From positions 780,001-812,000 of the forward strand of contig CAVRAI010000004.1 in NCBI GenBank assembly GCA_963718915.1: a stretch of DNA of 32,000 bases, read 5' to 3'. This document shows, in pieces, positions 1-32,000 of this stretch (positions are counted from its first letter, which is position 1; each line of letters opens with the position of its first letter). The translations under genes were made by a program, and so were the position numbers. The notes beneath the pieces are model-generated. The model ran no database searches, was not told the origin of the DNA, and saw nothing but the letters and a program-made list of their open reading frames with translations. The DNA is from an uncultured Chloroflexia bacterium. GTDB lineage: Bacteria > Chloroflexota > Ktedonobacteria > Ktedonobacterales > JADMIN01.

Positions 1-1
1 C

Positions 2-1765
2 GGTGGGATTCGCCGCGCGCAGCCAGACAAGGCTGAGGTTGCCGCGGTTCTCGATGAGATCGGTACGCTACTGGAGCTAGATGGTGGCAACCCATTCGAG
101 TCGCGCGCCTACCAGAACGCGGCACGCGCGCTCAACAATGCTGAGGGCGATATCACCGAGATGGTGCAGAGCGGAGCGCTGGCAAAGCTCCCTGGTATGG
201 GCAAGACGCTGGTGGCGCGTATCACCGAATATATCACTACGGGCAGGCTCGCGCTCTACGATGAACTGCTCGAACGTGTGCCTATTGGCTTGCGTCAGAT
301 GACGCGGATTCCCGGACTTGGGCCGAAGCGTATACGTCAGATTTACGAATCACTTGGTGTCAGCACCCTCGATGATCTGAAGGCTGCCGCTGAGGCTGGC
401 ACGATTGCGACGCTACCGGGCTTTGGCGCGAAGAGCCAGGAGAATATCCTCAAAGGACTGGAGTTCCTGGCAAGCCATCAGGATCGCACACTCTATCCAG
501 TGGCCCAGGCCCAGGCCCAGGCAATCGCCGCGATCCTGCGCGCGTTACCGCAGATCGTGCGCATGGAGGTTGCTGGGAGCATCCGCCGCCACAAGGAGGT
601 TGTGGGGGACATTGATATCGTGGGCAGTGTCGCGCGGCTCGAAGACCGGCAACCAGTAATGGATACGCTCCTGGCGCATCCGCTGGTGGCGTCGGTCACG
701 GGTAGCGGTGAGACCAAGACGAGCGTCGTGCTTCGCTCGGGTATCGCGCTCGATTTGCGGCTTGTCGGTGATGACGAGTTTCCCTACCTTCTGCACCACT
801 TTACCGGATCGAAGGAGCATAATGTTGCGCTCCGCAGCCGTGCCCACGCCCAGGGCATCAAGATCAACGAGTATGGCATCTTCCGCGATGACCAGTTGAT
901 TCCGTGCGCGAACGAGCACGAGTTCTATGCGGCCTTTGGGATGGCATACATCGAGCCGGAAATGCGCGAAGAGCGTGGCGAGATTGAGGCGGCGCTCAAA
1001 GGCAACCTGCCACATCTGGTGGAAGAGACCGACCTACAGGGCATTTTGCATGTCCACAGCACCTGGAGCGACGGCAAGGCATCCATTCGCGAGATGGCTG
1101 ATGCGACGATTGCGCTGGGCAAAGAGTACCTTGGCATGTGCGACCATAGCAAATTTGCCGCCTATGCTGGGGGGCTTGATGCCGATGCGGTGCGCCGTCA
1201 GCAGGCGGAGATCGATGCCCTCAACCAGGAGTTCGCGGGTCGGCTGCGCATTCTCAAAGGCACTGAATGCGATATCCTGCGCGATGGCTCGCTGGACTAC
1301 GATGATGAGACCCTGGCAACCTTCGATTTCGTCGTCGCCTCGATCCACAGCAACTTCAATCTCTCGCCTGACGATCAGACGCAGCGGCTGATTCGCGCGA
1401 TGGAAAACCCCTATTGCTCGATTCTCGGGCATCCGACGGGCCGGATTCTGCTGCGGCGCGACGGCTATGCGCCCGACCTGGAGCGTGTTATCGCGCGTGC
1501 GGGTGAGTTGGGCGTGGCCATCGAGCTGAACGCCGATCCCAATCGCTTTGACCTCGACTGGCGCTGGCATCGCTTCGCCACCGAGCGCGGCGTGCGCATA
1601 CCCATCTGCCCCGATGCGCATACACCCGATGGCCTGAAGAACATCCACTTTGGCATAGGGATCGCGCGGAAGGGCTGGCTGACCGCGAGCGATGTGCTCA
1701 ATACGCTGGCGGTTGACGATCTCCTGGTTTTTTTCGCCGAGCAGCGGCGGCGTAAAGGGGCCTGA
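2..1765 (+). CDS. polX: DNA polymerase X family protein with C-terminal PHP domain (5' end at or beyond window edge)
   Basis: ORF track gives 161..1765. The same frame stays open back to nt 2 and reads ...AEVAAVLDEIGTLLELDGGNPFESRAYQNAARAL, a typical PolX N-terminal helix-hairpin-helix region. Pol-beta-type motif GSIRRHKEVVGDIDIV. PHP motifs LHVHSTWSDG and MCDHS. Confidence 0.9.
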   Translation, partial: GGIRRAQPDKAEVAAVLDEIGTLLELDGGNPFESRAYQNAARALNNAEGDITEMVQSGALAKLPGMGKTLVARITEYITTGRLALYDELLERVPIGLRQMTRIPGLGPKRIRQIYESLGVSTLDDLKAAAEAGTIATLPGFGAKSQENILKGLEFLASHQDRTLYPVAQAQAQAIAAILRALPQIVRMEVAGSIRRHKEVVGDIDIVGSVARLEDRQPVMDTLLAHPLVASVTGSGETKTSVVLRSGIALDLRLVGDDEFPYLLHHFTGSKEHNVALRSRAHAQGIKINEYGIFRDDQLIPCANEHEFYAAFGMAYIEPEMREERGEIEAALKGNLPHLVEETDLQGILHVHSTWSDGKASIREMADATIALGKEYLGMCDHSKFAAYAGGLDADAVRRQQAEIDALNQEFAGRLRILKGTECDILRDGSLDYDDETLATFDFVVASIHSNFNLSPDDQTQRLIRAMENPYCSILGHPTGRILLRRDGYAPDLERVIARAGELGVAIELNADPNRFDLDWRWHRFATERGVRIPICPDAHTPDGLKNIHFGIGIARKGWLTASDVLNTLAVDDLLVFFAEQRRRKGA

Positions 1766-1827
1766 GAGCGTCGCGAAAAGTGTTCGCCACTACATGGCGT
1801 AGTGATGATGTCATGAAGGGACAGTGC

Positions 1828-2940
1828 ATGGATCCGCGAATCTCGCGTTGGGCAAAGACGCTGGTGAACTATTGCCTCGAAGTCAAACCTGGGGAGGTTG
1901 TGCAGATTGCCGCGACATCGGCTGCCGAGCCGCTCATCGCGGAGGTCTATCGTGAAGTCTTGCGGGCGGGCGGGCATCCAGTATCCTCGATTCGCCTTCC
2001 GCAACTAACTGAAACACTGCTTCGTGAGGGCAATGATGACCAGTTGTCCTGGATTAACCCCGCCGACCGTGTGATGACAGAGCAGGTGGACTGTTTTCTC
2101 AATATCTCCAGCGAGACGAACACGCGACAACTTGCCGCGGTCGATCCGGCGCGGCAGGCGATTGCGCAGCGCTCTCAGCGCGATCTCCTCCGTCTGCGTC
2201 AGAATCGGCCCAACGAGGCGCGCTGGTGCCTGACCCTTTACCCGACCGCAGCCTACGCGCAGGATGCCGATATGTCGCTGGCGGACTTCACGGAGTTCGT
2301 CTACGAGGCGTGCTTCCTGAACAGTGAAGATCCCGCTGCGCGCTGGAAAGAGCTTGGAGCGCGCCAACAGTTCTATGTGGATTGGCTGGCCGACAAGCAG
2401 AACGTCCATATCATCGGACCGGGCACGGATCTACGGCTCTCGATTGCGGGGCGCATCTTCCGCAATAGTGATGGCAAGCGTAACTTCCCCAGCGGCGAGT
2501 TCTTCACCGGGCCGGTTGAAGATTCGGCGGAGGGCTATATCCGCTACACAGTGCCTAGCAATGTCAACGGGCGTGGTGTCCAAGATATTCGCCTGCGCTT
2601 TGAGGCGGGGCGCGTGATCGAGGCGAGTGCGGCACAAGGGCAGACGTTCCTCGATCAAATGCTTGAGATGGATGAGGGCGCGCGCTATCTGGGTGAGTTC
2701 GCCTTTGGCAACAACTTTGGCATCCAGCGTCCGACCCGCAACATCCTCTTCGATGAGAAGATTGGTGGCACGGTGCATCTGGCGCTTGGCAACAGCTATC
2801 CAGAGACAGGCGGGAAGAATGTCTCTGCCCTGCACTGGGATATGATCTGTGACCTCCGGCCAGCGGCGGGCGGGGGCGAGGTCTATGTGGATGACATTCT
2901 GGTGCTAAAGGATGGCAAACTCGTCCTCCAGCCAGACTAG
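1828..2940 (+). CDS. M29-family (AmpS/PepS-type) aminopeptidase
   Basis: Translation MDPRISRWAKTLVNYCLEVKPGEVV... and C-terminal ...GGTVHLALGNSY...HWDMI match the thermophilic metalloaminopeptidase family. ATG at 1828 is preceded by GAAGGGA 7 nt upstream. ORF track start 1780 is a likely over-extension. Confidence 0.85.
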   Translation: MDPRISRWAKTLVNYCLEVKPGEVVQIAATSAAEPLIAEVYREVLRAGGHPVSSIRLPQLTETLLREGNDDQLSWINPADRVMTEQVDCFLNISSETNTRQLAAVDPARQAIAQRSQRDLLRLRQNRPNEARWCLTLYPTAAYAQDADMSLADFTEFVYEACFLNSEDPAARWKELGARQQFYVDWLADKQNVHIIGPGTDLRLSIAGRIFRNSDGKRNFPSGEFFTGPVEDSAEGYIRYTVPSNVNGRGVQDIRLRFEAGRVIEASAAQGQTFLDQMLEMDEGARYLGEFAFGNNFGIQRPTRNILFDEKIGGTVHLALGNSYPETGGKNVSALHWDMICDLRPAAGGGEVYVDDILVLKDGKLVLQPD

Positions 2941-2947
2941 CGCCTGG

Positions 2948-4087
2948 TTATAGCGCGCCAGCCGACCGCAAGATATCGCCGACGACGGCGCCCGCGGTCA
3001 CGGCGACACCCGCGCCTTGGCCAGCGATGACCAGTGGATGCTGCGTATAGCGCTCGGTGCGCAGCACAAAGATGTTTTCCGGGCCATGTCCTCGCGCGAG
3101 GGGATCGTTCTGGTCTACCTCGCTCAGGTCGGCACGCAAGTGGCCCTGTGCATCCATTCCGCCAACATAGCGGAGGACGCGGCCAGATGCGTGCGCTGTG
3201 GTGAAACGGTCGCGCAGGTGTTCGCGCCAGGATGGCAACTCAGCCAGAAACGCCTCGCGCGAAAGTGACGCCGCGCCAGCTGGTATCAGGCTTTCGACCT
3301 CGATGTCCGCTAACTCAGCGGGATACCCGGCGAGACGAGCGAGAATCAACAGTTTGCGCGCGACATCGCGGCCGGAGAGGTCTACACGAGGGTCTGGCTC
3401 GCAGTATCCCGCCGCGATAGCGTTCTCGAGCGCGTCGGGGAAGTTCGCACCCTGGGACATGTCAGAGCAAAGCTGTGCTAGCGAACCGCTGGCCACCGCG
3501 TGCAGCTCGACGACGGAGTCGCCGCTGGCCTTCGCCGCAGCCACCGCGCCCGTAATTGGCAGCCCCGCGCCAACGGTTGCGCTGAGGTGGAGCGATCCCA
3601 CCTGCCCCTCACCCTGGAGCGCGCGAAACTGTGCGTACGGCCCGGTCAGCGGATCCTTGTTGCAGAGCACGATATGCGCGCCAGCTGCCCGCGCCGCTAG
3701 CAATATATCGGTCGTGCTGTGGCCCACCGCGCAATCCACCACGATAAGCTGGTCAGGTCTCCCGCTGGCCTGGATCGCCTGCTCCAGCGCCTCCTGCCAG
3801 CCTCCTACCTGGCGACTATTCGGCAGCATGCTCAGTGATCGCCCGCTCGTATGCGCCTCAGCTATGCTGGCGAGCGTCTCAAGTGGGAGCAGGCGCTCGT
3901 TTTGGTTCGGAACGACGAAGCCACGTGAATCGGCAAGCGCGAAGTAATTGATCCCCTGGCCGAACTGCTGCTGCCAGCCACGAGCGAGCCGCTGCACTAA
4001 GGAGACAACAGCTGCTCCTACCTGGCCTATCCCAAGTTGAACCAGCAGCCAGTCGGATGGTTTGTCCGACTCGACCTTAGAAGGCAT
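2948..4087 (-). CDS. hom: Homoserine dehydrogenase, ThrA-type catalytic domain, stand-alone
   Basis: GIGQVGAAVV NAD-binding start. EPDPRVDLSGRDVARKLLILARLAG and C-terminal VLRYVGG...LVIAGQGAGVAVTAGAVVGDILR are collinear with the HSD half of E. coli ThrA. ATG at 4087 overlaps the upstream kinase stop by 11 nt. The longer track ORF (to 4324) is an alternate frame of the kinase gene. Confidence 0.85.
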   Translation of the reverse strand: MPSKVESDKPSDWLLVQLGIGQVGAAVVSLVQRLARGWQQQFGQGINYFALADSRGFVVPNQNERLLPLETLASIAEAHTSGRSLSMLPNSRQVGGWQEALEQAIQASGRPDQLIVVDCAVGHSTTDILLAARAAGAHIVLCNKDPLTGPYAQFRALQGEGQVGSLHLSATVGAGLPITGAVAAAKASGDSVVELHAVASGSLAQLCSDMSQGANFPDALENAIAAGYCEPDPRVDLSGRDVARKLLILARLAGYPAELADIEVESLIPAGAASLSREAFLAELPSWREHLRDRFTTAHASGRVLRYVGGMDAQGHLRADLSEVDQNDPLARGHGPENIFVLRTERYTQHPLVIAGQGAGVAVTAGAVVGDILRSAGAL

Positions 4088-5090
4088 CGGGCCGCCCAAC
4101 CTTTCGCTGCGTTCCCGCCAACGCAAGCGAGGCGAATAATGCCGCCAATGGCGCCGCATCCATCCGAGGAGGTGGCGTAGAAGAAATGCCGATGTCGGTG
4201 CCCGGCGCGTCGGGGGCGAGCGCACTGCGCAGGTGGAGCGGGATGCCGCGCTGGGCCAGCGGGGGCAGGGTTGCGGGATGGAGCACGCGCGCGCCACGAG
4301 TGGCGATGGAGGCGGCTTCATCATAGGTCAGCGAGGTCAGCAGCCGTGCGCCAGGTACGATGCGCGGATCAGCGGTGAAGATGCCCGCGACATCGCTGTA
4401 GATGTAAACGGCACGCGCGTTGAGCGCCGCTGCGATGATGGCCGCGGAGTGATCTGAGCCGTTGCGACCGAGCGTCGTGTAGGCGCCATCCTGCGTCAGC
4501 GCGAGGTAACCCGGCAGCACCGGCGTCTTGCCACATCGCATGAGGTTTGTGATCGGATCGCGAAGCCATAGCGTTGTCGCCGCAACCGAGGCGCTCCAGC
4601 GCGGAGCTGTACACCGGATATTGTGATCGACGATAACCGGAGCATCCTCGAACGGAGTTGACTCCATCTCAGCATGGGCCAGGGCCGCCGCGAACAGACG
4701 CACGGCGAGCCGCTCGCCCCAGGCGGAGAAGACCGCGATGGCTTCCTCACGCTCGTATCCATCAGGCGTGGCTGCAAGCTTTGTCACGTCTGATTCCAGC
4801 ATGCGCCAGAGCGGAGCAAGCGCAAAGTTCTCGATATCGTCTCCAGCCGGGGCCAATGACGCCAGTGTTTGTTCGTGCTGAGCGCGCAGCGAGGCGTATA
4901 CTGCGCGCCAGTTGGATGCGCCTCGTGCTGCGAGACTGGCAATCGCAAAGAGTTGGTCGGTCACGCCAGCCATCGCCGAGACGACACAGACCGCCTGTTC
5001 GGCGCGGTTGTGCTGGGCTACGATACGCGCGGCGACAAGCATACGTTCTGGTCCAGCCAATGAGCTTCCGCCGAACTTGACGACGATCAT
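4077..5090 (-). CDS. ask: Aspartate kinase, catalytic domain only (no room for ACT regulatory domains)
   Basis: MIVVKFGGSS start, LGRNGSDHSAA, DVAGIFTADPRIVPGARLL, GARVLHP motifs of the amino-acid kinase fold, collinear with ThrA residues 1 to about 310. The protein ends 35 aa after GTDIG. ATGA overlap with the asd stop at 5087-5090. Confidence 0.85.
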   Translation of the reverse strand: MIVVKFGGSSLAGPERMLVAARIVAQHNRAEQAVCVVSAMAGVTDQLFAIASLAARGASNWRAVYASLRAQHEQTLASLAPAGDDIENFALAPLWRMLESDVTKLAATPDGYEREEAIAVFSAWGERLAVRLFAAALAHAEMESTPFEDAPVIVDHNIRCTAPRWSASVAATTLWLRDPITNLMRCGKTPVLPGYLALTQDGAYTTLGRNGSDHSAAIIAAALNARAVYIYSDVAGIFTADPRIVPGARLLTSLTYDEAASIATRGARVLHPATLPPLAQRGIPLHLRSALAPDAPGTDIGISSTPPPRMDAAPLAALFASLALAGTQRKVGRPDAF

Positions 5091-6187
5091 GCGCTCCTCC
5101 CCAATGCTCCCAGCAGTCCGCGCGTATAGGCCAATTCCGCGTTGAGCAGCGCAGCGCCCGCTGCCCCTCGGATGGTGTTATGGCTCAGGCAGACGAACCG
5201 ATAGTCGAGTACTGCACAGCGTCGCAGCCGACCGAGCGTCACGCCCATGCCACCCTCGGCGTCGCGGTCGTAGCGCGGCTGGGGGCGATCTGGCGCATCA
5301 AGATAGCGCAAAACCCGCTGAGGCGCTGTTGGCAGCCCTGGCGTCTGTAGTAGCCCGGAAAACGCTTGCCAGGCGGCAAGAATTTCCTCGGGCTGCGGCG
5401 CCTGCGCAAACTTGACGCTGACGCACGCCAGATGACCCTCGCGAACTGGAACGCGGGTTGTCTGCGCGCTCAGGCGGATGGGCGCATCGGTGAACGCGCC
5501 GTCCTGCCAGACGCCGAGAATCTTGCGCGTCTCCGTCTCGATCTTCTCCTCCTCGCCCGCGATGAACGGGATGACGTTGTCGATCAGGTCGAGTGAGGAA
5601 ACACCGGGATAGCCAGCGCCCGAGGCTGCTTGAAGTGTTGTCACCATCACCTGCTCTATGCCGAAGGGCAGCAGTGGCGCGAGCGCTAGCGCCAGGCCAA
5701 TCGTCGAGCAGTTGGGGTTGGTGACCAGCGCACCGGGCCACTGGCGCGATGCTCGCTGTTGCGCGAGCGCGGAGAGATGCTCGGGATTGATCTCAGGGAT
5801 CACCAGCGGCACATCCGGCTGCATGCGGAATGCCGAGGCGTTGCTGGAGACGAACGCGCCCGCACGGGCAAACGCTGGCTCGATAGCTTCTGCCTCCAGG
5901 GCGGGCAGGGCCGAGAAGACGAGCATCGCTGGCGGGCAGTCGTCGGGTGTGGGGCGCGACAGCCGGAGCGCGGCTGCCTCGGGTGGCGCATCGCCCTCGA
6001 TCCGCCACTGAACGACCTCGCCATACATCCGTCCCGCGTGGCGCTTTGAGGCGGCTACTCCAGCCAAGCGGAACCAGGGATGCCGGGCCAGCATCGCGAC
6101 GAGCCGCTGGCCCACGAGTCCGGTCGCTCCCAGCACAAGCGCTGGTATTCGTTCCGCTGGGGTCTCACATGTTTTGCTGTCTGTCAT
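5087..6187 (-). CDS. asd: Aspartate-semialdehyde dehydrogenase
   Basis: LGATGLVGQR NAD(P)-binding start, active-site region NPNCSTIGL, C-terminal SHNTIRGAAG. RBS-like AAGGGA upstream of ATG 6187. Confidence 0.85.
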   Translation of the reverse strand: MTDSKTCETPAERIPALVLGATGLVGQRLVAMLARHPWFRLAGVAASKRHAGRMYGEVVQWRIEGDAPPEAAALRLSRPTPDDCPPAMLVFSALPALEAEAIEPAFARAGAFVSSNASAFRMQPDVPLVIPEINPEHLSALAQQRASRQWPGALVTNPNCSTIGLALALAPLLPFGIEQVMVTTLQAASGAGYPGVSSLDLIDNVIPFIAGEEEKIETETRKILGVWQDGAFTDAPIRLSAQTTRVPVREGHLACVSVKFAQAPQPEEILAAWQAFSGLLQTPGLPTAPQRVLRYLDAPDRPQPRYDRDAEGGMGVTLGRLRRCAVLDYRFVCLSHNTIRGAAGAALLNAELAYTRGLLGALGRSA

Positions 6188-6241
6188 GAGGAATCCCTTT
6201 GCAGAGATAGTGTGAATGAGGCCAACGCTTATGTTGCCCGA

Positions 6242-6264
6242 CCTCTCCCCCCAGTCGGGAGAGG
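6242..6264 (+). repeat. GC-rich hairpin repeat, short copy (CCTCTCCC / GGGAGAGG)
   Basis: CCTCTCCC (6242-6249), 7-nt loop, GGGAGAGG (6257-6264), followed by GGCCG. It sits in the 102-nt gap between the metY stop and the asd start. No U-tract on either strand. Confidence 0.6.
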
Positions 6265-6289
6265 GGCCGAAGTAGCGCCACTGGCAGGT

Positions 6290-9149
<2,860 letters not shown>

Positions 9150-9321
9150 AACATATAGCAATCGATTTGGTGTGCCAGTTCGATGCGCTGCTCTGAGGAG
9201 CATGCCTATTGGGCAAGACGACGCCGAATTTTCAGCGGCTACGGCTCTCTGTCGCCGTCTTAGGTCCACAGACTCTCCGCATACTCGCTCTCCTGGCGAG
9301 GGCAGCGACGGGACACGACAT

Positions 9322-9349
9322 CGCCCTCTCCGGGGAAATGGAGAGGGCG
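9322..9349 (+). repeat. GC-rich hairpin repeat copy (CGCCCTCTCC / GGAGAGGGCG)
   Basis: Perfect 10-bp inverted repeat with the 8-nt loop GGGGAAAT, in a non-coding region. Confidence 0.6.
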
Positions 9350-9616
9350 GCAACAGGCGTGACGGGCACGCGGTATTTCCATCCCTCTCATCTCGCGGAA
9401 TCAACTGTTCCGCCGGAGTTTGCACCCTTCCCCGCGGCAATGCGGGTGGGTTGCCAGGCGTCAACGGGCCGTTTTCCCTCAGCCACTCTTGATGAGAGCG
9501 AACGCAACATATTTGGTTGTTGGGGAGATTGTATCTAACCGACGAGGCGTATGTCAAGGCTAATGTCACGTTCTCCGCTCAACTTACTTAACTTCACCGC
9601 GTGCGCCATGAGCCGC

Positions 9617-9646
9617 TTGCGAAAAGAAGAACATATATTCTATAAT
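9617..9646 (+). promoter_or_regulatory. Candidate sigma70-type promoter upstream of the PrimPol-helicase gene
   Basis: TTGCGA (9617-9622), 18-nt AT-rich spacer, perfect TATAAT (9641-9646), inside a locally AT-rich patch of otherwise GC-rich DNA. About 200 nt upstream of ATG 9853. Confidence 0.35.
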
Positions 9647-9747
9647 GATTGTCGTACTTGATGAGCTGGTCAGCCTGAATACGGCGCCACGCTATCCCGT
9701 TGCCGATTGCGCGCGGGGTGGCGGAGCGCCGTTTTTTCGTGGGATGA

Positions 9748-9771
9748 CGGTTCTCTCCCCTACCCCTCCCG
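9748..9771 (-). repeat. Partial copy (3' half) of the GC-rich hairpin repeat family
   Basis: Minus strand reads CGGGAGGGGTAGGGGAGAGAACCG. Compare GGGGAGGGGCTGGGGGAGAGGGCCG at 10360-10384. Confidence 0.5.
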
Positions 9772-9845
9772 ATTGCGCGCCGGATAAGGATATTCGCGTG
9801 GCGGTCGGGCGACGGCAAGCACGTGGCAGGTGGGTAAAGGAGGAG

Positions 9846-9874
9846 GACGACGATGGGGACGACGATGGGGACGG
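9846..9874 (+). repeat. 12-nt tandem repeat GACGACGATGGG, 2.4 copies, spanning the PrimPol start codon
   Basis: GACGACGATGGG at 9846-9857 and 9858-9869, then GACGG. This creates two in-frame ATGs (9853, 9865), read as MGTTMGT. Confidence 0.8.
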
Positions 9875-12312
9875 CAAGGGATGGTGAGCAAGGAGACAAT
9901 GGGATACTTGCGGCGGCGCGGGCGTACACGCGACGGGGATGGCGCGTTGTGCCAGTGCGGCCCGGCGAGAAGGGGGTGGCGATTGTCCGCTGGCCGGAGA
10001 TGCGCCTCGACGAGGAGGACTTGCCCAAATGGTTCGGCCAGATCGGGGTGAATATCCAGCACAATATCGGCATCCTGACGGGGGAGCCGAGCGGTGGGCT
10101 GATGGATGTGGACTGCGACGCGCCCGAGGCGGCGCTGGCGGCCTTGGAGCTGCTGCCGGAGACGGACCGTATCTCAGGCCGGGCGAGCGCTCCCACCAGT
10201 CACTACTGGTATCGGATCGACGGTGAGCTGCCCGCGACGACGAAGTGGGCGGATGTGGCGGCAGCCCTCTCCCGGCCTTCGGCCACCCTCCCCGACGCGG
10301 GGAGGGCTACGGCTACCATTGTGCCAGGTGGCGACGGCTCTGGCTCCCCTCCCTCTTTAGGGGAGGGGCTGGGGGAGAGGGCCGTCGCCCCACGTTCCAT
10401 GCTCATCGAATTGCGCTCGACGGGCTGCCAGACGATTGCGCCACCCTCAGTGCATCCGAGTGGAGAGATCGTGCGCTGGGAGCGCGCGGGCGAGCCGGGG
10501 GTGGTGACGGGGTCAGCGTTGCTGCGCGCGGTGGCGCGGGTGGCCTCTGCCGCCCTCTTGATTCGCCACTGGCCGGGCGAGGGACAGCGTGATGAGGCGG
10601 CGAAAGACCTCGCTGGGGTGCTCCTGCGGGGCGGCTGGGACGCGGATGAGACCGACCGCTTCGTCATGCTGGTGGCGCGGCTGGCGGGCGACGAGGAGTG
10701 GCGCAAACGGGCGAAGGCGCGCACTACGGCGCGCAAGCTGGCCGAGGGCAGTCTTGTGACAGGTGGCACGGCGCTGGCCGGGCGACTGACCGGGAACGCG
10801 GGCGCTGGCGAGCGGGTGGTGGCGCAGGCGCGTGCGTGGCTAGGGCTGTCGCATCTGTCCGGACTTGGCGGCGCACGGGGGGCTAGTTATGGCCAAAACG
10901 CCAGTTATGGCCAATATCAGGAGATGGCCACAACTGATACGTTGGCCACAACTGATGAGGGCGGCGGCTGGTTCGTTTCAGGTGACGCGGTGGTGGAGAC
11001 GCGGGTGAACTGGCTCTGGGAGGGGCGTATTCCGCTGGGAGCCATCACCCTGCTGGATGGCGATCCGGGGCTGGGCAAATCACTGTTGACCATCGACCTG
11101 GCGGCGCGTGTCACCACTGGCCGGGGGATGCCTCTGGGCGCGCCGGGTATGGAGGGCGCGGAGGGCGGCGCTGGCGTGGTGCTGCTCTCCGCCGAGGATA
11201 ATATCTCCGCGACGATTGTACCCCGGTTGCGGCTGGCGGCGACGAATATGGCGCGCGTAGGCTTTATTTGCGGTGTGCCGGAGGAGGACGCCGTGACTGG
11301 ACGGACGCTGCAACGAGCCTTCGTGCTGCCACACGATATCCCCTGGCTGGAAATGGCCATCCAGCGCAAGGCGGCGCGGCTGGTGGTGATCGATCCGCTG
11401 ATGTCCTTCCTGGATGGTGCGGTGAACAGTTGGCGCGATCAGGACGTGCGGGCGGCGCTGGCTCCACTGGCGGCGCTGGCCGAGCGGACTGGGGTGGCGA
11501 TCCTGATCCTGCGCCACCTGAACAAGGCCAGTGGAAGTAGCGCGCTCTATCGTGGCGGTGGCTCCATTGGCATCATCGGGGCGGCGCGCTCCGGGCTGCT
11601 GGTGGCGAAGCATCCCGATAATCCTGACCGCGAGCGTGTGCTGACGTCGATCAAGAGCAATCTCGGCCCGCCGATGCCGTCGCTGCGCTACCAGCTCACG
11701 GCGATCTTACGCGAGGTCGAAGGGTTGGAGGAAGACGGCATCGAGCATCTAAAGCATGTCCCCGTGGTCGAATGGCTGGGGGAGTGCGACCTGGACGCGA
11801 CGGCGTTGTTAGCCGCTACCCCGACGGGAGGGCAAGCGGCGGAAGCGAATCCCACGAAAGTGGAGGCGGCGAAGAAGTGGCTGCGTGAGGCGCTGGCGGA
11901 TGGGCCACACCTGAAGGATGACATAGAGCAGGCGGCGGAGGCGGCGGGAATTGCCAGTAGAACGCTCCGCCGCGCACGCGAACAGCTTGACATACGCGAC
12001 GAGCGCGCGGGCTACGGGTCGGCGATGCGTACCCACTGGCGGTTAGAGCAGGCGGCGGGATCTCTGCCCGTGACGACGATACAGGGGATGCCCGCGCCAC
12101 ATCCGCCAGTTGTGGCCAATCCGTCCAGTTATGGCCAACCTGGGATATTGGCCACAATTGAGCCAGTTGGCCAAAACTGCGCGCCAGCCACGGACATAGA
12201 CCCACAACCATCCACACGCTGCCCGGCGACAGGCGGGCCGCACGAGTATGCGCAGTTCCGCCACGCGGATGGGCGGCTGCGCTGTGTGGAGTGCGGTGAG
12301 GCGGCGCCCTGA
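9853..12312 (+). CDS. Bifunctional replicase: N-terminal PrimPol (archaeo-eukaryotic primase-polymerase) domain + RepA-like/AAA_25-type RecA-fold ATPase + C-terminal HTH-like and Cys-rich tail
   Basis: - PrimPol domain: RRGWRVVPV...GEKGVAI..., NIGILTGEPSGGLMDVDCD, HYWY, ELRSTGCQTIAPPSVHPSGE..RWE.
- ATPase domain: Walker A LLDGDPGLGKS, Walker B LVVIDPL, LILRHLNKAS.
- HTH-like segment: IASRTLRRAREQLDI.
- Cys-rich tail: RCPATGGPHE...RCVECG.
- Strong SD AAGGAGGAGGA just upstream of ATG 9853. Confidence 0.85.
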   Translation: MGTTMGTARDGEQGDNGILAAARAYTRRGWRVVPVRPGEKGVAIVRWPEMRLDEEDLPKWFGQIGVNIQHNIGILTGEPSGGLMDVDCDAPEAALAALELLPETDRISGRASAPTSHYWYRIDGELPATTKWADVAAALSRPSATLPDAGRATATIVPGGDGSGSPPSLGEGLGERAVAPRSMLIELRSTGCQTIAPPSVHPSGEIVRWERAGEPGVVTGSALLRAVARVASAALLIRHWPGEGQRDEAAKDLAGVLLRGGWDADETDRFVMLVARLAGDEEWRKRAKARTTARKLAEGSLVTGGTALAGRLTGNAGAGERVVAQARAWLGLSHLSGLGGARGASYGQNASYGQYQEMATTDTLATTDEGGGWFVSGDAVVETRVNWLWEGRIPLGAITLLDGDPGLGKSLLTIDLAARVTTGRGMPLGAPGMEGAEGGAGVVLLSAEDNISATIVPRLRLAATNMARVGFICGVPEEDAVTGRTLQRAFVLPHDIPWLEMAIQRKAARLVVIDPLMSFLDGAVNSWRDQDVRAALAPLAALAERTGVAILILRHLNKASGSSALYRGGGSIGIIGAARSGLLVAKHPDNPDRERVLTSIKSNLGPPMPSLRYQLTAILREVEGLEEDGIEHLKHVPVVEWLGECDLDATALLAATPTGGQAAEANPTKVEAAKKWLREALADGPHLKDDIEQAAEAAGIASRTLRRAREQLDIRDERAGYGSAMRTHWRLEQAAGSLPVTTIQGMPAPHPPVVANPSSYGQPGILATIEPVGQNCAPATDIDPQPSTRCPATGGPHEYAQFRHADGRLRCVECGEAAP
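10344..10384 (+). repeat. Full copy of the GC-rich hairpin repeat embedded in frame in the PrimPol domain
   Basis: CTCCCCTCCCTCTTTAGGGGAGGGGCTGGGGGAGAGGGCCG. Stem CCCCTCCC (10346-10353) pairs with GGGAGGGG (10361-10368). Translated as SPPSLGEGLGERA. Near-identical to the minus-strand element at 14009-14060. Confidence 0.7.
10885..10953 (+). repeat. Iteron-like cassette 1: 12-bp motif AGTTRTGGCCAA, two forward then two reverse copies
   Basis: Forward AGTTATGGCCAA at 10885-10896 and 10903-10914. Reverse ATGGCCACAACT at 10924-10935 and TTGGCCACAACT at 10942-10953, which is the reverse complement of AGTTGTGGCCAA. Start-to-start spacing is 18/21/18 bp. Confidence 0.75.
12108..12178 (+). repeat. 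Iteron-like cassette 2: same 12-bp motif, two forward then two reverse copies
   Basis: Forward AGTTGTGGCCAA at 12108-12119 and AGTTATGGCCAA at 12127-12138. Reverse TTGGCCACAATT at 12148-12159 and TTGGCCAAAACT at 12167-12178. Spacing is 19/21/19 bp. Confidence 0.75.
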
Positions 12313-12322
12313 CGCAACCATG

Positions 12323-12353
12323 GGCGACATAGGCGGCGACACGGGCGACGATG
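12323..12353 (+). repeat. Degenerate GGCGAC-based short tandem repeat just after the PrimPol stop
   Basis: GGCGACATAGGC GGCGACACG GGCGACGATGAG. It shares the GGCGAC(GAC)GATG core with the arrays at 9846 and 15867. Confidence 0.45.
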
Positions 12354-12524
12354 AGAAGGGAGCGCGGCGATGAGGACGATGAACAGGCGGGCGGTGCACA
12401 TGCGGGCGGTTAATGGCGTTTTAGAAATTACGACGGATACGGGCATTGCGGTGGGGTGAGCAGGCTGGAGCCTGAAGGCGCCAGCGAATGGGCCAGAGAG
12501 GCCGGGACATTCGCGTAGCATTCG

Positions 12525-12544
12525 CCGTAGCATTCATGCTACGG
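12525..12544. repeat. Perfect 9-bp inverted repeat CCGTAGCAT-TC-ATGCTACGG, preceded by direct ATTCGC(C)GTAGC repeats
   Basis: ATTCGCGTAGC (12509-12519), ATTCGCCGTAGC (12520-12531), then ATTCATGCTACGG. The palindrome arms are 12525-12533 and 12536-12544. It lies in the convergent non-coding gap 12313-12774. Confidence 0.6.
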
Positions 12545-12774
12545 TCGGCCTCGCCCACCACGACGTGCGGTGTTCGGCGTATATAGTAAAACCAGATAAA
12601 CCGCGCCTGAACGGCCGCGCTGCGCTCCGCCACAAAACCCACCGTCGCGGGTTGCGGAGACCTGCTCGCGACCGAGCATCTCGTCAGGCAGCGTCTGGTG
12701 CTGGGAAGTCCGCGCAGGCGGACCTGGTGGCCGCAGGCCCTTCAGGCGCGACGTCAGTCGCCAGCCACTACCGC

Positions 12775-13888
12775 CTACCCGCCCAGCGCCTTCGCCAGCT
12801 GCTCCGCCGCCTCCGCCTCCGCCGTCCGCCCCAGCGCACGTAACGCAAGCGCCTTGTTATTCCAGGCGCCGCGGAGCTTGGGGTCGAGCGCCAGCGCACG
12901 GTCATAGGTGACCACCGCCTCCTCGTAGCGTTTCAGGTCGTAAAGCGCGTTACCCTTGTTGTACCAGGCGTTGGCGTGATTCGTATTGCGCGCCAGCGCC
13001 TGGTCGTAGGCGACCAGCGCCTCCTCGGAGCGTTTCAAAGCGTTCAGCGCGATGCACCGGTGTCGCCTTGTCCGATTCCCAGGCCTGCTTTGAGCGGTCG
13101 TTCGGGTCGAGCGTTAGCGCCCGGTCATAGGCGACGAGCGCCTCCTCGTACCGCTTCAAAGCGTTCAGCGCGACGCCCTTGTTGTACCAGACCCATGCCT
13201 GCTTGTCATCGAGGGCGAGAGCACGGTCGTAGACTGTCAGCGCCTCGGCGGCGCGCCCTTGATTCCTCAGTGCAGGTCCCAGGTTGGCCCAGGCGGAGAA
13301 CGAGCCGGGGGCGAGTTGGGTGGCGCGCTCCAAGAGTGGCAGCGCCTCGGCGTATTGCTTCTGCGCGATCAGCGCCCGGGCGCGGGTCAGCAGATCGTCG
13401 GCGCTCTCACTCGGCTGCGGGGCAATGGGCGCGGGAGATTCGCCTGCCGGGGTCAGCCCGAGCGCATGCAGCAGACGGCGCGCCGCCTCCTCCGGCGGGA
13501 AGGCTGCGAAATTGGGCGCTTCGACACGCTTGTAGCTGTAATACGCCAGCCAGCCGTTGTCCGTGCCGAAGTCGTCGCGCGCGATTGTCCCCGCCGTCAC
13601 CGGCAGCAGCGCGCGCGAGGGGTCGCGCTCCTTCAGCTCCTCGGCCCAGTCGGTCTCGCGCTTGACCCAGCGCGAGGCGAAGGCATGCTGCGAGAGGATC
13701 ACCACGAAGATCGGGCGGCTGCCCAGCTCGCGCAGGATCTCGTCCGCCAGCCGCCCGCTGCCCATGTTGTGCTCGTCGTACCAGACATCCGCGCCTGCCC
13801 CGCGCAGCGCCGCCACGATGGTATGGCAGAAGGCGCTATCCTCGGTCGCATGGCTGACAAAGACGCGCAGTTGGGTCGTTTCGGCCAT
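12775..13888 (-). pseudogene. TIR-domain / TPR-repeat protein, interrupted by a frameshift near 13054-13078
   Basis: - N-terminus MAETTQLRVFVSHATEDS...VWYDEH...FVVILSQHAFASRWVKRETDWA is a bacterial TIR_2-type domain. AGGAG lies 8 nt upstream of ATG 13888.
- TPR units follow (AWANLG..., AWVWYNKGVALNALKRYEEALVAYDRAL).
- The frame loses TPR periodicity after ...DPNDRSKQAW (13079).
- Two further intact TPR units continue in another frame (track ORF 12775..13038). Confidence 0.7.
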
Positions 13889-14008
13889 CTGGGTCGCTCC
13901 TTTGCTCAGTGCAGGCTGTGTTGGGAGACCTGGGCGTGCCGCGCACGGCAACCAGACGCGCCGTGTTACGCCCATTCTAGCATGCGGGCGTGCCAGATGA
14001 CCAGGGGC

Positions 14009-14060
14009 GGCCCTCTCCCCAGACCTCTCCCCCGGCCCCTCTCCTAAAAGAGAGGGGAGG
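14009..14060 (-). repeat. Full copy of the GC-rich hairpin repeat (minus orientation), intergenic
   Basis: Minus strand reads CCTCCCCTCTCTTTTAGGAGAGGGGCCGGGGGAGAGGTCTGGGGAGAGGGCC, collinear with 10344-10384. Plus-strand stem CCCCTCTC (14036-14043) pairs with GAGAGGGG (14050-14057). Followed by GGCAGA x3 at 14057-14076. Confidence 0.7.
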
Positions 14061-14097
14061 CAGAGGCAGAGGCAGGCGGCTGTTGGCGATGAGCTAC

Positions 14098-15012
14098 CTA
14101 TGCCACCGCCACAATGCGGTTGCGGAGTGCGCCGATGCCCTCGATCACCGACTCCATCACATCGCCGGGGCGCAGAAACTCCGGCGGGGTGCGGGCGAAA
14201 CCAACCCCGGCGGGCGTGCCCGTGGCGAGGATGTCGCCCGGCTCCAGCGTCGTGCCGTGTGAGATTTCCGCCAGCAGCGTCGGGATGTCGAAGAGCATAT
14301 GCGCCGTCGTATCATCCTGCTTGACGACGCCATTCACCAGCAATTGCAGCCGCAGATTCGTTGGGTCGGGCAGCTCGTCCGCCGTCACAATCCACGGTCC
14401 CATCGGGCACGAGCCATCGAGACTCTTGCCGAGGAACCACTGCGCGCCGGGCCGATTCTGGATGTCGCGGGCGCTTACGTCGTTGAGAACCGTGTAGCCC
14501 CAGACGTACTTCATGCCGTCTTCGCGCGCGATGCGCCGCCCGCCCATGCCGACGATCACCGCAAGCTCCACCTCCCAGTCGATCCGCTCGCTGACGGTGG
14601 CGTCAAAGGGGATATCGCTAGTGGGGCTGGTGACGGCGGTAACCGCTTTCGTGAAGATATTGGGCGCTGGCGGCAGCGAGACCTCCTGCCCGATGGCGCG
14701 CAGCGACTCGGCGGCATGTTCGGCGTAGTTGCGCCCGACGCAGAAGACATTCTTGCGCGGGCGTGGAATCGGCGCGAGCAGCTCAACGGCGCCGAGTGGC
14801 AGCAGCGCCTCATCTGGCGCGCGCCCGACCACATCCGCCAGCGCCTGGAGCGCCTCCGCGCCGCCCGCGATCAACGCCAGCATGCCGCTGGTTGCGCCCG
14901 CCAGGTCGCCCATGCCGAGGCGATCCGCCGCCAGCGCCACATCGACCATCTCCTCGCCCCGCACGACGCCCAGCCGCTGATCGCCGTCACTGCGAAATGT
15001 TGCTACACGCAT
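14098..15012 (-). CDS. Fumarylacetoacetate hydrolase (FAH) family protein
   Basis: MRVATFRSDGDQRLGVV..., NVFCVGRNYAEHAAE, IDWEVELAVIVG, GYTVLNDVSARD, GDILATGTPAGVG are FAH-fold hallmarks. ATG 15012 has GGAG 6 nt upstream. The track ORF starts at GTG 15030. Confidence 0.85.
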   Translation of the reverse strand: MRVATFRSDGDQRLGVVRGEEMVDVALAADRLGMGDLAGATSGMLALIAGGAEALQALADVVGRAPDEALLPLGAVELLAPIPRPRKNVFCVGRNYAEHAAESLRAIGQEVSLPPAPNIFTKAVTAVTSPTSDIPFDATVSERIDWEVELAVIVGMGGRRIAREDGMKYVWGYTVLNDVSARDIQNRPGAQWFLGKSLDGSCPMGPWIVTADELPDPTNLRLQLLVNGVVKQDDTTAHMLFDIPTLLAEISHGTTLEPGDILATGTPAGVGFARTPPEFLRPGDVMESVIEGIGALRNRIVAVA

Positions 15013-15036
15013 CGAAAGCTCCATCGTCACTTTGTT

Positions 15037-15069
15037 GTTATGCTGTCGTTATGCTGTCGTTATGCTGTC
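15037..15069 (+). repeat. 11-nt tandem repeat GTTATGCTGTC x3, filling the intergenic gap
   Basis: Copies at 15037-15047, 15048-15058 and 15059-15069, between the stop of the 15071 gene and the FAH start. Confidence 0.85.
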
Positions 15070-15070
15070 G

Positions 15071-15697
15071 TCACTCTACGAGCGGCCCGTCGCGTTCGTC
15101 GAATGTGTCTTCCCTGTCGGTATCCCTGTCGGTATCCCTGCCCGGCTCGGCCATCACTCGGGCCGCCTGCCGCGGCGAGCTGTGTTCGCCAGAAACGTCG
15201 GGCAGTGGGTCGCTCTCCGAGCCGCCTGGGGGCTGGTCATGTGGAGGTCGCCGGAAATCCAGCAGGCGTGTCGCGGCAAACTCTCTGGCGCGCTGCTCGC
15301 ACCAGACCGCGTGGCGGGTATGCGCATCAGCCAGTGCGCGGAGAATCGTCTCTCCGTCACCAGCGATCTCACCATCCTCCAGCAGATGTATCGCCTGGTC
15401 GCATGAGGCGAGCTGATGATGAACGAACAGTTGTAACCGATCATCGTACCGTGTCAGGTCGAGCGCCTGCAGCACGATGCCGTTGATGCGCCGTGTCACG
15501 GGCACATGGATGGCGTCGAGCCAGTCGTGCAGGAGGAAGGTGATCAGTGTGTCTTCGACGCCCATCTGCGACAGCGCCTCGCGTTCGAGAAATTCCGTCG
15601 CGCCATTGGAAAGCGCCACCTCAATCTCGATACTGGCGCGCATGTCTTCTAGCAGCATGTTGAGGGCGTCTACGGTCTCTGGATTCAGTGTCCCCAT
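15071..15697 (-). CDS. Hypothetical protein, predicted helical, acidic low-complexity C-terminus
   Basis: ATG 15697 (MGTLNPETVDALNMLLEDMRASIEIEV...) is preceded by GAGGGA 4 nt upstream. The upstream part of the track ORF (to 15946) is Ser/Pro/Arg low complexity that reads through a tandem repeat. I recognise no family with confidence. Confidence 0.55.
   Translation of the reverse strand: MGTLNPETVDALNMLLEDMRASIEIEVALSNGATEFLEREALSQMGVEDTLITFLLHDWLDAIHVPVTRRINGIVLQALDLTRYDDRLQLFVHHQLASCDQAIHLLEDGEIAGDGETILRALADAHTRHAVWCEQRAREFAATRLLDFRRPPHDQPPGGSESDPLPDVSGEHSSPRQAARVMAEPGRDTDRDTDREDTFDERDGPLVE
15112..15140 (+). repeat. 12-nt tandem repeat CCCTGTCGGTAT, 2.4 copies, inside the 3' end of the hypothetical CDS
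   Basis: Copies at 15112-15123 and 15124-15135, then CCCTG. Encodes DTDRDTDR on the minus strand. Confidence 0.8.
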
Positions 15698-15866
15698 ACG
15701 ATCCCTCACTTGCTTGAAACGAACGTGATACGAACGTGATGCGAATGCGCTGTTGCGCAACCTACCGTCCCCGACGAGTAGCCGTCCCGCGCACCGACGT
15801 TGTGACTGCGCGCTTCTGTTACGCATTGTCTCACAGGTCTGGAAGGCCGACAAGCGGGCAGCATGC

Positions 15867-15902
15867 GACGACGATGGCGACGACGATGGCGACGACGATG
15901 GC
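15867..15902 (+). repeat. 12-nt tandem repeat GACGACGATGGC x3
   Basis: Copies at 15867-15878, 15879-15890 and 15891-15902. Same unit and orientation as the array at 9846-9874, differing at one position. Confidence 0.85.
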
Positions 15903-16110
15903 GGTATGCCGGTCAGGGCCGCTCCGTTCGCCGCTGCTCGCACCATAGCATGAACTCAGCCAGTTGCGCTACTCTCCCACACAATCCGCGCGCCTGGCCC
16001 ATGGCTCGCATCTCTCCTGGCGTATACTGGGTCGTAGAGACGAGTGCCGATGTGGATGAGTGAGCCAGGGTCACAGAAGATCATACGGGCATCCGCTGGG
16101 GAGTACATCT

Positions 16111-17058
16111 ATGGCTGATATGGCCCAATCATCGCAGGGCGCGAACCCTCTGCGCGCGCCTCGTCGCTCCCAGGCCGACCCGCTACGCCAGGCGACGACG
16201 ACCCTGGTGCGCTGGCGTGCTGGTGTCACGACGGCATCGGAGGACGAGCTGGCAGTCGAGGAGCCACTGGAGGTGCGGTTGCGCCTGAGCGACCCATCGA
16301 ATCCATCTGCGACTGAGACGATTGCTGTAATTATGCGCACTCCTGGCGCCGACGACGAGCTGGCGGTGGGCTTTCTCTATAGCGAAGGTCTGCTTGCCAG
16401 CGCCGACGAGCTGCGCGGTGTCATCCCTGGACAGGACGCGGATGGCCTTCCCTCGCCCAACCTGCTCGATATTATCCCGGCGCCTGAGGCTGGGATCGCG
16501 CAGCGCGTGCGTGCGGGTGGCGTCTCGCGCGCCTTCGCCGTGAGCGCCAGTTGCGGCGTCTGCGGGCGCAATAGCATCGCGGCGGTCTGTGCGGCCTTCC
16601 CACCGCGCGCGACCCAAACGCCGCTGACATCCGCCAGCGCGCTCGCGACCCTGCCCGACCAATTGCGCGCCGGGCAGCGTGTCTTCTCCTCGACAGGCGG
16701 GCTGCATGCCGCGGGACTCTTTGTGCCCGATGGGACGTTGCTCGCGCTCCGCGAGGACGTGGGCCGCCACAATGCGGTCGATAAGCTGGTTGGGCGCGCG
16801 CTGCTCGATCACACGCTGCCGCTGGAGCAGACGATGCTGCTGGTCAGCGGCAGGCTCTCATTCGAGATCGTGCAGAAGGTGGTCGCTGCGGGCATTCCGC
16901 TGGTGGCCGCCGTCTCCGCGCCGTCCAGCCTGGCGGTAGACCTGGCGCGCGAAAGCGGCGTCACGCTGGTCGCCTTCTTACGCGGCGCATCAATGAACAT
17001 CTATACGCACCCAGCGCGCATCCTATCGGATGGACACGAGGAGCGTACCGGCGTCTGA
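16111..17058 (+). CDS. fdhD: Formate dehydrogenase accessory sulfurtransferase FdhD
   Basis: EEPLEVRL, MRTPGADDELAVGFLYSEGL, SASCGVCG, GGLHAAGLF, VGRHNAVDKLVG, VSGRLSFEIVQK, SAPSSLAV motifs. ATG 16111 has GGGGAG 7 nt upstream. Confidence 0.85.
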   Translation: MADMAQSSQGANPLRAPRRSQADPLRQATTTLVRWRAGVTTASEDELAVEEPLEVRLRLSDPSNPSATETIAVIMRTPGADDELAVGFLYSEGLLASADELRGVIPGQDADGLPSPNLLDIIPAPEAGIAQRVRAGGVSRAFAVSASCGVCGRNSIAAVCAAFPPRATQTPLTSASALATLPDQLRAGQRVFSSTGGLHAAGLFVPDGTLLALREDVGRHNAVDKLVGRALLDHTLPLEQTMLLVSGRLSFEIVQKVVAAGIPLVAAVSAPSSLAVDLARESGVTLVAFLRGASMNIYTHPARILSDGHEERTGV

Positions 17059-17195
17059 AGGCTCTGGCTAATTTCCCCGCCCCTTTGACGCGCGCCCATT
17101 CGCCGTTGCGTTCACGTTATGGCCTGCTCGCCTCACCACAACGCGCGGTGTTCGTTGCAAATTCTGAAACGACATATGGCTACGGCGCGCATCTC

Positions 17196-18017
17196 TTACC
17201 GCTCGGAGGCCGCTGCCACCTCGGCGCCAATCGCCGACTGGACGAACTCGCGCCCCTGGCGGAGCCGCGCCAGATTGCGCTTTCTGCCAATGAAGCCAAC
17301 CTCGCGCGGGTGCAGTTCCAGTGTGATGAGGCCATCATAGCCATCGCGCGCCATCGTCGCCAGCAGTTCTCTGAGGGGCAGATCGCCCTCCCCTGGCATG
17401 ATATGGGTCTGGGCATGCTGGCCGATCCGGCGGGCGTCGCTGAGGTGCACATTCATGAGCAGGGGCCGGACGACCTCGTAGACCGCCAGCAAATCCTCGC
17501 CATTCGCGCCGACGTGGCAGGTATCAAGGGTCACGCCGCAGTTGTGGTCGCCAGCGTACGCCACCAGCGTCGTGATGTCGTCCAAAAGGTGCGGAGAAGT
17601 CCCGGCGTATTGCGTGCTTTCGAGGCTAATCGTGATGTTGCCCGGCACGGCTTCGTAGCCCAGCGCAATCGCTCGCTCGAAGAGGGCGGCGCGGTGGGAG
17701 TTCATGCTGCGCAGGCCCGGTACATGCGAGACACAGAGCGGGGCATCGACGAGATGGGCGGCGCTGGTCAGGTTGGTCATACGCCGCGTCACGGCGAGTG
17801 GCCAGCCCAGCACGCGCAGGCGCAGGAAGGGCGGATGCACGCTCAGCACCGGCATGCCGACAGTGCGAATCGCGCGCAGATAGGGCTGCGGGCCGCGCAG
17901 TTGGTAGCCCACGCCCAATGCTAGCTCAACCCCATCGAAGCCCGCGTCGCGCGCGAGCCGCAAGCTGTAGCCCAGGCTGCGTGAATAAAAGGTGGCCGTC
18001 GAGAAACTGATACGCAT
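17196..18017 (-). CDS. Sugar phosphate isomerase/epimerase (xylose isomerase-like TIM barrel)
   Basis: MRISFSTATFYSRSL...ARDAGFDGVEL, VTLDTCHVG, NVHLSD, ITLELHP are typical AP-endonuclease-2/TIM-barrel motifs. The start is uncertain (18017 or 18053). Confidence 0.8.
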   Translation of the reverse strand: MRISFSTATFYSRSLGYSLRLARDAGFDGVELALGVGYQLRGPQPYLRAIRTVGMPVLSVHPPFLRLRVLGWPLAVTRRMTNLTSAAHLVDAPLCVSHVPGLRSMNSHRAALFERAIALGYEAVPGNITISLESTQYAGTSPHLLDDITTLVAYAGDHNCGVTLDTCHVGANGEDLLAVYEVVRPLLMNVHLSDARRIGQHAQTHIMPGEGDLPLRELLATMARDGYDGLITLELHPREVGFIGRKRNLARLRQGREFVQSAIGAEVAAASER

Positions 18018-18120
18018 GCCTGAAGCATACCTGCCTGAGTGTTTTGGGGTCAACTGAATAGGCGGTCCCGGGGTCTGGTGGTTTGTTCGTCACGATGACC
18101 GGCGCCGTGGTACGATACGT

Positions 18121-18140
18121 TGCGATGCGATGCGATGCGC
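18121..18140 (+). repeat. Pentanucleotide repeat TGCGA/TGCGC x4
   Basis: TGCGATGCGATGCGATGCGC in the divergent intergenic region. Confidence 0.7.
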
Positions 18141-18174
18141 CAGGAGCGGTATGGTCGAATAGACCCACTGGCTC

Positions 18175-19569
18175 TTGCTGACAAATACACTCGACAATGG
18201 GGGGTTAGTTATCGTGCCCGGATCACGCGCACTGTCGCGGCGCGCACAGAGACGGCTCTCGCCACGATTCTGGCGGGTCGTGTCCCGGATCGCTGAGTTG
18301 GCCGCTGTCTTTGCCCTTGTCGTCGCTGGCCGGATGTATGCGGTCACCCACTGGAAGCTCACCTCAGGCGATGTGATCGAGTACAACACCTACGCGCAGG
18401 CCTTCTGGCTCGGCCGACCGCCGCTCCACCAGCTGCCAGTCGAGTATCCGCCGCTGGCGATTATCCCGTTCTCCCTGACGCTTCTGCCCCCGTTGAAGGA
18501 TATCCAGACCATCTTCTCGCTCTGGATGGCCGCCGTCGTCGTGGTTGGCTATGCGGGCTTCCTCCGCTTCTCAACGCGCCGACGTGGCCTGATCTACCTA
18601 CTGTATCTGCTGGTCGGATCAAATGCCGTCCTGACCGCGCGCTTCGACATCATGCCCGCGCTCATCACTCTGGCTGCCCTCTGGGCCACCGAACGCAAGC
18701 GCTTTGTGCTGGCCTATCTGCTGCTGGCGGCGGGAATCCTGCTCAAACTGTATCCCGCCTTCCTGTTGCCCATCGTGATGATTGCGCACTGGCAGGCTGT
18801 CCGGGTCGCCTACCCGACGACCATGCGCTGGCGCGACGGGTTACGCGCGCTGGTGGCCTTCGTGAGGCGCGACCCCGCGATGCGCGCCGTTGCGTCGGGG
18901 GCGGCGCTCTGTGTGGGAGTGGTTGCGTTGGCCTTTGCCGCGGCGATTGCTGTTGCTGGCGGCGCGGCGCTTTCCGGCTTCACCTATGCCAGTGACCGCC
19001 CGCTACAAATCGAATCGACCCCGGCCACGCTCCTCTGGCTTGGTACGCTTGTCGGTATTCCCGCGCACCCTGAGTTCTCGTTCGTCTCACTCAATATGGT
19101 GGGATCGCTGGATGTCGTTCTCAAGCCGCTCTCAGCGGTGGCGCTCGTCGCGGGGTGTCTGGTGGTCTACTGGGGACAGATGCGCCATCGGCTCACGGTG
19201 GGTCAGGCTGTGCTGGCCTGCCTCTGCGCGGTGATGGTGACCAACAAAATCTTTAGCCCGCAGTACATCATTTGGGTGCTGCCAATCGTCGCCGCGGTCG
19301 AGGGATTCAGCCTGCTCTGGGTCGCCATTGGCGTCCTGACGACGCTGGACTTTCCCATCGTCTACGGCCTACGCGCGCCTATCTGGGACGCGCCGTTTAG
19401 CTGGCAGTTTATGCCGGTGATCGCGGCGCGTAATCTGCTCCTGCTGTATGCGACGCTGCGCGCCATCCTGCGGCGGCCTCACAAGCGGGTAGCGGCGCTA
19501 TCCGCCAGAGAGAGCGATCAGGCAGTGCGGCGCGCGGACTCAGATTCGGCGCCCATTGCGACGCGGTAG
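18175..19569 (+). CDS. Polytopic membrane protein, GT-C-like (DUF2029/GT87-like) putative glycosyltransferase
   Basis: At least 9 hydrophobic segments. RFDIMPALITLAALWA...LLKLYPAFLLP resembles polyprenol-dependent glycosyltransferases. The assignment is by resemblance only. An alternative in-frame GTG start at 18214 is preceded by a GGGGGG run. Confidence 0.55.
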   Translation: MLTNTLDNGGLVIVPGSRALSRRAQRRLSPRFWRVVSRIAELAAVFALVVAGRMYAVTHWKLTSGDVIEYNTYAQAFWLGRPPLHQLPVEYPPLAIIPFSLTLLPPLKDIQTIFSLWMAAVVVVGYAGFLRFSTRRRGLIYLLYLLVGSNAVLTARFDIMPALITLAALWATERKRFVLAYLLLAAGILLKLYPAFLLPIVMIAHWQAVRVAYPTTMRWRDGLRALVAFVRRDPAMRAVASGAALCVGVVALAFAAAIAVAGGAALSGFTYASDRPLQIESTPATLLWLGTLVGIPAHPEFSFVSLNMVGSLDVVLKPLSAVALVAGCLVVYWGQMRHRLTVGQAVLACLCAVMVTNKIFSPQYIIWVLPIVAAVEGFSLLWVAIGVLTTLDFPIVYGLRAPIWDAPFSWQFMPVIAARNLLLLYATLRAILRRPHKRVAALSARESDQAVRRADSDSAPIATR

Positions 19570-19621
19570 CCGCGACACCTGTGCAAGATAACGTTGACGT
19601 GATAGAGGGAGAGCACGACGA

Positions 19622-20746
19622 GTGTCGGGTGACCGCAGCCGCATCTTCACTTTTGGCCTCGCCATCTCGTGGCTTCTGATTGTGGCGCTACCGATTATCA
19701 TCTCCGTGCGACTCACACAGTCATGGTATGGTTTGCCGTTGCTGGGAGTCGTCGTCTGGTTCGCCGGACTGCGGGTGGCGCGCGTGCTTTCGCCTGCCGT
19801 CCGTGCCGACGCCGAGATGCGGCGCGGCGATTATGAGGCGGCGCGTGTGCGTTGTCAGCGCGCGCTGGCTGTGCAGGGCGCCGGGGCATGGGCCGGAACA
19901 CGCCGCCTGGTCTGGCTCAACCGTTATACGACCGCGCTCTGGATGTTGGGGCAGCCCGATGAAGCCCTCAACGCGGCGCTGGAGGCGGTCACGATCTCAT
20001 CAGACCCCGAGACGCTCGGCAATTGCGCCGCGACGCTGCTGGCGCTGAACCGTTATACCGAGGCTGCGGAGGCTGCTCGCATAGCGCAATCGCTCTCACG
20101 CGAACGCTCGGTGAGCGCCAACGCGGCGCTAGCGGGCGCAATGCTGGCGCGTGGTCTGCCTGCTGAGGCAGAGGCGCTGGCGCTGGCAGGCTTTAGCGAT
20201 GTGCAGGCGCTGCTGCCGCTGGCCCGGCGCGAGCACTATGTCGCCTGTCTGGCGATACTCTGCCGCGCTGAGCGGGCCCTCAATCGCACTGAGGCCGCCG
20301 CGCAAGCATTTGAAGCCCTCCAGCAGGCTCCGCGACATGTCCGTGCATTGCAGGCATTCGCGCTGGTAGAGGAGGCCGAGCGCGAGGCGCTCATTTCCGG
20401 TGGGAAGGAGCGCGCGTTTGCGCTGTTGACCGATGCCTTTGAACGCAACGAGCCATATGTGCTGTGGTATTTCACGCAGCCGGACGGTTTCCGTTGGATG
20501 CGCGATGATCCGCTCTATGTGCGCGCCGTCACCTCTGCCGATGAACGCGAATCACGCCTTTCGGCGCATGCCGTCTCCGTTGAACAGGTGGCGCTGGTGC
20601 TTGCGCAGGCGCGGAAGACTGGCCACCCACGGCCCGCGCCACAGGCCAGCCGCGCGGCATTGTTCGCGCAATTGCTCACGCTCGCCGCAACGGTGGCGCT
20701 GCTCACCTGGTGGACATGGAGCTTCTTCATCGGCGGCGCCTCGTAG
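19622..20746 (+). CDS. Membrane-anchored helical-repeat (TPR-like) hypothetical protein
   Basis: GTG 19622 is preceded by GAGGGAGAG. Two N-terminal and one C-terminal hydrophobic helices flank an Ala/Leu/Arg-rich helical repeat region. Confidence 0.55.
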   Translation: MSGDRSRIFTFGLAISWLLIVALPIIISVRLTQSWYGLPLLGVVVWFAGLRVARVLSPAVRADAEMRRGDYEAARVRCQRALAVQGAGAWAGTRRLVWLNRYTTALWMLGQPDEALNAALEAVTISSDPETLGNCAATLLALNRYTEAAEAARIAQSLSRERSVSANAALAGAMLARGLPAEAEALALAGFSDVQALLPLARREHYVACLAILCRAERALNRTEAAAQAFEALQQAPRHVRALQAFALVEEAEREALISGGKERAFALLTDAFERNEPYVLWYFTQPDGFRWMRDDPLYVRAVTSADERESRLSAHAVSVEQVALVLAQARKTGHPRPAPQASRAALFAQLLTLAATVALLTWWTWSFFIGGAS

Positions 20747-20766
20747 CCATCGATTTTGAGACACGA

Positions 20767-20803
20767 ATAGCTCCCCCGTACGTCTGTGTATCAGGGGAGC
20801 TAT
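20767..20803. terminator. Perfect 10-bp hairpin between convergent genes (possible factor-independent terminator, no U-tract)
   Basis: ATAGCTCCCC (20767-20776), 17-nt loop, GGGGAGCTAT (20794-20803). Confidence 0.35.
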
Positions 20804-20837
20804 GGGTTCGCGAGTGGCGCTACATAACGCTCAGGGT

Positions 20838-21875
20838 TCAGGCGCGTTTGGCCGGAACTTTGAGCGACTTGACGAAGTTTTCGGCCAGCGTATCGAACGA
20901 CTCGCTGTTGTAATCTTCGATCTTGCCGCCATCACAGAGCATGGCGATCTCTGGATCGATCGGGATCTGCGCCAGCAACGGCGCGCCGGTCATATAGACG
21001 AGATCGCTGCCATTGCTGGGACCGAAGATTTCATTACGGCTGCCATCGGGCATGGTCAGATAGGCCATATTCTCGACGACGCCGAGAATGCGTCCCTTGA
21101 GCGTCTGCACCATCTTGATGCATTTGATCACAATCTCGGTTGCCAGCATCTGTGGCGAGGAGACGATGATAACGCCATCCACCGGCAATGACTGCATCAC
21201 TGTCATTGGCGCATCCGACGTCCCTGGCGGCAGGTCCACCAGCAGGAAATCGAGGTTGCCCCAGTCGGCGTCGCTGTAGAACTGACGGATGGCGCTGGAG
21301 ACCATCGGGCCGCGCCAGACGACGGGATCGGTCGAGTCGGGCAGGAACATATTCATCGACATAACCTTGACGCCGCCTACCGACCGCAGTGGCTCGATGC
21401 CCGCATCGGTCTTGCGTGGTTGCCCGCGTACGCCGAACTCCTTGGCAATGCTCGGGCCGGTGATATCGCCATCGAGGACGCCAACTTTCAGCCCCTGGCG
21501 TTGCAGCGCGACGGCGAGCAGGCCCGTCACCAACGACTTGCCCACGCCACCTTTGCCACTCATCACCGCCACAATATGGCGAATCTTGCTATCCTGTGGC
21601 TGGCCCATCACCTGGAGCGGGATACCCCGGCCAACAGGAGCCTTCGTCGCGGGCTTGATGCCCTCGGCCTCCTGTCCGTTCGCCACACGATTCAGGTCGC
21701 TCAACAGCGCCTCGACACTCAGGCGATGTGTGCGCGCCCCAGCCGCGACGCTCTCCCGCGCGCCAATCTGACACGCGGTGCAGGGCAGTCCATGCCCCTG
21801 GAAAACCTTCACGGTCTGCGGATATTGCGAGACCACATCGTGAATAATCATGTCCGCATTTATCTCAACTGCCAT
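20838..21875 (-). CDS. mrp: Mrp/NBP35 (ApbC-type) Fe-S cluster carrier ATPase with N-terminal DUF1858-like CxxC domain
   Basis: P-loop VMSGKGGVGKS, LDGDITGPS, LVDLPPGTSD, VVENM. The N-terminal 60 aa (IHDVVSQYPQTVKVFQGHGLPCTACQ) resemble the DUF1858/redox-disulfide domain. RBS GGGAGAAG. Confidence 0.85.
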   Translation of the reverse strand: MAVEINADMIIHDVVSQYPQTVKVFQGHGLPCTACQIGARESVAAGARTHRLSVEALLSDLNRVANGQEAEGIKPATKAPVGRGIPLQVMGQPQDSKIRHIVAVMSGKGGVGKSLVTGLLAVALQRQGLKVGVLDGDITGPSIAKEFGVRGQPRKTDAGIEPLRSVGGVKVMSMNMFLPDSTDPVVWRGPMVSSAIRQFYSDADWGNLDFLLVDLPPGTSDAPMTVMQSLPVDGVIIVSSPQMLATEIVIKCIKMVQTLKGRILGVVENMAYLTMPDGSRNEIFGPSNGSDLVYMTGAPLLAQIPIDPEIAMLCDGGKIEDYNSESFDTLAENFVKSLKVPAKRA

Positions 21876-22008
21876 GCGTCTTCTCCCAGCAGCATCCTCA
21901 CGAGTGTCTGCGGCTTGCCCGGCAAAGGCACAGTCGCCAGTGACCTGTGGGTATGGCCTACCGACCCTGTCATTCCAGAGGCGGCCTAATTCCGACTAGC
22001 CAACTAGG

Positions 22009-22017
22009 ATTATACCA
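22009..22017 (-). promoter_or_regulatory. Extended -10 promoter element TGGTATAAT (minus strand), candidate mrp promoter
   Basis: Minus strand reads GCGTGGTATAATCC. No good -35 element. It would give a leader of about 125 nt. Confidence 0.3.
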
Positions 22018-22234
22018 CGCATGTCCCTAGGAAAAGCAGGTGTAGATGCCCAGTTGTCGTGTAAAGTTAGTCTGCTTGTGCTGGGTGGCTCGCAACGCGC
22101 GAATGGCAGAGCAGTTGATGTCTGCCGAGCCATACATGACCCATGTGTAGCGATTCCTCCTCGTGCACAGTTTCGCCACCTGGCAAATCTGCGCGGCGCC
22201 CCTCAACCCTGAGCTGAACTGAACCACCAGTGCG

Positions 22235-23554
22235 TTAAGACGCGCTACCGCCGATGAGCAGGCCATAGAACAGCAGTATCGTTGCGGCGCCCATTATCAG
22301 GGCAATCAAAACGAGGGCGACGTTGGTGATGGGGCTAAGACGATAAGAGCGCATGATCGTACGGTTGTTGCCAACGAGGAGCAGAAAAACGATCAGCACA
22401 GGTGAGAGAATGCCCTGTAAGACATTCGCCCAGAACATGAGTTGAATCGGATCGAACCGCAGCAGCGCGACGATCAGACTGAGCATCATCGCTGCTGTCA
22501 TGATCAAATAGAATCCTTCACTCTGCCATGGCTTCTTCCAGAGGCTTGCCGACCAGCCAAATACGCCAGATAAGCCATATGATGTACTTGCCAGCAAGAC
22601 AGGAATCGCGATCATCCCTGAGCCAATGAAGCCAATCGCAAAGAGCTGTTCGGCGTAGGGGCCAAGCAGCGGAGCCAGAGCGGCCGCGGCGTCGGCAGCG
22701 GTCTGTATCTCTTTGCGGTGGGTGAAGAGCGTTGCAGCCGTGCAGACAATGATGGCGTACGCCACTAAATTGCCGGCTATTGTTCCTACGGCAACATCAA
22801 GCGCCGCCAGTCTGAACTGCTGTTTGCGCGTGCCAGGGCGCTTGTGTTCTTTTTCGCCCTGAACCTGCCAGTATATCGTATATGGTGAGATGGTGGCCCC
22901 CAGCAGAGCGACGGCGCTGCTGACGCTCGCAAGCCTCAGCGAGAGATGAGGGATGAGTGTCGCCTGGAGAACCTCGCCCCAATGTGCGCCGGACACCACA
23001 CCTGTTATCAGGTAAGCGACGAAGACCAGGCTCATGGCCAAAAACATCTTCTTGATGGCGCCAAAGCTCTGATAGACAATCAGATACCACAGGCCAACAG
23101 CGACCGGGACAACGAACCATTCCCAGGCGATTCCCGTGAGCAACTGAATGCCAGTGCCAATGGCAACCAGGTCGGCGGCGATCAGGGTGGTATTGGCGAC
23201 TACCAGTGTCAATGATGCGGGGATGGCGATCTTCTGCCCATAGTGCTCGCGCAGGATGTCGGTTAACCCCTTCTGCGTGATGCGCCCAATTTTGGCGCAG
23301 GCATATTGCACCGCCTGGTAGAGCGGCGTCGCCAGCAGAAGCAGCCAGAGCTGACTGTAGCCATTGGTAGCGCCGTTGACCGCATACGTCGTGACTGCCG
23401 AGGAGTCATTTCCGGCCATGCCGCCCAACACGCCAGGGCCGAGCGTGCGCAGGTAGGCGCCTGGCTCGATGCTCGCGGGTGCGCCTGGTTCGCCAATAGA
23501 CTCTGACAAAGCGCGCCGCTGCTCTTTACCCTCAGCGCTATCCCCAGCACTCAT
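22235..23554 (-). CDS. mntH: NRAMP-family divalent metal (Mn2+/Fe2+) transporter
   Basis: GPGVLGGMAGNDSSAVTTYAVNGATNGYSQLW matches the NRAMP DPGN-type motif region, with multiple TM helices. ATG 23554 is preceded by GGGAGGG. The track ORF begins at TTG 23596. Confidence 0.85.
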   Translation of the reverse strand: MSAGDSAEGKEQRRALSESIGEPGAPASIEPGAYLRTLGPGVLGGMAGNDSSAVTTYAVNGATNGYSQLWLLLLATPLYQAVQYACAKIGRITQKGLTDILREHYGQKIAIPASLTLVVANTTLIAADLVAIGTGIQLLTGIAWEWFVVPVAVGLWYLIVYQSFGAIKKMFLAMSLVFVAYLITGVVSGAHWGEVLQATLIPHLSLRLASVSSAVALLGATISPYTIYWQVQGEKEHKRPGTRKQQFRLAALDVAVGTIAGNLVAYAIIVCTAATLFTHRKEIQTAADAAAALAPLLGPYAEQLFAIGFIGSGMIAIPVLLASTSYGLSGVFGWSASLWKKPWQSEGFYLIMTAAMMLSLIVALLRFDPIQLMFWANVLQGILSPVLIVFLLLVGNNRTIMRSYRLSPITNVALVLIALIMGAATILLFYGLLIGGSAS

Positions 23555-23636
23555 TGCGTCCCTCCCTGGAAGCGTTTTTCGTGACAGGCATCCCAATCAC
23601 GTGCTCATCCATCAGGGAGACCATGCAAGGCACTTG

Positions 23637-23658
23637 CCATCCGCTCGCCATCCGCTCG
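23637..23658 (+). repeat. 11-nt tandem repeat CCATCCGCTCG x2
   Basis: Copies at 23637-23647 and 23648-23658, 83 nt upstream (minus sense) of the mntH start. Confidence 0.7.
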
Positions 23659-24071
23659 CGATGAACATCTCAATGCATCACAACTCGACGCCCACCTTAC
23701 GTATCGCGTGCGAGGACTTGCACGCTGTTGTTTCTGCGATATCGCGAAAAGGCCGAGTATTTCTAGGATGATAGTAGGTACACTTTTCGGCTGGCGGCTC
23801 CGCGCCAATGAGTATTCGACGCGGCATCCTTGCCACTCGTTGAGGCGCCTTCCTCAAATGCCTGCCTAATCTAGCGTTTGGGTCGTCTGAGCATATCAAT
23901 CCGCCCATTGAACCAAAGATGCTGGCTGAGAAGCGTTTGCACTGTGCGGCATCGGTTAGCCACCTCGCTCCAATCAGTCCTGCACGTTGTATGCCATTCG
24001 CCAAATATTGATCAAATAGTGCTAGCTTACATTTGGCTGAATGCAATGCAAGACCCTCAGCGAGCGCGAGA

Positions 24072-24563
24072 CTATTTTGTTGTTTCTTGACCGGTCGCTA
24101 CGAGTCGGAGCAACAAGACTGGGCAAGGCGCATGATCGACGACGAAGCGTGCGGTATGACCGACGGAGGGCGGACCGATGCGGGGGAATCCATCGGGATG
24201 TTCGCGCGCGCGAATCGCCACCAGATCAACTTGTAGCTCACGCGCCAATGTAACGATGTTTTGTTCAGGCCTGCCGCGCTCCAGACGTGTCTCGATGGTG
24301 GTAATCCGCCCATCCAGGTTGCGTGCGGCGGCTTCGGCCTCGCTCAATGCTTCCTTGCCAGCTGATTCCTCGGCCAGGGCAATCTCTCGCTGACGATCTG
24401 GCGATACCCGCCGCAACAGCCCTCGTTGCGCGTCGACGCTATGGCGTGGCTGATCGTCTATGATGTGTACGAGGGCCAGATAATCGAGATCGCCTACAAG
24501 CGCGAGCGCAGCGTGAATTACTTGCGCTCCGTCACGGTGTCCTATCGCACAAAGCAGACGCAT
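24072..24563 (-). CDS. Universal stress protein (UspA family)
   Basis: MRLLCAIGH..., ...LVAIRAR..., C-terminal GHTARFVVDHAPCPVLLLR, typical of the USP ATP-binding fold. Confidence 0.8.
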   Translation of the reverse strand: MRLLCAIGHRDGAQVIHAALALVGDLDYLALVHIIDDQPRHSVDAQRGLLRRVSPDRQREIALAEESAGKEALSEAEAAARNLDGRITTIETRLERGRPEQNIVTLARELQVDLVAIRAREHPDGFPRIGPPSVGHTARFVVDHAPCPVLLLRLVATGQETTK

Positions 24564-24592
24564 CGTGATGCTCCCATCGTTTCAATTCAGCT

Positions 24593-25861
24593 CTACACGC
24601 GGAGCCAGATCAACAAAACGCCCAACGTCAGCATCACCGGTACGACCGCCAATCCCAGTTTGAGGTATTCGCGCGTGGAGATCTCCAGTCCCTTACGGCG
24701 CAGAATCAGCAGCCAGAGAATCGTCGCCAGCGAACCGACTGTCGTCAAGTTTGGGCCGAGGTCGGCGCCGAGTATGATGGCAAAGATCATCCCCATCTGC
24801 GTTGCTGGTGGAGACTGAACACCATGAATTGTGGAGATCATAACCAGCGCCATCGGCACATTGTTGATTAAGTTGGCGCCGAGCGCTGTGCCGCCCGCAA
24901 CCAACGCCACGGAACGCAGTTGGCTTGTACCAGCCAGATGAAGGAGCGCCTGTCCGAACGCCGTTGTCAGGCCCAGGGTCTCGACACCGCGCACCAGCAG
25001 GAACATCCCGCTGACGAAGATAAACAGCGACCATGAGATATCGCTGCGCCAGCGGTTCCAGTGTATCTGGCGAGACCATGCGGCGCAGCCCAGCAGCAAC
25101 ACACTCCCAGCGAGCGCGACGATTGAAATCGGCACACTGGCGACTGAGGCAATCACATAGCCTAGCGCGATGACGAGCAGACACACCATGACGGCACGCA
25201 AGAATCTGGGGTCAACCTGCGGTCTGGGGATCGTGTCGGCATCAAAGCGTTCCGTCAGTGCACGCCGGAAGATCAGCGTAAATAGCCCGATGTTGAGCGT
25301 GACGCACACGAGCGCGGGCAGCGCGAGATAATGCAGGAAGGTTCCGAGACCGCCTCCAAATGTGTTGAGCACCAGAATGTTGATCGGATTGCTGACGGGG
25401 AGGAGAAAGGACGCGGTATCGGCGATAAACGTGCAGGCAAACATGAACGGCAATACAGGAAGTCGTAGCCGAGTTACCAGGGCATAGACAACCGGTGTCA
25501 GAATGAGCGCGGTGGCATCATTCGAGAGGAATGCGGTGATGACGACACCAACCGCGAAGATGGCGAGGTAGAGGCGAAGGCTACTTCCGCCTGCCAGTCG
25601 CGCGGCCTGATAGGCAAGAATATCGAAGACTCCAGCGGCGTCGGAAATGGCTGAGATCACCATCAGCCCCAGGAAGAAGCCATAGATATTCCACTGCCCA
25701 AGCAGAGTGCTGGTGGCGTCATCTGGCGTAATGATTCCGCAGACCAGCATGAGCAGTCCGCCGCCCGCCGCGATCACAGCCTCGCTGAGCCGCAAGGGGC
25801 GGATCATGATAAGGACAAGCGTCGAGACGAAAATCAGCGCTCCGAGGACAATATGCGCCAC
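24593..25861 (-). CDS. ArsB/NhaD-superfamily permease (anion/ion transporter)
   Basis: Twelve-TM-like hydrophobic profile. N-terminus IFVSTLVLIMIRP...EAVIAAGGGLLML and internal FLSNDATALILTPV are typical of ArsB/CitMHS-type permeases. GTG 25861 with GGGAGG 5 nt upstream. A 30-nt gap to usp suggests co-transcription. Confidence 0.75.
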   Translation of the reverse strand: MAHIVLGALIFVSTLVLIMIRPLRLSEAVIAAGGGLLMLVCGIITPDDATSTLLGQWNIYGFFLGLMVISAISDAAGVFDILAYQAARLAGGSSLRLYLAIFAVGVVITAFLSNDATALILTPVVYALVTRLRLPVLPFMFACTFIADTASFLLPVSNPINILVLNTFGGGLGTFLHYLALPALVCVTLNIGLFTLIFRRALTERFDADTIPRPQVDPRFLRAVMVCLLVIALGYVIASVASVPISIVALAGSVLLLGCAAWSRQIHWNRWRSDISWSLFIFVSGMFLLVRGVETLGLTTAFGQALLHLAGTSQLRSVALVAGGTALGANLINNVPMALVMISTIHGVQSPPATQMGMIFAIILGADLGPNLTTVGSLATILWLLILRRKGLEISTREYLKLGLAVVPVMLTLGVLLIWLRV

Positions 25862-25933
25862 AATCGCCTCCCAGGGAGCGAAGAGCAGTGTTCACGGATG
25901 TACGAATGCCAGAAGATCAAATAGTGAGACGAG

Positions 25934-25970
25934 AAGAGACCGGACTGGGAGAATACCCATCCGGCCTCTT
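25934..25970 (-). terminator. 11-bp hairpin downstream of the 26019 gene stop (candidate terminator)
   Basis: Minus strand AAGAGGCCGGA, 15-nt loop, UCCGGUCUCUU (one G-U pair), followed by a moderately U-rich stretch CUCGUCUCACUAUUUGAUCUU. Confidence 0.4.
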
Positions 25971-26018
25971 GACGCGAAAGATGTGCCAGCGGTCACGGGC
26001 GTGGCGCGCCTGACTGAC

Positions 26019-28280
26019 TTATGCTCCCGCGGCTGCGGCGGTGTCATCGCGTCGCGAGCGACGGCGCGCAGGCATGGCGGCAGCCACCAGTTCCTCGAAG
26101 CCGCTCCGTAATTTCTTGGCGTACCCCAGCCGGGTGAGTGTCCGATGGAGGTCACCGAGGCTTGTCTCTGGTGGCACAGCTACGGACTTTGGCCCGACAC
26201 GTCTCAGGCGATAGGCACGCAGTTTTGGCGACGTGACAAGTTCGCCAGCCAACGCTTCATCGTTGACCTCCAGCAGCGTAAGTCGAGGCTGCGGCGCCTC
26301 ACGGCTCTGCCGTGCCCAGTCGCGTAGTGTATAGATTACGTTTTGCGGCAGCGACTTCTGGCTGTGTGTCTGAAGGAAGCGCAACACGTCGTCTACCGTC
26401 GTGCCATCGGCCATGCCCCGCCGAAGCGACTCACGAGTGAGTGTAAACTGGCTGACTCGACCCATCTGATCAAGCGACGCGAACCGCAACAGCCAGTAGA
26501 TCGCAGGCATATACGGTTCCATCAGCAGCACCTGGAAGTTGGGCTGAACCACCAGCGCGCGCGACGAGAACATTTGGCTGGCGCTCTGTTCGCTGGCGAG
26601 CACCTCGGCGCCAAGCTCGGTCAGCATGAAGCTATCAGGGTCGATCTGCTCATTCGCGGTTGGAACCACCTCACGCTGGTAGCCGAGGGCCACCATGCCC
26701 AGGTCGTAGAGTGTTGAGCGGAACATTCCAGTAATAATCTCGCCGTCGGTGGCGTCCCAGTGAGCGCGTAGTTCTTCGGCTAGTTTGAACCCAGCCTCCC
26801 CGGCGCAACGCTGCGATGGGCGCAAAACGTATGGATCGTCGCTTTGTAGTGTCGCCCGGAACGAGTCAAGCGAATACCACACGCCGGTTCGGCAACCTTT
26901 CAGCAGGCGAGTTACCAGTTCGCGCGCCAGCGGAATCTCAATAAAGAACGAATGGAAGTCATGGTAGCCAGCGCCAGGCATGTCGATCCACCAGCGATCG
27001 GTTGGCCAGCGGCGGAACAGCCGACGCACCTGCATGACGAGGTCGTGTCGCGCCCAGGAATCAAGCTTTTGACCCGGTGTTAGCTGGTTGCGTTGCCGCG
27101 CGGTTGAGGGCGATGCCACCACGAGGCCAAGATCATGCGCCTGTTGCTTGAGGAGATCCACATAGTCAAGCGCCTCTCGCTCACTGCGGCGCGCGCGCTC
27201 ACCCAGAAGCATGGGCGTCAAGCGCTGTGCGGCGCGCTTCGGCAGAGTCCCAGAGCGTGTTAGCTCGATCTCCTGTCCATAGGCCGCCGCAACCAGCACC
27301 GCGATGTCCCAGATGAAGGTGGTGTCGGCAGGGCGCACAGCTTGTGGGGCGTTGGTCTCCTGAAGACCAACAGCAGTGTGTGGGCGTCCATCAGCGCGCG
27401 CGAGATTTGCCTGCGTTTCCCCGGGCAGGAAGAGAATCCGCTCGCCCTCGCTAAAGGTATCAAAAGCCAGGGCATATTCCTCGAAGGTATGGATGAGCGC
27501 GGAAAGCTCCCACTCGCTGAGATGCGCCTGCGCGCGTATGGCGTTGACGGTGGCTCGACCCCCACGACCGCGTAGCCAGTCGTAGGTCGTCTGCACCTTC
27601 GCGTCCACTCGCGCCAGCGCGTAGCGTACCGCTTCAGCCTGAGTCAGATTCTCGGCGATGGCGGCGCGCACTTCGTTGCGCGAGTAATACGCCTGAACGC
27701 TCAGCCCGAATCGGCGCCCGATCTGGTCGAGGTCACCCTGGCGATAGGGCATGAGTAGCTCATCCATGGTTTTGTCAGAGCGATCGGCATGAGAAATGTA
27801 AAGCTCGCGGCCACTCGCATAGAGACTGGTCACCAGTTCCGTCGGAACGTAGGCGATGCGCTTCTCTTCGATAGCTGCCTGGGTATTGCGCGGCGACGAG
27901 TAACCGTAAAACGTCACGCGCTGCCCGATAAGCTCGGTGCCCTGAACTTTTGCCATTTCGACAAAGACCAGATGACGCTCGACCAGGCGATTGAGTGTCG
28001 CCTCTGCCTCATCGGTGTCGAGGCGCGCTCGTTCGGCGATGCTCTCAACCAGACACCAGTTTCGTGCGGATGGTCCAGCCACGGCAAAGAGGACGCGACG
28101 CTCATCCTCGGAGAGATGCTCCCACACGAAACGCGCGGCGATTGTGTCACGCATCGCGCGCTCGAGCTTCTGACGCGCCTCGGCGGTATCGGTGGCGGGC
28201 GGCTCAGCGCCCCACCATCCCGCCAGCTCGCGCAGGGAACAGAGTGATTCATCTGCGAGGATAACGCTCAGGCTTTTCAT
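26019..28280 (-). CDS. Large helicase-associated-domain protein, resembling the conserved partner encoded next to bacterial XPB/Ercc3 helicases
   Basis: 753 aa. The C-terminal segment ALVVQPNFQVLLMEPYMPAIYWLLRFASLDQMGRVSQFTLTRESLRRGMADGTTVDDVLRFLQTHSQKSLPQNVIYTLRDW resembles the XPB N-terminal-like (Helicase_C_3-type) domain. ATG 28280 has GGAGGG 10 nt upstream. The family call is from memory, not a search. Confidence 0.6.
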   Translation of the reverse strand: MKSLSVILADESLCSLRELAGWWGAEPPATDTAEARQKLERAMRDTIAARFVWEHLSEDERRVLFAVAGPSARNWCLVESIAERARLDTDEAEATLNRLVERHLVFVEMAKVQGTELIGQRVTFYGYSSPRNTQAAIEEKRIAYVPTELVTSLYASGRELYISHADRSDKTMDELLMPYRQGDLDQIGRRFGLSVQAYYSRNEVRAAIAENLTQAEAVRYALARVDAKVQTTYDWLRGRGGRATVNAIRAQAHLSEWELSALIHTFEEYALAFDTFSEGERILFLPGETQANLARADGRPHTAVGLQETNAPQAVRPADTTFIWDIAVLVAAAYGQEIELTRSGTLPKRAAQRLTPMLLGERARRSEREALDYVDLLKQQAHDLGLVVASPSTARQRNQLTPGQKLDSWARHDLVMQVRRLFRRWPTDRWWIDMPGAGYHDFHSFFIEIPLARELVTRLLKGCRTGVWYSLDSFRATLQSDDPYVLRPSQRCAGEAGFKLAEELRAHWDATDGEIITGMFRSTLYDLGMVALGYQREVVPTANEQIDPDSFMLTELGAEVLASEQSASQMFSSRALVVQPNFQVLLMEPYMPAIYWLLRFASLDQMGRVSQFTLTRESLRRGMADGTTVDDVLRFLQTHSQKSLPQNVIYTLRDWARQSREAPQPRLTLLEVNDEALAGELVTSPKLRAYRLRRVGPKSVAVPPETSLGDLHRTLTRLGYAKKLRSGFEELVAAAMPARRRSRRDDTAAAAGA

Positions 28281-28519
28281 TATGCCGGTCCCTCCGAAAG
28301 CGCTCACCGCGCGACCAACCTGTTTTCCTGCCACCGGCGCTACCGGTGAGCACACGCTACAGGCAGATCGCAGCAGTTGACGAACGCTTCCATTCCTCCA
28401 TAGAACGTCAAGATAACGTCAGGCGAGTACCGGCGCCCTTTCAAACAAACAAGCTACATGCGCAGGTGATAAGATCCTGTACACAGCCCGAATGAGGAAA
28501 GAAGCGCCTGTCACGCTGG

Positions 28520-29488
28520 CTAGACGTCTTCCCTCATTGTAGGTACAGTCGCGGACTTGGCAGACCTGGATGATGGCTCCTCTCCATCATACTGCGGAAG
28601 CACACGGGTGGATATGCCAAAGTTTTGAACGAAGTGAATGACCTCACGGGCAATCTGGCTGGGAGTAGAGGCGCCAGCGGTAATTGCCACGCGCTGTTTG
28701 CCCTCCAGGATTCCCGGCGGAAGGTCAGCCAACGACTCGATGCGAATCGCGGGGCTGCCAGCCAGTTCCTCAGCCACCTGCACGAGGCGGTTGGTGTTAT
28801 TGCTGCGTGGGTCGCCAACGACGATGGTCAGATCCGCGCCACGCGCCATACGCGCGACTGCCTCTTGCCGATCCTGCGTTGCCTTACAAATCTCGTTATA
28901 GACCTCGGCGTGTGGGAATCGCCTGCATATTGCCTCGACAAGTCGTCTCGTATCCCACTGACTGAGTGTAGTCTGCGTGGTCACCATCAGGTTTTCGGCA
29001 TGCAGAATGCGCTCGGGCAGCGCATCGAGGTCTGACTCAGTTTCTACCAGATAGACGGCGTATGGCGCCTCACCCACGACGCCTTCCGGTTCGGGGTGAC
29101 CCTTCTTGCCGATATAGAGAATCTGGTAGCCACGAGCCGCGAAGTCGAGCACGAGGTTATGCGTTTTGGTCACATCGGGACACGTCGCGTCGATCACTTG
29201 CAGGCCACGCTCACGCGCACGCTCCTTGACGCGGGGCGAGACACCATGGGCTGTGAAGATGACGGTTCCCTCTGACACCTGGTCGAGAATCGCCGCCCGA
29301 TTTGGCCCATCAAGTGTGAGGACGCCAAGCCGGTTGAGTTCCTCTACGGCAAAGCGATTGTGAACGATGAGGCCAATGATATATATAGGATGCGGCAGTG
29401 ATGGGTCTCTGGCCGCTTTCCGCGCAATTTCCATTGCATCCACAACACCATAGCAGTAACCGCGTGGGGTGACTTTTACTATTTCCAT
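28520..29488 (-). CDS. ispH: 4-hydroxy-3-methylbut-2-enyl diphosphate reductase
   Basis: PRGYCYGVVDA, IVHNRFAV, FTAHGVSP, DATCPDVTK, VVGDPRSNNTNRL, ITAGASTP are IspH/LytB hallmarks, including the three Cys ligands. ATG 29488 has AGGTGA 10 nt upstream. Confidence 0.9.
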   Translation of the reverse strand: MEIVKVTPRGYCYGVVDAMEIARKAARDPSLPHPIYIIGLIVHNRFAVEELNRLGVLTLDGPNRAAILDQVSEGTVIFTAHGVSPRVKERARERGLQVIDATCPDVTKTHNLVLDFAARGYQILYIGKKGHPEPEGVVGEAPYAVYLVETESDLDALPERILHAENLMVTTQTTLSQWDTRRLVEAICRRFPHAEVYNEICKATQDRQEAVARMARGADLTIVVGDPRSNNTNRLVQVAEELAGSPAIRIESLADLPPGILEGKQRVAITAGASTPSQIAREVIHFVQNFGISTRVLPQYDGEEPSSRSAKSATVPTMREDV

Positions 29489-29584
29489 TGGAACCATATC
29501 ACCTTTCGCTTTCTGAGTCTTGGTGAAGCGCTGTGGCGCTGGTGAGACTCAGGATGGCGAAACGCCAGAGAATTGGTCGGCTTG

Positions 29585-29767
29585 TTAGGCGCGAGCCTTC
29601 TGGAAGAGTGCCTCGAACGCCGAGGAATCGAGTCGGACAATCGTTGCCTCGCACAACTCCTCGGTAAACTCGTCACTCTCGGAGAGTTCAGAGTCGTCGC
29701 CTAGTGCAGGCTGCTCGGCAGGCAGCCATCCATGCGGCGCGCCGTGCGATGTCTTCGGAGAATCCAA
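29585..29767 (-). CDS. Small acidic hypothetical protein (60 aa)
   Basis: TTG start at 29767 is preceded by a consensus AAGGAG (29776-29781) at 8-nt spacing. It lies 87 nt upstream of ispH on the same strand. No recognisable family. Confidence 0.4.
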   Translation of the reverse strand: MDSPKTSHGAPHGWLPAEQPALGDDSELSESDEFTEELCEATIVRLDSSAFEALFQKARA

Positions 29768-30015
29768 GTCTCAGGCTCCTTTCGGAATCCAATTCCGCCC
29801 GCTTGCGGAACCGGCAGAGGCGCTTGAGCTCCCGCCGTGCCAACCCATAAACGCCTCAGGATATATTGTACCTCATGGGCCGACCAGCAGTGCGCATACC
29901 CAGATATACCGGACGCTGGGATTGTCACCAGTATACCATAGCTCCCAACTTGGAAATGCTGCCATCTCCGGCCATCCCACGACACGAGCAGGCGCACAAT
30001 GTATCTGAAGCGGCG

Positions 30016-30024
30016 TGCTATACT
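30016..30024 (+). promoter_or_regulatory. Extended -10 element TGCTATACT, candidate promoter of the amidohydrolase gene
   Basis: GCGTGCTATACTGC lies 54 nt upstream of ATG 30078. No clear -35 element. Confidence 0.3.
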
Positions 30025-30077
30025 GCTCCAACCCACATAATGGTGTCTGCGAACCATGTCCGCAAGGAGCCAGACGC

Positions 30078-30932
30078 ATGATCATTGACTTCCATACCCA
30101 TATCTTTCCACCAGAAATCATCGCACAGAGAGCGCGATTTGTTGCGCTCGATCCGTGGTTTGCTGAACTGTACAGTAGTCCGCGCGCCAAAATGGCCGAC
30201 GCGAATGACCTGGTGGCTTCGATGGATGCCGATGGCGTTGACTGCTCAGTTACGTTTCCGTTTGGCTGGAGCGATGCCGGACTGATCGAGGACTGTAATA
30301 GCTACGTGATCGAGACGATGCAGCGGTACCCCGGGCGCGTCATTGGGTTGGCGGCGGCGCAGCCACTGGCGGGCGCGCGGTCAGTGGCCGAGGTCGAGCG
30401 GTGCGCGCGTGGGGGTATGCCTGGCATCGGCGAGTTGATGCCACATGGTCAGGGATATCGGCTCAGTGAGACGCAGTATTTCGAGCCACTTGCCGAGGTC
30501 GCGCGCGCGTACAATCTCTTTATCCTGACGCATACGAGCGAGCCGATTGGTCATCTCTATGCGGGAAAAGGCGATGTGACGCCCGCCGAATTACAGGCAT
30601 TTCTGGTCGCGTTTCCCGATCTACGCATTGTCGCGTCGCATTGGGGAGGGGGATATCCCTTCTACGAGCTGATGCCAGAGGTTCATGCGGCGGCAGCGCA
30701 TCTCTGGTATGATTCCGCCGCCTCGCTCTATCTCTACCGGCCTGAGATTTTTGCTATCGTCGCACGTATCGCCGGGGCAGAGAAGATTCTGTGGGCCAGC
30801 GACTTTCCGCTGTTGGGTCAGCGACGCATGCTGGACTATGCGCGTGCGTCAGGCCTATCCGATGCCGATCTGGGACTGGCGCTCGGCGGCAATGCCGCCA
30901 TGCTGCTTGGAGCGGCGCTCGCCAACGGGTGA
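30078..30932 (+). CDS. Amidohydrolase-2 family (TIM-barrel metal-dependent hydrolase)
   Basis: MIIDFHTHIFPPE start (HxH metal motif), ILTHTSEP, ASHWGGG, WASDFP. AAGGAG lies 8 nt upstream of ATG 30078. Confidence 0.8.
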   Translation: MIIDFHTHIFPPEIIAQRARFVALDPWFAELYSSPRAKMADANDLVASMDADGVDCSVTFPFGWSDAGLIEDCNSYVIETMQRYPGRVIGLAAAQPLAGARSVAEVERCARGGMPGIGELMPHGQGYRLSETQYFEPLAEVARAYNLFILTHTSEPIGHLYAGKGDVTPAELQAFLVAFPDLRIVASHWGGGYPFYELMPEVHAAAAHLWYDSAASLYLYRPEIFAIVARIAGAEKILWASDFPLLGQRRMLDYARASGLSDADLGLALGGNAAMLLGAALANG

Positions 30933-31065
30933 GTGACTTGCGTTCCCAGGGGGAGGGGGATACGATAGGCGAAGACGGTCGGTGTATGTGTTTGGTTGGG
31001 TTCGTTCTTGCGTCGTCCTGGCGCTTTTTCAGCAAATAGAGCCTCTGGCGAAAGCGCGGTGTGTC

Positions 31066-31935
31066 GTGCGGGTAGTCTCACTTGGCAGCGGCAGCGACGG
31101 GAATGCCATTCTCGTGCAGAACGACACGACGACCGTTCTGGTGGATGATGGCTTTGGGGTGAAGGAACTGAAAAGCCGCCTGCATCAGGCGCATGTCAGG
31201 CCAGAGGATATCAACGCGATCCTGCTTACGCACGAGCACTCCGACCACGCGGGCGGCGCGCGAATGTTCGCGCGCCACTTTGGCATCCCGCTGATTGCCG
31301 ACCCACGGACTCTCAATGCGCTCTGCGCGACGCCAGAACGCGGCATGCCGGGTGCGCCGCCACCGGAACGTGTCGAGATGCCTGTTGGGCGCGCATTGTC
31401 ATGGGGCAGGATCGAGATCGTGAGCTTTCCCGTCTCGCATGACGCCGTGGCGCCTTGTGGCTACGTGCTCTCCAGTGCGGCCTGGCGCGTCTTTGTGGCG
31501 ACCGATACGGGGATGGTGACGGATGCGATGCTCGAAGCCATGCGAACGGCGCATCTGATCATTATCGAGGCGAACCACGATCGCGACCGCCTGTTGAACG
31601 GCCCCTATCCCTGGTACCTCAAGCAGCGAATTCTCGGCCCGACGGGCCATCTTTCTAACGATCAGACCAAGCTTGCTCTGGAAAAAGTGCTGGACGATGG
31701 GCCGCGCTGGCTCTGGCTGGCCCACCTGAGCCGAACGAATAATACGCCCGACATCGCTCGCGCCTGCATTCGCGAACATCTGCGGCAGTGTGGGCTGCGC
31801 CACATTCGGCCAGAACCGCTGCCCCACGCGTTCGGACCGATGTGGGATAGCGCAGCGCTTTGGGCGACTCCGCCAAAATCTTCACCAGACGATGCTGCCA
31901 CCCCTTCTACAGCGGCGAACGGTGGTAGAGAATAG
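31066..31935 (+). CDS. MBL-fold metallo-hydrolase (YycJ/beta-lactamase-like)
   Basis: SLGSGSDGNAILV, LLTHEHSDHAGG (HxHxDH motif), ATDTG, IEANHD, GHLSN. The start is uncertain: GTG 31066 gives MRVVSLGSGS, while the track ORF opens at 30982. Confidence 0.8.
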   Translation: MRVVSLGSGSDGNAILVQNDTTTVLVDDGFGVKELKSRLHQAHVRPEDINAILLTHEHSDHAGGARMFARHFGIPLIADPRTLNALCATPERGMPGAPPPERVEMPVGRALSWGRIEIVSFPVSHDAVAPCGYVLSSAAWRVFVATDTGMVTDAMLEAMRTAHLIIIEANHDRDRLLNGPYPWYLKQRILGPTGHLSNDQTKLALEKVLDDGPRWLWLAHLSRTNNTPDIARACIREHLRQCGLRHIRPEPLPHAFGPMWDSAALWATPPKSSPDDAATPSTAANGGRE

Positions 31936-32000
31936 CACCTGTGTATCAGTGCTCGTAGCGTTGCTGCTGTTCTTGCCCGCGTGCTCTGGTGCGGGCATCG

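Follow-up and report, generated by a model that had tools for sequence, protein, structure and literature searches.

The window (the whole 32-kb stretch of DNA that we analysed) carries an open reading frame for an 819-aa protein in which, according to Pfam, a primase and a helicase are fused in a single polypeptide, and all the motif copies that form two repeat cassettes lie inside this ORF (9853-12312). The features of the locus are listed here by position.

9617-9646, forward strand: promoter-like site TTGCGA-18-TATAAT, from a promoter scan
9628-9641, between the promoter hexamers: LexA (Cheo)-box-like palindrome AGAACATATATTCT, from a search for GAAC-N4-GTTC (1 mismatch)
9682-9745, forward strand: 5' leader with a conserved hairpin and, after it, a run of T, resembling a terminator or attenuator
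9853-12312, forward strand: PrimPol-AAA_25 ORF of 819 aa (PrimPol, helical domain, linker, AAA_25 helicase of RepA/RecA type, winged helix, linker, Cys/His tail)
10257-10392, unstranded: REP-like GC-rich hairpin repeat, an in-frame insert in the PrimPol domain (residues about 136-180)
10885-10953, unstranded: cassette 1, forward-forward-reverse-reverse (FFRR), sites 10885-10896(+), 10903-10914(+), 10924-10935(-) and 10942-10953(-); central spacer TATCAGGAG; coded residues 345-367 (SYGQNASYGQYQEMATTDTLATT)
10972-11532, forward strand: AAA_25 helicase/ATPase core, residues 374-560 (Pfam), Walker A GDPGLGKS
11857-12042, forward strand: winged helix-turn-helix, residues 669-730, recognition helix near 702-711 (ASRTLRRARE)
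12108-12178, unstranded: cassette 2, FFRR, sites 12108-12119(+), 12127-12138(+), 12148-12159(-) and 12167-12178(-); central spacer CCTGGGATA; coded residues about 752-775
12214-12309, forward strand: C-terminal Cys/His tail (CPATGGPHEYAQFRHADGRLRCVECG), zinc-ribbon-like, conserved in clade homologues

The Pfam assignments are Prim-Pol (PF09250, residues 22-212, 7.9e-19) and AAA_25 (PF13481, residues 374-560, 3.3e-32); PHROGs returned a match to 'DNA polymerase/primase' over residues 379-733 and matches to phage primase/helicase families. Look-ups of the exact proteins P0001 and P0012 found no record, and 454 homologues of the 819-aa protein were collected. On small plasmids (pCG2, 6.8 kb) a homologue of this kind is the main gene, in actinophages homologues carry the annotation primase or primase-helicase, and distant ones also sit in islands of the HTH_17...integrase type.

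Pfam gave nothing meaningful for the C-terminal domain, and the winged helix was found by structure prediction and Foldseek only. It is predicted by AF2 with a pLDDT of 95-98 (residues about 667-730), the same elements appear in the full-length model, and Foldseek matched it to winged-helix DNA-binding regulators only, though with weak E-values of 0.02-0.5. A phosphatase match obtained for this domain by phmmer against the PDB was spurious. As the domain is modelled, it is the candidate reader of the 12-bp motif; it is kept in homologues, while the residues of its recognition helix vary. The Cys/His tail is predicted to form small beta elements (pLDDT 72-80), and Cys-rich tails also lie 3' of the cassette in other lineages. 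The REP-like insert (pLDDT about 30, residues 138-180) is missing from several homologues, has many dispersed copies in related loci and recurs once more in the window, at 14024-14065; it is separate from the cassette system and shows that the ORF tolerates elements acting at the DNA level.

The box between the promoter hexamers resembles the LexA box of B. subtilis, GAACN4GTTC (PMC4234289), and AGAAC-N4-GTTCT, perfect or near-perfect, recurs at the corresponding position in the majority of 10 related loci; expression of the gene is thus probably damage-inducible. The leader has a consensus fold over 11 loci of 27 pairs and -35.8 kcal/mol with a variable apex, and contains a terminator-like match at 9720-9733. 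Rfam, run over the cassettes and the leader, identified no RNA family there, its sole above-threshold match being a neighbouring SAM riboswitch. No integrase, excisionase, partition, repressor, packaging or other mobile-element gene was found in the 32-kb window, where the PrimPol-AAA_25 gene stands alone, as it also does between housekeeping genes in L001/L083, L035 and L110. A TIR-TPR gene lies in the neighbourhood.

Architecture of the two cassettes

The preliminary description had reported eight occurrences of one 12-bp motif. All eight sites are present, but only five are exact copies of AGTTRTGGCCAA, at 10885(+), 10903(+), 10942(-), 12108(+) and 12127(+), the other three carrying one mismatch each, at 10924(-) (AGTTGTGGCCAT), 12148(-) (AATTGTGGCCAA) and 12167(-) (AGTTTTGGCCAA). 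Together they form two FFRR cassettes of about 70 bp, at 10885-10953 and 12108-12178, and we reproduced the coordinates, orientations and spacings (18/21/18 and 19/21/19) given earlier for both. The full repeat unit is about 14 bp long, YC-AGTTRTGGCCAA. This arrangement is not random: the number of exact AGTTRTGGCCAA matches expected in shuffles is 0.00, and an independent cassette detector (a 10-mer with up to 1 mismatch, present 4 or more times within 90 bp) found in the 32 kb two cassettes only, both in the PrimPol-AAA_25 gene. Plain k-mer counting was uninformative in this GC-rich gene. The nearest further copy is a lone one-mismatch site at 2705(-), so the earlier remark that the window holds no other full copy stands; the statement that the motif occurs only inside the gene holds within the window but not beyond it, as related genomes carry orphan cassettes outside such genes.

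The placement of both cassettes was likewise described correctly. Cassette 1 lies in the linker between Prim-Pol and AAA_25, a stretch of low pLDDT and hypervariable sequence, and cassette 2, which had been placed just past an HTH-like segment, directly follows the confidently predicted winged helix, starting 66 nt past the end of the wing. The centre between the inverted pairs measures 9 bp, and the cassettes have a GC content of 0.48-0.51 versus 0.67-0.71 in their flanks, without any long AT-rich tract.

The cassettes are conserved at the DNA level

That conservation acts on the DNA and not on the peptide had been proposed from the letters alone, and our results agree. Six copies are read in frame 0 (SYGQ three times, MATT, LATT and LATI), while the copy at 12108 is read as VVAN and that at 12167 as VGQN, with frames checked against the translation, so the motif is indeed read in different codon phases. 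Taken together, the eight copies use three reading frames and both orientations. The peptides they encode fall in linkers that are predicted to be disordered: in the cassette 1 linker pLDDT is below 50 (residues 334-370) and the alignment columns are hypervariable, and in the cassette 2 region it is about 50, or below 50 for residues 735-787 in the full-length model. With two orientations and several frames in use, and with the encoded peptides confined to linkers of low pLDDT and hypervariable sequence, it is the DNA of the cassettes that is conserved. The suggestion that the motif forces AT-rich codons into a gene preferring GC at third positions was also borne out, GC3 being 0.48 in the cassettes versus 0.78 in the remaining gene.

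On one hand, it is plausible to ask whether the repeats act as a peptide (SYGQ/LATT) or as an mRNA hairpin pacing translation between domains, for the 18/21/18 spacing keeps all copies of cassette 1 in one frame, giving ASYGQ twice and (M/L)ATTD twice, and hairpins form when either cassette is folded, with z values between -3 and -5.6. On the other hand, cassette 2 uses three frames, homologues keep the DNA layout and not the peptides, the encoded regions are predicted to be disordered, and in some loci the cassette lies past the stop codon. Moreover, the sense-strand stems contain uncompensated A:C mismatches, and the spacers between sites are mutually non-complementary, so that conservation extends to the sites and not to a hairpin stem; a hairpin or cruciform as the selected feature was ruled out on these two grounds. 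The frame and orientation data thus already largely refute a peptide or mRNA role, and we give it hardly any credence.

Cassettes and motif turnover among homologous loci

A check for analogous cassettes in relatives had been proposed, and relatives do carry them, at the same two positions and with different motifs. Using an unbiased score at the predicted post-winged-helix position (cut-off of at least 8 of 12), we found an FFRR cassette just past the winged-helix coding region in 35 of 70 homologous loci from at least eight phyla, versus 14 of 2941 control windows (0.5%). A strict FFRR finder returned 34 cassettes in 1.27 Mb of homologous loci versus 0-1 in shuffles, about half of them 960-1130 nt past the start of the AAA_25 match. 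The strict finder found none in the homologues of Rubrobacter (L081/L082), Pyrinomonadaceae (L084), pCG2 (L087), a Streptomyces plasmid (L088) and a faecal contig (L089), and the FFRR layout is therefore common, not universal. Judged by sequence, it is shared by relatives in many phyla, each lineage with its own motif; the cassette often lies after or across the stop codon in other loci, and what is conserved throughout is the 12-14-mers alone, the same-orientation spacers not being conserved and the 9-bp centre only loosely. Most lineages carry one cassette, but the two-cassette architecture recurs in L001, L002, L003, L008, L035, L086, L109 and L110.

The two cassettes of one gene always share their motif and change together. 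In the closest relative, L002, position 8 is changed from G to C in all eight copies, and this coincides with a changed recognition helix. Co-resident paralogues differ in motif in the two genome pairs checked (L001 versus L007, L002 versus L077), where motif scans covered L001, L002 and L077. Finally, the same chromosomal site in three genomes holds a gene of this kind with three different motifs or helicase types.

This last observation is among those that might suggest site-specific recombination sites, serving inversion, excision or exchange of the helicase/winged-helix module; indeed, the AAA_25-winged-helix segment is bounded precisely by the two cassettes, each of them self-palindromic, and an inverted pair with a 9-bp centre is reminiscent of a recombinase core site. 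However, neither the window nor the other solo loci contain a recombinase, most lineages have a single cassette, and excision of the module would wreck the gene, so that we consider this explanation very improbable.

Orphan cassettes of the same motif family occur outside PrimPol genes in related genomes, in intergenic DNA of L002 (16200-16280), L105 and L107. The latter two are the only relevant ones among 19 matches from a metagenome motif scan; most of the 19 were unrelated tandem repeats that include the 12-mer by coincidence, many of them in coding DNA that is repetitive or low in GC, and were set aside. A scan of viral contigs for the motif pair gave no match. These orphans, of which those in L002 and L105 adjoin REP-like hairpins, would fit the view that the cassettes are selfish DNA of the MITE or REP kind, a short palindromic repeat whose dispersed copies also inserted where the linkers of the ORF allowed it; the in-frame REP-like insertion at 10257-10392 demonstrates that this ORF accepts such DNA. 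Repeats of this type would be expected as many near-identical full-length copies across a genome; the window has two cassettes, both in the gene, and their spacers differ. Against a selfish origin stand the lack of a third copy in these 32 kb, the constancy of the 12-14-mers alone, the position next to the winged helix, kept in at least eight phyla with lineage-specific motifs, and the concerted change of both cassettes of a gene. A selfish origin therefore seems improbable to us, if somewhat less so than recombination.

Comparison with known systems and a putative origin of replication

Among published systems the SaPI Rep-ori module (PMC9371898) comes closest; in it, Rep has a C-terminal winged helix and ori lies directly 3' of rep, with at least two iterons per side in opposite directions. 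The likeness to SaPI/PICI Rep-ori (PriRep5 of SaPI5, Staphylococcus aureus) covers several features (PMC9371898). A primase is joined to, or encoded next to, a replicative helicase that loads itself, putatively so here; a C-terminal winged helix reads short repeats there and is the candidate reader here; the repeats begin right past the winged-helix codons; two or more of them stand, in opposed directions, on either side of a centre that is less rich in GC; and specificity differs among elements. There are differences as well. The SaPI helicase core is AAA+ (related to SF3/MCM), whereas here it is a RecA/RepA-type AAA_25 (PF13481), and the primase is an AEP PrimPol; SaPI iterons are 5-6 bp long and their centre is a long AT-rich stretch, whereas our sites are 12-14 bp at a pitch of about 19 bp around 9 bp. 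Unlike in SaPI, the candidate origin is translated within the ORF and followed by the Zn-ribbon tail, and there is a further cassette, upstream of the helicase domain. SaPI/PICI are integrase-bearing phage-inducible islands, while genes for an integrase, a repressor or packaging are missing from the window.

The two precedents named in the preliminary description, lambda and P4, proved apt; cassette 1 sits in a linker as in lambda O and the sites are duplicated as in P4 ori/crr. In phage P4 a single polypeptide, the alpha protein, is primase, helicase and, through a C-terminal winged helix, origin binder at once, and one repeated motif is found in two separate cis regions, as here; the primase and helicase folds are, however, unrelated. 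P4 ori and crr have 8-bp repeats and lie about 4.5 kb apart outside the linker regions of alpha, whereas our cassettes, each strictly FFRR, lie on either side of the helicase-winged-helix codons with 1.2 kb between them. In ori-lambda, four tandem 19-bp sites and a long AT-rich region lie inside the O gene, in a segment coding for an interdomain linker, like cassette 1 in the gene of the putative initiator; those sites are direct iterons, whereas ours are inverted pairs and lack a long AT-rich tract. O itself is no helicase and brings in host DnaB via P, while here the helicase is part of the putative initiator. The FFRR order itself is known from site II of SV40 large T antigen, where four sites assemble two helicase hexamers head to head; these are 5-bp GAGGC sites with 1-bp spacers outside coding sequence, serving an SF3 helicase of a eukaryotic virus, unlike our 12-14-bp sites inside the coding sequence of a bacterial AAA_25 helicase.

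RepAM of pMEA300, from the actinomycete integrative conjugative elements, binds several identical short repeats that stand within the 3' end of its own gene, in DNA able to form a hairpin (PMC2440964); cassette 2, too, lies inside its ORF towards the 3' end and folds as a hairpin. RepAM is defined as DUF3631 (PF12307; PMC3218068), whereas Pfam finds Prim-Pol and AAA_25 only in our protein, so membership was ruled out; its repeats are also shorter (8 bp versus 12-14 bp), and RepAM was proposed to act by rolling-circle nicking.

The review on RepAM raises a regulatory role for in-gene sites, and the cassettes might likewise be operator or control sites, bound by the encoded protein or by some other DNA-binding protein, either as a transcription roadblock in their own gene or as a means of cassette pairing (handcuffing, copy control). 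Two cassettes of identical specificity 1.2 kb apart inside a transcribed region would suit this idea, as would the already layered control by LexA box and leader terminator. Nevertheless, an operator would hardly be expected where the family carries its cassettes, 3' of the gene and often past or spanning the stop codon, and the inverted two-plus-two geometry fits helicase-loading origins. We thus regard a purely regulatory role as rather unlikely, and it is compatible with an origin, so that both could hold.

On balance we favour, with some reserve, the reading that the cassettes are cognate sites of the encoded protein's winged helix and constitute a helicase self-loading origin built into the ORF. 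The position beside the winged helix, fixed in many phyla, and the domain architecture are observed; winged-helix binding, helicase loading and origin activity we infer. The protein, running from PrimPol through the AAA_25 helicase to the winged helix, would be a self-loading primase-helicase, with one winged helix of the helicase oligomer recognising each 12-14-bp site (YCAGTTRTGGCCAA). Paired sites pointing inward on each side of a short, relatively AT-rich centre might nucleate two oppositely oriented helicase assemblies, which would melt the DNA for the PrimPol domain to prime. This inward-pair loading logic would be that of the SaPI Rep-ori module and SV40 site II. Cassette 2 may be the ancestral origin of the family and cassette 1 a clade-specific second copy, acting as a second loading site or as a pairing or control site, as crr does for P4 ori. 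By analogy, the locus would be of a known kind, a SaPI-like Rep-ori module, differing by its embedding in the ORF and by a duplication resembling P4 ori/crr. Some observations speak against the origin reading: the gene is solo here and in several other loci, with no integrase, excisionase or partition gene in the window, the 9-bp centre is short for an AT-rich unwinding element, the strict finder saw no cassette in a number of homologues, and orphan cassettes exist outside PrimPol genes.

A bolder and rather doubtful idea is that the unit of Ktedonobacterales-type Chloroflexota is not an island relic but a complete, integrase-less, single-gene chromosomal replicon module, made up of a LexA-controlled promoter, a leader attenuator, the primase-helicase gene and two cassettes in its own linkers. 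Synteny, solo status, LexA box and motif turnover, from which this idea starts, are observed; the damage-fired function is speculation. Such a module might serve after DNA damage as a private origin, for in situ amplification of the locus and cargo such as the TIR-TPR gene, or as a back-up start site. Its specificity would be diversifying fast, given three motif types at one orthologous locus and orthogonal motifs in co-resident paralogues.

New facts here are a solo gene without an integrase in the window, its LexA-box promoter, three motifs at one site and the orphan cassettes. If the cassettes are origins, a simple sequence rule would follow for a very large and mostly unstudied helicase family, the PrimPol or stand-alone AAA_25 helicases with a winged helix that occur in at least eight phyla on islands, plasmids and phages: to find the origin, one would seek a two-plus-two inverted repeat right past the winged-helix codons. 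The same DNA would then be both a flexible protein linker and a docking site, making specificity and target genetically inseparable, and the concerted G8 to C switch, together with the three motif types at one locus, would offer a natural series on the evolution of initiator specificity. Finally, a copy that stands alone among housekeeping genes, probably under SOS control, makes it conceivable that DNA damage triggers local replication in this phylum, which has been little studied.

Two four-site cassettes within the primase-helicase gene

A 12-mer, written YCAGTTRTGGCCAA for counting and AGTTRTGGCCAA in its degenerate form, is repeated within the primase-helicase gene (ORF 9853-12312, + strand, 819 aa). 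When the 32-kb window was searched for AGTTRTGGCCAA, five exact matches were found (10885+, 10903+, 10942-, 12108+ and 12127+), against 0.00 in dinucleotide-preserving shuffles, and allowing mismatches added three copies that deviate by one base (10924-, AGTTGTGGCCAT; 12148-, AATTGTGGCCAA; 12167-, AGTTTTGGCCAA). These three, together with the five exact matches, complete two clusters of forward-forward-reverse-reverse (FFRR) order:

10885-10953, cassette 1, FFRR, start-to-start spacing 18/21/18
12108-12178, cassette 2, FFRR, start-to-start spacing 19/21/19

The motif search thus confirmed the coordinates, orientations and spacings of the preliminary description; its "eight copies" stand as eight sites in two cassettes, but three of the eight are not identical to the motif. 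An independent cassette detector, set to a 10-mer with no more than one mismatch and to four or more copies within 90 bp on either strand, picked out these two places and no others in the 32 kb, and the conserved unit proved to be the 12-mer plus two bases 5' of it (YC-AGTTRTGGCCAA). The sole other close copy in the window is a lone site at 2705 on the - strand. This partial match (2705-2716, -, AGTTGTTGCCAA, one mismatch) and another at 2786-2797 (-, AGCTGTTGCCAA, two mismatches), 81 bp apart in the peptidase M29 gene, are probably chance matches. The cassette feature itself is real and highly non-random.

All eight sites lie within the ORF. Checked against the translation, six are read in frame 0 (SYGQ three times, MATT, LATT and LATI), while site 12108 reads VVAN and site 12167 VGQN, so that the motif is indeed read in different codon phases, as had been claimed. 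The further claim that it forces AT-rich codons into a GC-preferring gene agrees with a GC3 of 0.48 in the cassettes versus 0.78 in the remainder of the gene; overall GC is 0.48-0.51 in the cassettes versus 0.67-0.71 in their flanks. The spacers between same-orientation sites show neither conservation nor mutual complementarity, and site variants, such as those of cassette 1, where forward copies have A and reverse copies G, occur without compensation; conservation thus lies in the sites and not in a hairpin stem. Within the clade the central 9 bp are loosely conserved (about TATCTCAGG / CCTGAGATA), asymmetric and oppositely oriented in the two cassettes.

The Pfam matches are Prim-Pol (residues 22-212) and AAA_25 (residues 374-560), and in an alignment of 16 homologous proteins both cassettes fall in gap-rich, hypervariable columns. 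For the C-terminal 186 residues, AlphaFold2 predicted a winged helix-turn-helix at about residues 667-730 (pLDDT 95-98), followed by a segment of pLDDT about 50 that spans the cassette-2 codons and, at the end, by a small beta tail with the Cys/His pattern CPxTGGPHEYA...CVEC. Residues 138-180, 334-370 (cassette 1 within) and 735-787 (cassette 2 within) had pLDDT <50 in the full-length model. Sequence-only searches with the winged-helix region were uninformative; Foldseek matched it in the PDB only to winged-helix DNA-binding regulators (PadR, MarR, ArsR/SmtB), with weak E-values of 0.02-0.5, probabilities up to 1.0 and rmsd of 2-4 A. Taken together, the Pfam domains, the alignment and the predicted structures give the modelled order PrimPol, helical domain, cassette 1 linker, AAA_25 helicase, winged helix, cassette 2 linker and Zn-ribbon-like tail.

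A second repeat, a dispersed, GC-rich, REP-like hairpin with a core of about CCCTCTCCCC..GCCCCTCCCCTAAAAGGGAGGGG, occurs at 10257-10392 and 14024-14065 of the window and in many copies at the relatives' loci L001, L002, L007, L008, L047, L076, L077 and L105. One copy is an in-frame insert in the PrimPol domain, at about residues 136-180 (pLDDT about 30); others adjoin PrimPol genes on the 3' side, and translation of part of them extends proteins P0003 and P0004 at the C-terminus.

The FFRR layout and its motifs among relatives

A search with the protein gave 454 homologues (E <= 1e-3), those from Ktedonobacterales-type Chloroflexota being the closest. In a comparison set of 80 genome loci encoding relatives (1.27 Mb, loci numbered L001 and so on), a strict FFRR finder (9-mer with one mismatch or none) detected 34 cassettes, compared with 0-1 in composition-preserving shuffles. 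About half of them lie 960-1130 nt past the start of the AAA_25 match, directly after the winged helix, which is the position of cassette 2 in the window; further ones lie immediately 5' of the helicase core. With an unbiased score, the number of columns out of 12 identical in all four copies, a value of at least 8 was reached at the predicted position in 35 of 70 loci versus 14 of 2941 control windows (0.5%). The positive loci belong to Chloroflexota, Actinomycetota, Acidobacteriota, Planctomycetota, Myxococcota, Armatimonadota, Hydrogenedentota and Dormibacterota. The recurring geometry is mostly 18-21 bp start-to-start within a same-orientation pair and 20-25 bp over the centre, with a compact variant of 8-9/19-21/8-9 in L035 and L040. 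The 3' cassette is within the ORF in 11 of 14 tabulated loci and in the other three crosses the stop codon or starts 5-7 nt past it; Cys-rich Zn-ribbon tails follow the cassette on its 3' side in several lineages. At the end of one Hydrogenedentota contig (L032, 58-803), a short palindromic repeat (GCTCCCCACG and its inverse) recurs each 65-69 bp over ~750 bp and looks like a CRISPR array.

The preliminary description had asked whether relatives carry analogous cassettes. They do, in the same FFRR layout, each lineage with a motif of its own that is still visibly related to the others.

Cassette motifs by lineage
Window: CCAGTTRTGGCCAA
L002: CCAGTTRTGCCCAW
L109/L110: YCAAASNTGTCCAA
L001/L008: TCGAAGGNCGCCAA
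L077: CCGAAGGGGGCCA
L003: CCATAGGSGCTCA
L044/L048: CCATAGGTGATC
L014/L029/L036: GAAGATGCTCA
L052/L055: CGAAGGKRRC

Two cassettes surround the helicase-winged-helix codons in the window and in L001, L002, L003, L008, L035, L086, L109 and L110. At the DNA level the L002 gene shares about 80% identity with that of the window, and motif position 8 is C in all eight L002 sites and G in all eight window sites, a change whose amino-acid consequences vary by site. The recognition helix differs as well (ASRTLRRAREQLDI in L002 against TPKSLRYARERLGV in the window), and similar recognition helices are found where motifs are the same or similar (L001/L008, L011/L014, L044/L048). In both genome pairs checked, co-resident paralogues have different motifs (L001 versus L007, L002 versus L077). 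The closest long-read MAG relatives carry interrupted PrimPol-AAA_25 genes with intact cassettes, L002 with a premature stop at 11552 (CAA to TAA) and L008 with several frame breaks at 9439-11994; either the genes are pseudogenes or the assemblies are in error.

Orphan cassettes of the window's motif family also occur outside any PrimPol gene in related genomes:

L002, 16200-16280, flanked by REP-like hairpins, GGCC- and GCCC-type sites mixed
L105, 127-200 and 563-623, adjoining REP-like hairpins
L107, 2767-2817, after an MFS-like gene

Such orphans are what one would expect if the cassettes were simply a dispersed repeat, but both the position and the motif-specificity of the cassettes are conserved, and this makes that explanation unlikely.

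Gene family, neighbourhood and putative control

Residues 379-733 match the phage "DNA polymerase/primase" family of PHROGs. Small plasmids, e.g., C. glutamicum pCG2 (6.8 kb), have a homologue of the helicase-winged-helix part as their main gene. Further homologues occur on a 22-kb Streptomyces plasmid, which also encodes GntR, ParA and an integrase, and on faecal contigs of 4-5 kb; those of Mycobacterium and Microbacterium phages are annotated as primase or primase/helicase. Distant full-length homologues lie in Rubrobacter and Pyrinomonadaceae islands in the order HTH_17 gene, PrimPol/AAA_25, tyrosine integrase. Downstream of two other Chloroflexota copies (L085, 12679-18145; L086, 12976-20882) comes a Type ISP restriction-modification enzyme or an NB-ARC/TPR protein. 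A large terminase subunit (Terminase_6N) is nearby, there is no integrase within 10 kb, and the arrangement looks like a satellite or defence island. The PHROGs match and the plasmid, phage and island homologues thus identify the PrimPol/AAA_25-winged-helix family as a replication protein of mobile elements.

In the 32-kb window, integrase, transposase and partition genes are absent. The gene is preceded by PolX, peptidase M29, homoserine dehydrogenase, amino-acid kinase, asd and a metX-metY fusion, and followed by a TIR-TPR gene, FAA hydrolase and FdhD. The order aak-asd-metXY and then the PrimPol gene is common to the window (1780-12312 compared), L008 and L110; the M29 and homoserine-dehydrogenase genes farther upstream are shared with L110 only, and an adenosine deaminase lies downstream in L008 and L110. 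These three syntenic genomes have three different cassette motifs, and between the window and L008 the flanking intergenic DNA is 83% identical in nucleotides, the gene only 69%. The L001/L083 and L035 copies are likewise solo amid housekeeping genes.

Two elements precede the start codon:

9617-9646, + strand, promoter-like site TTGCGA-18-TATAAT with a LexA/Cheo-box-like palindrome, AGAACATATATTCT, between the hexamers
9682-9745, + strand, conserved 5' leader hairpin with a T-run, 27 predicted pairs and a variable apex

The palindrome fits the Gram-positive LexA box, which in B. subtilis is GAACN4GTTC (PMC4234289). It is of the form AGAAC-N4-(G/A)TTCT and recurs in most of 10 related loci, there as AGAAC-N4-GTTCT, a sign that the gene may be under SOS control. 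The leader has no Rfam match, and its predicted fold looks like a terminator or attenuator between promoter and start codon. Solo copies, LexA-box promoter, leader and orphan cassettes keep two readings in play: the dispersed repeat, and a solo, damage-inducible, single-gene replicon module, which we regard as rather improbable.

Two neighbours deserve mention. A SAM riboswitch (RF00162, 9385-9498, - strand, 71 bits, E 7e-16) precedes the 912-aa ORF 6290-9028 (- strand), a fusion of an alpha/beta hydrolase (MetX-like) and a Cys/Met PLP enzyme (MetY-like). The TIR-TPR gene (12950-13975, - strand; PADLOC TIR matches ThsB-like, TIR-NLR and PDC-S66) stands directly 3' of the primase-helicase gene; since the same gene also trails another PrimPol copy (L077, about 12800-13840), it may be linked cargo.

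Proposed loading mechanism and relation to known systems

In phage P4, crr acts as a pairing/control partner of ori. Among published systems, the SaPI Rep-ori module comes closest. Its Rep is a helicase that loads itself and reads short repeats through a C-terminal winged helix; directly downstream of rep is the origin, where an AT-rich centre has two or more repeats to either side, in opposite directions, and SaPI5 has a fused primase and Rep (PMC9371898). In its placement and its opposed repeats cassette 2 reproduces this logic, and we therefore propose a loading mechanism along the same lines. One 12-14-mer would be read by the winged helix of each protomer, the two inward-pointing pairs would seat two helicase assemblies of opposite orientation, the less GC-rich cassette would melt and PrimPol would prime. 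Cassette 1 would be a clade-specific duplicate, serving either as a second loading site or, in the manner of crr, as a pairing/control partner. Embedding the sites beside the codons of the domain that reads them would keep specificity and target linked.

We infer binding with good confidence, the cassettes being probably cognate sites of the protein; that they form an origin in the full sense, with binding, loading and origin activity, is a fairly likely interpretation. The module would work like SaPI Rep-ori yet is not a member of that group, because its core is the RecA-type AAA_25 whereas that of SaPI Rep is AAA+, its sites are longer, its candidate origin is translated and island genes are absent from the window. 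RepAM, a replication protein whose binding repeats lie within the 3' end of the gene encoding it (PMC2440964), offers a precedent for such placement. Identity with RepAM was rejected, as RepAM is a DUF3631 protein (PMC3218068). The likeness to lambda O/ori is limited to the placement of sites within an interdomain linker.

The cassettes belong to a widespread cis-architecture of PrimPol/AAA_25-winged-helix replication proteins, of which our literature searches found no earlier description. Initiator sites at or in the initiator gene, and inverted pairs loading a helicase, were already known. What is new is a RecA-type helicase in such a candidate origin, sites inside translated linkers, duplicated cassettes around the helicase module, solo copies with a LexA-box promoter, and an architecture that spans many phyla.
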